Source: an uncultured Chloroflexia bacterium
GTDB lineage: Bacteria > Chloroflexota > Anaerolineae > CG2-30-64-16
Direction: 5' to 3'
DNA length: 64,000 bases
Assembly: GCA_963810095.1 (NCBI GenBank)
Contig: CAWEMM010000006.1
Span: 1,600,001-1,664,000, forward strand
In this document: positions 1-64,000 of the stretch, one piece after another
How the letters are laid out: every line of letters starts with the position of its first letter
Numbering within the stretch: position 1 is the stretch's first letter
Made by a program: the position numbers and the translations under genes
The notes under the pieces: generated by a model
The model's input: only the letters and a program-made list of their open reading frames with translations
What the model was told of the DNA's origin: nothing
The model's database searches: none

Positions 1-645
1 CTCGTTCGCGGAACGGCGAGCCGCCGCCGCCGGTCGGGTTGTATGCCTTCCGCCTCGCAGGCACCGTGCGCGACGCTGCGGGCAAGCCGGTCGCAGGGTG
101 TGCTGGTGACGACGAAGGTGGAGGACCGCTGGACGGTATCGAATCCGACCGATGCGAACGGCCGCTACACGTCCGATGTTCTGGCCGACCGCCGAGGACG
201 GCCGAGATGCGAGTGGCGGTGTACGAAGGTGACCGCGCGTTACCGGGTGCAGGGCGGCCGGAAAGTGACGTTCGCGCCGCTCAAAGAGCGCGCAGGATGG
301 ACCTGACGCTGGATCGTGCGGCGGGCGTCATCGCTGCGCACCGCAGCCGCAGCCGGTCGACGGCATCGGTCTACGACGGGCTGCTGGTTGGGGTGATGCA
401 AGACGGCAAGCCGGTGCGGCCCGCTCGCCGCAACCTGGCCTGACGAAAAGGGCCGCTTTACGATGGTGCTGCCCGCGTCGCTGGCCGGCCAACGGGTGGC
501 ATGGTGGGAGCGCAGGGCTTCTACTTTGCCAACGGGACCCGGACAACCGGGGACACCGATCGACCTGGCCGAATGGCCGGCGGAACGCTGGGGGCGCGGG
601 TGGCCCAAGGGTTCGGATCGGTCGACGCTGCCGGCCAAACGCTGA
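1..645 (+). CDS. 5'-truncated, frameshifted protein with a carboxypeptidase-regulatory-like beta-sandwich (probably secreted)
   Basis: ORF pieces join across frames: LAGTVRDAAGKPV / GVLVTTKVEDRWTVSNPTDANGRY / DEKGRFTMVLPASL...TLPAKR*. A terminator follows. Confidence 0.45.
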
Positions 646-652
646 GCGAGAG

Positions 653-683
653 GGCGGAGGAAGCGCATCTCCGCCCTTTTTTC
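653..683 (+). terminator. Rho-independent terminator
   Basis: Stem gggcggag...ctccgccc followed by ttttttt. Confidence 0.7.
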
Positions 684-850
684 ATGCATTTTTCATAAGT
701 CGACGGGCCATTTCTATGCGTTTTTCGCGCTCGCCGTGGGAAGATGACGTAGATGCTAATCAGTAACAGATCGCCGGGCCGTAGGGCGTCGGTGGCACGC
801 AAGGCCAAGACCGACGGCGCCGGTACGGAGTAGGTGAGAGGAGCTTTCCC

Positions 851-1410
851 ATGGCGAGCGAAGATGATGAGAAGCAGGACATTCGACAACGGACGGCCGG
901 GCGATCGAGTTCACCCTGCCGGACGCGGCCAGCACGGCCGCCTCGGCGATCGAGGCGGCTTTCGAGTACGCCGCGCGCAAGATGCACGTCGAAGACGTCG
1001 AGACGGTGCCGAGCATGCTCCGGGCCGGCCGCGGCCGACGCCCGCGGCTACTTCGAGTATGCGCTGGCACGGGAGCTGGCCGAGCACATCGGAGCGCTGG
1101 ACGGCGAGGTCCAGGGCGTGTACCTGTACAACCCCGAAGCCACGGCCGACGACGATCGTGTTCGCCGAGTTCCCCGCGACCCTGATCCACCTGGTGGTGT
1201 GGGCCCGCCGCAAGACCGAGCGCCCTGACCGCCCTGCTCGACGGGCTGGACCGGGCGGTCACGGCCGAGTTCGCCAGCCGGATCGGCAACAAGCAGACGA
1301 GCCTGCTGGACTTCCAGGTGGTGGACGATGCCGAGGTCAACTCCCGCATGGGGTTCGGCGCCATGCTGGCCTGGGTGCACAACCGGCCGTTGATGGTGTG
1401 GAAGCGCTAA
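851..1410 (+). CDS. Hypothetical protein upstream of glutamate dehydrogenase (frameshifted, ~185 aa)
   Basis: RBS gaggag before the ATG. Pieces join as MASEDDEK..AIEAAFEYAARKMHV..RGYFEYALARELAEHIGALDGEVQGVYLYNP..IHLVVWARRK..LLDFQVVDDAEVNSRMGFGAMLAWVHNRPLMVWKR*. Hairpin at 1437-1473. Confidence 0.6.
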
Positions 1411-1571
1411 TTCGCTGCCTGAGATGATGGCTGTCCGACGGGGCGCGGTGCCGCGGAACGCCTGCGCCCCGTCGTGGATCGTTATATAACTTCCAGCACA
1501 GAAGCTAGGAAGTCGGAGGCATCGATGCAGAACAGTATCCTCATACGGACACGCTGGTCCGGCCCGAAACC

Positions 1572-2850
1572 ATGGTCGTGGCCGAGAAGCCGGCGAAGCA
1601 GGACCTCTGGGACACCGTGCTCGGCTCGCTTGACGACGTCGCAGCGCGGTTGCACCTGGACCCGGGCATCCACGCCATCCTGCGCGAGCCCGAACGCGAG
1701 TTGACGGTAGCCGTTCCGGTCGTCATGGACGACGGCTCGATCAAGGTTTTCAAGGGCTACCGCGTCCAGCACTCCTCGGCTCGTGGGCCGTGCAAGGGCG
1801 GCATCCGCTACCATCCCGACGTCAACCTCAACGAGGTCAAGGGCCTGGCGGCCATGATGACCTGGAAGTGCGCGGTGGTGAACATCCCCTACGGCGGCGG
1901 CAAGGGCGGCATCCAGGTCGACCCGACCGGCATGTCGCAGGGCGAACTGGCGCGCATGACCCGCCGGTTCACGGCGATGATCCTGCCGATCCTCGGCGCC
2001 AAGCGCGACATCCCCGCGCCCGACGTCAACACGAACGCGCAGGTGATGGCGTGGATGGCCGACACGGCCTCGATGATCGAAGGCACGCAGATGCTCGAGA
2101 TCGTCACCGGCAAGCCGCTGAACATGGGCGGCTCGAAGGGCCGCAAGGAAGCGACCGGCCGCGGCGTCGCGATCTGCACCGGCGAACTGCTGCGTCGCGA
2201 GGGCAAGCCGCTGTCGGAGACGACGGTGGCGGTTCAGGGCTACGGCAACGTCGGCTCCTATGCGGCCACGCATCCTGCACGAGATGGGCGCCAAGGTCGT
2301 GGCGGTCAGCGACGTCAGCGGCGGCATCTACAACCCGGATGGGCTGGACCTGCCGGCCGTCGACAGCGCGGTGAACGCGCACCCGCGCCGCCTGCTCGAA
2401 GGCTACACGGCGCGCGACGTCGAGCGCATCAACAACGAAGAACTGCTCGAGACGAAGGTCGACGTGCTGATCCCCGCGGCGCTGGAGCACCAGATCCGCG
2501 GCGACAACGCGGACAAGCTCCATGCCCGCTACATCGTCGAAGGCGCGAACGGTCCCACGACGCGCGAGGCCGACGAAATCCTGCACGAGAAGGGCGTGAT
2601 CGTCGTGCCCGACATCCTCGCCAATGCCGGCGGCGTGGCTGTCAGCTACCTCGAATGGGTGCAGAATCTGCAGAACTTCTACTGGGAAGAGGACGAGATC
2701 AACCAGCGGCTGACGAGCATCATGAAGCAGAGCTTCGCCGGCGTATGGGATTATGCGCAGGCGCAGGACGTCCCGATGCGGCTGGGCGCGCTGATGCTGG
2801 CCGTCGACAAGGTGGCCGAGGCCGTGCAGCAGCGGGGCATTTGGCCCTGA
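1572..2850 (+). CDS. gdhA: Glu/Leu/Phe/Val dehydrogenase, NAD(P)-specific glutamate dehydrogenase (one frameshift near 2270)
   Basis: Motifs GPCKGGIRYHP, MTWKCAVVNIPYGGGKGG, DIPAPDVNT, VQGYGNVG, EGANGPTT, PDILANAGGV..SYLEWVQN. Confidence 0.95.
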
Positions 2851-3020
2851 GCCGGCGTGTAGGCACGGGCAGGAGGGCGAAGTGGCCCGGCTTGTGCCAA
2901 TGACACACTACGTGGTTCCCGGTTGAGGTGACCAGGCTTGCCGACAAAGCAAAACGTGACGCCGCCAGCGTTGCACAGGAAGTGAGCAGGGCGCACGCAA
3001 ACCGTTGACCTGATAGAAGT

Positions 3021-3062
3021 TCATGAGGGGGATGCCGCAGCGATGCGACGTCCCCCTCATGA
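3021..3062. terminator. Hairpin between convergent genes (likely terminator)
   Basis: Inverted repeat tcatgaggggga...tccccctcatga. Confidence 0.5.
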
Positions 3063-4499
3063 TTTTGCCCGGGTGCTTGCGGGGCCACAGGACAGCCGCA
3101 CGGCGGGATCTCCGAGTACCACGTAGTTTCGGGCATCCCTGTTCTCAGCCCACATGCCGGCGATGGCCCGGCTGTCGTAGGCTTTTCCGGCGGCAATGTC
3201 ATCGAGGTCCTCGGTCAGCAGGGTCGACAGCTCGGCATAGCGCTCATTGAAGTATTCCGTGGCCATCCCGACGGGGAGCCCGGCCGCGAGCAGCATGAGC
3301 GCGCTCTCGAAGGTCGCCAGCTGTGGTCCGGCGTTCGCCTCAAAGAACGAACTGCCCCACGCCCGGTCGATATGTCCAATGACTGCGAGTGCGCCGCCTT
3401 TCGGGTGGCCAAGCACCCGCTGCGCCAGCTTTGACACGAAATCCGTGTCTGCCAGCGCCGCGGCCGGGCGCGTCCTGTCCCGTACAAAGTCGTCGAACTG
3501 CGGCGTTCCGGCGCTGAAGCATCCGAAGTGGAAGAAGATCCGGCCGGCGAGTTGGGCGTCATCTCCCACGTTGCCGGCCGAAAAGTACTGCTCGGGGGGC
3601 ACCGGCCCGCGCCACTCGTTCGGTCCGGGCCAGTCGGCACACAGCAGCGCACCTTGATGCACCGCCTGCCGGGCGTCGCCCCGGGGAAAACACATGCCGT
3701 GGCTCGCACTGAACAGCAGACTCGGGCCGTGTGGATCATGGAGCAAGGACGCCAGCCGGTTGCACGTTGCGTCCCGGCCCGTGACCAGATCGACTGTCCA
3801 CTTTGCGCCCTGGGACTGGTTGAGCTTTTCGGCCAGGGGCCGCATCAGCAGGTCAGTGCTCTGCCGGGTGGCCCGGTCGTCGTCGTTTTGCACCGCGAAG
3901 AAGGTGGCGCGAGGCGGCGCAGTCCTTTCGGCGGTTGCGGCTGCTGCCGCGCTGCCGGCATAGCTGCCGTACTCGGTCGGCGTCTCGAAGTGCAGGCGGC
4001 CTACGGCATATTGCACGTCGAGCTGGTACTGGAATCTGAAGGGGATCTGGCCCGGGTCGCCGACCAGCAGCAGGTAATAGGGCACCTTTTCCGGGTCGGC
4101 GGGCCCAGTCCCCTTGCCCCAGCGGGCCAGAAACCGGCGACTGTCTTCGCCGGGGCGCAGGCCGTCGTCGCCGAAATACTCCCGATAGTGTTCGCCGGCC
4201 TGCCGCTGGCGCATGTCGAGCAGCGGGCGCAGGGCTTCCCGTTTCTCGGCCGCGTTCGGGTCCGCCTGGCTGAAGATGACGCCCCAGCCGGCCTCGGCCA
4301 GGTTGCCGGCGTTTACTCCCGCCTTAACGCCGAGGTGGGTCTCCGTGCGCGCGGCGTAACGTTTCTGCAGCTCGGTCAGGTTAGCTGCAGGCGCCTCGCC
4401 CAGGACGATCCGGGCGAGGTCGCCATCTGCCATCGGCGGCAACGCGTATGTGCCCGTCGAGCCGTCGATCCCGTTGAAGTACAGGAGCTCGTCCGCCAT
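3057..4499 (-). CDS. Clan CD (C25 gingipain/caspase-hemoglobinase fold) cysteine peptidase-like protein
   Basis: Probable start MADELLYFNGIDG. Motifs YLLLVGDP..IPF, YAVGRL, His motif FSASHG, Cys motif FGCFSAG, AVIGHIDRAW, NYVVLGDPA. Confidence 0.8.
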   Translation of the reverse strand: MADELLYFNGIDGSTGTYALPPMADGDLARIVLGEAPAANLTELQKRYAARTETHLGVKAGVNAGNLAEAGWGVIFSQADPNAAEKREALRPLLDMRQRQAGEHYREYFGDDGLRPGEDSRRFLARWGKGTGPADPEKVPYYLLLVGDPGQIPFRFQYQLDVQYAVGRLHFETPTEYGSYAGSAAAAATAERTAPPRATFFAVQNDDDRATRQSTDLLMRPLAEKLNQSQGAKWTVDLVTGRDATCNRLASLLHDPHGPSLLFSASHGMCFPRGDARQAVHQGALLCADWPGPNEWRGPVPPEQYFSAGNVGDDAQLAGRIFFHFGCFSAGTPQFDDFVRDRTRPAAALADTDFVSKLAQRVLGHPKGGALAVIGHIDRAWGSSFFEANAGPQLATFESALMLLAAGLPVGMATEYFNERYAELSTLLTEDLDDIAAGKAYDSRAIAGMWAENRDARNYVVLGDPAVRLSCGPASTRAKS

Positions 4500-4500
4500 T

Positions 4501-5343
4501 TCAGCCGCAGCTTGCCGCACGGCGTCGGGCGGCGGCGGTGGCGGCGGCGGATTCTGCCCGCCGCCGCTGCGCGCCGCTGCTGCTCTGACACGAGCCCCCG
4601 ATGTCTTTGCGGTCGCTCTTCGGCGAAATCCAGCCCGCGAACGCGCCGTTCTTCCGTACGGCGATCTGCACGACCCAATAACTGTCGCATGCCGGCTGGA
4701 TTTGCCGGTTGAAGAACCAGGCGCCGTCGGCCTGGCGCACCTGGTCGGCGTTGGCGGCAATGACGTCATACGGGTCCTGCGCGGTGGTCTTGTAGAACTG
4801 GATGTCGAAATACCAGTCCTGCTTGCCCACCTGCGGCTGGCCGTTCCACTGCCACGAGAACGCATTACCATCGTAGCCGACGAGGCGCGGCGCGGGTACG
4901 GGCCCTTTTTGGGCGCTGCCGCTGGCCGCCGGCCTGGCCGTTGCTTTCGGCGCAGCGGCTTTCTTTGGCGTTGGCGTCGTCGTGGCGGCGACCGCCGCGG
5001 CCTTCTTTGGTGTCGACGTCGCCCGGGGAGCGGCCGCCGCTTTCTTGGTCGCGGTCGCAGCCGGCCGTGTCTCGGCCTGGGCGGCTTCACGCGTCGGCGT
5101 GGCCGCGCTCTGGGCGCCCGTGCTGCTCCCTGGCTCCGGTGTGGCCGCCAGTCCCGCTTGCGTTGCTTGCGCCGCCTGCACAGCCACGGCCGTGGGCACG
5201 CCGGTCGGTGGCTCGTTGCTGATCACCTTCGGTTCACTCGTGACCGCCGGCCCGGAAGCTGACGCCGGGCCCGGTCCCGAACTGCACACGCCGAGCAAGA
5301 GCCCCAGAGCCGCCAGGATCAGGATGGTTGTTCGCTTGTTCAC
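4501..5343 (-). CDS. Putative lipoprotein with a long Pro/Ala/Thr linker and small C-terminal beta domain
   Basis: GTG start overlaps the upstream stop. KRTTILILAALGLLLGVC is a signal/lipobox-like segment, then a PAT-rich linker, then FSWQWNG..WYFDIQFY..YWVVQIAV. The C-terminus may be frameshifted. Confidence 0.7.
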   Translation of the reverse strand: MNKRTTILILAALGLLLGVCSSGPGPASASGPAVTSEPKVISNEPPTGVPTAVAVQAAQATQAGLAATPEPGSSTGAQSAATPTREAAQAETRPAATATKKAAAAPRATSTPKKAAAVAATTTPTPKKAAAPKATARPAASGSAQKGPVPAPRLVGYDGNAFSWQWNGQPQVGKQDWYFDIQFYKTTAQDPYDVIAANADQVRQADGAWFFNRQIQPACDSYWVVQIAVRKNGAFAGWISPKSDRKDIGGSCQSSSGAQRRRAESAAATAAARRRAASCG

Positions 5344-8300
5344 TGCGATCCTCCGCCACAGGTTGTTTGTGGTGTCGTACCCTGTTCGTCCCGGCTCGCT
5401 CCTGTCTGCGATGTGCCTGCCTTGCTTCCCAGCCGGTATTGCACACATTCTTCCGCGGTGAGCCCGCACGTGACGCGGGCCAGCGCCAGCCGCTTGAGCT
5501 CGTTCACATCCAACGCATAGAAACGCAACGTTCCGTCTTCACCGGTGCTGACCAGTTGTGTCCCGTCGCCTCCGAAAGCTGCGCCAAAGACGCGGGCCGT
5601 GTGCCCGACGAAGGTCAGCAGCGCGCGGGCGCCGGCCACGTCCCACACCTTGACCGTCCGGTCCCAGCTGGCCGACGCCAGCTGCTTACCATCCGGGCTA
5701 AAGGCAACATCAGTCACCCGGTCCCGGTGCCCCGGCAGAGTTTTCAGTTCTTTGCCGGTCGCCACGTCCCATAGCTTGAGCGTCTGATCGATCCCCACGG
5801 TCGCGACCTGGCGGCCGTCGGGGCTGAAAGCCGCATAGTAGACCTCGCCGGTGTGGCCCTGCAGGGTGTGCAGCAGCCGCCCGGTCGCTGCATCCCAGAT
5901 TCTGGCCGTCTGGTCGGCCGCGGACGTTACGACGAGGCTGCCGTCGGGGCTGAACGCGATGTTGTTAATGCGCCGCTCGTGCCCATTGAGCGTTACTGGG
6001 GGCCCATCCCCGCCTACGTCCAGCACCGCGGCGCTGGCAGAATCGGCAACCGCCAGGCGCACCGGGCAAGCCGCGGACTGCCCACCCGCACAGCCGGCGT
6101 GAAGGGCGACCCCCGTCACAGGGACGTCGTCGGTGAAAGTCGCTCCGACCTGCTGGCCGGTGGTCAGATCCCAGACCCTGGCCGTCCGGTCGTCGCTGCC
6201 CGTCGCCAGCAGCAGGCCACAACCGGCAGAACCCGTTGGGCCGGCACTCGAGTCGTCCCTGCAACTCGAGGCCAGTGCTACCGAGCGAACCCGCAGCTCG
6301 TGCGCCTTCAGGTTGGCGACCAGCCGCCCCGTTTCGGTATCCCAAACCCGAGCGCGGCCGTCCTCGCCGGCGGTCGCCACGAGCTTACCGTCCGGGCTGA
6401 CGGCCAGCGCGTTGACCGGCTGCCCGCCGTGCGGGAGCAGTGTGCGCACTTCTTGAGTCGGCCCAACATTCCATATCTTCGCGACGTTATCCTCCTCCGC
6501 GGTCGCGAGGTGCATGCCGTCGGGGCTAAACGCCACACCCATGAGCCAGCCACGGTTGCCCGCGAGTGTCATTAGCTCGCGGCCAGAACTCACATCCCAG
6601 ATTTTGGCAGTCCGGTCCCAACTCGTCGTGGCGAGGCGCGAACCGTCAGGGCTGAAGGCAATGCCGCGGACCCAGTTCGTGTGGCCGGCCAGCCGCTGCT
6701 CCTCCTGGCCAGATACAGCATCCCAAATGCGGGCAGTCTGGTCCCAGCTCGCCGTAGCCAGCCGCGTGCCGTCGGGGCTGAATGCCACCGCGCTCACCGT
6801 GCTGGCGTGGCCTTTCAACGTGAGCAGCGCCGTGCCGCTGGCGCTGTCCCAGATAATGGCGGTGCCGTCGCGGCTGCCGGTGGCGAGTCGAGAACCGTCC
6901 TGGTTCCACGCCACGCTCCACACCTCGTCGGAGTGCGCAGCCAGCGAGGTCAGCAGGCTGCCGGTCTGGACGTCCCAGATGGCTGCGCGGCCGTCTTGCC
7001 CGCCGGATGCCAGCCGCGTGCCGTCGGGGCTGAACGCCACGCTGAACACGGCCCCTTGATCCGCGGCTGGATCTTGGAGCAGGAGCAGCTGCTGCCCGGT
7101 CGTCGCATCCCACACCCTGACCGTTCCGTCGCCGTAACCGGCCGTCGCGATCTGTGCGCCGTTCGGGCTGTAGTCCACCCCAAAGACCAGCCCCTCATGA
7201 CCCTTGAGCGCGAGCAGCGGCTGGCCGGTAGCTGCGTCCCAGATCTCAGCCGTCCCGTCGGCACTGGCCGTCGCGAGCCGGGAGCCGTCGGGGCTGTAGA
7301 CCACGTCGTGCACCGCGCCCTGGTGGCCGGTCAGCCGGCGCTCGATGCGCGATGCTTCGAGCGAGCGGTGCAGGGCATCTTCCGCTTCCGACGTGTAGTC
7401 GAGGTTCAGGCCGTCGAGCGCAAGGAGCACGCTGGCTTCCGGGTCGCCGTCCAGGTTCGCCAGCGCGGCGGCGGCCAGCTCGCGTGACCGGGAGAGCCCG
7501 GCCTGCCGCCGCGCTTCGCGGGCATTGATGAGCGCCCACGTTGTCAGGCCGATCAGGAGCGCGCCGAGCACGGCAGCGGTCGCGAGCGTGCTGCGGCGCC
7601 GGGCTGCAGCCAACCGGGCCTGGCGCACGCAGGCATCGAAGAACTGCGTTTCGTCTTCGGTCAGGTCCCCCCGATTCATGCGCACAAAGGACTGTGCGGC
7701 CCCCAGCGACTCGCCGCGCAGGAGCTCCCGCTCGGACCGGCCGCCCTTGATCCACGCAGCCGCGGGGCCGGCCAACGGGTTGTGGTAGGTCGTCAGCCAC
7801 TGCGCGTTCGACTGCAGCACGGGTTCGACCAGGCGGTCGTGGGCCAGCTCGTACCAGGTATCACCTCCGCGGACCACGGCCCGAATTACATAGGCGTCGT
7901 TCAGCACGTCGACGGCCGCATTGGGCAAGCCTTCCGTTGCTTTGTCGTCCCGGTAGACCAACCCGCACGTGCGCGCCCCGGTGATCAGGTGCCCTTCAAA
8001 CCAGCTCCGCAACTGGCGTTCGCGCACGCCGGTCTGGCGGACCACCTGCGCCAGTGCCGAGTCGTAGAAACCGGTCAGCGCCTCGTCGACGTCGCCAAAC
8101 TCTTGCACATCTGCGGGGCCGATCTCTTCCTGGCCGTCCTTCAGGCTTCCCCAAAGCTGCCGGCAGACGATTTGCAGGTGAACCGGCTCCACATAATCGC
8201 CTAGGACCTCGCCGCCGAGAGGCCCTGGCGGACTGCTCGTGCGAGCGACCGGCGCGCCTGCGTGCTGGCCGGACTTGCCGGGCTGCGCGCGACGCAGGTT

Positions 8301-9089
8301 GTCGACCAGCGACTCCGCTACGCCCGGGGCGTAGGTGCGCCCGGCGGCCGTAGCCGGCAGGGTGACGGCCTTGAGGGCGCTCTCCCGGTTCAGGCGCTCA
8401 AGCCGGTACCGGGCCCGCAAGCTCTCGGGCAGGATGGGCGCATAGGGCGTGAGCTCGGCGATATAGTCCTCGCGCATGCTGAAGAGCACGTGCAGATCGG
8501 GGTAGGCGTCGAGCAGCGCGGCGACCTGGCGGAAGAAGCCTTCCCGCTGCGTCCAGTGCTCGGGTGAGGTGGTGAACAGCTCTTCGAACTGATCGAAGAC
8601 AAGCAGGGCGTCCGCCGGCGTCTCGACGGCCGGGTCTGCGGGCGGAGCGAGCAGCGGGGTCAGCCCGTCCACGAGCGCCAGCGAGGCGAGCTTCTCGGTC
8701 GGGGTATCCGGTCGTAAGGATAGGAGCGCACTGAGGACGTAGACGTTGGCAGGCGGACGGCCGCGTGCGGGCGTCGAGCCCGGATTGCCAACCGATGCGA
8801 TGGGCAGCACCCGCATCTTCTGATACGTGCGGGGCCGCGGTCCCCGGCCGATTGTCCGGGGTTCGGTCAATTCGGGGATGAGCCCCGCCCGCAGGAGCGA
8901 AGACTTGCCCGCGCCCGACTGGGCAAACAGCAACGAGGCCCGGCGAGCCATCACTAACCCTTCAAGGATGGCCGTTTCCTCGTCGCGGCCGAAGAAGAAC
9001 GCCCGTTCCCCCTGCTCGAAGGCGCGCGGGCCGACGTAGGGGTTGGCGTGCGGCTGGCCGGGGGGCGCGCTTTCAGAAGGACCAGTCAT
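5340..9089 (-). CDS. nSTAND1-type P-loop NTPase + transmembrane helix + ~14 WD40 repeats
   Basis: NPYVGPRAF..FFGRDEE, Walker A AQSGAGKSS, Walker B LLVFDQFEELF, ELAHDRL, TM STLATAAVLGALLIGLTTWALI, then many GH..V..VAFSPDG..LATAS.D.TA.IWD repeats. Start placed at MTGPSES. Confidence 0.9.
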   Translation of the reverse strand: MTGPSESAPPGQPHANPYVGPRAFEQGERAFFFGRDEETAILEGLVMARRASLLFAQSGAGKSSLLRAGLIPELTEPRTIGRGPRPRTYQKMRVLPIASVGNPGSTPARGRPPANVYVLSALLSLRPDTPTEKLASLALVDGLTPLLAPPADPAVETPADALLVFDQFEELFTTSPEHWTQREGFFRQVAALLDAYPDLHVLFSMREDYIAELTPYAPILPESLRARYRLERLNRESALKAVTLPATAAGRTYAPGVAESLVDNLRRAQPGKSGQHAGAPVARTSSPPGPLGGEVLGDYVEPVHLQIVCRQLWGSLKDGQEEIGPADVQEFGDVDEALTGFYDSALAQVVRQTGVRERQLRSWFEGHLITGARTCGLVYRDDKATEGLPNAAVDVLNDAYVIRAVVRGGDTWYELAHDRLVEPVLQSNAQWLTTYHNPLAGPAAAWIKGGRSERELLRGESLGAAQSFVRMNRGDLTEDETQFFDACVRQARLAAARRRSTLATAAVLGALLIGLTTWALINAREARRQAGLSRSRELAAAALANLDGDPEASVLLALDGLNLDYTSEAEDALHRSLEASRIERRLTGHQGAVHDVVYSPDGSRLATASADGTAEIWDAATGQPLLALKGHEGLVFGVDYSPNGAQIATAGYGDGTVRVWDATTGQQLLLLQDPAADQGAVFSVAFSPDGTRLASGGQDGRAAIWDVQTGSLLTSLAAHSDEVWSVAWNQDGSRLATGSRDGTAIIWDSASGTALLTLKGHASTVSAVAFSPDGTRLATASWDQTARIWDAVSGQEEQRLAGHTNWVRGIAFSPDGSRLATTSWDRTAKIWDVSSGRELMTLAGNRGWLMGVAFSPDGMHLATAEEDNVAKIWNVGPTQEVRTLLPHGGQPVNALAVSPDGKLVATAGEDGRARVWDTETGRLVANLKAHELRVRSVALASSCRDDSSAGPTGSAGCGLLLATGSDDRTARVWDLTTGQQVGATFTDDVPVTGVALHAGCAGGQSAACPVRLAVADSASAAVLDVGGDGPPVTLNGHERRINNIAFSPDGSLVVTSAADQTARIWDAATGRLLHTLQGHTGEVYYAAFSPDGRQVATVGIDQTLKLWDVATGKELKTLPGHRDRVTDVAFSPDGKQLASASWDRTVKVWDVAGARALLTFVGHTARVFGAAFGGDGTQLVSTGEDGTLRFYALDVNELKRLALARVTCGLTAEECVQYRLGSKAGTSQTGASRDEQGTTPQTTCGGGSQ

Positions 9090-11152
9090 CGCGGCCGGCT
9101 CCGAGGTACGATCGCCAGCGCCCGTGGAGCTCGGCAACGAACTGTGACGGGGTTCCCCAGTAGATGTCGATGCGGTATTGGTCCAGGTATCGAGCGAGGT
9201 ACTTGCGGGCCGCGTTCCGCGTCTGCGGCGTTTGCCATATCCAGTTGCACGCCCACGTGGATCTTTTTGCTGCGGTTGGTCTGGCTGATCGGGCGAATCA
9301 GGCCCTGCAACACGGCCCGAAACTCCCAATCGTCGATATCATACCCGAGGAACAGGAAGCTGTGCTCGGAGAGCATCCGAAGCACGTTCATGGGCATGAT
9401 CGACTCCTGGTCGCGCGACAGCCGTACGAAGTGCTGGAGGTAATCGTCCTCGCTCAGCACCAGGTGCTTGCGTTGATCGTCCTGGTCCGAGCCGCCCAGG
9501 TGGAAGACGACGGGGTTGTCGGGGCTGGGGGCCGGGGTGAGAACCCACTGTGGTGAGCCCGCGGCCGCTTGCTCCCAGCGGGGCCCCACCCGGCGGGCCG
9601 GCCGCCCGCGCTGCTTCAGCGCCTCGAACATAAAGCTGTCGACGTTCGTCGTCATGTACAGGCTCAGGGGGAGATCGGCCAGCAGGTGATGGATCTCGTT
9701 TTCCTGGATCTGCAGCACCTGCTCCGACCAGTTGAGCGCAGCGATGGTATCGCTCAGGCTCGCATCCTTAGCCTGCCGCTTCTGATCGTCCGTCGGCTGG
9801 ACGCCCAGGTAGCCAAATAGGCTGCGCTGGAGCAGGCGCAGGTAGTCCGATACCATGAGGTCGGGATCGTTGACCGCCATAAACTGCATCACCCGGTGCA
9901 GTTGGTTCCGGTCGGACAGCGGATAGCCGTACCGGTCGGCCAGCTTCTGCGCCAGCGCCTCCTCGCTCGACAGGAGCCCCTCGGTCACCCGCGGCCCGAG
10001 GAAGGCAGTGCAAAGGCCCTGGTCGACGTTTTCCAGGAGGAACGGCCAGAAGAGGTCGGCCCGGTCGCTGGTGATGATCCCGCGTTCGCCCAACAGCCGG
10101 CCCGACTGGAGCCGGCTGAAGAGGACGGGGATCGATGCGCCCGGAAGCCGGGCGGTCATAATGGCAGCGCGCGCTTCGTTTGCGGCCAGGTCGGCTTGGC
10201 CGTGCAGCAGGAGCCGCTGGTAGAAGGTGCGGCTGAAGGCGGCCGCGGTCTCCACGGACACCAGGTCTTGCATGGCCAGGACGGCCGGTGCGCCCGCCGC
10301 AACCAACTGGGGCGCCAGGCCGCGAAATGCGTCGGCCGGGCTGCGGGTGGCAGTCTGGCAGCTCGAGAGGTAGACCAGCCGCAGCTTGTCCTCTGTATCC
10401 AACGTGGCGTCTCCGAGCTGCCGCGCGAGCATGGCCGCGATCTCCTCGGCGCGGGCGAGGGTGACCGCATTCCGGTCGTCGGCGAGGTACAGGACCGCGC
10501 CGGTCCGCTCGCTGTAGCTGCCGTGGCCGACGAAGTGAAGGATGTGGCCGCCCTGCTTGAGCGCCGCCTCGATGGCCGGCAGCGTGCAAGGCTGGGGCAA
10601 GGGAACGACCTCGACCGGAAGTCCGTGCGTCGCGTCTGCCAGTGCCGCGCACTCGAGTGCGACGTCCAGGGCAGCCAGCCCGTACTCGGCCAGATTCGCC
10701 GGGTTAGCGACCGCGACGAGAATCCTGATGGGCCGCTTGAGGATAGGACTGCCCGGTTGCCACTGGCCTGCCAGGTAGCGGGAGAAAGGGGTCGCGGCGG
10801 ACGCGCCAATGTCCTGGACCGTGTCGCCGCCAGGGTCGCGCAGCAGCTCCCACGGCACAGTATGCAATTCGGGCGCGGCGGCATCGAGGCGCAGGCGCAG
10901 CCGGCGCCGGGGGGCCCGGCCCCGCACTTCGGCCCATGCGGCCTTGATCCGATCGTCGGCCACCAGGCAGGCGAACAAACGCTCGCCGTCTGCTTTCGGA
11001 TCGTCCCCCTCCACCCAGGGCACCAAGCTGGGTGCGATGAAGCCGCGGCGGTACTCCAACTCACGGTTAAGCGTAAGCTCGACCGGATATCCCTCTACCT
11101 GTCGGGGCAGGATGCGGATTTCCAGGTCTGTGAAGCCGTCGGTGTCGGGCAT
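9073..11152 (-). CDS. CHAT (caspase-like) protease domain fused to a SIR2-like (SIR2_2) domain; frameshift near 9210
   Basis: LHTVPWELL, HFVGHG and YLSSCQT (CHAT dyad), VLAMQ, then AFLGPRV, YMTTNVDS, LFLGYDIDDWEFR. The alternative frame gives a family-typical end KYLARYLDQYRIDIYWGTPSQFVAEL...DWSF*. Confidence 0.85.
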
Positions 11153-11335
11153 ACTGCTGGCCTGCTCGAGACTTGCACTAGTAGATATTAAGCACGATAC
11201 AATCGGACGACAAATTACAGCATGCGTCCTGCTAAGATTCCGTGAGCTTGGTTACCATGCGGTGGGCTTCCGGGCGTGTCCGCCGACCGCGGGACTGGCG
11301 CGCGAAGTTTTTCTGCACTTTGTAGGCCCGGCCCC

Positions 11336-11364
11336 TTGTCGGCGCCGTTCATACTTTGTATAAT
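11336..11364 (+). promoter_or_regulatory. Sigma70-type promoter for bcp
   Basis: TTGTCG-N17-TATAAT. Confidence 0.5.
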
Positions 11365-11402
11365 CTTGCTTGTCGATGTCAACCCGACCAGGAGAGGGGA
11401 AA

Positions 11403-11897
11403 ATGGCGAAGAAGGAAGTGGAAGTCCCGGCGGGCGTGCCTGAGGTGGGGAGCCCGGCGCCCGACTTTGAGCTGAAAAACGACGAGGGGAAGACCGTGCG
11501 GTTGAGTGACCTGCGGGGGAAGCGGGTCGTGCTCTATTTCTATCCGAAGGACGACACCCCAGGCTGCACCACGCAGGCCTGCGGCTTTCGTGACAATTAC
11601 GTGGAGATCCAGGAGCAAAACGCGGTCGTGCTGGGCATCAGCCCGGACGGCGAGAGCAGCCACGCCAAGTTCAAGACCAAGTTCAACCTGCCGTTCACCC
11701 TGCTGGCCGACCCCGAGCATGTCGTCTCAGAGGCTTACGGTGTGTGGCGCGAGAAGAGCATGTACGGCAAAACCTACATGGGCATCGTTCGCTCGCATTT
11801 CGTGATCGACGAGAACGGCAAGGTCGCAGACGTGCGCTACAGCGTCAGCCCGGACGACAGCGTGCAGAGCGCGCTGGCTGCGCTCCGTTTGAGCTGA
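11403..11897 (+). CDS. bcp: Thioredoxin-dependent thiol peroxidase (BCP/PrxQ peroxiredoxin)
   Basis: VLYFYPKDDTPGCTTQACGFRD motif; RBS ggagagg. Confidence 0.93.
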   Translation: MAKKEVEVPAGVPEVGSPAPDFELKNDEGKTVRLSDLRGKRVVLYFYPKDDTPGCTTQACGFRDNYVEIQEQNAVVLGISPDGESSHAKFKTKFNLPFTLLADPEHVVSEAYGVWREKSMYGKTYMGIVRSHFVIDENGKVADVRYSVSPDDSVQSALAALRLS

Positions 11898-11904
11898 TCG
11901 CGGT

Positions 11905-11960
11905 CTGGAAACGCAAAGGCGAGAGCCACCACATGGTCGCTCTCGCCTTTGCGTTTCCAG
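11905..11960. repeat. 22-bp perfect inverted repeat between convergent genes (bidirectional terminator or REP-like)
   Basis: ctggaaacgcaaaggcgagagc-N12-gctctcgcctttgcgtttccag. Confidence 0.75.
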
Positions 11961-11981
11961 GGGTTGGCAGGTGAGCTGCTT

Positions 11982-13163
11982 CTATACTCTGCCCCGCACC
12001 GCCTGCCCGAAGTGTCGGACCCGGATGCCGGGCCCAGTTGCGCCATAACGGGCACGGAGCCACGTCCGCTCGGGCCAGAGCGTCCGCCCTACGATGCGGG
12101 CAGCATCGCGGCTCCGGTCGACCAGCAGCAGTTGAAATGCAAGGCGCCGGGGCCCGCCTGTCATGTCGCGGCCTTCGAGCATGTAGGTGGTGCCGACGAA
12201 GCGGCGCAGGGCGCGGCGTCGGGCGGGCGGGGGTGCGAGCTTCGCAAGGGCTTTTGCCGCACCCGGCAACCCGAATAGCTCGTTTGCCAGGTCGAGCACC
12301 AGCCAGGTCGCCGTAGCCACCCGCCAAGCGCGCGCCCGCTCGGCCAGGATTGGCCAGTCGATAGCGTCGGTCCGGCTCAACAGGGCCACGTCGAGTAGCG
12401 CCCGGATGCCGGGATAGGCCATCTGGTGATTGACGGCGATGTGCACGGCGGACTGTACGATCGCGTCTTCCGGCGCGAGCGCGGAGGCGGGGCATCCGAG
12501 CACATCCACCTGGCGCACCCGCGCGCGAATGCCTGCGTCGTCGATGGCAGCCGTCCGCCGCACCCATTCGCCGGCAAATATGCCCCAGTGTAACTCGACG
12601 AGACCCGTGCCCGGCGCGGCGCTGATCATCTGTACCTCGCCGCCGGTATGCTGTTGCAGGTCGAGGGGCCGCTCGGGCTTGCGAAGCTCCCGGTAGCCGA
12701 TCGTGCCCAGTGCGGCCCGGGCCGGCGGCATCCCCTCGTGTGTCAGCCACAGGTCCAGGTCGCCCATGGGCCGGCAGGCCGGGTCCGGGTACGCGGTGTA
12801 GGCCAGGGCCGCGCCCTTGAACAGGACGGGCGAGACCCCGGCGTGCGCCAAGCACTCGAGGATGGTGCGGAGCTCGTCGCCGTGCAACTCGGCGTCGGCT
12901 GCCGCCGCGTAATAAGCGCTGCGCAGGGCCTGGGCCAGGGGTGCTGCCAGCGCCCGCGTGCACCCCGCAGTTTTCAGCCGGTGCCACACGAACGGCGCGA
13001 GGGCCAGCCGCGTCAGCCAGTCGGCCCAGGAGGCGTCGGCCCCGCTCTGCGCCCACTCGGCTAGCGCCGGCCCGTCATCCAACAGCCCGCGCAGAAGCCG
13101 CGCTCCGCCCGGGGGCGCCCACCCCGGGGGATGCCAGACGACCGGGTGCTTGGATTTCGCCAT
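11982..13163 (-). CDS. Uncharacterised nucleotidyltransferase family protein (NTP_transf_5-like)
   Basis: VLFKGAALAYTAYPDPACRPMGDLDLWL, VELHW and LLDVALL motifs. Confidence 0.85.
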   Translation of the reverse strand: MAKSKHPVVWHPPGWAPPGGARLLRGLLDDGPALAEWAQSGADASWADWLTRLALAPFVWHRLKTAGCTRALAAPLAQALRSAYYAAAADAELHGDELRTILECLAHAGVSPVLFKGAALAYTAYPDPACRPMGDLDLWLTHEGMPPARAALGTIGYRELRKPERPLDLQQHTGGEVQMISAAPGTGLVELHWGIFAGEWVRRTAAIDDAGIRARVRQVDVLGCPASALAPEDAIVQSAVHIAVNHQMAYPGIRALLDVALLSRTDAIDWPILAERARAWRVATATWLVLDLANELFGLPGAAKALAKLAPPPARRRALRRFVGTTYMLEGRDMTGGPRRLAFQLLLVDRSRDAARIVGRTLWPERTWLRARYGATGPGIRVRHFGQAVRGRV

Positions 13164-15109
13164 CAGGAGCGGACCTTCGTCTCGCCGCTGTACTCGGGGA
13201 CCAGGCTGCGCAGCGCGAGGCGCATGCTCTCTTCGTCCTGGCAGTACGCGGCCTCGAGAAGTGATTCGAGGCGGCCGGCCAGCGCATCGCTCGACCCGTC
13301 GAAGGCGCCATGACCGTTCGTGAAGCGCAGGATTTTCTCGTGCTCGGTGCGCCCGTAATGCTCGGACGACGTCAGCAGCTCCTCGTACAGCTTCTCGCCG
13401 GGGCGCAGGCCGGTGAACCGGATCTTGATGTCGCGGTCGGGCTCGAGGCCGGACAGGCGGATCAGGTCGCGCGCCAGGTCGACAATGCGGAGCGGTTCGC
13501 CCATGTCGAGCACGAACACTTCTTCCCCACGCCCCATCGTTGCCGCCTGCAGCACGAGTTGAACCGCTTCGGGGATGGTCATGAAGAAGCGCCGTACCTC
13601 GGGGTGGGTCACGGTGACGGGGCCACCCGCCGCGATTTGCTTTTGGAAGAACGGGACGACGCTGCCCCGGCTGCCGAGCACGTTGCCGAAGCGGACGGCC
13701 ACGTACGCGCAGCCGTGTGTGCGTGCCGATCGCTGGACGATCAGCTCGGCTACCCGCTTGGTTGCGCCCATGATGCTCGTCGGGTTCACGGCCTTGTCGG
13801 TCGAGATGAGTACGAAGTGGGTCACGCCAGCTGCTGCGCTTGCCTCCACCACCCGCAGCGTGCCAAACACGTTGTTCGTGATGGCGTCGGCGATGTTGTC
13901 TTCCATCAGCGGGACGTGCTTGTGCGCGGCAGCATGGAACACGACCTCGGGCCGGTGTTCGGCGAACACCGCACCCAGCCGCTCGGCGAAGCGAACGTCT
14001 GCAATGACGGGGGTAATGACGGGCTGGAGACCGGGAGGACAGGGGGAGTCGGGGCCGGCGAGCTCGGCCCGCAGCTCGTTGTGGATGTCAAAAATCGAGT
14101 TTTCGCCGTGGCCCAACAGGACCAGCGTCGCGGGGCAGCAGCGCAGAATCTGCCGGCAGAGCTCCGACCCGATGGAGCCGCCCGCGCCGGTGACGAGGAC
14201 CCGTTTGCCGTGCAACAGCGCTTCGACGCGTGCCGTGTCGGTGAGAACGGGCTCGCGGCGCAGCAGGTCGTCGATTTGCACGTCGCGCAATTGGTTCAGC
14301 CGGACGTTGCCGCCAAGAATCTCGTAGATGCCCGGCACGATGCGGGCCCGCACGCTGGCCGATTCGCAGATGTCCACGATCTCGCGGATTGTTTTGCCGG
14401 TCGCGCTGGGCATGGCGATGATGACTTGCTCGACGTGGTGCTGACGCACGAACTCGGGGATGGCGTCTCTGCCGCCCAGCACCCGCACACGGTTGAGTAG
14501 CACTCCGTGTTTGGCTGGGTCGTCGTCGACGAAGCCGACGGGGACCAGGCCCATCTGCGGGTTCTGGCGCAGCTCGCGCAGCACCATCGCGCCGGCCTCG
14601 CCCGCACCCACGATGAGGACGTGCTGCAAGGGACCACTGGCCTGGCCCTCCTTCCCCGACCGCTGCGCGTTCAGCGCGCCGGCGCGCAGTGCGAAGCGAG
14701 GCGCTGCGATGACGGCAAAGGTGATGAAGACGCTGATGAGGGGAATGGAGCGCGGCACACCGGGCGCCAGGAGGGCGGGGAAGAAGGCCTGGGCGCCGAG
14801 GAACAGCGCACCTTGTGCCAGCGAGCCAATCGCCGCGGCCCAAACCAGCAGCATCATTTCGTCGTATCCCGCGTACTGCCAGTAGCGGGAGTACAGGCCC
14901 AGGCCGGCGAAGATCGGCAGCATGATGATCGGGGCCGCGATCGCGTAGAGCAGCATGGTCTGCGCGTACGTCTGGATCAGGGCGCTGTCGAGGCGGAGTG
15001 CAAAGGCCAGGATGGCGGCCATCGGGAGGAGCAGCCCGTCGGTGAGGAGCAGGTGCCGGTTGCGCACGCGCAGCAGCAGCCGGGGCAGGGTAAAGGAAAA
15101 TGGTTTCAC
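13163..15109 (-). CDS. Membrane-bound UDP-GlcNAc 4,6-dehydratase (CapD/PglF/WbpM family)
   Basis: Four N-terminal TM helices, IVGAGEAG, VTGAGGSIGSEL, HAAAHKHVPLME, STDKAVNPTSIMGATKR, RFGNVLGSRGSV, GLRPGEKLYEEL. Confidence 0.93.
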   Translation of the reverse strand: MKPFSFTLPRLLLRVRNRHLLLTDGLLLPMAAILAFALRLDSALIQTYAQTMLLYAIAAPIIMLPIFAGLGLYSRYWQYAGYDEMMLLVWAAAIGSLAQGALFLGAQAFFPALLAPGVPRSIPLISVFITFAVIAAPRFALRAGALNAQRSGKEGQASGPLQHVLIVGAGEAGAMVLRELRQNPQMGLVPVGFVDDDPAKHGVLLNRVRVLGGRDAIPEFVRQHHVEQVIIAMPSATGKTIREIVDICESASVRARIVPGIYEILGGNVRLNQLRDVQIDDLLRREPVLTDTARVEALLHGKRVLVTGAGGSIGSELCRQILRCCPATLVLLGHGENSIFDIHNELRAELAGPDSPCPPGLQPVITPVIADVRFAERLGAVFAEHRPEVVFHAAAHKHVPLMEDNIADAITNNVFGTLRVVEASAAAGVTHFVLISTDKAVNPTSIMGATKRVAELIVQRSARTHGCAYVAVRFGNVLGSRGSVVPFFQKQIAAGGPVTVTHPEVRRFFMTIPEAVQLVLQAATMGRGEEVFVLDMGEPLRIVDLARDLIRLSGLEPDRDIKIRFTGLRPGEKLYEELLTSSEHYGRTEHEKILRFTNGHGAFDGSSDALAGRLESLLEAAYCQDEESMRLALRSLVPEYSGETKVRS

Positions 15110-16179
15110 GCGTGCCTTCTCTGGATGCGGCGGCGCGCACGTTCCTGTGCCACAACAGAGTACCACAGGCCGAGCGCCGCAGCGGGAATGGTGAGTGCTA
15201 TCAGGAACGGCGCGGCGGGCAGGTTTGCCAGCCAGGCAAGGCCGAGCCCGCCGCCCAGCGCCGCGAGCGCGGCGTATAACAGCGAAACAGGACCGTGGCC
15301 GTAGCCAAGGATGACCAGCCGCTGGTAAAGATGCGACCGGTGCGCTGCGAAAACGTTCTCGCGGCGTAGGGCCCTTCTGATAAACGTAAACGAGGCGTCG
15401 AAAACAAACGGCCAGACGGCGAGCACGCCAACGACCGCCAGCCGGGGATCGACCTGGGCGGCGGCTACTGCCAGGCTCGCCAGGCTCAGCCCAAGGAATG
15501 CGCTGCCGACGTCGCCCATGAAGATGCGGGCCGGCGACCAGTTGTAGCGCAAGAAGCCGAGGCTCGCGCCCGCGATAATCAGGCCGATCTCCGCCAGGAG
15601 CACGGTCCCGGTGATCCAGCCCGCGGCCGCCCAGGCGAGGCCTGCCACCACGGCCTGCGCCCCGGCGATCCCATCGATCCCATCCATAAAGTTGTAGGCA
15701 TTGGTGAGCCCGGTCAGCCAGAAGAAGGCGAGGACTGCGCCGGCGCCGTACAGGCGCACCGTTCCCGCGATGGGCAGCTCGACCTGCCAGAAGTGCCCCA
15801 GCGCCACGATCACCGCGACGGCCGCGGCGGCATGGACGGCGAAGCGGATGGAGTTGGGCAGCGAGCGAATGTCATCGACCAGGCTGACGGCGGCCACGGC
15901 AGCCCACGCTCCGAGCATCAGCCCGATGGGCAGCCAGCTCGTGACACCGAGCCCGGCAGCCATCACGACGGTCAGGACAAGCGTCACGACGACGATGGCC
16001 AGCCCGCCGCCCCGCGGCACGGGCCGGGTGTGCGAGCTGCGTTCGTTGGGGATGTCGAGCAGACGCTGCGCGGCAAACCGGCGGATGGCTGCCACGCCGG
16101 CCCAGCTGAGCGCGAAGGCAACCACGGTGAGCGCCACGCCGAGGGCCAGAAGCTCGAGCACGTCCCGTTCAGCTAGCAC
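15106..16179 (-). CDS. Polyprenyl-phosphate hexosamine-1-phosphate transferase (MraY/WecA/WbpL family)
   Basis: DIPNERSSH..PRGGG, SLVDD, NAYNFMDGIDG, IFMGDVGS, AHRSHLYQ; multiple TM helices. Confidence 0.92.
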   Translation of the reverse strand: MLAERDVLELLALGVALTVVAFALSWAGVAAIRRFAAQRLLDIPNERSSHTRPVPRGGGLAIVVVTLVLTVVMAAGLGVTSWLPIGLMLGAWAAVAAVSLVDDIRSLPNSIRFAVHAAAAVAVIVALGHFWQVELPIAGTVRLYGAGAVLAFFWLTGLTNAYNFMDGIDGIAGAQAVVAGLAWAAAGWITGTVLLAEIGLIIAGASLGFLRYNWSPARIFMGDVGSAFLGLSLASLAVAAAQVDPRLAVVGVLAVWPFVFDASFTFIRRALRRENVFAAHRSHLYQRLVILGYGHGPVSLLYAALAALGGGLGLAWLANLPAAPFLIALTIPAAALGLWYSVVAQERARRRIQRRHA

Positions 16180-17195
16180 GTTCGAGCGCTCCGTTCACGG
16201 CCATACCGGCTACTGCATCGCGCCAGCCCGCCTGCAGGTCGTACGCGGGGCAGTAGCCCAACTCGCGCATCATGCGCGAGCCGTCGACTGCGACGTCTTC
16301 CAGGTACTTCTCGAGCATGGCCGAGCTGACGGGCAGGGGCCGCCCGAAGAGCTTCGCCAGGCCGTCGCCCGCTCGGGCGGCCGTCTGCACGGGCCAGACG
16401 GGAAGCGCCCAGCGGGGCGCGGGACGGCCGAGCCCGGCGCAAATTGCGGCCAGGATTTCGCGCAGCGTGTGGACCTCACCGTCAGTCACGTTGTAGACCT
16501 GGCCGGCGGCGGCTTCGGCGGCGAGGGCCACCGCTACAGCCGCGGCAACGTCCTGTTCGTGGACAAGCGTGCGCCGGTTTTCGCCCCGGCCCACCGGCAC
16601 GAAGCGGCCGCGGGCGAGCGCCGTGACGAGCCGGCTGTAGTTCCCCTTGACCCGGCTGCCGTACACTGCGGCCAGCCGCAGCACCACCCCTAAGGGGGCG
16701 CCGTCGGCGCCGCGTGCGGCCAGGACCACCTGCTCGCCGGCTAGCTTGGTCTCGCGCATAGAGCGTGTCTGGGCGGGGCGCAGCATTCTCGCTGAGCAGT
16801 TCCCCGCGCCCGTAACCGTACACCGCGATCGTGCTCAGGAAGGCCAGCCGCCGGACCCCGCATTGGCCGGCCACCTCCACCACCGTCTCCGTCCCCCGCA
16901 CGTTGACGCGCTCGAACTCGGCGGCGAGTTCGGGGCCGGGGTTGTTAATGTGCAGCAGCGCGGCCATGTGGACGACGTGTGAAGCGCCTGCCATGGCGGC
17001 GCCGAGCACGTGGCGGTCGCAGATGTCGCCGGTAAACCACTCGACGTCGGTCGTGTACGGCCGGCCGGCTGCAGGGGCCAGGCCGAGCCCGCGCACCCGG
17101 TAGCCATGCGCGCCGAGCAGGTTGACCACTGCCGGGCCGAGCGCGCCGCTCGCGCCGGTAACGAGGACGGTGGGGCGGGGGTTATCCGCGGGCAC
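16169..17195 (-). CDS. NAD-dependent epimerase/dehydratase (frameshift near 16760)
   Basis: VLVTGASGALG, VVHMAALLH, FLSTIAVYG, then LRLAAVYG in the other frame. Confidence 0.85.
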
Positions 17196-18435
17196 GCGTC
17201 ACCTCGCGGATCAGCGCGTCGTACTGGGCGGCGACGGCCGCCCGAGAGTGGTGCGCGATGACGTAGCGCCGGCCGTTTTCGCCTTGCGCAGGGAGCTCGG
17301 CCCGCTGCGCGTAGGCCTGGCGCACCGCGGCGGCCATCTGTTGCGCGTCGTCGGGCGGAACGGCCCAGCCGCACTGCGCCGCGTCGACGACCCAGGCCAG
17401 CTCCGAGTCGTGGTCGGCCGACGCGATGACGGGCCGGGCCGCGGCCATGATCGTGTAGATCTTCGACGGAAAGGTTTCTTGCGCGGTGCCGCTCTTGAGT
17501 GGCACGAGGCAAACGTCGCTTGCGGCATAGATCTGCGGAACGACAGAGCGTGGTTGATAGGGTAGGAGAACCACGCCCGGCAGCGGGTCTTGCCGGAGCT
17601 CGTTTTCCAGCCACTCGCGCCGGGTGCCGTCGCCAACGATCAGGAAGCGGAGGTCGGGCAGATCGGCCAGCAGCCGAGCGGCTTGCAGGACCGTCTCGAA
17701 GCCTTGGGTCAGGCCGATGTTGCCCGCGTACTGGACGACGAACTTGTCGTCGAGGCAGTGCTGGCGCGCAAAGTCGTTCTGTTTGGGTCCGGGCTCGATA
17801 AAGCTCGTGTCGACAAAATTCGGGATGACCCGCAGCTTGGCCGCGGGCACGCCCTTGGCGAGGAGGCGGCGCCGGAACCACTCGGAGATGACGGTGATGA
17901 CCCGCGCGCGGGCGTAGACGAACGTCTCGAGCCCCTCGAAGAAACGTATGGCGGTGCGATTCGTTAGCATGCCGAGGCTGACGGCCACGTCGGGGTAGAT
18001 TTCCTGCACGTTGTAGATGAAGGGCGCGCCGCGCAGCAGGCGAAGCAGCCACGCGCTGAGGCCGATCGTCAGCGGGGGCGAGGGCGCGATAATCACGTCG
18101 AACGGGCCGACGGCAAGGAGGCCGGCAGCCGTGCTGATGGCATGAAACCGCAGGTAGTCGAGAATGCGCGCGCCGACACGCCAACCCTTAACCGGGATCG
18201 ACGCGTGGAGCACTTTGATCCCGCCGATCTCGCTTTCGTAGAGCAGGCCGCCCCAGCGCTTTGTGAGCGGCTGGCGCGCCCGCGCCTCGGGCTCCTCGTT
18301 GTAATGCGGGGTGGTGGTCAGCACCGTAACCTCGTGGCCCAGTGCTTTCAACTCGAGCGCGAGCTCGGTCATCAGCACGGCGGTCGAGACGCCGTCGGGC
18401 GCGAAGACGAGGGTTAGGAGAAGGATTCTACTCAA
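17182..18435 (-). CDS. Glycosyltransferase family 4 (WbuB-like)
   Basis: YNVQEIYPD, YAGNIGLTQG, FPSKIYTIMAAARPVI. Confidence 0.9.
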   Translation of the reverse strand: MSRILLLTLVFAPDGVSTAVLMTELALELKALGHEVTVLTTTPHYNEEPEARARQPLTKRWGGLLYESEIGGIKVLHASIPVKGWRVGARILDYLRFHAISTAAGLLAVGPFDVIIAPSPPLTIGLSAWLLRLLRGAPFIYNVQEIYPDVAVSLGMLTNRTAIRFFEGLETFVYARARVITVISEWFRRRLLAKGVPAAKLRVIPNFVDTSFIEPGPKQNDFARQHCLDDKFVVQYAGNIGLTQGFETVLQAARLLADLPDLRFLIVGDGTRREWLENELRQDPLPGVVLLPYQPRSVVPQIYAASDVCLVPLKSGTAQETFPSKIYTIMAAARPVIASADHDSELAWVVDAAQCGWAVPPDDAQQMAAAVRQAYAQRAELPAQGENGRRYVIAHHSRAAVAAQYDALIREVTRARG

Positions 18436-18513
18436 CGTGCTGGTGACCTGTGCAGTTGGGCAACCTGCAACGGTGACTCGTTCGTCTCATTCACTTTCGT
18501 TCGTTCCATAGCC

Positions 18514-19680
18514 TCAGGCGCGTCGTCGTTCGAGAACTGTCTTCTCGTAAGCATTCAGGAGACGTCCGACAACGGGTGCTGCCCTGTATTCGGCTGCGCG
18601 TGCAAGCCCTCGTGCCCTACATTTTTCCCTGATTTCCCCATCCAGCTGAAACTGCATCATGGCCTCACTCATGCCAGACACGTCTTTGGCGTCGAAGTAG
18701 ACGGCTGCGTCCCTCGCGAACTCCTTCACAGGAGCGATATCAGAGGCCAACAGTGGACAGCCACAAGCCATTGCTTCCAGCACAGGGATACCGGCTCCCT
18801 CAAATAGCGAAGGGAAGACCTGCGCCCCAGCCGCCGCATAAAGGACTGAAAGTTCTTCGGAGCTTAGCGGGAAACGTTCGGTTCCGTTGCGGTAACCGGC
18901 AGAGATAAGTGTTACCGACTCCTCAAGCTGTCTTTCGTGAATTGCAGCCAAAATGATTTCGTCGTTGCCCTTCAGATCGCCACATAGTACCAATGGCCAA
19001 GGCGCGGCTCCGTTAGCCTTCAGCGAGTGGTACGCCTCCAGCAAGCCCAGATGGTTCTTGTGTGGATAGAAGTGCGCCACGTAGAGCCAGAACTGCTCGG
19101 GGAGCGCGTGACGTTCCCTGAAATCGTTGACGGTGCGGTTATCAGCAACAGCAAACGCAGAGCTAAGAATGGGTGGGATTACCGTCATGTGATCAGAGGA
19201 CGCACCCAACACACGTTTCATGTCCCCCGCCGTGGACTCCGACATTGGCAGCAGCATTTCAGCGCCTTGCACTGTCTGCTGCATCATGGCCTGCAAGTAC
19301 GTCCGCTTTAGTTTCGTGAATCCGTCGGGTCTTGCGAAGACCATGAGGTCGTAGAAGGTCACTGCGGCAGGGACTACGTTTATGATCCCACGAGTGTTGG
19401 CAAGCCAATGCATCAAATCCAAGCGGTGCTTCCGCGCCAGCGACTGCAATGCGGTATTCTCGTACAATATCCGGCGAGGCCGGCTCTTGGAGTGCACAGG
19501 TACCTCGACGGGGATAAAATTGGCCGTGGTAGGCAGAAGGACGCGGCTGGAGGGTGTCACAAAGCCAACGTAAGTATTTGTGGTGTCGCACTCGGCGATG
19601 CCGTTCAACAAACCTGCGATGTAGTTCCAGGCTCCTCCAATCTCGGGCAGTGCGTGTAGGAGATTCAGTCCGATCCGCAT
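18514..19680 (-). CDS. Glycosyltransferase family 4 (GT-B)
   Basis: PHKNHLGLL and FPSLFEGAGIPVLEAMACGCP. Confidence 0.9.
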   Translation of the reverse strand: MRIGLNLLHALPEIGGAWNYIAGLLNGIAECDTTNTYVGFVTPSSRVLLPTTANFIPVEVPVHSKSRPRRILYENTALQSLARKHRLDLMHWLANTRGIINVVPAAVTFYDLMVFARPDGFTKLKRTYLQAMMQQTVQGAEMLLPMSESTAGDMKRVLGASSDHMTVIPPILSSAFAVADNRTVNDFRERHALPEQFWLYVAHFYPHKNHLGLLEAYHSLKANGAAPWPLVLCGDLKGNDEIILAAIHERQLEESVTLISAGYRNGTERFPLSSEELSVLYAAAGAQVFPSLFEGAGIPVLEAMACGCPLLASDIAPVKEFARDAAVYFDAKDVSGMSEAMMQFQLDGEIREKCRARGLARAAEYRAAPVVGRLLNAYEKTVLERRRA

Positions 19681-19683
19681 TTA

Positions 19684-21290
19684 TCAACTCCGCGACAATT
19701 CGATTGGCGCCTGATCGGGCGGGCGGACAACAGCGTCATCCGACAGCAGACGGCCAGTTCCAGCGCGGCGCGGCGGATGGCTGCCACGTTTGGCAAGAGC
19801 AACTATGATAGCTACGAAGAGTACCGGGTAGAAAAATCCGGGGCTAAGGAATCGATAGGTGATAAGATCCAGTACCGAGCATAGCTCCCACAAGGAATTG
19901 ATATGGGGAGCTCTCCGGATCGGTCTTCTGAAGGATTCTGTCTGCGATCCTGGTGAAGCAGGCCATGACGAACCCAAGAATGACTGCTCCCAACCACCCC
20001 CAGCTCATGTAGTACTGGCCCACAATCCCCGGGAAGACGTTTCCCGACTCCGTGTAAATGTCGACTCCCCACCGAAATAGGGTGTAGAACCACGCCACTT
20101 GCGTAACCGGCTTGTCTGCCCAGATGAAACGCGGAATCGGCGACACCACAAACTGTAGCAAAGCGCTTTCGCGAAAGAACTCGTGATATGACGGGACAAG
20201 CTGCACTGCCAGGAGGGTTTCGGTGAAATAGTCGCTGGTACCTCCAAGAGTTGCGACATCTTCGAGAATCCTGTCACTGGCAAATTCGCGCGTGTAAGTC
20301 GACCGAAACAGGAGTTGGTATTGCAGCAGAACAACCAGGGCGCCCCCCACCAGGAGTATTGCAAGCACAAACGACCTGCGTGAGCGACGATAAAGCCGTA
20401 CGAACAAGGTCAGCAGCGTCGGCAGCAAAACCAGGACGGTGATGGAACGAGTTCCCTGGTCGAAGTAGATCAGCAAGGTCAAGACAAGCGCCAGCCCGCC
20501 GAAGGCGACGCGAGCAAGCACCGGGAAGTTTTCGATCTAGAATCGCAAGCCATGCCAGACAAGCTGCTGCTACAAGCAAGCTGCTTGCCAGGTATAGCAG
20601 CGGGCTTACGCTGTTTCCGAGGTTGTCAGCATAAGTCCACGGCTTATCAGCTGCGCGACTCTCGGCTACAACTGCGACCAACTGGGTGGGCCCTAGCCCG
20701 GAAAGCACGTAGGGCAGCAGTCCAATGAGCGCAGCGATTACGACAAGGATATAAAGTCGTGAGCGCGAAATCTCACTGATTTCGCTGTCTAGCTTGAGAC
20801 TTGCGCTTTCGCGCGCTTGCAGGACCGCAAGGCTGACCGTCCAACTAAATACAAAGAGCGAAAGCAGTGCGACGGACAAGGCTACCGTCTCAGGCGAGAT
20901 AGTCAAAGGTAGGCCATCGCCGAAGCTATTTCCGGAATTAAGTGCGTTGATCAAGGCGGGGAACGCGTACCATCCCACAAAGCCGACCATGAACAGGAGG
21001 CGTGCGAGTTCTCGGCGCTGCAATGACCGGCTTAGCGTACGAAGCAAGCTGAGGCCGCTGCAGACAAACAGGATGACTACCAGGCTGGCAAGCACGCCCC
21101 GATCAGTCCAGCCTGTCACGAGTACGACCAGCGAGGCAAGCAAGGGGACTGCCAGCAGAATGCCTGCTTTGAGCACTTCATCTAGGCGTCCCCTCCGTGT
21201 GCCCAGTTGTGTTGAGGTCCCATTAGTCGCGGGGTGACAGTGCTTCCCCTCATGTGGCTCGTAGCTCTTGCCCTCATCTGCAACTTCCAC
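19684..21290 (-). CDS. wzy: Putative O-antigen/oligosaccharide polymerase Wzy (frameshifted twice)
   Basis: Many TM segments across three ORF pieces (20274-21290, 19844-20521, 19684-19977); GTRS, PIPRFIWADKP, PGIVGQYYMSWG are Wzy-like motifs. Start uncertain. Confidence 0.7.
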
Positions 21291-21396
21291 TAGCAGCCGG
21301 TTGCTTTGGAAGCGATGCCGGCAGGCTGCGAGCGCCGGTTCGGCCCTCGCTCAGCGCCGCACCCGAAGACGGCCGCCGCTGATTGCTCATATCAGT

Positions 21397-22428
21397 TCAC
21401 TCACAGTTCGGTTTCGTGTCCTCACGCCCTGCGATTTCGTCAAGCATTCGAGCGATTTTGGTTGCCATTTCATGGTCGCTGCTTGCCCTGAGACCTGACA
21501 ATGTCTTGAGGGCAGCCGTGTAGCATCCTTCGGCGATATCGAGTCGAGCTAACTCCAATGCAAGCGGTGCAGGGTCCGTTGCGAACCGGCGGCCGTCCTC
21601 AAGGGTCTGTCTTGCAGTTGCCGTATCGCCAAGCTCTAGCTGAGCCTTTGCTGCCCAATAGAAAGCGTCAGACCTGGTGTGATCAAGATCGATAGCGCGA
21701 CGAAGATGAGCGACGGCTGCGCCCGCTTCACCGGTGAGAACCAGCTTCTGCCCAAGTAACGACTCAGATGTCGCACTTTGTTCGATGCTTTCGAAGGCTT
21801 CGCATGGATGCGCGATCACGCTGCTCGTCCCTTCTCTAATGTCTGCCATACATAGATACATGTACATGTGGGCTTTGCGCGCATCCAGCCCGGGATCGAT
21901 GTCTTGCGCAAGCTGGAAGTATCGAATTGCGGTTGCTTCGTCGTGCTCCAGTTCGATGCTGATTCGTCCCTGGTGCACATACCAGATGGCCGTCGCAGGA
22001 TTCATCTTTCGGAGGGTCAGCGCTTGGTGCGCCTCCCCGTTATTCTCAAGTGCTTGGCCAAAAAAAAGGATATCGGCTTCGTCTGGCTGCAGGCCTTCGG
22101 CTAACTGACCCTTGATCCAATTGGCCACCAGGGGTGTGGACTCGCACGAGAGGAACAGGTATCGCGTCAGTCGATACGAGCTGGTCTGCTGCCCGCGATT
22201 TGGCATTGAGGTTGGAGTGAATCCACCGGACGGCGGACAAAGACGCAACCTTGCCTCTGGAGATAGCGAGGGCCATATTCCCCGTATGATTTGTGACGGT
22301 GCGCTGGCTCGCAGCACTTCGAGAGTCCGGAGTGATAATCCTAACGCTTGCCAAGGAATCGCCAATGCAGCGAGGATCACCGCCGCCAGCACTGCAATCA
22401 GCGTCGTGCGCGCCTTGCGGTTGTTCAT
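21397..22428 (-). CDS. Membrane-anchored TPR-repeat protein
   Basis: Start MNNRKAR, N-terminal hydrophobic helix, TPR-like AVAHLRRAIDLDHTRSDAFYWAAKAQLELGD. Confidence 0.65.
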   Translation of the reverse strand: MNNRKARTTLIAVLAAVILAALAIPWQALGLSLRTLEVLRASAPSQIIRGIWPSLSPEARLRLCPPSGGFTPTSMPNRGQQTSSYRLTRYLFLSCESTPLVANWIKGQLAEGLQPDEADILFFGQALENNGEAHQALTLRKMNPATAIWYVHQGRISIELEHDEATAIRYFQLAQDIDPGLDARKAHMYMYLCMADIREGTSSVIAHPCEAFESIEQSATSESLLGQKLVLTGEAGAAVAHLRRAIDLDHTRSDAFYWAAKAQLELGDTATARQTLEDGRRFATDPAPLALELARLDIAEGCYTAALKTLSGLRASSDHEMATKIARMLDEIAGREDTKPNCE

Positions 22429-23604
22429 TCCGCGCCGTCGCCGCTTTCGGTAACGCCGTTCGCGCGAATGATCTGCTCCACAGCGCCACGAAAGCCGGTG
22501 CGGAACGCCTCGGGCGAGTAGCGGGTGCGGACGGCAGCCACGACCTTCTCGGCGCGGACCTTGCAGTCTTCGTTGGTGGTGCAACTGGCTTCGGAGATGG
22601 CGGCTCGCACGGCTTCAACCGTCAGGGCCTCGATGCGGTAGCCCCAATCTTCGAGGTCGATGGTGGCGCCATCCGAAAGGATCGGAATCAAGCCGTGCGC
22701 CATGCACTCGACCGCAGCCCCAGGCGATCCTTCGGCACACGTGGGCGCAATGACCCAGTTGCACTGCCGCACAAGGGCGTGGAACTCCTGGGGAACGCAT
22801 TGGGATGAAGTTGTGCAGGTGGATATTGGGCAACTCGTGAAGCTCGCGGCGGTAGGCCTTGAGGAACGCTCCGTCGATGCGCTGGCAGACGTGCAGATGC
22901 AGGTCCGTCTGTGCGAAGGCCTCAAGCAGCAAATCCAGCCCCTTGTGTACGTTCCCGTGGCCGCTGAAGAACAAGAAGTGGCGGCGGCCTTCTGCGTAAT
23001 CCTTCTCTTGCCAGGGCTGCCCGGCAATGGGAAAAGCCGCGTTGTTAATGCCGAAAACATTGGGGAACTGCGAATAGCTTTTGGTCGCGACCGCATTGCC
23101 CAGCGTGATAATGCCGTCCGCCGCCTGAACCGCGTATTCTTCGCTGTCCATGATGGCCCGGTCCGGCGGCAAAAAGTAGCCCCGGCGCCGCGCCAGTTCA
23201 TAAAACTGTCTGGCTTCCCGGACGTTGAATTCCTTCCAATACAAGCTCGTCGAGTAGTAAATCCGCGTCACGCTATCCGGAAGTTGCCGCGAGACATGCT
23301 CAAAGTTGGTTCCGCCGTGTCCCACGAAAAGGCTGTAGTCGTGGGCCGGTCGCCATGAGGTGTTGTCGAGATTAATGATATCCACCAAAAAGCCGAGCTC
23401 GTTGAGCGCCCGGGCCACTTCTTGCGCCATGCCGCGATTGCTGAACCGGATCCGATCTCTGAAGCGAGGAGGCGGGAGTAACGGCATGACGAGATAGGAT
23501 AGGAGTGCCCGTTGCGGAGAATGCGCCTTCAGATACTCGTCGTACCCGGTAATCGTAACACGTTGAGCCACCGCGCCAAGGGTCCGACGGACGTGACGGT
23601 TCAT
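22425..23604 (-). CDS. Glycosyltransferase, GT-B (frameshift near 22790)
   Basis: FLFFSGHGNVHKGLDLLLEAF, then PTCAEGSPGAAVECMAHGLIPI. Confidence 0.8.
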
Positions 23605-23634
23605 GAAATTGTGTTCCCAATCTGGCAGACCATT

Positions 23635-25006
23635 TCACCCCACCGTCACAGGTACAGCGTCCCGGTGCCACTCGACGCGGCTGCGTTTGTAGATGCGCCA
23701 CGAGACGGGCAACTGGAAGAGGCCAATGATCGCGGTGTAGATCGCCAACATGGCCGTCATTCCGATCACCGGCGTGAGCACCGCAGCGAGCACCAGCGTC
23801 GCGATGCTCCCTACGGCATACACGACAACCAGGGGCTCTCGCTTGTGGGCCCGCAAATAGACGTTGATGCCGATCAGGACTGCATTCAGCACTGCGCTCA
23901 GCAACAGGATGGCGGTCGCCGCGGGCGGCAGCACCCGTGCTGCGAGCGCCGGGTTAACGATGCCGAGCAGCCAGACGAGCGCCAGGAGTGCTGCAGCGCC
24001 GATCGTCGCAAAGACGGTCGACGCAAGGAGGGCCCGTCGGAACTGCCCATCCAAGTCGGCGTAGCGGCGCTGGGCGATCAGAATGCCGAACGATGGCGCC
24101 TTCGTCATGACCCAGTTGGACGCGGCCGCAGTCAGAACATTGGCGAGCGTTACTGTGATGCCCAATTGCCCTGCGGCCACGGGGCTGACCCCGCGGAACA
24201 TGATGGGCACCAACATCTGGGTCGTGAAATTGCCGCTAAACCAGGTGATTGCGATGCGCCATTGCAGGGGCCAGACTTCGGTTTTCCAGGGTATCCTGTC
24301 ACCAACCGGGCCCCGTGTCAGTAAGGAACGCAGGAAATTGCCATAGCGAAACGCGATAAAGAGCACGCTCCATAGCAGCAGCGTCAACTGGGCGAACGCA
24401 ACGGTCCATCAGGCTCCAGCCGAGGAGAATGCCGAGCCAGATCGAGAGGCCATTGACCACCTGTTGGACGAAGCGGTAGAACCAGAAGGGTCCGACCTGG
24501 TTGCACCCCTGCAGGAACGAGAAGAGCGGGATGGTCACGAAATTGGCGGTCGTGACCATGCAGACGACGAGCCAGGGGCCGGCCCACTGCACTTCGGGGG
24601 ACGATGCCGATGCGAAGAAGAAACGCCCGCCCACGACCAGGCACACCATCAGGACCACGCCTGCTCCGAAGTACCAGCGCATCGAGCCGCGCCAGAGGGC
24701 CACGAGCCGCTCGAACGAGCGACGCTCGCCGGCGATGAAGCCGCGCTCGTCCAAGTGCAGGCCGGCCCACTCGTGGCTGGCAAACTGCACGAGCGCCTGG
24801 CCCAGGCCCACTTCGGCGACCAGCCGCAGCGTGAGCAGGCTGCCGAAGGCGTAGTAAAACCCCTGGACTTCCGGCGAGAAGCGGGTGGCAACCAGCCACG
24901 CGGTTACCGGGCCGAGCAGAAGCGAGGCGGCATTGCTGAGCAGCGCCCAGAATACCGCCCGGTCGACCTCGGCCCGCCTCAAAAGACGTGCTATGCTCTG
25001 CTGCAC
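23635..25006 (-). CDS. wzx: Wzx-type flippase / polysaccharide exporter (frameshift near 24400)
   Basis: FSPEVQGFYYAFGSL, EVWPLQWRIAITW, YLRAHKREPL; about 12 TM helices. Confidence 0.8.
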
Positions 25007-25055
25007 TGCGCTCCACGCAACGTCCGCAAGGTTGGCACGCGTAACACTCTGGAAC

Positions 25056-26015
25056 CTACCCCAGTGCCTTCAACACCTGTTTCTCGACCCACGGATACGT
25101 CTCGACGATCCCGTCCCGCAGGGAGTACTGGGCCCGCCAGCCGAGCGAGTAGATCCGCTCGTTCGAGAAGTTGCGGCTCTGCACGCCGACCGGACCGGGG
25201 ACATACTCGACGTTGATCTGCTTCCCCGACACGTCGGCCACGATGTCGATCAACTCCTTGACGCTGTAGTACTCGGGGCTGCCGATGTTGACCGCGCCCT
25301 GCAGGTCCGACTGCATCAGCCGGTAGATGCCGTCGACCATGTCGTTGACATACGTGTACGATCGAATCGCCGTTCCATCACCCCACGCCGTGATCGTGCC
25401 ACCGTCCGGCACTTCCGCGACCTTGCGGCACATGGCCGCCGGCGCCTTCTCGCGGCCGCCCGTCCACGTGCCCTCGGGCCCATAGCAGTTCTGGAACCGG
25501 GCAATCCGCACCTGCATGCCGTAGTGGCGCCCGTAGGCCTGCAACATGCGCTCGGAATAGAGCTTCTCCCACCCGTACTCGTTGTCCGGGTTCGCGGGCA
25601 CAGCCTCGGCTTCCGTCATTTCGGGCTCACCCGGCTGCATGTCGCGGTACACGCACACCGAGGAAGAGTAGAAGTAACGGGGCACGCCCAGCAGGGCCGC
25701 CTGGTGGGTCATGTGCACGTTGATCAGCACGCTGTTGTGCATGATCTCGCACTCGGCCGAGTGGATGAAGCCCATCCCGCCCATGTCCGCGGCCAGCTGG
25801 TACACCTCGTCAAATGTGCCGTCGCCGAGGGTCAGCGCGGCCCGGCAGTTCTCCGGCTCGCGCAGGTCGAGCTGGCAGAACTCGTCGGCCGCCGACGCGG
25901 CGAACTCGTGCTGCTTGATGTCTACCCCGCGCACCCAGTACCCTTCGGCCTTGAGCCGCTTGACAAGATGCCCGCCGATGAACCCACCGGCGCCGCAAAC
26001 CACTGCTGTCTTCAT
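25056..26015 (-). CDS. GDP-mannose 3,5-epimerase-like SDR
   Basis: GAGGFIG, LAADMGGMGFI, YGWEKLYSE, GGREKAPAAMCRKV (GME-type motifs). Confidence 0.85.
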   Translation of the reverse strand: MKTAVVCGAGGFIGGHLVKRLKAEGYWVRGVDIKQHEFAASAADEFCQLDLREPENCRAALTLGDGTFDEVYQLAADMGGMGFIHSAECEIMHNSVLINVHMTHQAALLGVPRYFYSSSVCVYRDMQPGEPEMTEAEAVPANPDNEYGWEKLYSERMLQAYGRHYGMQVRIARFQNCYGPEGTWTGGREKAPAAMCRKVAEVPDGGTITAWGDGTAIRSYTYVNDMVDGIYRLMQSDLQGAVNIGSPEYYSVKELIDIVADVSGKQINVEYVPGPVGVQSRNFSNERIYSLGWRAQYSLRDGIVETYPWVEKQVLKALG

Positions 26016-26082
26016 AAAACGTCCTCCCGCGTGACTTGGAATCGGCCAATTTAGCGCTGTGAAAGCGGCCTTCGCCGCTATC

Positions 26083-29000
26083 TCACATCGCAGAAGAAAC
26101 GATGCCCTCGGCCGGGATCGTGCAGGGCCACAGCCCCACCCGCGTCCCGGGATAGCGCTCCGCGAGCGCCGCGCCCAAGGCTTGCGCGTCGTCCGGGCTG
26201 CGCACGATGACGGAAGCAAATCCGCCGCCCCCCGCACCGGCGAGTTTGCCGCCGCAGATATAGGGGCGCATGGCCGCGAACAGGTCGTCGATGAACGGGT
26301 TGGTGCACCCCGGGTCCATCTGCTTGTTGAGGATCCAGTGCTCGCCGAGCAGCCAACCGAAGCCGTCGAGGTCGCCCCCCAGCAGGCACTCGCGCATCGC
26401 CAGGGCCAGCCGGGCGATCTCGCTCTGAATCCAGACCATCTGCGGCTCGCGCGCCATCCAGCGGCTCATCACGTTGCGCAGCAGGTTCTTCGCCAGCCGC
26501 TGCTGCCCCGTGTAGACCAGGCACAGCCGGCCCGCCAGCTCGGCCTGCGTCTGGCCGCTGGGCGTCACGGCCGCGACCGTGATGTGCTGGGGCAGGCCCG
26601 GCTCCGAAGTTACCAGCTTGATCCCTCCCGTCAGCCCGCCCACCTGGTCTTGCCAGCCGCCGCCCGTGGTCAGCATCTGCTCCAAGCACAGCACTTCGTC
26701 GAAAAGCCGGTCTGCCGGGGGCCGGCCGTCGCCGGTCAATTCGCTCAGCGCCACGAGGACCGCGCCGGCCAGGATCGAACTGGTGCCCAGCCCCGAGCCC
26801 ATGGGGATGCGGGCGCCGGTCGTCAGCCGGACGCCGCCGGCCCCCGCCAGGAGCTCGGAAAGCGGTTGTCCGGGGTCGGCATGGGGCGGGACGATGCCGC
26901 GGAGCACGAGCGCGGCCTTCGGCAGCGCGAACGGGTCTGCGGGATTCGCATAGGCCAGCACCTCGCCCGCCGTGCGCAACTCGACGCTCATGTCGAGGTC
27001 GGCGCTCTGCAGGATCAGCCGGGGCTCGTCGAGACAGCAGGCTGCGGCCGTGATCGGGTGCTCGCCGTGGAGCGTGATGGCCGCATTGAGCACAGTGCCG
27101 CCCCGCTCGATACTGTAAGGCGGGGTGTCGGTCCATCCGCCGCCCAGATCGATGCGGGCGGCTGCGGCGATGCGGTAGGTTTTGCCCCCGGGGCGCACGC
27201 CGGCAGGAGCTTCAGCCCTAGCGGAGCGACGGCCTGGGGCGGGCCGCACAGTCGAAGGCTGCTCGGACGAGCGGCTTCTCGCGGCTCCGGTCGCGGTCGT
27301 CGCCTGCTCGATCAGCTTCGGCGAGCAGCGCGAAGCCCCGGTCTTCCCACCCGCTGTCGCCGGTCGCCTCGGCCAGCCCCCGGTAGATGCGCAGCTTAAC
27401 CACCGCATCGGTCGCGGCCAGCTGTTCGTCGCACAGCGCGGCCCGGCGTACGCGCGCGGCCTGCCAGTGCGCCGAGCTCGCTCTTGGCCGCTGCTGCGGG
27501 CACCTCGCGGGTCAGCGCGCCGATAAACTGCCGGACCGCCACGTGGTCTTCGACCGTGACGAGCCGGCTCAGCAGCCGGTCGCCATCGGCCAGGAGTGCG
27601 CTCTCGGCCAGGGACAGCCGGCGGGCGGCCAGCCAGCGCTCGCGCCAGCCCGCAGGCGCCTCGGCAGGCTGCGCCAACGGCAGGGCCAAGCGCAGGCCCT
27701 CCTCGCGGTCGGGATGCACGGGAAAGAGCCGCGCATTCCACAGGGTGCGCTGGCCGGTCGGCACGCCCTGCCAGAGGTCTTCGGGCATCACGTCGGCCGC
27801 GGTGAGCCACGATGCCCACGGCTGATTGCAGAAGGTCGCCTTGAGCTGGTCGAAGAGCTGTTTCGGGTCGTCGTGCAGGCCGAAGCACCGGGTGATCACT
27901 TCGCCTTCGACCCGCTCTGAACGGATGGGCAGTTGGTCCAGCACCAGGCCACGGCCGAGCGCGAGGGCCTGAGCCGTGTCCACGCCCGAGATCATGCCCG
28001 GGCCGGCCCAACTCAGCGGACCGGTGAGGCGGCTGTCGCTCACGAGCAGCGGCGCGGCGCCTGGGTGGACGTCGCCTTCGACGGCCGCGTTGATGAGGAC
28101 GAGCGGGCTCGCGTCGCCCTGGCCCGTGTCCATGTCGTGGCCGCGCCAGCCTGCCGCCGGCTGCTGCCAGCCGCACAGGCTGGCCAGCGCGGCATCCTCC
28201 GCGGCCATGTGCCAGTACTCGGCCGAGCTGCCAAAGTGCACGAACACGGCGGGCTGGAGCTGCTCGACAGTCAAGGCCGTGCCGCGCAGCCGGTCCCAGA
28301 TAATCTGCCGCGCAGCCTTGACGTCCGCAGTTGCGGGCCCATCGCTCGTATCGTTCAGGTACGCGTCGCGGGTGGTCGACTCGGCGAGGGGGAGCAGGAG
28401 GTCGCCGTACAGGTTGAGCGGAGCGGCGGCGACTGCTGGAACTGCAGCCAGGTGCTCCAACTGCTCGATCATGCTCCCGTCGAGCCAGACCAGCCCGGTG
28501 TCGATCTGCACCTGCTCGTCGCGGATTGCGCCCCAGTGTGCCAGCTCGGCCGGATCAGGCTTGTGCAGGTAGGCCTGCACCCGGTGGCCGTGCCCGCCGG
28601 CCGCCTCTTGCGTGACGAAGACCCCGTGGCGAGGGCCCATCTCTGCCGGCGCCGCCGCGGCTACGCCGGTCGCGCCCTGGCGTCGGAAGGTCAACTGCAG
28701 GTGGTCGAACACCAGCAAAACGTCGCCCGAGGCCACCAGCGCGCCGGGCGGGAGCACGGGCGCCAGGCCGCTCAGAGTGATCAGGAATTCGTCGAAGATA
28801 GTGGACGCGCGGCCGTCGGGCAGCGTGCGCGGGATGCGCGCAAACAGCTTGCCTTGCGCCGAGCAATGGGGGAGGCGCTTCGCGTCGCCGCCCGAATGGA
28901 TAATGAGGGAGCGCCGGGCCCCCGGATACGCGTTCCGTTCGGTGCGCAGCCCGACCGCCCGCAGCGTGGCTCCGCCCGAGCCAATGCGGCGGCCCCCGGG

Positions 29001-29192
29001 GTCGGGCAGCACGATGAACTCAGTCCCGGCGGGCAGCAGGTTGGCCTCGCGGCGCCACGCCAGCTGCATGCGCACCATTTCGGCCTGCCGCTCGTCCGAC
29101 GCAGTCAGCACGCACAAGTCCCACCCGCGCCGCGCGTCGTCGCGCAGAGATGCGACGTAGCGCTGCCAGTTATTGCGATGGGCCTGCTGCAA
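26083..29192 (-). CDS. fkp: Bifunctional L-fucose kinase / fucose-1-phosphate guanylyltransferase (Fkp/FKGP-like), frameshifted around 27300-27450
   Basis: N-half DPGGRRIGSGGATL, IHSGGDAKRLP, FVHFGSS. C-half GHMP kinase RIDLGGGWTDTPPY, PMGSGLGTSS, EQMLTTGGGWQDQVGG, KLAGAGGGGF. Confidence 0.85.
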
Positions 29193-29341
29193 AAACGCCG
29201 CAGAGCCGGCGGGAATCGGGGTTATACTCTCACCTTACTGCAAGCGACGAGAGGACGGCCACGAATTGCGCGAATTAACTGAATTGTTCGATCACCCAAA
29301 ATGATCGTGAAATTCGTATAATTCATCGGCGATCTCGTCTC

Positions 29342-30217
29342 TCACTTCCACTCGGTTTCGGCCAGGTGGATCAGGTATTGGCCGTAGGAGTTGGCCTTCA
29401 TCACCTGGCCGCACTGCATCAGTTCTTCGCAGGTGATATACCCCATGCGGTAGGCGATTTCTTCGGGACAGGAGATCATCATGCCCTGCCGGTCTTGCAC
29501 GGCCTGGACGAAGCCGGCCGCCTGCAGCAGCGACTCATGGGTGCCTGCGTCGAGCCAGGCGACGCCCCGACCCATCGGCTGCACCATCAGCTGGCCTTGC
29601 TGCAGATAGGTGCGGTTCACGTCGGTGATCTCAATCTCGCCCCGGGGTGAGGGCTTCAGGTTCGCGGCAATGTCAGAGACGTGGCTGTCGTAGAAATAGA
29701 GGCCCGGGACGGCGTAGTGCGACTTAGGCTGCTTCGGCTTTTCTTCGATGCTGATCGCGCGGCCCGTCTCGTCGAACTCGACCACCCCGTAGCGCTCCGG
29801 ATCGCGCACCGGGTAGGCGAAGACCAACGCACCTTCGGTGAGCTGGGCCGCGCTGCGGAGCTGCGCCGGCAGGCCGTGGCCGTAGAAGATGTTGTCGCCG
29901 AGAATCAGGCAGGCCGGCTCGCCGCCGACAAAGTCGCGGCCCACGATGAACGCGTCCGCGAGTCCGCGGGGGGTAGCCTGCTCCGCATAGGTGAACGACA
30001 GGCCCCACTGGCGGCCGTCGCCGAGCAGCGCGCGGAACCCCGGCAGCGCCTCTGGCGTGCTGATGACGAGGATCTCACGAATCCCGGCAAGCATCAGCAT
30101 GGAGAGGGGGTAGTAAATCATGGGCTTGTCATACACCGGCAGCATCTGCTTGCTGACCGCAATCGTCAAAGGGTACAGCCGGGTGCCGGCCCCGCCCGCC
30201 AAGATGATGCCTTTCAT
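29342..30217 (-). CDS. rfbA: Glucose-1-phosphate thymidylyltransferase
   Basis: [54 protein letters not shown]. Confidence 0.96.
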
Positions 30218-30232
30218 AGCTTCTCCGCTCTT

Positions 30233-30723
30233 TGCCACGAATTACACGAATTGTACGAATTTGTTAAATTAGCGAACAACACGTTCTTGCTCGAGTGATG
30301 ATGAACCGAAATTGAGAAGAATCGCCAGGCGTAGTCCGGTGGCCGCGAGATAGTTACGCGCTTGAGCGGCGTGTTTCGGGTTGAGTCTCTCCACTGCCTT
30401 GAGTTCAAGGATCATCTTCCCGTCGACCACCACATCGGCCACGAAGTCCCCGACCGCGACTCCTTTGTACTGCACCGGCAGCCTCTTGTATTCCTCGAAC
30501 GCAATCGCTCGGCACGTCAACTCGTGAGCAAGCGCTGCCTGGTAGACGGACTCGAGAAAACCAGCTCCGAGATGTCTGTGAACTTCCATCGCCGCGCCCA
30601 CCACCGCATAGGACAATTCACTGTGAATGATGTCTCCCACGATACTCTCCGTCGAGCACGAATGCCACGAAGCACTCCTCTACTTGACTCGTGCAATTCG
30701 TGACATTCGTGTAATTCGTGGCA
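30233..30723. repeat. 19-bp inverted repeats built of CACGAAT-type units bracketing the GxxExxY gene
   Basis: tgccacgaattacacgaat (30233-30251) and its exact reverse complement attcgtgtaattcgtggca (30705-30723). Confidence 0.85.
30269..30640 (-). CDS. GxxExxY protein (PD-(D/E)XK nuclease-like)
   Basis: EVHRHLGAGFLESVYQAAL, ADVVVDGKMILELKAV, NYLAATG..LLNFG. Confidence 0.93.
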   Translation of the reverse strand: MGDIIHSELSYAVVGAAMEVHRHLGAGFLESVYQAALAHELTCRAIAFEEYKRLPVQYKGVAVGDFVADVVVDGKMILELKAVERLNPKHAAQARNYLAATGLRLAILLNFGSSSLEQERVVR

Positions 30724-30733
30724 TCCTTCTCGT

Positions 30734-33340
<2,607 letters not shown>

Positions 33341-33456
33341 CTATGCGGCTAGGACAGCGGCTTCCGTAGACGCGGCCCCTGGCGCGGCCGCGCCAGGCAT
33401 CGGTGCTGCCCGGCGGATGGGATAGGTTAGCGCAAGGATCGCATAACCGCTAGCGG

Positions 33457-34773
33457 TCAGGCGAGCGCGACGTGACGGGTGTCAACGAGGCTGCGAGCCT
33501 GCCGCGCAATGTCTCTCCAGTCGTATAGCGAGTGATCTGTGACGATCATGACACAGTCGGCTGCCTGGAGCGCCGCGTCCAGGTCTGGCTGCCCGGTCAG
33601 CGTCCGGTCGTCGTGCGTGATCACGCAGTCGATGTAGGGATCGTGGAAGCGCACATCGGCGCCCTTGTTGCGCAGCAGCTCGATAATGTCGAGGGCCGGC
33701 GACTCGCGCACGTCGTCGATGTCCTTCTTGTACGCCACCCCCAACACGAGCACGACGCTGCCCTTCATCGGCTTGCCGAGTTCGTTGAGCGCGTCCTGCA
33801 CTTTGTCGACCCAGTAACGCGGCATCTCGGTGTTAATCTCGCCGGCCAGTTGAATAAAGCGCGCGTTGTAGTTCAGGGTTTTGAGCTTCCAGGAGAGATA
33901 GTGCGGGTCGAGCGGGATGCAGTGGCCGCCGACACCTGGCCCCGGCGTGAACTTCATGAAGCCGTAGGGCTTGCTGTCGGCCGCATCGATGACTTCCCAC
34001 ACGTCGATGCCGAGCTTGTCGCACATAATGGCGACTTCGTTGACCAGAGCGATGTTGACCGCCCGGAAGGTGTTTTCCAGCAGCTTGACCATCTCTGCCG
34101 CCTGGGTCGACGAGACAGGGACGATCTTGTGGATCGCCGAGCCGTACAGGGCCGCAGCCACTTCGAGGCACGCCGGGGTCACGCCGCCGACCACTTTCGG
34201 GGTGTTCTCCACCATGTAGTCCTGGCGGCCCGGGTCAATCCGCTCGGGCGAAAAGGCGAGGAAGAAGTCGCGGCCCACCTCGAACCGTTCGACGCCGAGC
34301 CGGTCAAGCACGGAGGGCGAGGTCAGCATGGGCAGCAGGAGCTCTTCGGTCGTGCCCGGGTAGGTGGTGGACTCGAGGCTGACCAGCATGCCCGGATGGA
34401 TATGCCGGGCGGTCGATTCGCCCGCGGCAATCAGGTAGCGCACGTCGGGATCGCGGGTCTTGTTCAGCGGCGTAGGCACGCAAATAATCGCCGCGTCGCA
34501 CCCCGCGAGGGCTGCGTAGTCCGTCGTGGTGGTGAACGCGGGCAGGATAGCCGCCAGGCGCTCGGAAGTAATGTCCTGGACATACGATTCGGCCCGCTGC
34601 AAGGCATCGACCTTCCGCGGGTCGACGTCGATGCCGACGACCGGGAAGCCGCGTTCGGCGAACGCGACGGCCAAGGGCAGCCCGACATAACCCAGGCCGA
34701 CGACGGCCACAACGGCCTTGCGTTCCTGGATCTTCTGCAATAGTTGAGAACTGATCAGCGCCTGGTCTTTCAT
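33457..34773 (-). CDS. UDP-N-acetyl-hexosamine 6-dehydrogenase (WbpA/TviB-type nucleotide sugar dehydrogenase)
   Basis: VGLGYVGLPLA, ESTTYPGTT, SPERIDPG, GPGVGGHCIPLDP, AYKKDIDDVRESP. Confidence 0.93.
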   Translation of the reverse strand: MKDQALISSQLLQKIQERKAVVAVVGLGYVGLPLAVAFAERGFPVVGIDVDPRKVDALQRAESYVQDITSERLAAILPAFTTTTDYAALAGCDAAIICVPTPLNKTRDPDVRYLIAAGESTARHIHPGMLVSLESTTYPGTTEELLLPMLTSPSVLDRLGVERFEVGRDFFLAFSPERIDPGRQDYMVENTPKVVGGVTPACLEVAAALYGSAIHKIVPVSSTQAAEMVKLLENTFRAVNIALVNEVAIMCDKLGIDVWEVIDAADSKPYGFMKFTPGPGVGGHCIPLDPHYLSWKLKTLNYNARFIQLAGEINTEMPRYWVDKVQDALNELGKPMKGSVVLVLGVAYKKDIDDVRESPALDIIELLRNKGADVRFHDPYIDCVITHDDRTLTGQPDLDAALQAADCVMIVTDHSLYDWRDIARQARSLVDTRHVALA

Positions 34774-35275
34774 CTGCCTCACTCTGATGGTGGAATAGTG
34801 AGATGGCGATTCAGTGAGATCGTATAGAAGTGTGGTCGGGCGACAGGCGAGGCGTGTGGTGGTGCATCAGCGAGGGCCTGGCCAGCGCACCCTCACCCGT
34901 GTACTGTGGCACGATCGCAGTCCTGCATCGACGCGAGCTGCGCCCATGCTCCGCGGTCCTGCCGCCAGTGCTGCGTACAACTGCCGCTTGTGAAAGCGCC
35001 TGGCCGCGGGATGAAGTCATGCAGGATATGAGGAGCGCTCCGGAGCAAGTGGGCCGGATATACGGCACATGGGCATGGCGTTGTGGCCCGAACGGGCAGC
35101 GCCAGGGTGCTACGACGTTGCGTCTCCTATCTGGTGCAGCGCGGCCCGGACAAAGAAAGGCGGCCTCCGGGCGCGTTTATCCCCGGGTAGGCCGTCTTTG
35201 GATGCATGTAGAACAAGTTGCGAGACAACCGGGTCGCATTCGCTGTGCGTGGGGGTGTGAGAAGGGTGTTGCGGA

Positions 35276-35358
35276 TGCCCCCGGCCCGACTCGAACGGGC
35301 ACGTCCTTATGGACACAGGCCCTCAACCTGCCGTGTATGCCAATTCCACCACGGGGGC
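35276..35358 (-). tRNA. tRNA-Leu(GAG)
   Basis: Minus strand reads gcccccg tggtggaattggcatacac g gcagg TT-GAG-GG cctgt, a long variable arm, gcccg TTCGAGT cgggc, cgggggc a. CCA is not encoded. Confidence 0.95.
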
Positions 35359-35373
35359 ATTCATGTGACTGGG

Positions 35374-35402
35374 ATTATACTCGGACTCCACAGTGTTGTC
35401 AA
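35374..35402 (-). promoter_or_regulatory. Consensus sigma70 promoter of tRNA-Leu
   Basis: TTGACA-N17-TATAAT on the minus strand. Confidence 0.85.
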
Positions 35403-35578
35403 ACAAACTCCTTCTATCCCCAGACCGGCGCATCTTAGCACTCGGAAGGGGCGCTGTCAAATCATAGTGCCATTTCCGCTCCCCATGCGACTTCCGCTCC
35501 ATTCACGAAACGGGCCAGTCTTGCGGTACTGCAGCAGCTACAGTATACTTTGCCGGATACTTCAATGAAGAAGGGCCG

Positions 35579-36427
35579 GTGGTCCAGATGCCCGTCCGCA
35601 TCGTCACTGACTCCAGCGCGAACGTCCCCGAAGAGTACCTGCAGCGCCTCAACATCATCGAGGTGCCGGCAGTCATTAATTTCGGCCAGGACAGCTACCT
35701 CTATCGGGTCGAGATGTCTCTCGAAGAGTTCTACCGCCGGCTGGCTGCGGCCGACCGGCTGCCGACCACCGCGCAGCCGTCGCCGCAGGAATTTCTGAAG
35801 GCGTATCAACGGGCGGCAGACGAGGGCGCGACCGAAGTCGTCGCGGTGATTGTCTCCAGCAAGGCCAGCGGCACCTACAACAGCGCGAGGATGGCATCCG
35901 AGCTCGCGCCGCTGCCCGTACAGGTGTTTGACACCCTGCACGTGTCCATGGCTGCCGGGTGGCAGGCGATCGATGCGGCGGAGCGGGCCGCGGCCGGCTG
36001 GAGCGCAGAGGCGATTTGGTCGCGGCTCGAGCAGATTCGCGCCCGGCTGCAGATGGCGTTTACCCCGCTCAATCTGAAATACCTGATTGCCAGCGGCCGG
36101 GCTCCGCGCCTGCAGGGCATGATTGGCGACCTGCTCAACATCAAACCGATCCTGAGCACGGTCGACGGGGTGCTCGAGCCGGTCTCGCGGGTGCGGACAA
36201 ACCGCAGGGCGCAGGAAGCCATGATCGAGATGATCGCTACTGCCGTCGGTCCCGCGCCCGCCCGGGTGGCTGTCGGTCACTGCAACGTGCCCGACGAAGC
36301 GGCCGCTTTTGCCGAACAGGCCAGGCAACGTTTCAACGTGACGGAGTTTGTCCTGTTCGATCTCGGCATGCTTGCGGCGCTCGGGGGTCCCGGGCTGCTC
36401 GGCCTGGGCGCATATACGGTAGAGTAG
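35579..36427 (+). CDS. DegV family fatty-acid-binding protein (FakB-like)
   Basis: RIVTDSSA, PTTAQPSP, SSKASGTYNSA, LKYLIASGR, LNIKPIL. Confidence 0.93.
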   Translation: MVQMPVRIVTDSSANVPEEYLQRLNIIEVPAVINFGQDSYLYRVEMSLEEFYRRLAAADRLPTTAQPSPQEFLKAYQRAADEGATEVVAVIVSSKASGTYNSARMASELAPLPVQVFDTLHVSMAAGWQAIDAAERAAAGWSAEAIWSRLEQIRARLQMAFTPLNLKYLIASGRAPRLQGMIGDLLNIKPILSTVDGVLEPVSRVRTNRRAQEAMIEMIATAVGPAPARVAVGHCNVPDEAAAFAEQARQRFNVTEFVLFDLGMLAALGGPGLLGLGAYTVE

Positions 36428-36513
36428 GGGCCGTGCGCCGTGCGTTCGAGCACGGCCGCACGCCTGGCTCTGCCGTGGGCAGCCCCTACCTAGATTTTCG
36501 GGAGGCAGCATAC

Positions 36514-37548
36514 GTGAAAATCGTCGTCGACGCCATGGGCGGCGATCACGCGCCGGCGGTCGTCGTGGCCGGCGCGGTGGCCGAAGCGCGTGCACATGGC
36601 ACGGGCATCATCCTGGTAGGCAAGCAGGATGTGGTGACCGCAGAATTGGCCAAGCACGGCGACGTGTCGGGCCTGCCGATCGAAGTGGTGCATGCGTCGG
36701 AAGTGGTCGAGATGGAGGAGCACACGATGGCCGTGCGGGCCAAGAAGGACTCCTCGATGATGGTCGGCATGCGGCTCGTCAAGGAGGGTCGAGCGGAAGC
36801 GTTCGCCTCGGCGGGCAATTCCGGCGCGGTCATGGCTGCAGCGCTGTTTGGCCTCGGTCGGGTGCGGGGCGTGGAGCGGCCCGCGCTCGGCAGCATCTAT
36901 CCCGCTTCGCCCGAGCCGTGCCTGATCGTGGACATCGGCGCGAACGCCGACTGCAAGCCTGAGTATCTCGTCCAGTTTGCGCACATGGGCAGCGCGTATG
37001 CCCGGCTCATGTTCGGCCTCAAACAGCCGAAGGTGGGCATCGTCTCGAACGGCGAGGAGGAAGACAAGGGGAGCACGCTCGTCCGCGAGACCTATCCCCT
37101 GCTCAAAGCCAGCGGGCTCAACTTCGTGGGCAACGTGGAGGGCAAGGACATCGGCAAGGGCATGGCCAACGTGGTCGTGACCGATGGCCTGACCGGCAAC
37201 GTGATCGTCAAGTTGAGCGAAGGGCTTTTCTCCTTCATTATGAAGTACGTTCGCCGGCAGTTCACCGGCGGCTTGCGGAATAAGGTGGCAATTGTCCTCA
37301 TGATTCCGGGCCTGGTCCTTGCGCTGCCCGGATTGGCCCTGTTGTGGCCCAGCGTCAGCAGCCTCCGCAAGCGGATTGACTGGCGCTCGATCGGCGGTGC
37401 GCCGCTCCTGGGCGTCAACGGCGTGGTGGTGATCGGTCACGGTCGCAGCGACGAAACGGCCATTCGCAGCATGATCCGCATGGCCGAAAAGAGCGCGCAG
37501 CAAAATCTCGTTCAGGTTATCGCAGATGAACTCGCCAATGGGCACTAG
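36514..37548 (+). CDS. plsX: Phosphate acyltransferase PlsX
   Basis: KIVVDAMGGDHAP, SAGNSGA, DIGANADCKPE, SNGEEEDKG, GNVEG, GGAPLLGVNG..GHGRS. Confidence 0.95.
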   Translation: MKIVVDAMGGDHAPAVVVAGAVAEARAHGTGIILVGKQDVVTAELAKHGDVSGLPIEVVHASEVVEMEEHTMAVRAKKDSSMMVGMRLVKEGRAEAFASAGNSGAVMAAALFGLGRVRGVERPALGSIYPASPEPCLIVDIGANADCKPEYLVQFAHMGSAYARLMFGLKQPKVGIVSNGEEEDKGSTLVRETYPLLKASGLNFVGNVEGKDIGKGMANVVVTDGLTGNVIVKLSEGLFSFIMKYVRRQFTGGLRNKVAIVLMIPGLVLALPGLALLWPSVSSLRKRIDWRSIGGAPLLGVNGVVVIGHGRSDETAIRSMIRMAEKSAQQNLVQVIADELANGH

Positions 37549-38791
37549 ATCAAACAGACGGGTTGTCGTAACCGGCATGGGCGCACTGTCGCCCCTCGGC
37601 AACAGCGCGCCGGCGTTCTGGCAAGCGCTTCTGGCTGGCAAGTCGGGCGCGGGGCCCGTCACGCAGTTTGACGCGACCGGCTATCGAACGCGGATCGCCG
37701 CGGAGGTCAAGGACTTCAGGCCGGCAGAGCATATCGACCCAAAGGAAGCGCGGCGGATGGCTCGCTGCTCCCAGTTTGCGATCGTCGCCGCACGGGAGGC
37801 GGTCGCAGATGCGGGCCTGGACTTCGGCGCCGAAGACCGGGAGCGGGTGGGCGTTGCCGTCGGCACGGGTATCGGCGGGGTCGAGATTCTGATTGACCCG
37901 ATCGCGCGTTTCGGCCGCGAAGGCACCGTGCGGGTCACCCCGTACCAGGCGCTGGAAAACCTGAGCAACATGCCCGGTTTTCACGTGAGCTTCGACTTGG
38001 GCTGCCTGGGGCCACTGACGACGCTCGTCACGGCATGTGCTGCGGGAACGCAGGCGCTGGGCGAAGGGCTGCAGTGGATTCGCCGCGGCGCGTGCGACAT
38101 CGTGGTGGCGGGTGGCACCGAGGCCCAGATCACGCCGTTGTTCTTCGCCGGGTTCGGGGCGCTCACGGTGCTGTCGACCCGCAACGACGATCCCGAGGGC
38201 GCGAACCGGCCCTTCGACGCGGACCGCGATGGTTTCGTCATCGGCGAGGGCGCGGGGATGATGGTGCTCGAGTCGCTGGAGCATGCGCAAGCCCGCGGGG
38301 CGCGCATTTATGCCGAGGTGCTGGGCGAAGCGCAGTCTGCGGATGCCTGGCACATCGCGCAACCGCAGCCGACGGGCGAAGGGCCGGCGCGCTGCATGCG
38401 ATGGGCGCTGGCAGACGCGGGCGTCACGCCGGCCGACGTGCAGTACATCAACGCGCACGGCAGCGGCACGCTGCAGAACGATCCCGCAGAGACCGCCGCG
38501 ATCAAGCTGGCCTTCGGCCAGGACGCATACCGGGTGCCCATCAGCAGCACGAAGAGCATGATCGGTCACTGCATCGGTGCGGGGGGCGCGCTCGAGGCCA
38601 TTGCGACGGCGATGACGGTGTACACCGACACCATCCATCCGACCATTAACCTGGCGCGGCCCGATCCCGCGTGCGACCTGGATTACGTGCCGAACGCGGC
38701 GCGGCGCTGCACGGTCAATGTCGCGCTCAACAACTCCTTCGGCCTGGGCGGGTATAACGCCTGCCTTGTGTTGGGGAAATATTCTGCTTAG
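37538..38791 (+). CDS. fabF: 3-oxoacyl-ACP synthase II
   Basis: RVVVTGMG, TACAAG, RPFDADRDGFVIGEG, YINAHGSGT, KSMIGH, NSFGLGG. Confidence 0.95.
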   Translation: MGTRSNRRVVVTGMGALSPLGNSAPAFWQALLAGKSGAGPVTQFDATGYRTRIAAEVKDFRPAEHIDPKEARRMARCSQFAIVAAREAVADAGLDFGAEDRERVGVAVGTGIGGVEILIDPIARFGREGTVRVTPYQALENLSNMPGFHVSFDLGCLGPLTTLVTACAAGTQALGEGLQWIRRGACDIVVAGGTEAQITPLFFAGFGALTVLSTRNDDPEGANRPFDADRDGFVIGEGAGMMVLESLEHAQARGARIYAEVLGEAQSADAWHIAQPQPTGEGPARCMRWALADAGVTPADVQYINAHGSGTLQNDPAETAAIKLAFGQDAYRVPISSTKSMIGHCIGAGGALEAIATAMTVYTDTIHPTINLARPDPACDLDYVPNAARRCTVNVALNNSFGLGGYNACLVLGKYSA

Positions 38792-38850
38792 AGGCCGCTT
38801 GCTCGCGAGCGAGTTGCTCCGGTATCCTGTTCAGAGGTGTTTGCTTAAGT

Positions 38851-39553
38851 ATGCCGCGTTACTACCAACTCAAAACTCATCAAGCGACGGGCGAAGTTCG
38901 GCACCTACGCCAGCCTGGGCGGTATCGGCGTGCTTGCGCTCGGCATGGTCGCCTCCTTCCAGCCGAAATTCGTGTGGCTTTCGCTGGTCGCGCTGATCCT
39001 CGGCTTCCTGCTGGCCCAATACGGCAACTTCAACCTGCGCCGCTACGGCCGGTCGCCGCGCCCGGATCAGATCCTGGAAGAGGGCATGAAGGGGTTTGAC
39101 GACCGGTATCACCTGTATGCCTGGTCGCTGCCGTCGCCGTTTGTCCTTCTGACGCCGCAGGGGCTCTACGCGTTTACCACCCGCGACCAGACGGGCAAGG
39201 TGAGCGTCAACGGCTCGCAGTGGAAAAGCGCGTTCAGCATTACGCGCGTGCTGATGATGTTCAGCCAGGAAGGCATGGGCAACCCCTCGCAGGAAGCGCA
39301 AACAAACGCCACCAAGCTGACGCAGTGGATTCGCACGAATCTACCGGATTCCACCGTGACTGCGCAGCCCGCGATTGTGTTTCTCGACCCACGCGTGCAG
39401 CTAGAGGTCACCGACCCGGTTATCCCGGTGCTGGATGCCAAGGGCATCAAGAAGTGGTTGCGCGGGGGCGGCCGGACAGATAATCTCAAGACGGCAGAGT
39501 ATCGGGCGCTCGAAACCCTGCTCGACGAGGCCGCAGCAAAAGCCGCGGCGTGA
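38851..39553 (+). CDS. 2TM + NERD-like domain hypothetical protein (5' frameshift)
   Basis: After the ATG the frame shifts to ITNSKLIKRRAKFGTYASLGG, then two TM helices and KGFDDRYHLY..VLLTPQGLY..GNPSQEA..PAIVF. Confidence 0.6.
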
Positions 39554-39628
39554 CCGGTACCTGAGGTAGGTGGCGGGCCGGCACGGCTCACCACCTACCG
39601 TGCTCCTTCCTGATACATGCGAGGTCGC

Positions 39629-42600
39629 ATGTCCGTTACCCTCTACCTGGCCCCGACCACACATGCGGCTCGGGCCCACATCGTCGAGCGCGTCCGGCTG
39701 GTGCGCCAGCAGCGCCCCCTTGCTCCGCTGACCTTCCTGCTCCCTTCCGGCGACGCGATCCGACAGATGCGCACGTCCTTGGGCGACGTGATGGGCGTGC
39801 GGTTCCTCCAGTTCTACAACCTGAGCTCGGCCGTTCTATCTGAGGCCGGCAAAGCCACGCACGAGATGTCTGATCTTGCGACACGGCGGCTGGTGCGCGG
39901 ACTGCTGGGCGAGATGCACCGGCGGGGCGAGCTCACGTCTTTCTCCCGAATGCTCGACAAGCCCGGCTTCATCGAGGTGCTGGTCGAGTGGCTGCGGGAG
40001 ATGAAGACGCAGGCCATTCCGCCCGAAGATGTGGCCGGCCATGCCGCGGGCGACCGGGAAGGCGCGCGACCGGCAGCTGGCTGTGCTCTATACGCGTTAC
40101 CAGGCGGCGCTGAGGCAGGCGGACTGTGCGGATGGCGATGGGCTGCTGTGGCTGGCGGCGGATGCGTTGGCGGCGAACAGAGGCCTGCTGGCGGGCATGG
40201 GCGAGTGGGTGCTCGCCGGCTTTGACCAGTTCAGCCCCGTTCAGCTGCGCACGGTGGTATCCCTCGCAGACCGGGCGCCGCTGAGCCTGTACTTGCTGTG
40301 GGACGAAAACCGGCCTCCCGACAGCCTCGCGCTCGGGCGCCTGGCGCCGACGCGAGCGGCCCTGCGGCAGGCGCTTGCCCCCGTCGAGGTGTCCATTCCG
40401 GCGTGTGACGAGTGTGCCCCCGCGCTGGCCCACGTCCGAAGGACGCTTTTTGCGTCCCCGGCCGAGCGCGACATCGACGCGGGCAGCGCAATTGACGCCG
40501 AGCGGGCGATCGCCGCGGCGGCCCTGCCCTCGGCCGAGGCCGAGGTGCGTTTCGCACTGCGGCGCATCAAGCAGCTGTTGCTCGAAGGCGTGCGCGCAGA
40601 GCAGATCGCCTTGCTCGCGCCCCACCCGGCGACGTACCGGGCGATTGTCGGGACCGTGAGCCGCGAGTATGGCGTGCCGGTCGGGTATGAAACGACGCTC
40701 GGGGAAAACCCGTGCGTCGCCGCGCTCCTGAATCTGCTCGCCCTGCCGCCGGCGTTTCCCTGGCGGCAGACGTTCGACGCGGCTGCGGTCTCCGTATGTG
40801 AAGCAGTCCTGGCTGGGTGCCGGACAAATCGCGCTCCTCGACGCGCTCACCAGAGAGCGCCCTGTCATCGCCGGGCAGGAACAGTGGTGGTATGCGCTGG
40901 GCCGGGAAGCGGAAGCCGAAGCGTTTCTTGAAGACGCGGAGGACGACGACCGGGGCAAGCCGCCGCTGCTCGACCGGCTCGAGCCCGACGTGATCGGGGG
41001 CATCCGCACCGGCCTGGCCGCGTTCTTTGCCCATCTCACGCCGCCGCCGCGGGCCACCCATGGGGCGTATGTGGCCTGGCTCCAGGAGGCGCTGCTGGGA
41101 TTGGGGGGCGAGGCGGAGGCGGAGGACGCAGACGAGGCGCCCCTTCCCGCCAGCCTGCGCCTGGCAGAAGCGGCGCGGGAAGGCGAATGGGCCGAGCGCG
41201 ATGTGCTTGCGCTGCGCGCCCTGCTGCAGGCGCTGCGGGCCTGGCTGGACGCGGTCGCACTGACCCGTGATCTTGGGTTCGACGGGCTGGAAGACCAGGG
41301 CCGCGGCGGGGTCTTCGCCCGGCGGTGCGGTTCCCGCGCCTGCGGGGATCGCGTGGGACGCATTTGTGTCCGACCTGTTGGAGTGGCTGCCGGCCGTGCC
41401 GGCACCGGCCGATCGCAAGCGGGGGACCGTTCGCTTTGGCCCGCTCGAGGCCGGCCGGGCGGTGACCGTCGATCACATGGTCGTCATGGGACTGGGCGAA
41501 GGCGAGTTCCCAAGGCCGCCGCAGCGAGACCCGCTCTATACCCCGGCGGAGCGCGGCGGCTCACCCGCTCCCGCTCGTGCTGCTGGGCAGCGCGGAGGAT
41601 GCGAGCCTCTGGTGGCAGGTGCTCAGTAACTGCCGGTGCTCCCTCACGCTGCTCCGCCCGCGCTACGACGCAAACGGCGCAGAATGGCAGCCGTCGGCCT
41701 ATTGGAGCGCCGTGGTCGACCTGGTCGAGGGATTGGAAGGCCGGATCGAGCGCCCGGCGCTGTCTGCACGGCCCGGCGTGTCAGAGGCGGCATCACAGGG
41801 CGAGTTGCTCGAGGCATTGGCGTTGGGACGGGCCGCCAGTGTCCCCGCCGAGCTGAGCGGGCGTGGAAGGCGGTCCAGGCCGCCGCAGCCGTCGGCGAAC
41901 TGCGCCGCCCGACGGGAGTCCTCACCGCGCACGAGGGCATGATCCAGGACGAGGTCCTGCGGTCAGACCTGCGACGCCGCTACGGGCCGGGCCGGGTGTG
42001 GAGCGTGTCGCGGCTGAACCGGTACGGCCAGTGCCCGTTCGCGTTCTGGGGCAAGGAGGTCCTGGGGCTCGAAGCGCTGGCCGACCCCGCCGAAGGGTTC
42101 GACGCGATGCAGCGCGGCACGCTTGTGCACAAGGTGCTCGAGCGGCTTTTCGTGCGGTTGTGCGAAGAGGCCATTGCGCCCGGGCCGGCCACGTTGGAGC
42201 AGGCCGCGGCCCTCCTTGACGAGGTGTGCGATCGGGTGTTGCCCGGGGCTGCGCAGCGCTACGGCTTTCGTCCGGGGCCGTTCTGGGAGCACGAGCAGGC
42301 CGAGCTGCGGGCCGAGCTGCACGCGTACCTGGCGTGGGAGTGCGACCCGAAGCAGGCGCGGGGATTTCGCCCCTTTGCGCAGGAACTGAAGTTCGGCCTC
42401 GGGAAGGGTGGCGTCGCGAGCCGGGTGACGCTGCCGGGATTGGAGGCCGAAAGCATCCTGCTGCGAGGCGTCGTGGACCGCGTCGACTCGGACGGCGCAG
42501 GTCACCTGCGGGTAATCGACTACAAGACCGGCAGCACCCTCTACAAGGACGAAGATATTCAAGCGGGGCGCGCTCTCCAAAGTGCCCTCTATGCCTGGGC

Positions 42601-43048
42601 CGTCGAAGCGTTGATGCCCGGCTCCGTCGTCGTGGACTCCTGTTATCGTCATACGGGCGCGCGGAAGGAGAGCGGCGAGATACGCGGCGCGGCGGCCATG
42701 GAGAACGAGGCGGTGTTGGCTGCGGCCGCAAAGGCCGTGCAGATGGCCGGTGCAGTGACACGAGGGTGGTTCGCGGCGAAGCCGAGCCGGGTCAGCGGCG
42801 CGCGCGCCTGTGATGAGACCTGCGACTACCTGGGGCTGTGCCGGGTCACCCGACAGGGTGTGCGCAAGGCGGAGCGGGCCAGGGGGCTGGATGGGGAGCC
42901 GCGGCGTCCTGCGACTCTCACCCTGCAGGCCTCCGCGCAGGACCCGGCGGGGGAGGCAGGCGGGGGCGCGTCGCCGGCCGGCGACGCCGGGGCTCCGACG
43001 CAAGAGGATGACGCGGTGTATGGGAGGGAGGGCCGGCCATGGAGCTGA
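39629..43048 (+). CDS. addB: AddB/RexB-like ATP-dependent nuclease subunit (several frameshifts)
   Basis: Degenerate helicase-like N-terminus (GFDQFSPVQ, VVMGLGEGEFP). C-terminal PD-(D/E)XK nuclease WSVSRLNRYGQCP, LRGVVDRVD..VIDYKTG with an Fe-S Cys set CDETCDYLGLC. Confidence 0.8.
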
Positions 43049-46000
43049 CCCCACAGCAGGCCAACGCAGTCACGACCGAAGGCCGGGCGCTGATCGTCGA
43101 GGCGGGCGCCGGCACCGGCAAGACCGCCGTCCTCGTCGAGCGCTTCCTGCACCTGCTCCACACGCATCCCGACTGGCCCATCGACAGCATCGTCGCGGTC
43201 ACCTTCACCGAGAAGGCCACACGAGAGATGCGCAGCCGCATTCGCCTGGGCGTCGAAAAGCTGGCTGCGACCGGGGGGCCCGGCTCTCCCTGGCAGGTGC
43301 GCCGCCGTGAGCTGGATCGCCTCCAGGTAAGCACGATTCACGGGCTGTGTGCGCGCATCCTGCGCGAGAACCCCATCGCGGCCCAAATCGACCCGCGTTT
43401 CACGGTGCTCGCGGAACAGGACATGGGCCTGCTGCGCGAGGAGGCTGTCCGGCTCGCATTCGCCGACCTGGCTGCGGGCGTCCGCCCGCCGGGTGCGGAG
43501 GAACATGATCCCTTCGACCTGCTGGCCGACTTCGAGACGCAGGACTTGCACGAGCAGATGCTGCGCCTGCTGGGTCAGCGGGGCACGGTGGACCGCCTGT
43601 TTACGCAACTGCCGGATGCGGATGCGCTGCTGGCAACCTGGCGCGAGCAGGTGGCGGCGATGCAGGCCGCGATCTGGGACGAATATCTTGACCTGCACGA
43701 AGAGACGCGCGACGCTTTCCAGCAGTTGCTCGCAGTCGAGATCAGGCAACCCGACGACAAGCTGGTCGTACATGTGCAAGCCGCGCAGGAAGGATGCCGG
43801 TGTGCCGCGCGCTGGCGCACTGGCCGAAGCCGCCGCCTGTTTTGCGCGGGTAAAGCGGGGGAACTACGGCGCTGCGGCCGCATGGGGCGGGAAAGAGCAC
43901 CGGGAGGAAGTGCGTGACTGCTTGCGCCGGGTGCAGGAATTGTCCGACTTTCTCCTGAAAGCGGGCTGTTATCAACCGTTTGGCGCAGCCGACGAACGCG
44001 CCGGCGGAAGCGCTGCAGCGCTGGCGCGTCCTGTGGGACCATGTCGCGGGCGTGTACGATCGCCTCAAGAACGAGTTGCGGGCGCTTGACTTCGACGATC
44101 TCGAGCGGCTGGCGGGGCAGCTCGTGGCGGCCGAACCGCGCGACGAGCGGGTTCAGGCGGCCGTCGACGGCATTAATCACCTGATGGTGGACGAGTTCCA
44201 GGATGTGAACGAGGCGCAGGGCGAAATCCTCACCGCGCTGGCCGAGCTGGGCGCAGCGGGCAAGTTCTTCGGGGTGGGCGACGCCAAGCAGAGCATCTAC
44301 CGCTTTCGTCAGGCGCAGGTTAAGGTGTTCAACCGGGTGGCGCGGGACACCGAGGCACTGACCGGGTGTCCGCCGCTGCCGCTCAACTGTTCGTTCCGCA
44401 CCCAGGCAGGGCTGCTGGCCGCGCTCAACGAGGCGTTCGAAGAGGTGCTGCAGCCTGCCGGCGCAGACTACGCCGACTACGAGGCCCGACCCGGCGCGCT
44501 CGGAGCCCCAACGGGCGGCACTCGCCCCCTGTGCCCTCGCGCCCGCCGGCGTCGAGGTGATGGTGCTGCCCCCCGGGCCGGCCGATCAGGCGCGCCGGGC
44601 CGAAGCCGCGCTGATCGCCCGGCGCCTGCACGGGCTGGTGGCAGGCGGGCTGGAAGTGTGGGACCGTGCCGCCTCGGCCTTGCGCCCGGCCAGGTACGGC
44701 GACATGGCGATCCTTTTCCGGGCAACCACGTCGCTGCCGATCTACGAAGAGGTCTTCAAGCGCGAAGGGCTGCCGTACGTCACGGTGAGCGGGCGCGGGT
44801 ATTACGACCGGCCCGAAGTGCGTGACCTGACCGCACTGCTTGCCTGCCTGCACAACCCGGCCGACGATCTCAGCTTTGCCACCGTCCTGCGCTCGCCCAT
44901 GTTTAGCTTAAGCGACGAGACGCTCTACCGGCTGCGCTGGACCGCGGCGGGTGGCGGGTTTGCCGACGCGCCCATCCCTTACGCACAGGCGCTCGAGGCG
45001 GCCCTGGTTGCGCCGCCCGTGGGCACGGCGCCCGAACCGGTCGCCGCGGCGGCCGAGACATTTGCCACGCTGTTCGCGGCGGCGGGCCGGGTGGACGTGT
45101 GGGCGCTCCTGCGCACCGCACTCGACCGAACGGGGTACGAGGCGTCACTCGGGCTGGCAGACGCGGAAGCGTCGGTCCGAACTGCTACGGGCGTGGGGCG
45201 GGGACGGGCCAACGTCGCCAAGTTTCTGCAGCTCGCGCGCGATCGGGGTGGCGCCGACCTATCGGCGTTCCTGCAGTCGGTGCAGGATCTGCGCGCCCGG
45301 GAAGTGCGCGAGGGGGAGGCGCTGCCTGACGCGCCGGATGCAGGCGCGGTTCAGCTGATGTCGGTGCATGCGGCGAAGGGACTCGAGTTCCCCGTCGTCG
45401 TGCTGGCCGACCTGGGCCGCTCGATGCGCACCGGGGGACAGCCGCCCCGCATCCTGCACGACCCGTTGTACGGGCTGGTGTGTGAAGTGCGCGAACGGAA
45501 CGGCGACTGGACCAAGCCGGTGAGTTACCGCTGGGCCGAGTGGCTGGACGGCCGGATGGAACAGGCCGAGAGCAGCCGGCTGCTCTACGTCGCATGCACG
45601 CGTGCCGCCGACCTGTTGATCCTCTCGGGCCAGGCGAAGAAAGACAGCTGGCTCCAAACGTTGGCAAACGCCTGGGGCCTCGAACTGGCCGAGGAGAGCG
45701 CAGAACCGAGGGCGACCGAGCGTGAGGAGTTGGTGGAGCGGCCGGATTACAGCGTGCGGCTGGTGTGGCCCATGCCGCTCGACGAGGAGGCCGCGAGGCC
45801 CATCGGGCCCGCCACGCGTGATGTGGGGCCGGCCCCCGGCCTGAGCACCGCGCCGCCCCTCTCGCAGCCGCTGCCCGAACTGGCGGCGGGCTGGCCGGTC
45901 GCGGTCACCCACCTGGCGGACGCGGGCTGGGAGGAAGACGAGTTGCCGCCGCTGCGGCCGGTCGTCCAGGTTGACGCGCTGGGTGCGCGGGGCCGGCGGC

Positions 46001-46540
46001 CCTGGCGCTTCCTCGTAGGGAACCTGGCGCACCGCGCACTGGCCCACTGGGACTGCCTGGCCGAGCCAGACGAGACTTTGGAGGCCAGGTTGATCGGGTG
46101 GGCCCGACGGGGCGGCCTCTACGAGCCGGAGGACGTGCGAGGGGCGGTCGACCGGGCCGGCCGCATGCTGCCGCGCCCTGGCCGGAGCCTCGCTCTATGG
46201 CGAGATCTGCGCGGCGTCGGAGCGCCACGCAGAAGTGCCGCTGAGCATCCACGCGGGCACGCAGACGCTCCATGGCGTCCTGGACCTGCTCTACCTGGAT
46301 GCGGCGGGCCAGTGGCGGCTGCTGGACTGGAAGACCGAGCCGGTGGCCAAGGGCGAGTCGCTGGCCGAGGCCGCCCGGCCGTACCTGCGGCAGATGGCCG
46401 TGTACCGGCAGGCCGTCCTGCAAATCCTCGGCCTGGAGGCCCGCGCCGAGATCTGCTTCCTGTCCGCCCGGGCTGTTGTATATCACCCGCCTGCCGCCGA
46501 ACTCGCGGCCGAGTGGGACGCGCTCTGTTCAGAATTCTAA
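43039..46540 (+). CDS. addA: AddA/RexA-like UvrD helicase-nuclease (several frameshifts)
   Basis: VEAGAGTGKT, TFTEKATREM, STIHGLC, VDEFQD, VGDAKQSIYRFR, SVHAAKGLEF, LYVACTRA, C-terminal GVLDLLY..LLDWKT. Confidence 0.9.
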
Positions 46541-46550
46541 GGAGGCATCC

Positions 46551-47273
46551 GTGACCGGGGAAACCGCAAAGCTGAACTCGCTGGCGAAGATGATCGACCA
46601 TTCGCTGCTGCACCCGACGATGACGGATGCGGTGATCCGCGCGGGGTGCGAGCTGGCGCTAAGATATGAAGTGGCCACGGCGTGCGTCAAGCCGTATGCG
46701 GTGCCGCTTGCACGCGACGTGCTGGCCGGGTCCACCGTCGGCGTGTGCGCGGTCATCGGGTTTCCCCACGGTAACAGCACGCCTCGGATCAAGTTTGCGG
46801 AGACGCTGCACGCCATTGCGGACGGCGCAACCGAGGTCGACATGGTCATCAACATCGGCAAGGCGCTGGGCGGCGACTGGGATTACGTGTCCGAAGAGAT
46901 CAAGTCGATCAATCACGCGTGCACGACGCAAGGCGCGCTGTTGAAGGTAATCTTCGAGACGGACTACCTGCAGGACGAGCACATCGTCAGATTATGCGAG
47001 ATTTGCTCTGAGCACCGGGTCGCATTCGTCAAGACGTCGACGGGGTACGGGTTCGTGAAGCAGGCAAACGGCGACTACAACTACCTGGGCGCGACCGATC
47101 AGGTGCTCAAATTGATGCGGGAGCACTGCGCGACCGAGGTGCAGATTAAGGCGGCGGGCGGCGTACGCACGCTGGACGATCTGCTGCGCGTGCGGGCGCT
47201 CGGCGTAGCCCGCATCGGCGCGACGGCCACGGCCGCGATCCTCGACGCGGCGAAGGTCCGCGGCTATGCCTGA
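46551..47273 (+). CDS. deoC: Deoxyribose-phosphate aldolase
   Basis: MIDHSLLHP, VIGFPHG, EVDMVINIG, LKVIFET, FVKTSTGY, IKAAGGVR; RBS aaggagg. Confidence 0.95.
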   Translation: MTGETAKLNSLAKMIDHSLLHPTMTDAVIRAGCELALRYEVATACVKPYAVPLARDVLAGSTVGVCAVIGFPHGNSTPRIKFAETLHAIADGATEVDMVINIGKALGGDWDYVSEEIKSINHACTTQGALLKVIFETDYLQDEHIVRLCEICSEHRVAFVKTSTGYGFVKQANGDYNYLGATDQVLKLMREHCATEVQIKAAGGVRTLDDLLRVRALGVARIGATATAAILDAAKVRGYA

Positions 47274-47953
47274 ACAGGCCGCGGGTGACCGGACGGCAGC
47301 AGGGCCCTGACAAGCACCGCTCCGTGGACGGCGCCGACGATGGCGCCCGCCGCGGCCGTGGCTGCCACCACGATGGGGATGGCCTGGGCGACGCTCGCGC
47401 CCGCGGGGATAGAGCCCATGCCGAGGAAGACGACCGGCATGCCCAGCAGCCAGGCGAGCGAGTTCGCCGGCAGCCAGAGCCAACCTCGGCGCACGTGGCG
47501 GCGCATGATATACCACTGGGGGAGTGCCAGCACGATCCCGGCGACGAGGCCAAGCGCCGCGGCCATGACGAGCGTGAACCATTCGGGCATCTCAGCAGCA
47601 GCTTCGCCCCCGCCTGCATTTGCAGCCATCATGGTGGACGGCAGCATCCCCAGGCCCCACGCAACCATGGCACCAATTACCGTCGCAACGATCCAGGAAC
47701 GAAGCGTGACCTGGGGCAGGCGCCGGCGGAGCACGATCCCTTGGGCGCCGCCCACGACGATGCCCTCGAAGATCCCCAGCAGCACCCCGGCCAGCAGGCT
47801 GGTAATCGCGGGCCAGGCGCCGGGCAGGCCCGCGACGAGGGGTCCGAGCAGGCCAAAGCCTACCAGCAGCACTACGCTCAGCCCGACGGCTTCGCCCAGC
47901 GTGTTGGCGGCGACCCAACGCAGCCAGAAAATCAGGTCTCGCTCGTCCTGCAT
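47264..47953 (-). CDS. Integral membrane protein with an internal repeat (QWxxLRR/WxxA pattern)
   Basis: About 6 TM helices with repeated AQGIVLRRR..SWIVAT / PQWYIMRRH..WLPAN; RBS aggagg. Confidence 0.75.
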   Translation of the reverse strand: MQDERDLIFWLRWVAANTLGEAVGLSVVLLVGFGLLGPLVAGLPGAWPAITSLLAGVLLGIFEGIVVGGAQGIVLRRRLPQVTLRSWIVATVIGAMVAWGLGMLPSTMMAANAGGGEAAAEMPEWFTLVMAAALGLVAGIVLALPQWYIMRRHVRRGWLWLPANSLAWLLGMPVVFLGMGSIPAGASVAQAIPIVVAATAAAGAIVGAVHGAVLVRALLPSGHPRPVQA

Positions 47954-48164
47954 TGCTTCCTCCTGATAGCAGCCCCACTGCGAGTTGCGGGAGGTCGAGC
48001 GCCCGCCTGTCCGACTCGCCGAAGACTATACGCAGGTGAGTTGGCCGAGTTGCGGCGCGGGCCCTTTTGTACGGCCGCGGGCTGCCGCTTTTGAGTGGCG
48101 CGGCCGCGGGTGGTATCATGCCACCCTCGCGTGCACAACGTCAGAGGTCATTTTCGGAGTATCG

Positions 48165-49954
48165 ATGCCGAAGCTTCCTCTTCCTGCGCGGCTGGCCGGT
48201 GTTGCCCTCGTCGTCGCCTTTCTGATCCTGTCTATCCTGTACAGCGTCGTCAATCCCGCGTTCGAGTCGCCGGACGAGATCGGTCATTTCGGTTTCATCC
48301 AACATCTCGTTACCACCCGCTCCCTGCCCGTTCTGCGCCTGGGCGAGCCCGGCGAGGCGCACCAGCCGCCGCTCTACTACGTCGCTGGCGGCGGTCGCCG
48401 CGCTGCCGGCCGACTTTGCAGACGGCACGGGATGGTTTCGGCCCAACCCGAATTTCATGTGGGCGGGTAATGGTGGGTCTGACTTCAACGCCGGTCAGCA
48501 CAGTACCGCCGAAACGTTCCCTTTCAGTGGGCTCGCACTGGCCCTGCACCTGGCGCGCGGCCTGTCGCTGCTCATGGGCCTGGGGACCGTCTTGCTCACC
48601 TTCGTGATCGGTTCGCGGGTGTTCGCCGAGCGCCCCCTGGTGGCCCTGTTGGCGGCCGCGCTGGTGGCGTTTGTCCCACAGTTCCTGTTCGTCAGCGGCT
48701 CGGTTAACAACGACAACCTGGCCGTGTTTCTGGCAACGCTCGCCTTTCTCCAGATGGTCCGGCTGCTGGAGGATCCGCAGCGTGGGGGCCAGTGGCTGTT
48801 GCTGGGCATTATCGTAGCGGCAGGCATCCTCACGAAGATGTCGGGCTTCGTGATCGGGCTGCTGGCCGTGATGCTCCTGATCGTTTCCGCGATCCGGCAG
48901 CGCTCGGTCAAGCTGTTCGGCACGGGCCTGCTTGGCCTTGGCATCCCGGCGGTGCTCCTGGCCGGCTGGTGGTTTGTGCGCAACCAATTTCTCTACGGTG
49001 ACCCACTCGCCTGGGGCCTCTACCGTGAGGTGTTCGCTGCCAATCTCCGCAAGGGCCCGTTGAATGGCACCGACTTGCCCCTGTTCCTGTCCACGCAGTT
49101 CCGCTCCTTTCTCGGGCTGTTCGGCTGGATGAATGTGCCGGCCCCGGTCTGGTTTTATCGCGGCGCCGGTGTGCTGGCCGTCCTGGGGCTCGTGGGCCTG
49201 GCCGTGTACCCGTTTGCGCGCCGGCGCCGGTCGCCCCTGTCACCATTGCAGCGCGATGCACTTGCCGGCATGGTGATCGCAGTCGTCGTGCAGGAGCTCT
49301 ATATCCTCGGCACCATCGTGCGTTGCGATGCCTCCTGCTACCAGGGCCGGTACCTGTTCCCGGCCATCGCCCCACTGATGCTGCTCCTGGCTTTTGGGCT
49401 GCTCGGCCTGGTTCCGCGGCGGGCGGCCGGGTGGGTGACCGCCGGCGTGTCGCTTGTCGCTGGTGGCGGCCGCGCTGTACATGCCGCTGCGTGTGATTGT
49501 TCCCGCCTACGCGACCGCACCGCAGCCGAAGTGGAGCGTGTGGCTGCTGCCGCACAAGAGCGGCGCGACTTTTGGCGACCAGATCCGGCTGGCCGGGTAC
49601 GCGGCACGGGTGGAGCCCGGCGGCGGGGCAGTCAAACTCACGCTGTACTGGGAAGCGTTACGGACGCCGGACTTCAATTACTCGGCCTTTGCCCACCTGC
49701 TCGACGCGGGCGGGCAGGTCGTCGCGCAGCAGGACCGGGCCCCGGGCGAAGACAGGGGATATCCGCCGCAGGCCTGGCTGCCCGAGGATATCGTGATCGA
49801 CGAGCACACGCTGCCGTTGCCGCCCGGGGGCGCGGGAAAGCCGTACAAACTGCGGGTGGGGCTGTACAACTGGCAGAACGGCCAGCAGCTGCCGGTAAGC
49901 CAGGGCGGGCAGCCGGCCGGCACGTTCGTACTGCTCGACTCTCCCGGGAGTTAA
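48165..49954 (+). CDS. GT-C (ArnT/PMT-like, DUF2142-type) membrane glycosyltransferase with a C-terminal extracellular beta domain (frameshifted)
   Basis: PAFESPDEIGH, HQPPLYY, SVNNDNL, QGRYLFP, then a Chloroflexi-type domain LTLYWEAL..YSAFAHLLD..W.PEDIVID..VGLYNW. Confidence 0.85.
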
Positions 49955-50045
49955 GCGCGGCTGACGGGTGTGCCACGGGCCGGCCGGCCCCGGAGTCGGG
50001 AGAACCTTAAAGAAACGAACTTGTGTGGTTCTGAACTTGTCTCCT

Positions 50046-50074
50046 TTGACACGCGCCGAACGTGCACCTATAAT
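50046..50074 (+). promoter_or_regulatory. Perfect consensus sigma70 promoter driving a long leader and micropeptides 1-2
   Basis: TTGACA-N17-TATAAT. Confidence 0.8.
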
Positions 50075-50419
50075 GCACTGGTATTTTTTCCGTGACAACG
50101 CGAGCGGTCCTCATCAACTTCGCCGTCTCTCGCGCTTCACGGCTCCCCTTCACCACAGGAGCGAGGGCAGGGCGCGTGCCTATGCGTTGCTTGTTGCCAT
50201 TACCGGCCATCTTGCGCATAGATAGGGTGCTGCGCGAATCCAAAGCCCGCGCGCCCTGGCTTCCCTCGGCATCGAGTTTGACGTTTCCGTAGGATTGGCC
50301 ACCCGGCGGCCCCGGCCCGGGTGGCCAATCTGCGAGGGAGCGCTCAACCGATTCGTCCGTTTAGTCATCTCTTCCGTCTCAAGCGTGACTGCTTGTCGGA
50401 GTGTCTCGTGGAGGACACC

Positions 50420-50461
50420 ATGGCAAAGACATGCGCGGACGGTGTGATCGGCGGCAACTAA
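50420..50461 (+). CDS. Micropeptide 1, MAKTCADGVIGGN (13 aa)
   Basis: GGAGG 5 nt before the ATG; C-terminal DGVIGGN shared with micropeptide 3. Confidence 0.75.
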   Translation: MAKTCADGVIGGN

Positions 50462-50476
50462 AAGAGGAGGACCGTC

Positions 50477-50581
50477 GTGGCACACCGTATGTGGTTCTTG
50501 GCGACTTGGCTGCTGATGACCGCTGCCACCCTGGGCGTGTTGTTGGCTCCTTGTTTCGATGGAGTTGTAGGCGGCGGCTGA
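50477..50581 (+). CDS. Micropeptide 2, MAHRMWFLATWLLMTAATLGVLLAPCFDGVVGGG (34 aa; hydrophobic leader + motif)
   Basis: AGGAGG 6 nt before the GTG; ends in DGVVGGG. Confidence 0.72.
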   Translation: MAHRMWFLATWLLMTAATLGVLLAPCFDGVVGGG

Positions 50582-50616
50582 GGTTTCGCAAGGCGCTCCC
50601 AACGGTAAGTTGGCTT

Positions 50617-50648
50617 GAGGAAGGGCGGACGCCCGTCCGCCCTTCCTC
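50617..50648 (+). terminator. 14-bp hairpin after micropeptides 1-2 (terminator or attenuator)
   Basis: gaggaagggcggac-gccc-gtccgcccttcctc; weak U-tract. Confidence 0.6.
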
Positions 50649-50690
50649 CGTTCCCGATCATCGCAGTTATCCGTCCCAAAGGTTATCTTC

Positions 50691-51614
50691 ATGGCTTCCC
50701 TTTCCCGCACACTCAGTTCGGACAGCTTCGCCACCTTTGCACGTTTAGTCGGTCTTGTCAGCGCGCTGGCTGCGTTTGTCGCGGTTGCGGCGCCCGGCGA
50801 AACGCCCCGCCGCTTGGCCTGGGTCCTGGGCCTGTTGGGCATAGCTGCGGTCATGCTGATCATTAGCTGGAAGAAGGTGCGCGGCGGCATTGCCGCGTGG
50901 GGCGAGCGGCACGACTGGAACCGGACGTTCACCTACCTCTCACGCCGCTACACGTGGGGCATCGAGCACGTGGGCGTAACGACCGTCGTTCAACCGGACG
51001 GCTCGGCCACCATCACGCGCAAGCCCACCATCATCTCCCGTGGCCTGATCCAGGAAATCGAGCAGACGCTGCACTTCCCCGAGCAAGACCTGCGCCCCGG
51101 GTGGTCTACCCCCCAGGAGTTGAGCTCACACGTGGAGTTCAAAGGCGGCGAAGCAGCGCGGTGCAACCCCAGTGAGATCGAATCGAGCGACGGGCGCTGG
51201 CTGATCAAGGTCCACTTTACGCCGGCACTTGCCGACGGCAAGACCGCGTCCTTCGAGTTGGCAGAGCAGCTTTGGCCAGCGCTGTACGGCGTGGATTTGA
51301 CGCCGAGCGAGCTGGCTCAGCGGACGCCCGACTATATTGCCTGGGTGATCGACAGGCCGATGTTGAAATTGGTGCTCGACGTTTACTTCCCGGGCAACTA
51401 CAACGCCACCTCGCCTGATTTCCAGGTCTTCTTCGCTCCCGTGCTGCGCAAGGCCAAATGGCGGGCCCATGATGCCGAGCGTAAACGCCTGGCCGACGTG
51501 CGCGCGTTCAGGAACGAGCACAACGGCCCCATCCAGCATCTGCAGCTCACGGTCGACTCGCCCATTCCGGGGCTCATCTATCGCCTGGAATGGGGCACGC
51601 TGCGCAGTCATTAA
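50691..51614 (+). CDS. Orphan protein: two N-terminal TM helices + beta-strand-rich C-terminal domain
   Basis: Intact 307-aa ORF. Two hydrophobic helices, then WKKVR, then TVVQPDGSATIT..VHFTPAL..WVIDRPMLKLVLDVYFP..LTVDSPIPGLIYRLEW. Confidence 0.8.
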   Translation: MASLSRTLSSDSFATFARLVGLVSALAAFVAVAAPGETPRRLAWVLGLLGIAAVMLIISWKKVRGGIAAWGERHDWNRTFTYLSRRYTWGIEHVGVTTVVQPDGSATITRKPTIISRGLIQEIEQTLHFPEQDLRPGWSTPQELSSHVEFKGGEAARCNPSEIESSDGRWLIKVHFTPALADGKTASFELAEQLWPALYGVDLTPSELAQRTPDYIAWVIDRPMLKLVLDVYFPGNYNATSPDFQVFFAPVLRKAKWRAHDAERKRLADVRAFRNEHNGPIQHLQLTVDSPIPGLIYRLEWGTLRSH

Positions 51615-51646
51615 ATGCTTTGAACGATTTAATCGACTTAACCCCA

Positions 51647-51676
51647 TTGACAATTTGGTTAAAGTTGGGTTATTAT
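51647..51676 (+). promoter_or_regulatory. Sigma70-type promoter for micropeptide 3
   Basis: TTGACA-N18-TATTAT in an AT-rich patch. Confidence 0.6.
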
Positions 51677-51764
51677 TCCGTCATCACCTTGGTGTGAATC
51701 GCGAGACGGGGGCTGCTCCGTCTCGGTGGCATTTAACCCCATTTGCAGCCGCACGGAGGCGTGG

Positions 51765-51809
51765 ATGAAGACTCGAAAGCAGCGTGATGGCGTCATCGGA
51801 GGAAACTGA
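51765..51809 (+). CDS. Micropeptide 3, MKTRKQRDGVIGGN (14 aa)
   Basis: GGAGG 5 nt before the ATG; own promoter and terminator; DGVIGGN encoded with different synonymous codons from micropeptide 1. Confidence 0.75.
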   Translation: MKTRKQRDGVIGGN

Positions 51810-51823
51810 CGCGGTCACGCAGG

Positions 51824-51859
51824 AAGCAAAAACCGGGCGTTCGCCCGGTTTTTGCTTTT
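51824..51859 (+). terminator. Rho-independent terminator (bidirectional type)
   Basis: aagcaaaaaccgggcg-tt-cgcccggtttttgctttt. Confidence 0.85.
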
Positions 51860-51923
51860 AGAAGCTATCCGAAAATGCACTGGCCGGTCGGAGACCGGCC
51901 AGTGCATTTTCGGATAGCTTCTA
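51859..51923. repeat. 31-bp perfect inverted repeat with a 3-nt loop
   Basis: tagaagctatccgaaaatgcactggccggtc-gga-gaccggccagtgcattttcggatagcttcta. Confidence 0.9.
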
Positions 51924-51977
51924 CGTGCGAGAGATTCATGGCAGGCCAACGCCCGGCCCCGCGTGTAATGCGAACCC

Positions 51978-52688
51978 CTAAAACCCCAGCCCGCGTTCCT
52001 TCAGGCTCACCCAGCGCTGCTGGCCGATGACGAGGTGGTCGAGCACGTCGACGTTGAGCAGCTTGCCGGCCTCGACGATCTGGCGCGTGACGTGGACATC
52101 TTCGGGCGAGGGCGTCGGATCGCCCGACGGGTGGTTGTGGGCGACGATGACGGCGGCGGCATTGAGGCGGATGGCTTCGCGGAACAACTCGCCCACGCGG
52201 ACGACGGCCGAGTTGAGCGAGCCGATGTACACGGTGTGAATCTTGAGCACCCGGTTCTTCGAGTCCATGATGACCGTGCGCAGGTGCTCTTGCTCGAGCG
52301 GGGCCATTTCCATCAGGAGGAGGTTGGCTGCATCCGCCGGGGATTTGACGGTGGGGCGCTCGTGGGGGGCGGCGACCAACAGGCGCCGGCCCAGCTCGAA
52401 CGCGGCCTTGAGCTCGATGGCCTTGACGCGGCCCATGCCCTTGGCTGCGGCCAGCTCTTCGAAGGGCGCCTGGGCCAGGCCGGCCAGCCCGCCGTAGCAG
52501 GTGAGCAGGCGCTGGGCGAGCATGATCACGTTCTCGTCCTTGCTGCCCACCCGGAGGATGATGGCGAGCAGCTCGGCCGTGCTCACCGCCGACGGCCCGT
52601 AGTGCTCGAGCCGTTCGCGCGGGCGCTCGCCCTCCGGCAACTCCTTGATAGTGGGGTAGTACTCGGCGAGGGCTTCGTTGAGAGGCAT
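51978..52688 (-). CDS. radC: RadC / JAB-domain protein
   Basis: [15 protein letters not shown], HhH region, [22 protein letters not shown]. Confidence 0.95.
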
Positions 52689-52697
52689 GAGATTATC

Positions 52698-53009
52698 CTA
52701 GTGCTTGAATCCGATCGTCCTGTCGGGGGCTTGAAAGCCGGTTTCCACCGGCGTGCGAACCTCGCCGTAGCGCTCCTCGTACTTGGATAGGTTCTCCTGC
52801 AGTGCATGTAGCAGCAGCTTGGCGTTGAGCGGCGTCAGCACGACGCGCGCCAGCACCTTCGACGTGGGGTTGCCGGGCAGCAGCCGCGCAAAGTCGATGA
52901 CGATCTCGGACGGCGAGTGGCTGATGATGGCGAAGTTGCTGTAGGTGGCTTCCAGGTCGTTGGGGAGCTCGATGTTGATCTGCGACTGGCCTTGATTGGG
53001 CTGCGCCAT
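52698..53009 (-). CDS. DUF3467 family protein
   Basis: INIELP..ATYSNFAIISHSPSEIVIDFARLLPG..ARVVLTPLNAKLLLHALQENL..YE..YG. Confidence 0.85.
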   Translation of the reverse strand: MAQPNQGQSQINIELPNDLEATYSNFAIISHSPSEIVIDFARLLPGNPTSKVLARVVLTPLNAKLLLHALQENLSKYEERYGEVRTPVETGFQAPDRTIGFKH

Positions 53010-53105
53010 TTGGGCCTCCTGTTGGGGATGTGGAGGCAGTCTACCACAAGGGTCGCTGTTTCGGGTAGGGGCGACCGGCCCGGCCACCCCTACCCGAAGC
53101 CTTGT

Positions 53106-53518
53106 TTAGAATGGCAGGTCGTCTTCGTGCTGGGGGAAATCGTCGCCGCCGGGCTGCCCAGGCGCGCCGCCGGCCCCCCCGCCGCCTTCGTCGCGGCCGC
53201 CGCCCATGAACTTCAGGTTGGTAGCTCGCAGCTCAAGCGTCGCGCGGGATTGCCTTCCCGGTCGGTGAAGGCCTGCGCGTCGATATCGCCCTCGACCAGG
53301 ACCAGGCGGCCCTTCTTGAGGTACTGCGCGGCCAATTCGGCAGTCTTCTGCCAGCAGGTCACGCGGAACCAGGTCGTCTTTTCCTGGGACTCGCCGTTCT
53401 GGTTGGTCCACTTGCGGCTCGTGGCGATGCTGAAGCTGGTGACCGGGGTGCCGGTCGGGGTGTAGCGCATCTCGGGGTCACGACCCAGATGCCCAACGAC
53501 GATCGTCTTCTGGTACAT
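53106..53518 (-). CDS. ssb: Single-stranded DNA-binding protein (frameshift near 53240)
   Basis: VVGHLGRDPEMRYTPTG, TTWFRVTCW, YLKKGRLVLVEG, C-terminal DDLPF. Confidence 0.93.
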
Positions 53519-53589
53519 GCGCTGTGCTCCTCTGGTTTGAGTGCCATAATCAAGCTTGCGAATGCAAAACCAATCGTTGCACACGTCCC

Positions 53590-53640
53590 AGCATACTGCG
53601 GCCGGGCCCAAAAGTCAAATTAGAATCGAACCCTTGTTCG
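53590..53640 (-). promoter_or_regulatory. ssb promoter with an adjacent LexA (Cheo-type) box
   Basis: TTGACT-N17-TATGCT (53618-53590) and palindrome CGAAC-CCTT-GTTCG (53627-53640). Confidence 0.6.
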
Positions 53641-54770
53641 CTTCCGGCGGCAGTAGTGTGATGGCCGATGGCTCGAGCACGAGCGTCAGCGCCTGGCCGG
53701 CCTGCGGCAATTCGCCCTCTGCCGTCGACATTTCACAGACGAGGCGGACGCCGCCGGCGTGAAGCGTCTCGACCAGGTAGTAGCTGCCGCGAAATGAGGC
53801 CGCCAAGAGCGTTCCCGGAAAGCTGTTTTTCTCCGCCGGCGCTGCACCGGCCAGCCTTGCGGCCTCGGGCCGCACCAGGACGGTGACGGGCTCGCCCGGT
53901 CTGAAGGCGGTCCTCCCATCGCTGGCGAGGACGCTGCCCAGTCCGGTCTCCACTGCGACGCAGCCTGCTGCGTCGGGGGCGCGCTGACTTTCCCGGGGAG
54001 CAGGTTGCGGAAGCCGAGGAACTTGGCCACGTACTCGGACGCGGGCCGGCGGTAGACCTCGGCCGGCGTGCCTTCCTGCTCGATCCAGCCGCCGCGTCCC
54101 TGCTCGGGGCGGGCACGCATGATCAGCACGCGATCGGCCAGCGCGAACGCTTCCTCCTGGTCATGGGTGACGTAGAGCGCGGTGATCCCCACCCGCTTGA
54201 GGATGTCCCGCAACTCGTTCATCAGTTCTTCGCGCAGCGTGCGGTCCAAGGCCCCCAGCGGCTCGTCGAGCATGAGGAGGCGCGGCCGGGGTGCCAGGCT
54301 GCGCGCGAGCGCCACCCGCTGCTGCTCGCCGCCCGACAGCTCGATCACCCGGCGCCGCTCGTAACCACGCAAATTCACGAGGTCGAGCATCTCCCGCACC
54401 CGGTCGTCGATCTGGCCGGGCGACAACTGCTGCATGGCGCGAGCATGCGCAGGCCGAAAGCAACATTCTGAGCGACGTCTTTGTGGGGAAACAGTGCGTA
54501 GTCCTGGAACATAAAGCCGAAGTTGCGCTTGTGCACGGGGATGTGGGACACGTCCTGCCCTTCGAATGTGACCTTGCCGCTGTCGGGCGTCTCCAGCCCC
54601 GCGACGATGCGCAGCAGGGTGGTCTTGCCGCAGCCACTCGGCCCCAACAGGCAGATGATTTCGCCCGGGTCGACGCTGAAGCTGGCCTCTTCGAGCACCG
54701 GCAGGCCGGGGTAGGACTTGGAGACGCCGGCGACGGTGAGCAACGGCGGCGTTGGGGGCACGGGTGGCAT
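53615..54770 (-). CDS. thiQ: ABC transporter ATP-binding subunit (thiamine ABC, ThiQ-like; frameshifted)
   Basis: GPSGCGKTT, FQDYALFPH, LSGGEQQRVALAR, LDEPLGALD, C-terminal TOBE-like region. Confidence 0.85.
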
Positions 54771-54773
54771 GGA

Positions 54774-56455
54774 CTAAAACTCCCCGACCTGGCCGACGCG
54801 GAAGCGTTCGATCAGGACGAATGCGGCCGCGCAGATCAGCATCAGCAGGGTGCTCATGGCAATCGCCTGCCCGTAATTCAGCGCGCCGGGCTGCCCGAGC
54901 AGGCGGTAGATGACGACCGGCATGGTGGGGAAGTCGGGCCGGGCGATGAGCAGGGTGGCGCCGAACTCGCCCATGCTGACCGTGAACGCAAACAGCGCCG
55001 CCACCAGCAGCGCGCGGCCGATAATCGGCAGGTCGATTTCGCGCCAGAGAACCCCGGGCGACGCGCCGAGGATGCGGGCGGCTTCACGCCAATCGGGGTT
55101 GATGCCGCGCATGACCGGCAGCAGCGTGCGCACGACGAAGGGGAACGCCACGAGCGTGTGGGCGATGGGCACGAGTGCGGGAGATGCGCGCAGGTCGAAC
55201 GGAGGGTTGCCCATGGTCAGAATGTAGCCCAAACCCAGGGTCACGGCAGACGTGCCCAGCGGCAGCAGCACCAGCGGCTCGAGTGCGAGCGCACCGCGCG
55301 ATTTGCCACGTGACATGAGTACGGCCGTCAGCGTGCCGATCGACAGCGCGAGGATCGTGGTGATCGTGGCGAAGCCGAGGCTGTTGCGGATCGCGGCGCC
55401 GGGGGGCACGTAGAAGAGCGAGTTGTTGCGGTTCACAAAGAGCTCGCGGTAGTAGCGCAACGGGTCGGCGGGCGCAAAGGAGCGGGCGGCCAGCACCACC
55501 AGGGGCGTCACGAGAAACACCAGGAGCCCGATGGCCGTGACCCCGACGAGGATGCGACGTCCGAGCGTGGCCGGCGGCACTTCGCCCGCGCCCGCCGGGC
55601 GAAGGTTGAGCGGCAGCGAGCTGCGGCGCTGCGCCCGGGTGTAGACTGCCATGATGATGAAGGTCAGGATGATCTGCGCCAGCGCGATCGACGCGGCCTC
55701 GGGCATGCGCATCAAGCTGACCGTGAGCCGGTAGATCTCGACCTCGAGCGTGGCGAAACGCGGGCCGCCGAGGATCAGGATCACGCCGAAGCTGGTGAAG
55801 CAGAAGAGGAACACGAGCAGGCCGGCGGCCGCGACCGAGGGCATCAGCAGGGGGAGTGTGATCTCCAGGAAGGCCCGGCTGCGGCTGCTGCCCAGCACGC
55901 GGGCGGCCTCGGAGAGCCGGGTGTCGAGGTTCGACCAGAAGCCACCGACGATGCGGACGACCACGGTGGTGTTATAGAAGGCGTGCGCGATCAGGATCAG
56001 CCAGATGCTCTGTTGGAGGCGGATGGGCGGCCGCGCGAGATCAAACCAGCCCACCAGTTGCGTGTTGAGCCACCCCCGCGGACCAAGCAGGGCAGTGAAT
56101 GCGGCGCCTACCACGACCGCCGGAAGGACGAAGGGGATCGTGGTCAGCGCGCGGATCAGCGTCTTGCCGGGGAACTTGTAGCGGGCGAACACGAACGCGG
56201 CGGGCATGCCCAGTGCGAGCGTCAGCGCGGTCGACAGCACCGATTCCCAGGTGGTGAACCAGAGGGCCCGGGCAAAATAGGGTTCTTGCCACAGGCTGCG
56301 TAGGGGCGTAAGGTCGACCCGCCCGCCGGGCGCGAAGCTCTCCACCACGACCGCAGCGAGCGGGTAGAAGAAGAAGAGGCCGAGGAACAGCAGCGGCGGC
56401 AGGAACAGCAGTGCGCCCGCACCGGGGCGCGGCCGCACTGCTGTCTGCGGCCCAC
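54774..56455 (-). CDS. thiP: Thiamine ABC transporter permease (ThiP-like; start uncertain)
   Basis: Duplicated EAA loops (EAARVLGSS, EAARILGAS), FCFTSFG, SMGEFGAT. Confidence 0.88.
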
Positions 56456-57595
56456 CTAGCGCAGCATCACGTCGGTCCAAGCCTTGATCCACTTCTCCCG
56501 GCCGGCTTCGATCTGCTCAGGGGTCATAGAGACGGCGTCGGTAGGAACCGCCGCGTGCTTCGTGAAGACCTCGGGTTGGGGCACGCCCTGTCGTGCCGGA
56601 TAGACCCACATCTGCAGCGGGATATCCGCTTGGAAGGCGTCGCCGAGCATGAAGTCGATCCACTGGCGGGCCAGCTCGGCCTGCTTCGCACCCTTAAGGA
56701 TGCCGACGAATTCGATTTGCTTGAAGCTGCCGCCGGGCACGAACAAGTTGCCCGTCGGTGCGTCGGCCGGCTGCGGATCGGCGAAGAACACCTCCGCGGC
56801 CGGGCTGGTGGCATAACTCACGACCATGGGCCGGTCACCCTTGCCGCTGCCGGCGCTGAACTGGACGTTGTAGGCATCCTCCCAACCTTCCGACACGAGC
56901 ACATCGTTCTTCCGCAGGTCACGCCAGAAGTCCAGGTAGGTGTAGTCGCCCGTCTCACCGAACGTTGCGACCGTGGCGAGCAGGAACGCCAGCCCGGGCG
57001 AAGACGTTGCCGGGTTCTCGACAGCCAGCATGCCCTTGTACGCCTCATTGGTGAGGTCACGCAGGCCGGCGGGCAGCGCGGTCCCATTGTCGCTGAAGTA
57101 TTTCTTGTCGTAGTTGATCGTGACATAGCCGTAGTCGACCGGCAGCGCGGCATTGGTGGGGTCGAGCCGCAGCTCGGCGGGGATCTTGTCCAGGCTGGGC
57201 GAGGCATACGGCTCGAAAATGCCAGCCGCAAGCGCCCGCGTCAGGAAAGTGTTGTCGACGCCGTAGAAGACGTCGGCCAGCGGGTTGCCCTTGCTCAGGA
57301 TCGCCTTGTTCAGCGCCAAACCCGCGTCGCCGGATTTCAGAAACTGGACCGTGCACCCGCACTGGTCCTGAAACCGGGCGAGCACGTCCTGACTGATGCT
57401 GAAGCTGTCATGGGTCATCACGGTTAGCGTCTTGGCGGCGCCCGGCTCGGCCGTCGCTGCAGTTGCCGTGGGCGCGGCGGTCGCCCCGGCTGAGGCCGTC
57501 GGCGCGGCAGTAGGTGTTGCCGGCAGGGTCGTGCACGCGCTTAGCAACAGGCCGAGCACTACGACGATGGCGATCAGATAGTTCTTCTGCTTCAT
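56456..57595 (-). CDS. thiB: Thiamine ABC transporter substrate-binding lipoprotein
   Basis: Lipobox LLLSAC, LTVMTHDSF, GVDNTFL, NPATSSPGLAFL, VVSYATSP, QIEFVGIL. Confidence 0.92.
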   Translation of the reverse strand: MKQKNYLIAIVVVLGLLLSACTTLPATPTAAPTASAGATAAPTATAATAEPGAAKTLTVMTHDSFSISQDVLARFQDQCGCTVQFLKSGDAGLALNKAILSKGNPLADVFYGVDNTFLTRALAAGIFEPYASPSLDKIPAELRLDPTNAALPVDYGYVTINYDKKYFSDNGTALPAGLRDLTNEAYKGMLAVENPATSSPGLAFLLATVATFGETGDYTYLDFWRDLRKNDVLVSEGWEDAYNVQFSAGSGKGDRPMVVSYATSPAAEVFFADPQPADAPTGNLFVPGGSFKQIEFVGILKGAKQAELARQWIDFMLGDAFQADIPLQMWVYPARQGVPQPEVFTKHAAVPTDAVSMTPEQIEAGREKWIKAWTDVMLR

Positions 57596-58250
57596 TCCAT
57601 TTCCATCCTGTTCAATATGATTAACAGTTGGCCCCGCTCGAGAGTTACCGTGCAGCGGGAACCGGTCAGTACGTTGCTGATTCCCCGGGCGCGGCCCAGG
57701 GAGAGCGTCTCCGCGTGGAGCGGGTAGAGCAGGCCCTCGGTGCTCACGCCCGCTGCGTCGGCGCCGAGCGGCAGCAGCGAGAGCAGGTCGCCGGGCCGGC
57801 CGTCGACCGTCAGGCGCGCTTCGCCGTGGTCGGCGCGGAGCAGGCGGACGGTTTCCCCTCCGTCTACCAGGCACGCGTCGATTGCCGCAAGCTCGGGCCG
57901 GGCCAGCAGGAGCACGTTGGCGAGCAGGTGATCCGTGCGACCTCCGGTCGCCGCGCACAGCGCGATCCGCTGCGGCCTTCAGCGCCAGGGCGTGGGCCAG
58001 CGCGAGCTCCGTATCGGTGTCATCCTTGGCGGCAGGAACTCGCACCGACCGGTGTGCCGGCCGCTTCGAGCTGCCCCGCTTCCGCTGCCGGGAGGGAGTC
58101 CAGGTCGCCCACGAGCAGGTCCACGCGCCAGCCCCAACTCAGAGCGTGATGTGCGCCGAGGTCTGCAGCAATCACGGTATCGCCCGCCCCGGGCGACATG
58201 CCCCAGGGCCGGCGGGCGCTTGGGCTGCCTGCCACGATAAAGACGATCAT
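57592..58250 (-). CDS. thiN: Thiamine pyrophosphokinase (frameshifted)
   Basis: IAADLGAHHA, LLVGDLDSL, KDDTDTELAL, GLLYPL..GISN. Confidence 0.88.
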
Positions 58251-58297
58251 ACACTCCCCTGGCGCGGACGGCGCCCTTCGGGTCATCACGCCGGCCA

Positions 58298-58327
58298 ACA
58301 AAAAAGCGGCCCCTGGAGGCCGCCTGT
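58298..58327 (-). terminator. Riboswitch expression-platform terminator
   Basis: gcggcctccaggggccgc followed by tttttt on the minus strand. Confidence 0.75.
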
Positions 58328-58377
58328 GCTTGGTGATCCGCATGCACGCTTGCGAGCAAGCCGCACCATGCAAGCGG

Positions 58378-58485
58378 TGCATCCCTCCGCCGGCATTACC
58401 CGTCAGGTTCAAGGGGTCGTTGGCATGTCGCGTTGTAACGTGCAACGCCAACCTCTCAGCCGGGCTCCACCCAGCTCCCCCTGCT
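58378..58485 (-). ncRNA. TPP riboswitch
   Basis: Minus strand reads gcagggggagc..gCTGAGAgg..gaccccttGAACCTGAcgGGTAATGCCgGCGgAGGGAtgc, upstream of thiamine genes; promoter TTGACG-N17-TAGACT at 58550-58578. Confidence 0.95.
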
Positions 58486-58622
58486 TCACGTGCGCCGTGC
58501 CCCCGGCCTAAGCCGGGCGCACCGAGCGCAACTATCTTCGATTGCCTGGAGTCTACCACCGCTTGTTAACGCCGTCAAGGAAGTTTATGAACAAAGTGAT
58601 AACTTCTTGTGAGAGAAATCCG

Positions 58623-58650
58623 TTGACACAAGCACAGACAATGCTATAAT
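58623..58650 (+). promoter_or_regulatory. Sigma70 promoter with extended -10 for the surface-protein gene
   Basis: TTGACA-N16-TATAAT with a TGn extension. Confidence 0.7.
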
Positions 58651-58986
58651 GTCCACGTTGTCGCAGTCTGTCCTGTTATCGCCGCTTTCAAGGCGGGAGG
58701 CTGCAATTGTCCGCATCGACCGTCGTGGTGTGTCTTTCCCCGCACCCGTCGGCGTCCTATCGTTCCTCAAATTTGCCAGATGAGGACCGATTCGCTCTCG
58801 AATCGATCTGCGTGACCGGTTCGTGCGCTGCCATCGGTCCGCCGGGCGCATTTTGGCGCGCCTGCGGACTGTCGTCGTCCCCTGGCCCGCCTGGCCCTTG
58901 ACGTGCCGCGTCCTGAAAGCCAGGCCCATCTCCATCTCGGTTATTCATTCATCTACTCACAACTTAATCATCCGTGGAGGAAGACC

Positions 58987-61900
58987 ATGACCCCATCCTT
59001 CCGACAGCCCAGGACGCTGCCGCTGGCGCTCCTGCTGTTCGCCATGCTGGCATTCACTGTCCTGGCAGCACTTGTGCCGATGCCGGCCTCTGCCGAGGGC
59101 GCGCCCTACAAGCAAGTTCCGGGCTACCCCAAGTACGGCTGCTATGACGTCGTCACCGGCGGCAATGGCATGTGGAGCGGCGCGACCCCCTACCCGTTCA
59201 GCGTCGATGTGCCCGGTCCCGTTGTCGATGCTTATCTGGTCTGGGTCGGCACGGAGGACACGGGCGCACCGAACTCGCCCAACCAGAGCGATCTGACCGT
59301 CAACGGTACGACGGTGATCGGCAGCCTGGTCGACTCGAATAAGCCCGGCGCCGGCGACCCCTGGTGGTACATGTGGCGGGCAAACGTCGGACCGAGCGGT
59401 CTGAACCTCGTCAAGACGGGTGCGAACAATTACAGCGCGAGCGGCTGGAACTTCTCCCCGGATGGCACGCGGCGGAACGGCATCAGCCTCGTCGTCGTGT
59501 ACAGCACGGGCGCTTGCACGAAGCCGAATCAGGTCAACCTGATCGACAATTTCGATTATTACTGGGAGCGCCAGACGGGCACGACCGACGTCATGGCGTT
59601 TACTTTCCCGCCGACGCCTTTCGATCGTGACGTCACCGTGTGGCTGCATCAAGCGGGCACCGACTTCGTCAATACCAGCACAGCCCCCAATAAGGGCGAG
59701 GTGTCGGTCGCCGCACCCGACGCGGTAGCGCCCAGCGCCTGCCGCGGCATGTACCTGGCGGCCAAGACGGGGACGGGCACACCGCCCGTGAACATGATCG
59801 ATTACCCCGCGTCTCCCAACGAGCCCCCTGCGGCGCCGTGGTCTCTCTTGACCACCAACGGCGGTAAGTTGGTCGTCAGGGATCCGTTCGTGGGTTCGAC
59901 CTGCCAAAGCACCTCGTGGGTCTGGCCGGTGACGAGCCTCACCGGTTGGGTCGACGGGCAGGGCTGGACGCGCGACGTGGGCGGCTACATCGCACCGGAA
60001 TGGTCAATCGTCAAGGTTACGGTGCGCGTCCTCGCCGGCCAAACCTACCTGGCGCTTCAACTCGGCTCGCAGAAGACAGGTAATCCGGAGATTGTGGACA
60101 CCGGCGAGAGCGGCGCGTGGTTTGCGCAGGCCATCGTCCCGGTCCTCGATGTCAAGCTGCGGATCAGCAAGACCGACGGCGTCGATACGGCGAAGCCGGC
60201 CGACACGCTGACCTATACGCTCAACTACGAGAACTACGGCGCGTCTCCCACCGACAACACGACGATCGTCGACACGCTGCCCGAGCGGGCCACGTTTGTT
60301 TCAGCGTCGAACGGTGGCGTTTATGACGCCGCCACTCGCACGGTCAAGTGGAACCTGGGAACGGTTGCGAGTGGGGCCAAGGGCGCTGTGACGCTCGCGG
60401 TGAAGCTCGACCCGGTCTTCCCGGCCGGGACGACCGCCCTGACCAACACGACGACCATCAGCACGTCGACCCAGGGCGAGCAGGACTTGTCGGACAATAC
60501 TGCTACGGACACGACGAACGTCGTGGCGAAGGCTGAGTTGGCCATCACCAAGGCCGGCGCGCCCGAGCCTGTGGATGCGGGCAGCAACCTGACCTACACC
60601 ATCAACTGGACTGTAGGCGGCAACGCCTTCTCTGACAATGTGACGGTGGTCGATACGCTCCCCACGAATGTGACGTTCGTGAGCGCGTCGGATGGCGGCA
60701 CTTTCGCCGCGGGCAAGGTGACCTGGAACTTGGGCAACGTGACCCCGGTGAAGACCGGCACGGTGACGTTGGTGGTCAAGGTCAACAGCCCGCAGCTGAA
60801 TGGCACCGCGATCAATAACTCGGCCACGATCAGCAACCAGGCCGGCGACACGGCGACTGCGACGGCAAAGAACACCGTCCGGTCGGACCACGAGCTGACC
60901 ATCACGAAGGCAGACAATCCCGATCCGGTGCAGAAGGGCGCGAACATCACCTACACGATCACGTGGGGTGTGTCGGGCAATGAGCCGGCGCAGACCCTCG
61001 TCGTGAAGGACCCGGTTCCCTTCGGCACGAGCTTCGTGAGTGCGGACAGCGGCGGCACTTACGACAGCGCGACCCGGACGGTCACCTGGGCGCTTGGCGA
61101 CAAGATGCCGGGCGATACGGGTACGCTGACCATGGTCGTGAAGGTGGCGACCGACTTCCCGAACGGGATCAAGGTCGAGAACACCGCGACCATCAGCGAC
61201 GCGCGGCCGGGCAAGGAAAAGCAGGCCACCGAACTGACCGGCGTTGTCCAGACGCTTGAAGGCGTGATCGGCGACACCGTTTGGCTCGACCTGAACAAGA
61301 ACGGCGTGCAAGAACCCGGCGAGCCGGGGCTGAGCGGCATCGGGCTCGTTCTCAATAATGCGGGTGCGGACAACGCCTGCGGCACGGCCGACGATGCGCA
61401 GGTGGGACCGCGGTCACCGACGCGAACGGCAAGTACAGCTTCAAGCACCTGCCCGCGGGCGTGTTCTGCGTCGACGTGACCGACGCGACGGTGCCGGCCG
61501 GGATGACGCTTGTCTCGGGCACGGACCCCCGCAAGGTCACGCTGGCCGAGAACCAGGTGTACCTCGACGCCGACTTCGGCTACTGGTCCGCCTTGGGCGT
61601 GATTGGCGACCTCGTTTGGAGCGATGCGAACGGCAACGGCGTGAAGGACCCGAGCGAGGTTGGCATCGGTGGGGTCACGCTCGACCTGTACAAGGCGGGT
61701 GGCGACGGGCAGTGCGGCACGGCGGACGACGCCATGCTGGCTTCGGTTACCACGGCCGCGGACGGCAGCTACCTGTTCGGCGGCCTGGTCGCAGACAAGT
61801 ACTGCGTGAAGGTCACCGATACGGCGGGCAAGCTCACCGGGCTGACCCAGACGAAGGCGCCGGTGCAGCCCGTTACCCTGGCTGCGGGGCAGCTGTTCCT

Positions 61901-63583
61901 GGATGCGGACTTCGGCTACCAGGGCCTGTGCGGCGAGGTAGGCGACTTCGTCTTCTACGATGCGAACCGCAACGGTGTCTACGACGGCCCGCCGCAAGAG
62001 AAGGGTATCAGCGGCGTGTCGCTGAGCCTGACCATCGCCGGCCCGGACGGCAACTTCGGCACCGGGGATGACGTAACCCTGGCGACGGTGCTCACCGACG
62101 CGAACGGCGCCTACCTGTTCAACGGCCTGGCCGTGGGCACCTACCACGTCAACGTGACGGACGTGAACGGCCGCCTGGTCGGGTACACGCAGACGTTCGG
62201 TGCGCCGAATACGAACAATAACGGCCAGGCGATGCCCTTCCCGGTCACCGTCACCAACTGCACGAGCATCCGCTATGCAGACTTCGCCTATGCGGACGGC
62301 CACCTGCTGACGATCACGAAGACAAACAACCTGCCTGCCGGTCAGCCGGTGGAGGCGGGTGAGGAGCTGATCTGGACCCTGGGATACAGCGTGAGCGGCC
62401 GCGGCACGCGCACCCAACGTCATGATCACCGACCCACTGCCCGCGCAGGTCGACTTCGTGTCGGCCAGCAACGGCGGCACCTACGATGCGGCGACCCGCA
62501 TCGTCACGTGGAAACTGGGCAACCTGGACCCGGGCGGCGAGCGGCTCGGTGACGCTGACGGTCCGGGTGAAGAGGCCGCTGGACAAGAACAGCTACATCT
62601 TCAACACGGGCGAGATCACGGACGATGCGAAGGCAACCGGATGATGCGACCGACATGGTCCCGTATGCAGCCCCGGTGCTCGAGCGTCACCAAGACCGAA
62701 CGACCCGGCCGGCGAAGTGAAACCCGGCGACACGATCACGTATGAAGTCTGTGTCTCCAACACGGGCAACGGCAACGCGACTAACGCCGTGATGAGCGAC
62801 GTGATCCCGGTCAACACGACGTATGTGGCCGGCTCGGCGACGGGTGGCGGGGTCTACAACGAAGCCACGAAGACCGTGACCTGGAAGAAGAACCCTACTG
62901 GCGCCGGACGAGAAACTGTGCGGCACCTTCAAGGTGAAGGTCAACATGGTCATCACCGGTCTGACGGGCCAGGAGAACGTGGCGATGAAGTTCTCCGAGT
63001 GGAACGCCGTCAGCATCGACAACACGGTGACGGCGACTGCGGATGGCCTCCCGCCCAAGACCGCGACCGGTGAGCAACCCGCTTGTGGCGACCGTGAACC
63101 CGCTAATCTACAAGTCGGTGGACAAGTCGCAGGTGGCGGTGGGCGAGCCGGTCGTCTTCACGCTGACGTCCGGAATGAGGGCACCGCTTCGGCCACGAAC
63201 ATCGTCGTCACCGACCAGATCCCGCCGAAGCTGGAAGGGGTGACCGTGACGACCACCAAGGGTGCGCGGTGTTCGACCCGAACACCCGGCTGCTCACGGT
63301 GACGATCGGCCAACTCGAACCCGGCCGAGACGGTTACGTCACGATCAAGGGTAAGGCGGCGTTCCGTGCGGCGAACGTGCCCTACACGATGAAGAACAAG
63401 GCGTCGTGTCCTTCACGGAAGGCGCGCCGCGCACGTCGAACGGGTGACCGTGACGGTCGACGACTTCCGCCGGCGGAAATCCCTGAGCCGGGTACCTGGC
63501 TGATGCTGGGCGCCGGCCTGGCCGGGTTGGCCGGCTACGCACGGGTGCGGGCGCAGGCTCGCCGGCGGAAGCAGCAGAAGTAA
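58987..63583 (+). CDS. Large secreted surface protein: N-terminal beta domain, DUF11 repeats, SdrD-B-like repeats, C-terminal PEP-CTERM-type sorting signal (frameshifted after ~61400)
   Basis: Signal peptide ending PASA; repeats ITK..PV..G..LTYTI..D.LP..FVSAS.GG.YD....VTW.LG; repeats IGD.VW.D.N.NG.....E.G..G; ends IPEPGTWLMLGAGLAGLAGYARVRAQARRRKQQK. Confidence 0.88.
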
Positions 63584-63667
63584 CGGCGTGAATCGCCGGC
63601 AGGCATCCTGAGCGAGGTCGCCCTGGACGGGGCGCCGCCGAAGTGATCTTGCCACTCGAATAGCAAT

Positions 63668-63708
63668 AAAGGCGAAGCACGGGTTTCGGCCCGCGCTTTG
63701 CCTTTTCA
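63668..63708. terminator. Hairpin terminator between convergent genes
   Basis: aaaggcgaagc.cggg-tttcgg-cccg.gctttgcctttt. Confidence 0.6.
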
Positions 63709-63786
63709 TTTCGGCGCATGGGGGCCGTTAGCTGCTCGGTGCATCCGCAGGCAAAGTTGGGCCCAACCGATTTCAGCGCCCCCCGG

Positions 63787-64000
63787 CTACGACTGCCGCC
63801 GTAAAGAGCTCGCGAAAGAACTGCTTTTCCAGTTCCACTGTTTCCTCGACCGAACCGTAGAGCGGCGCGGTCAGCTTCACCAGCACCACCCCGTCCTGAG
63901 GGTTGCGTGCGTAAGACGGCCAGAGATAGAAGTAGGTAACGACGTGCTCTGCTTGCCGCCGTCGATGGCCTTGGGCTATCAGACGCAGGGCATAGACCTC
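63787..64000 (-). CDS. 3' end of a putative exosortase-associated EpsI-like protein (runs off the window)
   Basis: Manual translation ..HVVTYFYLWPSYARNPQDGVVLVKLTAPLYGSVEETVELEKQFFRELF..; the family call is from recalled pattern only, and the stop position is uncertain. Confidence 0.45.

What the first reader, a model, noticed from the sequence alone, without database searches (positions are those of the whole stretch)
50046..51923. Candidate new system: three DGV[IV]GG[NG] micropeptides flanking a 2TM/beta-rich protein
Seen: MAKTCADGVIGGN (50420-50461), MAHRMWFLATWLLMTAATLGVLLAPCFDGVVGGG (50477-50581) and MKTRKQRDGVIGGN (51765-51809), all below the ORF-track cutoff. Each has GGAGG 5-6 nt before the start, and the motif sits right before the stop. 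The motif uses different codons each time (GAC GGT GTG ATC GGC GGC AAC / GAT GGA GTT GTA GGC GGC GGC / GAT GGC GTC ATC GGA GGA AAC), so conservation is at the peptide level. They lie in two promoter-to-hairpin units either side of one orphan gene. Inference: the C-terminal heptapeptide is a ligand or substrate of that protein. Options are peptide signalling, a micropeptide antitoxin guarding a 2TM membrane effector (defence), or a modified-peptide precursor. I know of no described system with this motif.
Basis: partly seen in the sequence, partly recalled or inferred. Interest (0 to 1): 0.93.

Follow-up and report, generated by a model that had tools for sequence, protein, structure and literature searches.

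The report
Matched micropeptide pair beside death-effector receptor
Three tiny genes whose peptides end in the same Gly-Gly tail sit beside a membrane protein here, and the same pairing recurs in about twenty related bacteria, which points to an undescribed peptide-controlled cell-death or defence switch.

Summary
All three micro-ORFs are at the stated coordinates. A six-frame scan of the 6.1-Mb genome finds DG[VIL][VIL]GG-x-stop three times, all in this locus.

The 307-aa protein is not an orphan. Its roughly 240-aa C-terminal domain defines an unnamed family of 213 clusters. Most members have a two-helix membrane hairpin. Others carry TIR, caspase, EAD7, EAD1 or a death-like domain.

In 22 of 29 distinct family loci, a short basic peptide lies next to a 33-36-aa signal-peptide-like peptide with the same tail, core x-G-x-[IV]-(A)-G-G. 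A motif-blind detector finds one such pair in the whole genome, this one. Tails match within a locus but differ between loci, mostly through different codons.

Best reading (confidence 0.5): the tail is the ligand of a cytoplasmic receptor domain that gates a death or defence output. One peptide form is made inside the cell and one is exported or membrane-displayed.

Binding, export and phenotype are not shown. I found no description in print.

The parts
50046..50074 (+). Sigma-70-type promoter-like site P1 (TTGACA-17-TATAAT)
   Evidence: 12 of 12 consensus matches. Three sites in the region against 0.4 +/- 0.7 in shuffles.
50081..50419 (+). Long structured 5' leader, with a 15-bp hairpin at 50294-50329
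   Evidence: Folds at -148.5 kcal/mol, z = -3.2, 0 of 100 shuffles as good. Hairpin located. No Rfam family. One 221-nt contig from an RNA library equals 50226-50446, a weak hint only.
50420..50461 (+). Short micro-ORF 1: MAKTCADGVIGGN (13 aa), no hydrophobic segment, predicted cytosolic
   Evidence: Read, with GGAGG 5 nt upstream. Counterparts in 20 other loci.
50477..50581 (+). Hydrophobic micro-ORF 2 (34 aa, GTG start): basic N-end, about 20 hydrophobic residues, tail DGVVGGG
   Evidence: Aligned with 12 counterparts in A5. No Pfam or NCBIfam match.
50617..50648 (+). 14-bp GC-rich hairpin between the peptide pair and the protein gene
   Evidence: A hairpin of -19 kcal/mol or stronger occupies this position in 11 of 15 loci examined, followed by a U-run in 5 of them (no shuffle control).
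50691..51614 (+). 307-aa protein: two-helix membrane hairpin (about residues 12-60) plus a roughly 240-aa beta-rich C-terminal domain of an unnamed family
   Evidence: No Pfam match. 213 clusters at E<=1e-3. 32% identity to the same-genus relative. Positive-inside rule places the C-domain in the cytoplasm in 44 of 45 two-helix members.
51647..51676 (+). Promoter-like site P2 (TTGACA-18-TATTAT)
   Evidence: 11 of 12 matches.
51765..51809 (+). Short micro-ORF 3: MKTRKQRDGVIGGN (14 aa), a stand-alone unit
   Evidence: with GGAGG 5 nt upstream. Equivalent downstream copies in G001 (MTCRNGAIGGS) and L041 (MKQMRDGIIGGS).
51826..51859 (+). Intrinsic-terminator-like hairpin plus U-run ending the third unit
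   Evidence: Read. It also causes the sub-threshold Rfam matches.

Best explanation
This is a self-contained three-part cassette: two kinds of micropeptide that carry the same short Gly-Gly tail, and a receptor-effector protein.

The protein's cytoplasmic beta-rich C-domain is the constant part of a family. Its other end is exchangeable and is a membrane hairpin here. In relatives it is TIR, caspase, EAD7, EAD1 or a death-like domain. All of these are output or adaptor modules of bacterial suicide and conflict systems.

I propose that the tail (x-G-x-[IV]-(A)-G-G) is the specific ligand of the C-domain, and that occupancy sets whether the output module is allowed to assemble and act.

- The short basic peptides (ORF 1 and ORF 3) supply the ligand inside the producing cell.
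- The signal-peptide-like ORF 2 exports the same tail or displays it on the outer face of the membrane. There it could reach neighbouring cells of a filament.

Shown: the existence, conservation, linkage, matched diversification and separate transcription-unit layout of the peptides, and the modular architecture and cytoplasmic side of the domain.

Inferred: binding, export or cleavage, the sign of the effect (on or off), and the biological role (phage defence, or developmental or kin-controlled cell death).
For: 1. Linkage.
- By the motif-blind detector, 15 distinct loci (19 of 33 locus records, 109 kb) have a short-plus-hydrophobic pair with matching tails. All are on the gene's strand and none on the opposite strand. 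The same detector gives 1 pair in 6.1 Mb x 2 strands of the host genome.
- Inspection adds L033, L040, L043, L044, L051 and the two fused forms L052 and L056. The total is 22 of 29 distinct loci.

2. Co-occurrence within the genus. The DNA pattern for the motif hits 3 times in G000 and 3 times in G001, all inside the cassette. It gives 0 hits in G002-G009 and G011, which also lack the gene.

3. Matched diversification.
- Tail types include DGV, NGA, DGA, DGS, GGI, DGI, DGAR, EGV, GGV, SAxGGG and SVxGG.
- Short and hydrophobic tails agree at 79 of 88 positions within loci, against 47 +/- 3.2 when pairings are shuffled (0 of 20,000 shuffles reach it). With one locus per type, agreement is 43 of 52 (0 of 20,000).
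- 31 of 42 same-residue positions use different codons, so selection acts on the peptide and gene conversion is unlikely.
- Tail types follow receptor clades.

4. Rosetta-stone fusion. In L052 and L056 the short and hydrophobic peptides form one ORF, with a tail at each end of the hydrophobic helix.

5. Receptor logic.
- Among 59 members scanned: EAD7 13, TIR_2 3, TIR 2, EAD1 2, bDLD1 1.
- Caspase domain in L050 and P0100, TIR_2 in P0074 and P0083, C-terminal EAD7 in P0059, the L035 type, which also has the peptides.
- No invariant Cys, His, Ser or Asp. The conserved residues are Gly, Pro, Arg, Glu, Trp and Tyr, which fits a binding or assembly domain better than an enzyme.

6. Topology. K+R average 2.3 before helix 1, 0.6 in the 8-aa loop and 2.7 after helix 2. 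This holds in 44 of 45 members. The hydrophobic peptides have basic N-ends and acidic tails.

7. Expression layout. Strong promoters, SD sites, and a hairpin or terminator between the peptide pair and the protein gene in 11 of 15 loci.

8. Precedent for the logic. PatS (made in the cytoplasm) and PatX (Sec signal peptide, exported, cleaved) share a C-terminal RG(S/T)GR motif and act on HetR in filamentous cyanobacteria (PMC12756182, passages read; PMC7761841, abstract).
Against: - No binding, structure, translation or phenotype data exist. Structure prediction never returned a model.
- 5 of 29 loci show no pair in the DNA available: L047, L049, L050 (the caspase form), L053 and L062. Two more cannot be assessed. 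The domain can therefore work without the peptides, or they lie elsewhere.
- Only about half of the hydrophobic peptides (10 of 21 by my reading) have a small-x-small site ([VAT]L[AG]) before the tail. Signal-peptidase release is not general.
- If the tail of ORF 2 faces outward, it cannot reach the cytoplasmic domain of the same cell without release and re-import. No peptide importer or protease is linked.
- In the Aravind group's scheme, EAD7 mainly recruits effectors (PMC7159879, passages read). That would make the domain an effector, not a sensor.
- Loci are related, so the shuffle tests overstate independence.
- Neighbours in the window are housekeeping genes, not a defence island.
Confidence: 0.5

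Rival explanations
1. A purely cell-autonomous toxin-antitoxin-like module. The membrane protein is a toxin. The short peptides are labile antitoxins that hold its cytoplasmic domain. The hydrophobic peptide is a membrane-tethered antitoxin or co-toxin. There is no intercellular signal.
For: - Small peptides on strong promoters, with an extra stand-alone copy in 3 loci.
- A hairpin that would keep peptide transcripts in excess over the protein.
- Sporadic distribution: 8 of 401 class genomes and 3 of 401 phylum genomes.
- Only 30-32% identity within one genus.
- SpoIISABC is a precedent: a membrane toxin with two small cytosolic antitoxins (PMC4926146, abstract).
Against: - It does not explain why one peptide form has a signal-peptide-like helix with an A-x-A-type site in about half of the loci.
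- It does not explain why the fused forms place tails on both sides of a helix.
- No SpoIISA or other toxin-antitoxin family was hit.
Confidence: 0.2
2. The hydrophobic 33-36-aa peptide is itself the active agent, a holin-like or bacteriocin-like membrane peptide. The protein is its regulator or immunity factor, and the short peptide competes for the same site.
For: - The size and hydrophobicity of ORF 2 resemble small membrane toxins.
- It is the most constant partner.
- EAD7 is said to recruit effectors (PMC7159879, passages read).
Against: - Relatives with TIR or caspase already carry an effector.
- The conserved part of ORF 2 is the tail, not the helix.
- 5 loci lack the peptide.
Confidence: 0.1
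3. The peptides are precursors or tags. The Gly-Gly C-terminus is modified, cyclised or ligated to a target, as in a RiPP-like or ubiquitin/Pup-like pathway, and the family protein is the enzyme or scaffold.
For: - A conserved C-terminal motif next to the stop codon, with an optional extra residue after GG (N, S or G), resembles trimmed Gly-Gly ends. This resemblance is recalled, not tested.
- The precursor-then-hairpin-then-protein layout is typical of RiPP operons.
- C-terminal-motif peptides such as FxSxx-COOH accompany related conflict systems (PMC7159879, passages read).
Against: - No modifying enzyme, E1-like protein, radical-SAM protein or peptidase is conserved beside the cassette. Neighbours differ between loci.
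- The domain has no conserved catalytic-type residues.
- In the fused forms one tail is internal.
- The variable tail residues co-vary like a specificity code.
Confidence: 0.08
4. The micro-ORFs are cis-acting leader or arrest peptides that control transcription or translation of the downstream gene. Their products have no function of their own.
For: - The motif sits at the stop codon.
- Long structured leaders with a hairpin lie upstream.
- The pair usually precedes the gene.
Against: - ORF 3 and its equivalents are followed by a terminator, not a gene.
- The pairs lie downstream of the gene in L044, L065 and L066.
- A terminator often separates the pair from the gene.
- Tails diversify in step within a locus, which a constant ribosome tunnel would not demand.
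Confidence: 0.04

Closest known systems
PatS / PatX / HetN peptides acting on HetR (heterocyst patterning in filamentous cyanobacteria)
   Same: - Several small genes share one short C-terminal motif.
- One form is made in the cytoplasm (PatS) and one has a Sec signal peptide and is exported (PatX).
- The ligand acts on a cytoplasmic protein.
- The host is a multicellular filament.
(PMC12756182, passages read; PMC7761841, abstract.)
   Different: - The motif is RG(S/T)GR, not x-G-x-I-G-G.
- The receptor there is the transcription factor HetR. Here it is an unnamed beta-rich domain fused to a membrane hairpin, TIR, caspase or EAD.
- No PatP-like peptidase is linked.
- No homology of any part was found.
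RRNPP-type and arbitrium peptide signalling (Phr, PapR, AimP-AimR)
   Same: A propeptide of about 35-45 aa with an N-terminal signal sequence and a 5-7-residue mature C-terminal peptide. It is encoded beside its cytoplasmic receptor and diversifies like pherotypes (PMC6458997, abstract; the Phr and PapR details are recalled).
   Different: - No TPR receptor: no Pfam hit at all on the C-domain.
- An additional leaderless cytosolic copy of the peptide.
- The outputs are death-type modules, not transcription.
- The phylum is Chloroflexota.
SpoIISA-SpoIISB-SpoIISC toxin-antitoxin-antitoxin
   Same: A membrane-anchored toxin with a cytoplasmic domain, neutralised by two small paralogous cytosolic proteins encoded beside it (PMC4926146, abstract).
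   Different: - The antitoxins there are 45-56 aa proteins without a hydrophobic form or a shared tail motif (sizes recalled).
- No sequence relation.
- Here one partner is hydrophobic.
EAD-coupled conflict systems of multicellular bacteria, and their FxSxx-COOH peptide-processing adjuncts (Kaur, Burroughs, Iyer, Aravind 2020 and 2021)
   Same: - Relatives of the protein carry EAD7, EAD1, bDLD1, TIR or caspase.
- Those papers describe small, fast-evolving proteins with a conserved C-terminal peptide, proposed to act as a signal or toxin (PMC7159879, passages read).
   Different: - No NTPase core, vWA-MoxR pair, metallopeptidase or radical-SAM gene lies beside the cassette.
- The window's genome has no EAD7.
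- Their peptides are released from longer precursors by a linked peptidase.
- The C-domain is not named in the text I read.
Ligand-gated abortive-infection effectors (CBASS/Pycsar/Thoeris types: a 2TM or TIR output plus a sensor domain)
   Same: The architecture of an exchangeable output module (2TM or TIR) joined to a constant ligand-sensing domain. This comparison is recalled. PADLOC hits of family members fall on TIR-bearing models only.
   Different: - The ligand there is a nucleotide made by a linked cyclase.
- Here no cyclase is linked and the candidate ligand is a gene-encoded peptide.
- No SAVED, CARF or STING model was hit.

Membership tests
RRNPP / arbitrium peptide-receptor systems | Receptor with TPR-type peptide-binding repeats | tested here: not met
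   No Pfam family at E<=1 other than a noise hit on the window protein. No TPR family among 59 relatives.
RRNPP / arbitrium peptide-receptor systems | Propeptide with a signal sequence and a short mature C-terminal peptide | tested here: inconclusive
   All 13 aligned hydrophobic peptides have a basic N-end, a roughly 20-residue hydrophobic core and the tail. A small-x-small cleavage site is present in about 10 of 21 by my reading. No signal-peptide predictor was available.
PatS/PatX-HetR | RG(S/T)GR motif and a HetR receptor | tested here: not met
   The tails are x-G-x-[IV]-(A)-G-G. The protein has no family hit.
SpoIISABC toxin-antitoxin | SpoIISA-family membrane toxin | tested here: not met
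   No Pfam, NCBIfam or PADLOC hit of that kind on the window protein or on 59 relatives.
Double-glycine leader peptides (bacteriocin or quorum-peptide precursors) | Gly-Gly followed by a core peptide, with a linked C39-peptidase ABC exporter | tested here: not met
   A stop codon follows GG or GG-x in 20 of 21 pairs. The ABC genes near the window are a binding-protein-dependent importer type. Other loci show no exporter, but their flanks are short.
EAD-coupled ternary or NTPase conflict systems | An EAD on the protein and a cognate EAD on a core NTPase or vWA-MoxR component | tested here: not met
   The window protein has no EAD and the genome has no EAD7 match (genome 88.5% complete). Relatives do carry EAD7 (13 of 59; P0059).
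FxSxx-COOH-type peptide-processing systems | A linked zincin metallopeptidase, with or without a radical-SAM enzyme | tested here: not met
   None among the neighbours scanned or in the ORF lists of loci.
Known anti-phage defence systems (PADLOC-DB v2) | Match of the constant C-domain to a defence-system model | tested here: not met
   0 families for the window protein. Family members hit only TIR-bearing models, each in 2 of 59 members or fewer.
Rfam RNA families (leader or small RNA) | Match at the gathering score in 49000-53000 | tested here: not met
   The best match scores 30.5 bits against a cut-off of 114, and it lies on the terminator hairpin.

The most novel reading that the evidence does not exclude
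The cassette is a gene-encoded peptide 'password' system for multicellular filamentous bacteria. Each lineage has its own hexa- or heptapeptide tail. The tail is made inside the cell and also exported to neighbours. It is read by a cytoplasmic receptor domain that directly gates a membrane-breaking, NAD-degrading, caspase or death-fold output. Cells of a filament would then live or die according to whether they and their neighbours keep producing the cognate peptide. That would be a peptide-ligand counterpart of nucleotide-gated abortive infection, with pherotype-like specificity.
Probability: 0.3. Interest if true: 0.95.

Novelty: categorically new. Interest (0 to 1): 0.85.

Why it matters
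If the reading holds, this would be the first bacterial suicide or immune effector family gated by a ribosomally made micropeptide, where known examples use a nucleotide or a phage protein.

It would also be the first peptide signalling module described in Chloroflexota.

It gives a name-worthy domain family of 213 clusters, with TIR, caspase, EAD and membrane outputs. It supplies a ready-made, very small ligand set of 6-7 residues with natural specificity variants, which makes the hypothesis directly testable with synthetic peptides.

It shows as well that genes of 8-15 codons, invisible to ordinary annotation, can be found and validated by tail matching alone.

Tried and rejected
**Searches and tests that gave nothing**
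- Rfam scan of 49000-53000: only sub-threshold hits on terminator hairpins.
- Word-indexed homologue search of the protein: only itself.
- Profile of the two genus members over the taxonomic family: two further hits at E about 0.004-0.005 (L005, L006). They cover only the membrane helices and were dropped.
- Motif DNA pattern with a residue after GG, over 400 other class genomes: 20 hits in 19 genomes, against 22 hits of the reversed control by my count. This is background, and the pattern was too narrow because most relatives end at GG. The single hits looked like chance.
- L039 and L064: 56-residue matches at E 2e-4 to 3e-4. Dropped as not family.
- Viral contigs: no relative.
- Profile against PDB sequences: only noise on the membrane helices.
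- PHROGs: nothing relevant.
- Peptides against Pfam and NCBIfam: nothing.
- Exact look-up of 10 hydrophobic peptides: 6 are in the collection, unnamed or 'hypothetical protein'.
- ESM Atlas: only unnamed clusters and no structure.

**Ideas considered and rejected**
- The peptide mimics the protein's own conserved DGSA strand. Rejected: DGSA stays constant while the tails change.
- A CCGTGA motif is shared by the leaders. Rejected: it is present only in G000 and the L035 clade, at different positions.
- The leaders of G000 and G001 are homologous. They are not alignable except for a CCACCCGG hairpin.

**Sequencing runs**
- No run holds half of the stretch or more. Shares were 0.33 or less.
- Contigs of X1 and X2 (one study) are near-identical over parts. 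X5 holds a diverged relative.
- Parts without cover mean nothing.
- The single contig from RNA library X8 does not prove transcription.

**Not available or closed**
- The supplements of PMC7159879 and PMC8195603 were closed. They may list this domain among EAD7-linked modules.

**Limits of the 'not in print' statement.** It rests on searches, and on passages of the two eLife papers.


Full report
**1. The observation**

- 50420-50461 encodes MAKTCADGVIGGN.
- 50477-50581 encodes a 34-aa hydrophobic peptide that starts at GTG and ends DGVVGGG.
- 51765-51809 encodes MKTRKQRDGVIGGN.
- Each has GGAGG 5-6 nt before the start, and the shared residues use different codons.

I laid the whole assembly (6,131,393 bp, 65% G+C) and translated it in six frames. 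DG[VIL][VIL]GG-x-stop occurs three times, all in this 1.4-kb stretch. The looser DG..GG-x-stop occurs eight times.

The window holds two near-consensus sigma-70 sites, at 50046-50074 (12 of 12) and 51647-51676 (11 of 12). Three sites were found in the region against 0.4 +/- 0.7 in shuffles. There is a 14-bp hairpin at 50617-50648 and a hairpin plus U-run at 51826-51859.

**2. The protein is not an orphan**

- Pfam gives nothing for the 307-aa product, and the word-indexed search finds only itself.
- A genome search of 40 relatives found one homologue at 30% identity in a same-genus genome, G001.
- A profile of the two, run against 1.84 billion representatives, found 213 proteins at E<=1e-3 and 146 at E<=1e-10. 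These matches cover the C-terminal 240 residues or so.
- Of the 150 listed, 83 matched my regex for the start of the domain. Of those, 44 have two or more hydrophobic helices before it, 9 have one, 21 have a soluble N-domain and 9 have none.
- Pfam on 59 members gives EAD7 in 13, TIR_2 in 3, TIR in 2, EAD1 in 2 and bDLD1 in 1. Nothing matches the constant domain.
- Further scans show Peptidase_C14 (caspase) in L050 and P0100, TIR_2 in P0074 and P0083, and a C-terminal EAD7 in P0059.
- NCBIfam, PADLOC, PHROGs and PDB sequences give no model for the constant domain.
- Its invariant and near-invariant residues are Gly, Pro, Arg, Glu, Trp and Tyr. None is a typical catalytic residue.
- In 44 of 45 two-helix members, K+R are enriched before helix 1 and after helix 2 and depleted in the 8-residue loop. 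The domain therefore faces the cytoplasm. The soluble TIR and caspase fusions imply the same.

**3. The peptides travel with the gene**

G001 has the same layout on the gene's strand: MCKNNGAIGGS, then a 33-aa hydrophobic peptide ending NGAIGGG, then the gene, then MTCRNGAIGGS with its own promoter-like site and terminator.

I collected further family loci from these sources:
- named genome contigs: 6 loci, all titled as Anaerolineae-type MAGs;
- the class sample: 8 of 401 genomes;
- the phylum sample: 3 of 401 genomes;
- metagenome contigs: 16 loci.

This gives 29 distinct loci. Most carry, next to the gene and on its strand, two adjacent ORFs.
- The first has 8-19 codons: Met, a few mostly basic residues, then a tail such as DGSIGG, DGAIGG, GGIIGG or GGVIGGS.
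- The second follows after 3-25 nt and has 33-36 codons. It has a basic N-end, about 20 hydrophobic residues, often (P)[VA]LA, and the same tail, often with one extra Ala or Gly (DGSIAGG, DGAIAGG, GGIIAGG, GGVIGGG).

In G478, which belongs to another class of the phylum, both copies of the gene have the pair downstream with a different tail: SAQGGG/SAWGGG and SVHGGG/SVWGGN. In L052 and L056 the two ORFs are fused into one, with a tail on each side of the helix.

I wrote a motif-blind detector that asks for the following:
- an SD-preceded, non-hydrophobic ORF of 25 aa or fewer;
- a hydrophobic ORF of 25-60 aa starting within -10 to +130 nt of its end;
- at least 4 of 6 tail residues shared.

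Results of the detector:
- On both strands of the whole host genome it finds one pair, this one.
- On the 33 locus records (109 kb) it finds pairs in 19 records, which are 15 distinct loci. All are on the gene's strand and none is on the other strand.
- Inspection adds L033, L040, L043, L044, L051 and the two fusions.

The totals are:
- 22 of 29 distinct loci carry a pair.
- 5 show no pair in the DNA available: L047, L049, L050, L053 and L062.
- 2 cannot be assessed: L037 has only 323 nt upstream, and L061 is cut.
- The third, stand-alone short ORF occurs only in G000, G001 and L041, which form one clade.

**4. Tails match within a locus and differ between loci**

- Over 22 loci, the first four tail positions agree between the short and the hydrophobic peptide at 79 of 88 positions. 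Shuffled pairings give 47 +/- 3.2, and 0 of 20,000 shuffles reach 79.
- With one locus per tail type (13 loci), agreement is 43 of 52, and again 0 of 20,000 shuffles reach it.
- Of 42 positions with the same residue, 31 use different codons. My regex mis-registered three loci there. The match is therefore kept at the peptide level and is not produced by gene conversion.
- Tail types follow clades of the protein tree (FastTree, midpoint root, descriptive only).
- Loci are related, so these tests overstate independence.

**5. Expression layout**

- Between the hydrophobic ORF and the protein gene there is a hairpin of -19 kcal/mol or stronger in 11 of 15 loci. In 5 of them a U-run follows, as in an intrinsic terminator (no shuffle control).
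- A near-consensus promoter lies 271-455 nt before the short ORF in 8 of 21 upstream regions (no control).
- The leaders carry a hairpin 80-130 nt before the short ORF in 7 of 9 cases examined. In G001 and L058 it is a true terminator.
- The window's leader is strongly structured, z = -3.2, but matches no Rfam family.
- Its role is unexplained.
- One 221-nt contig from a metatranscriptome library equals 50226-50446. This is a weak hint of transcription and no more.

**6. Mechanism**

The domain is constant. Its partner modules are the classic outputs and adaptors of bacterial suicide and conflict systems: a membrane hairpin, TIR, caspase, EAD and a death-like domain. For the EAD scheme see PMC7159879 and PMC8195603 (passages read). 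Such modules act by induced assembly, which is established knowledge for TIR and caspases and is recalled here.

The simplest reading is that the constant domain is a ligand-controlled assembly or regulatory domain, and that the matched peptide tail is its ligand.
- The short peptides have no hydrophobic segment, so they must stay in the cytoplasm, where the domain is.
- The hydrophobic peptide has the charge pattern of an N-in, C-out signal anchor.
- In about half of the loci it has a small-x-small site just before the tail. Its tail is then either released outside or displayed there.

This is the logic of PatS, which is made in the cytoplasm, and PatX, which is Sec-exported and cleaved. Both act on HetR in filamentous cyanobacteria (PMC12756182, passages read; PMC7761841, abstract). 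The hosts here are Chloroflexota of the Anaerolineae type, which are also filamentous (recalled).

Sequence cannot tell whether the ligand holds the effector off or turns it on. Holding it off would make it a labile 'life signal' that is lost when translation is shut down by infection. Turning it on would make it an alarm.

I put 0.5 on the ligand-receptor reading as a whole. The rivals are:
- a purely cell-autonomous antitoxin version: 0.2;
- the hydrophobic peptide as the real toxin: 0.1;
- a precursor or tag pathway: 0.08;
- cis-acting leader peptides: 0.04.

**7. Evidence against, and gaps**

- There is no structure, no co-fold, no binding data and no phenotype.
- Five loci lack the pair, among them the only caspase-fused locus I could read.
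- Signal-peptidase sites are not general.
- No importer or protease is linked.
- The window's neighbours are housekeeping genes: UvrD-like helicase, DeoC, a PMT-type glycosyltransferase, RadC, SSB and an ABC importer. Two other loci sit beside an SNF2 helicase and a DUF4365 protein.
- In the Aravind group's scheme, EAD7 mostly recruits effectors. That fits the rival in which the domain or the peptide is itself the effector.

**8. Comparison and novelty**

No component is homologous to any curated family I could test (section 2). Five literature searches, plus passages of the two eLife papers, found no description of the cassette, the tail or the domain. The supplementary tables of those papers were closed and could list the domain.

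The nearest known systems are analogues and not relatives:
- PatS/PatX-HetR;
- RRNPP and arbitrium peptide systems;
- SpoIISABC;
- FxSxx-COOH peptide adjuncts of conflict systems;
- nucleotide-gated 2TM and TIR effectors.

I rate the cassette categorically new, with the caveat that its function is inferred. Interest is 0.85.

Noticed in passing
window 51860-51922: A perfect inverted repeat with 30-bp arms around a 3-nt centre lies directly after the terminator of the third micro-ORF and before the convergent radC gene. It is unique in the genome. DNA contigs of runs X1 and X5 break at its centre with unlike sequence beyond it (table 7).
   Followed up: partly
window 50081-50419; also L003, L033-L036, L040, L051, L058 upstream regions: A long 5' leader of 250-420 nt lies between a near-consensus promoter and the short ORF. 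A hairpin sits 80-130 nt before the ORF, and in G001 and L058 it is a true terminator. The window's leader folds with z = -3.2 and matches no Rfam family. It may be an attenuator or a separate small RNA.
   Followed up: partly
window 50111-50448 versus 50640-51273: Low-depth contigs from a soil-metagenome run (X5) differ from the window at 1-2 of 151 positions in the leader and first micro-ORF. In the protein gene they differ at 14 of 149, 19 of 188 and 8 of 173 positions (table 8). The protein may diverge much faster than the leader, or the contigs may come from different organisms.
   Followed up: no
13 loci; window 50459-50479: The stop of the short ORF and the start of the hydrophobic ORF are in the same reading frame in 8 of 13 loci (P = 0.035 against one third). 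In the window the spacer would read KRRTV. In L052 and L056 the two ORFs are fused outright. Stop-codon read-through is possible, or the two ORFs split recently.
   Followed up: partly
L033 3757-3966 and 5155-5874; L036 and L037 likewise: Duplicated 3'-end fragments of a glycine-dehydrogenase-like gene (ending ...[23 protein letters not shown]) lie beside the cassette in three loci. They look like the target duplication of an inserted element.
   Followed up: no
window 53615-54770, minus strand: An ABC-transporter ATPase appears split over three overlapping frames: the ABC_tran N-part at 54375-54770, a second piece at 53686-54435, and TOBE_2 at 53615-53953. This is either a frameshifted gene or an assembly error.
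   Followed up: no
L053 about 750-904: A direct repeat overlaps the start of the family gene and reads QASNKQRTVQVKSKQQ twice. This locus lacks the peptide pair, although its sister locus L055 has one.
   Followed up: no
L038 4086-5999; L033 841-1401 (minus strand): Neighbours of two related cassettes are an SNF2/ResIII helicase and a DUF4365 protein. This is a possible defence-island context, unlike the housekeeping neighbours in the window.
   Followed up: partly

Follow-up and report, generated by a model that had tools for sequence, protein, structure and literature searches.

A Chloroflexota cassette that pairs micro-ORF peptides with a membrane-anchored beta-domain protein: a candidate peptide-gated conflict switch

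To our knowledge, the receptors through which bacteria read peptide signals in the cytoplasm are TPR proteins, mostly controlling transcription or phosphatases (RRNPP), and the ligand-gated defence effectors with two transmembrane helices (2TM) that we know of read nucleotides. Two TM helices joined to a ligand-binding domain form the architecture of the membrane-disrupting effectors of CBASS and Pycsar. In RRNPP systems (Rap-Phr, PlcR-PapR, AimR-AimP, PrgX with its two peptides, RopB-LCP) a small Sec-type propeptide lies beside a cytoplasmic receptor of 250-500 aa, the signal consists of the last few residues of the propeptide, and peptide variants track receptor clades. The criteria for this group include, in the accessible sections of their source, a TPR-bearing receptor (PMC10075063), and the available text of another report describes LCP, the signal of RopB, as leaderless (PMC10518010). 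In Panoptes (mCpol/OptS with the 2TM-beta protein OptE), according to the accessible parts of two papers, a constitutive signal represses the effector and its loss leads to membrane collapse (PMC12657230, PMC12657218). EADs, bDLD1 and caspase pairs are parts of conflict systems in multicellular bacteria, as set out in the available passages of PMC8195603 and PMC7159879. Some conflict systems are linked, in the passages of PMC7159879, to small precursors with a conserved C-terminal peptide (FxSxx-COOH), which are accompanied by a zincin peptidase and an AP-ATPase/TPR partner and in many cases by a radical-SAM enzyme.

Here we describe a cassette located in a window of 64,000 nucleotides (the whole stretch of DNA that was analysed) from an uncultured Chloroflexia bacterium. 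The cassette is real, conserved and undescribed, in that no description of its beta domain or its peptides was found in the openly accessible literature (the supplements of Kaur et al. aside), and its family carries conflict-type outputs. On balance, we consider it probable that its protein is a membrane-anchored form of a cytoplasmic peptide receptor and that the cassette is a peptide-gated conflict switch, probably serving defence. The features, in positions of the window, are as follows.

50046..50074, + strand: promoter-like site P1, TTGACA-17-TATAAT, 12 of 12 consensus positions, 5' of the peptide genes
50293..50330, + strand: leader hairpin, a 14-bp perfect stem about 90 nt 5' of peptide 1
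50420..50461, + strand: peptide 1, a leaderless 13-aa ORF, MAKTCADGVIGGN, with a GGAGG site upstream
50477..50581, + strand: peptide 2, a 34-aa ORF starting with GTG, whose product has a basic N-region and a hydrophobic core and ends in the tail DGVVGGG
50617..50648, + strand: GC-rich hairpin that lies after the peptide genes and before the receptor gene, terminator- or attenuator-like, with a weak U-tract
50691..51614, + strand: receptor-like gene, 307 aa, ATG start, encoding two TM helices, a long helix and an all-beta domain
51647..51676, + strand: promoter-like site P2, TTGACA-18-TATTAT, 11 of 12 consensus positions, serving peptide 3
51765..51809, + strand: peptide 3, a stand-alone leaderless 14-aa ORF, MKTRKQRDGVIGGN, with a GGAGG site upstream
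51824..51857, + strand: 16-bp hairpin with a U-tract, the intrinsic-terminator-like end of the peptide 3 unit
51859..51923, no strand: perfect inverted repeat of 31 bp, lying between the cassette and radC, a convergent gene

Between P1 and radC there is nothing beyond the three micro-ORFs and the receptor gene. The neighbours of the cassette are a mannosyltransferase-like gene, radC and DUF3467, and the locus lies among housekeeping-type genes with no evident defence island. Three sigma-70-like sites were found, by consensus match only, against 0.4 +/- 0.7 in shuffled sequences, and Rfam gave no match near a gathering score. A GGAGG-type site precedes each of the three micro-ORFs, and all of them end in DGV[IV]GG[NG], a strict pattern present in 3 of the 191,879 stop-to-stop frames of the 6.1-Mb genome, all three at the cassette. 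The leaderless peptides 1 and 3, proposed in the first-pass annotation, hold up as real ORFs with ribosome-binding-site-like sequences, and peptide 2 appears from its composition to be a signal-peptide-like precursor. The tail is confined to the ends of the micro-ORFs and is not found at the receptor C-terminus; the motif shared by sensor and effector in bacterial amyloid signalling (BASS) is thus not seen here.

The gene at 50691..51614 is real, since its GC3 is 0.81 and an exhaustive phmmer search (50% clustering) recovered 159 representatives of relatives at E<=1e-3. These are mostly 22-35% identical to it over residues about 75-305, and the initial label of orphan has to be replaced by that of a sizeable unannotated family. 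Word-index protein searches gave only the receptor itself in one case and 2 matches in another, and a further search added 49 matches, all named just 'hypothetical protein'; no Pfam, NCBIfam, PADLOC or PHROG family matched the receptor. Kyte-Doolittle averages over 19 residues reach about 2.0-2.1 in the two TM segments, which span approximately residues 16-34 and 42-60; WKKVR follows TM2, and the C-terminus reads PIPGLIYRLEW. In the AF2 model (90-row alignment, pLDDT 88.8, pTM 0.80) helices span residues 11-33 and 38-87, and residues 89-306 are almost wholly beta. Hydropathy and model are therefore in agreement with the two TM helices followed by WKKVR, and with the beta-rich domain ending in P..G..YRLEW, that had been read from the sequence beforehand. 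The 83 relatives with two TM helices carry on average 2.4 K+R ahead of TM1, 0.8 between the helices and 2.8 past TM2; this distribution, together with fusions of the domain to cytoplasmic TIR, caspase and PNP partners, supports the N-in/C-in topology and the cytoplasmic C-domain predicted earlier. The TM helices may serve merely as an anchor.

In the fold search the beta domain matches ribophorin I best, in its luminal domain (6s7o_E with Z 12.6 and an rmsd of 3.4 A for 179 aligned residues; 6c26 with Z 12.5). Next come Legionella lpg2210, at Z 11.0, and the non-catalytic N-terminal domains of M1 aminopeptidases (3kd4 Z 10.9, ERAP1 10.3, LTA4H 10.0), all at sequence identities of 5-16%. The matches span just the N-terminal ~200 residues of the M1 peptidases, and the catalytic zincin domain is absent, as the receptor stops at the end of the beta domain. 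Modelling and fold search thus place this all-beta domain with the ribophorin I and M1 N-domains, a fold also resembling the N-terminal domain of DUF2207, to which one relative showed a faint match (E 6e-4, under the cut-off). The domain is cytoplasmic here, in contrast with the luminal domain of ribophorin I, and the common fold says nothing about function. Weak matches only were obtained from the BFVD, and the ESM Atlas returned unnamed look-alike clusters at 0.93-0.95, mostly from Actinomycetota, and 0.79 in the named-cluster search. Among the positions conserved in at least 75% of 138 aligned domains are G104, R110, P178, E192, W218, R222, P223, E263, R266, P291, Y297 and W301.

Family composition was assessed on the best 150 of the 159 representatives. 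Two N-terminal TM helices were counted in 83, one in 13 and none in 54 (some of these proteins being fragments), and the commonest form, with two, is without an enzymatic effector. In 98 representatives searched against Pfam (P0002-P0100 except P0041), the fused domains were EAD7 in 13, TIR in 6, bDLD1 in 4, caspase in 2, and PNP and a ParA-like domain in 1 each, with a nucleoside deoxyribosyltransferase-like fusion in 1 more under the cut-off; 70 of the 98 had no Pfam match. Among the remaining 50, 14 picked by hand added TIR (3), EAD7 (4), EAD8 (1) and nSTAND1 (1). Of the fusions about which the first-pass annotation had asked, those to TIR exist, and those to HTH or nuclease domains were not seen in the 112 representatives scanned, nor was any transcription-type output. 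The beta domain is therefore mobile, and its fusion partners with Pfam names are nearly all of conflict type. It shares the fusion pool of the EAD/bDLD and EACC1-caspase conflict systems (EAD7, EAD8, bDLD1, TIR, caspase, PNP, STAND and ParA-like domains), as far as the accessible parts of Kaur et al. (2020, 2021) describe it, and it is not among the domains described in the available passages of PMC8195603 and PMC7159879. The tail of the cassette peptides differs from FxSxx-COOH, and zincin peptidase, radical SAM and AP-ATPase-TPR genes are absent from the window cassette and were not noticed, by eye, as a constant neighbour in the homologue loci inspected. One relative (P0144) has an FxSxx_TPR-like NTPase segment under the cut-off.

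The layout resembles that of RRNPP systems in several respects. The 34-aa ORF of peptide 2 falls within the 10-100 aa range used for their propeptides, the receptor gene starts 109 nt 3' of it and encodes 307 aa, within 250-500 aa, and the signal looks to be the last few residues of the propeptide. The cassette receptor nevertheless falls outside RRNPP, because it has no TPR: TPR Pfam models gave no match, and the confident model is all-beta past the TM helices. It differs further in having no HTH, in the tandem arrangement of a leaderless and a signal-peptide-like copy of one tail, in the outputs of its family (TM helices, TIR, caspase, PNP, STAND and EAD adaptors) and in that every organism-named locus belongs to Chloroflexota. 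With Panoptes and the 2TM effectors of CBASS and Pycsar it has in common two TM helices and a soluble beta domain in the position of the ligand-binding one, but the cassette is without a nucleotide cyclase gene, and the signal proposed for it is a peptide made by the ribosome that would also have a way out of the cell. SMODS (CD-NTase) had no match in this 88.5%-complete genome, the control search matching in 3 of 14. The fold search ranks ribophorin I and M1 N-domains first for the domain, and among the families listed in PADLOC and NCBIfam, the scope of the comparison with known effector domains (SAVED, the Cap15/OptE beta-barrel), none matched it. The parallel with CBASS/Pycsar initially drawn therefore stands for the 2TM helices with a cytoplasmic domain and remains an analogy otherwise, given the missing CD-NTase and the other fold matches.

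The peptides accompany the receptor across its family. We searched 29 homologue loci (in two of which, L023 and L024, the domains are identical, several others being close kin) for two GG-ending ORFs with similar tails, the first short and the second hydrophobic and at most 180 nt further on, using a detector written after the first loci had been seen. It fired at 22 of the 29, at none of 29 control loci (86 kb) picked for GG-rich patterns, and once in the whole 6.1-Mb genome, at the cassette. Where it missed, the tail was present in another form at L003 (an evident pair below the hydrophobicity threshold), L023 (both tails in one ORF) and L020 (one peptide gene, at the contig edge), and in L017, L019, L024 and L063/L067 contig ends cut off the side on which relatives hold their peptides. 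Of 401 genomes drawn once from the class, 8 have the receptor and 4 a tight two-peptide DNA pattern, with 1 match in the reversed control; three of these four matches (G000, G380, G673) are real and beside the receptor and the other (G682) is low-complexity DNA, while the other five receptor genomes hold variant pairs (G501, G580, G766, G649) or a truncated locus (G708). A looser version of the pattern, found in 44 of the 401 genomes, was rejected as noise since the reversed control was of the same order, and its loci were reused as controls. These counts point to a strong peptide-receptor linkage, much stronger than could be seen in the first-pass annotation, which also missed that the signal-peptide-like copy is conserved in the cassette to the same degree as its leaderless counterpart.

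The position of the peptide genes relative to the receptor gene varies: besides upstream, they are found downstream in L005 and L006, in convergent orientation in L015 and in divergent orientation in L020 and L072, a placement that fits action of the peptides in trans. Synonymous codons vary across the tail (among 36 strict tails, both codons occur for Asp as well as for Asn, and all four Gly codons occur at position 2), and hence the tails appear constrained as protein. An Ala or Gly before the tail, as expected for a signal peptidase I site, is present in 15 of 24 signal-type precursors, typically as P-V-L-A followed by D-G, and lacking in 9; in the peptide 2 of the window the residue is Phe, so that its predicted cleavage site is not canonical. 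In 20 of 23 correctly placed loci (L068 left out) a stem of at least 9 bp lies behind peptide 2, with z<=-2 in 17 of the 23 and z -1.7 at the window locus.

The tail variants appear to follow the receptor clades, kin loci sharing labels. In the IQ-TREE phylogeny (bootstrap not fully settled, the window's protein and L002 being long branches of unsure placement), DGSIGG tails mark L009, L010 and L016 (support 100/100), DGSVGG tails L012 and L014 (100/97), long-Gly tails without a starting Asp/Asn L015, L061 and L062 (99/97), and GG[NS]-ending tails L001, L002, L059 and L022 (98/97). A third, downstream peptide copy is present in three members of the last clade, L002 and L059 among them. The most divergent clade, L060/L005/L006 (100/99), has the tails DGARGG, SVHGGG and SAQGGG, which were recovered by a motif-free search. 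The tails of one pair show small recurrent differences, for example DGAIGG and DGAIAGG, which are compatible with an agonist/antagonist pair.

The receptor was found in 3 of 401 genomes of a draw from the phylum and in 1 of 7 same-genus relatives. Eight of the nine organism-named loci belong to Anaerolineae-type lineages and one is labelled Chloroflexota. The distribution is patchy, and one locus adjoins a tRNA gene, as for mobile cargo. Viral contigs yielded neither receptor nor peptide pair (two single-pattern matches, neither at a stop codon), and tblastn with P0025 gave no match in plasmids or phages.

When domain 70-307 (90 alignment rows) was modelled in complex with the 34-aa peptide 2 (15 rows), the score was 0.41 (runs 0.48, 0.41 and 0.35) against 0.00 for the best control, a range in which scores are more often wrong than right unless the pairing is likely beforehand. 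The runs agree in at least 17% of contacts, with partner pLDDT at or above 54. Of 157 solved complexes 116 attain the score mark used, as do 2 of 215 mismatches, and scores up to 0.60 comprise 18 solved complexes and both mismatches. The prediction, which returned no interface, thus lends weak support to binding of peptide 2, and its hydrophobic segment, rather than the tail, could drive the score.

Taking these observations together, we propose the following scheme. Two or three micro-genes encode one 6-7-residue tail, [DN]-G-x-[IV]-[GA]-G-G, a step that can be read directly in the sequence, with one copy placed behind a short, usually K/R-rich leaderless N-terminus and the other behind a predicted Sec-type signal sequence. 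Signal peptidase would free the exported tail, which could return through an oligopeptide permease (oligopeptide-binding proteins, PF00496, have 18 matches in the genome). The leaderless copy would stay inside, where aminopeptidases may trim it to the same Asp/Asn start, which assumes an aminopeptidase specificity able to remove the basic N-terminus down to that residue; the cell would in this way read both its own peptide and that of its neighbours. The tail may then bind the beta domain, as the complex model weakly suggests, and binding would gate the fused output, which is the 2TM segment here and TIR, caspase, PNP, STAND or EAD7/EAD8/bDLD1 in relatives.

As for the sign of control, we lean slightly towards restraint. 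The peptides should exceed the receptor, because their genes lead the transcript, with consensus promoters before them and a terminator-like hairpin after them; such an excess, with a spare leaderless copy kept in the clade of the window's protein, argues for peptides that hold the effector off. A constitutive activator made inside the cell beside a TIR or caspase fusion would moreover be dangerous, and release of a 2TM effector upon loss of a constitutive repressor is the logic of Panoptes. Excess peptide would then keep the effector silent, and its loss, for instance through host shut-off by a phage or the death of neighbours, would release it. A broader version, which we offer tentatively, is an immune system that uses a peptide made on the ribosome as its second messenger, sent by two routes, intracellular and exported, with TIR, caspase, PNP or membrane effectors held off or triggered according to both how the cell itself translates and how its neighbours fare. 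This would amount to quorum-gated immunity through an undescribed peptide-binding domain related in fold to the ribophorin I and M1 N-domains, a possibility to which we give somewhat less than an even chance.

Part of the same evidence could be accommodated by a peptide receptor for ordinary cell-density or filament signalling, unconnected with defence, in which the 2TM helices are anchors and output passes through partner proteins. A small, putatively secreted propeptide beside a cytoplasmic receptor of 250-500 aa agrees with several of the RRNPP criteria in the accessible text of PMC10075063, most family members are 2TM forms without an enzyme, and phage and plasmid collections gave no matches. 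We regard this explanation as unlikely, since no HTH or transcription output appeared in the 112 representatives scanned, the Pfam-named fusion domains are nearly all of conflict type, and the distribution is patchy (8 of 401 class genomes, 1 of 7 of the same genus) with one locus beside a tRNA gene. Distinctly less probable is that the peptides have a target other than the beta domain, whether they seed amyloid-like assembly, act on the TM helices as membrane peptides or serve as conjugation tags ending in GG. The Gly/Val/Ile-rich tail ending in GG and the weak binding prediction would suit such targets, and amyloid motifs do link adjacent defence genes, TIR and EAD7 proteins included, in the available part of 10.1101/2024.11.07.622273. 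Yet the peptides accompany the beta domain whatever its fusion, also in TM-less TIR and caspase forms (L062, L015, L020), the tails change along with the domain tree, the loci showed no conserved gene for a ligase or any other enzyme, and the tail has 6-7 residues as compared with the 23-24-residue synthetic amyloid peptides in the accessible text of the Bab/Agp paper.

The strong hairpin 3' of peptide 2 in most loci, and the usual order of peptides, hairpin and gene, recall attenuation, in which the micro-ORFs would be cis-acting leader peptides that tune read-through of the hairpin into the receptor gene by attenuation or ribosome stalling, the peptides themselves being inert. This is very unlikely in our view, given that peptide genes are also found downstream, convergent or divergent, that peptide 3 stands apart as a unit that has a promoter-like and a terminator-like site to itself, and that a conserved signal-type precursor would be superfluous for attenuation. 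There is finally the case in which the short ORFs are chance frames or by-products of GGAGG ribosome-binding sites and the gene encodes an unrelated membrane protein; in several loci the final GG codons of peptide 1 do read GGAGG just 5' of peptide 2. The tails also end peptides 2 and 3, after which no gene starts, and the counts (3 of 191,879 frames, 22 of 29 against 0 of 29 loci), with synonymous codons throughout the tail, largely refute an explanation that we hold to be barely credible.

A peptide-gated switch of the kind we prefer would have new features in its receptor fold, its twin-route peptide and its fused effectors, and may turn out to be peptide quorum sensing in a structurally new form. 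If true, a non-TPR peptide receptor fused to cell-death effectors and supplied with paired intracellular and exported copies of one peptide would join quorum sensing to immunity, and it would become directly testable whether the state of neighbouring cells sets the point at which bacteria, notably filamentous Chloroflexota, sacrifice themselves. The components are small, a 6-7-mer and a domain of 230 aa naturally fused to many outputs, which makes a modular peptide switch possible and the test cheap.

Some further observations concern the locus itself. A search for EAD7 in the genome gave 0 matches, with 0 also in the controls. The radC product (JAB domain) was considered as a GG-cleaving partner and rejected, as radC was not seen beside other loci. 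Matches in sequencing runs were low-share contigs only, and the DNA runs may include the source sample; one RNA-library contig is identical to positions 50226-50446, the leader and part of peptide 1, and was not counted as expression given possible DNA carry-over. Hairpins like that of the leader precede peptide 1 in several homologue loci, by eye, and the -35 box of P2, as read from the sequence, is flanked by a TTAACC...GGTTAA palindrome.

Around the peptide genes that flank the receptor gene, a short motif, TT[TC]CCGT[GAC], recurs at these window positions:

50087-50096, shortly 3' of P1, the promoter-like site before the leaderless peptide 1
50284-50292, directly 5' of the leader hairpin
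51676-51684, directly 3' of P2, the promoter-like site before peptide 3

By eye, the same motif is present in many leaders of homologue loci (L007-L016), and it could represent either a start-site motif or a regulator motif. In the promoter of peptide 3, TTAACC...GGTTAA (51638-51661) flanks the -35 box, and TTAACCCCATT has a second copy 95 nt downstream (51733-51743, repeat D14). Judged from the sequence, the inverted TTAACC...GGTTAA arms and this repeat are a possible operator, in which case peptide 3 may be under regulation.

The peptide genes vary among the homologue loci. In L023 (166-315) one ORF joins peptides 1 and 2, with the tail present twice, and this single ORF is either a natural fusion or the product of a lost stop. 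In two loci a unit of two genes begins with the peptide pair:

L012 1602-4729, two-gene unit headed by the peptide pair
L014 1681-4699, two-gene unit headed by the peptide pair

In both units the pair is followed by a P-loop protein, which in L012 gives a weak KAP NTPase match (Pfam), and then by a 550-aa protein carrying a C-terminal beta domain. L066 harbors an uncharacterised TM / beta-rich / TM gene (approximately 1790-2435) after the peptide genes and before the receptor, and L017 and L019 have a similar gene 5' of the receptor, possibly as an extra component in one subgroup.

The beta domain is also found in caspase and TIR settings. L020 (549-2524) encodes a protein of approximately 130 aa, for which a Pfam scan returned no match, followed by a caspase-beta-domain fusion, an arrangement that we take to resemble the EACC-caspase layout; its peptide gene is divergent and located at the edge of the contig. 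A gene for an octameric membrane protein of the 8xMP type (PF24838; L062 3080-3547, L073) stands immediately 5' of the peptide pair and a TIR-beta-domain gene. In L072 (region of approximately 8650-13500) an insertion, presumably transposase-like, parts the TIR-like frame from the beta domain, and a second gene that we also assume to be transposase-like lies between these and a divergent peptide pair; another peptide pair is located downstream.

With regard to genomic location, the cassette occupies one common site in several Anaerolineae (L008-L011, non-independent loci), with neighbors on either side that we assume from their translations to be tyrosyl-tRNA synthetase-like and glycine dehydrogenase-like genes. 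A tRNA-Lys gene (L002, 1202-1276) adjoins the end of the same-genus homologue cassette; integrated elements often end beside tRNA genes.

In the ESM Atlas, the closest feature look-alikes (scores of 0.93-0.95) are unnamed clusters of 279-305 aa, mostly from Actinomycetota, which possibly point to a wider superfamily of the beta domain.

Upstream of the cassette, a PMT_2/DUF2142 mannosyltransferase-like membrane gene (48457-49954) is read in two frames, with the break near 49454-49470. This break is probably an assembly error, since in one contig of sequencing run X2 a single base is missing at position 49457. Frame splits occur in many further genes of the window, among them a large surface protein (58903-63583) with DUF11 and SdrD_B repeats, the final frame of which carries a PEP-x-x-W / hydrophobic / basic tail, presumably akin to a PEP-CTERM sorting signal.
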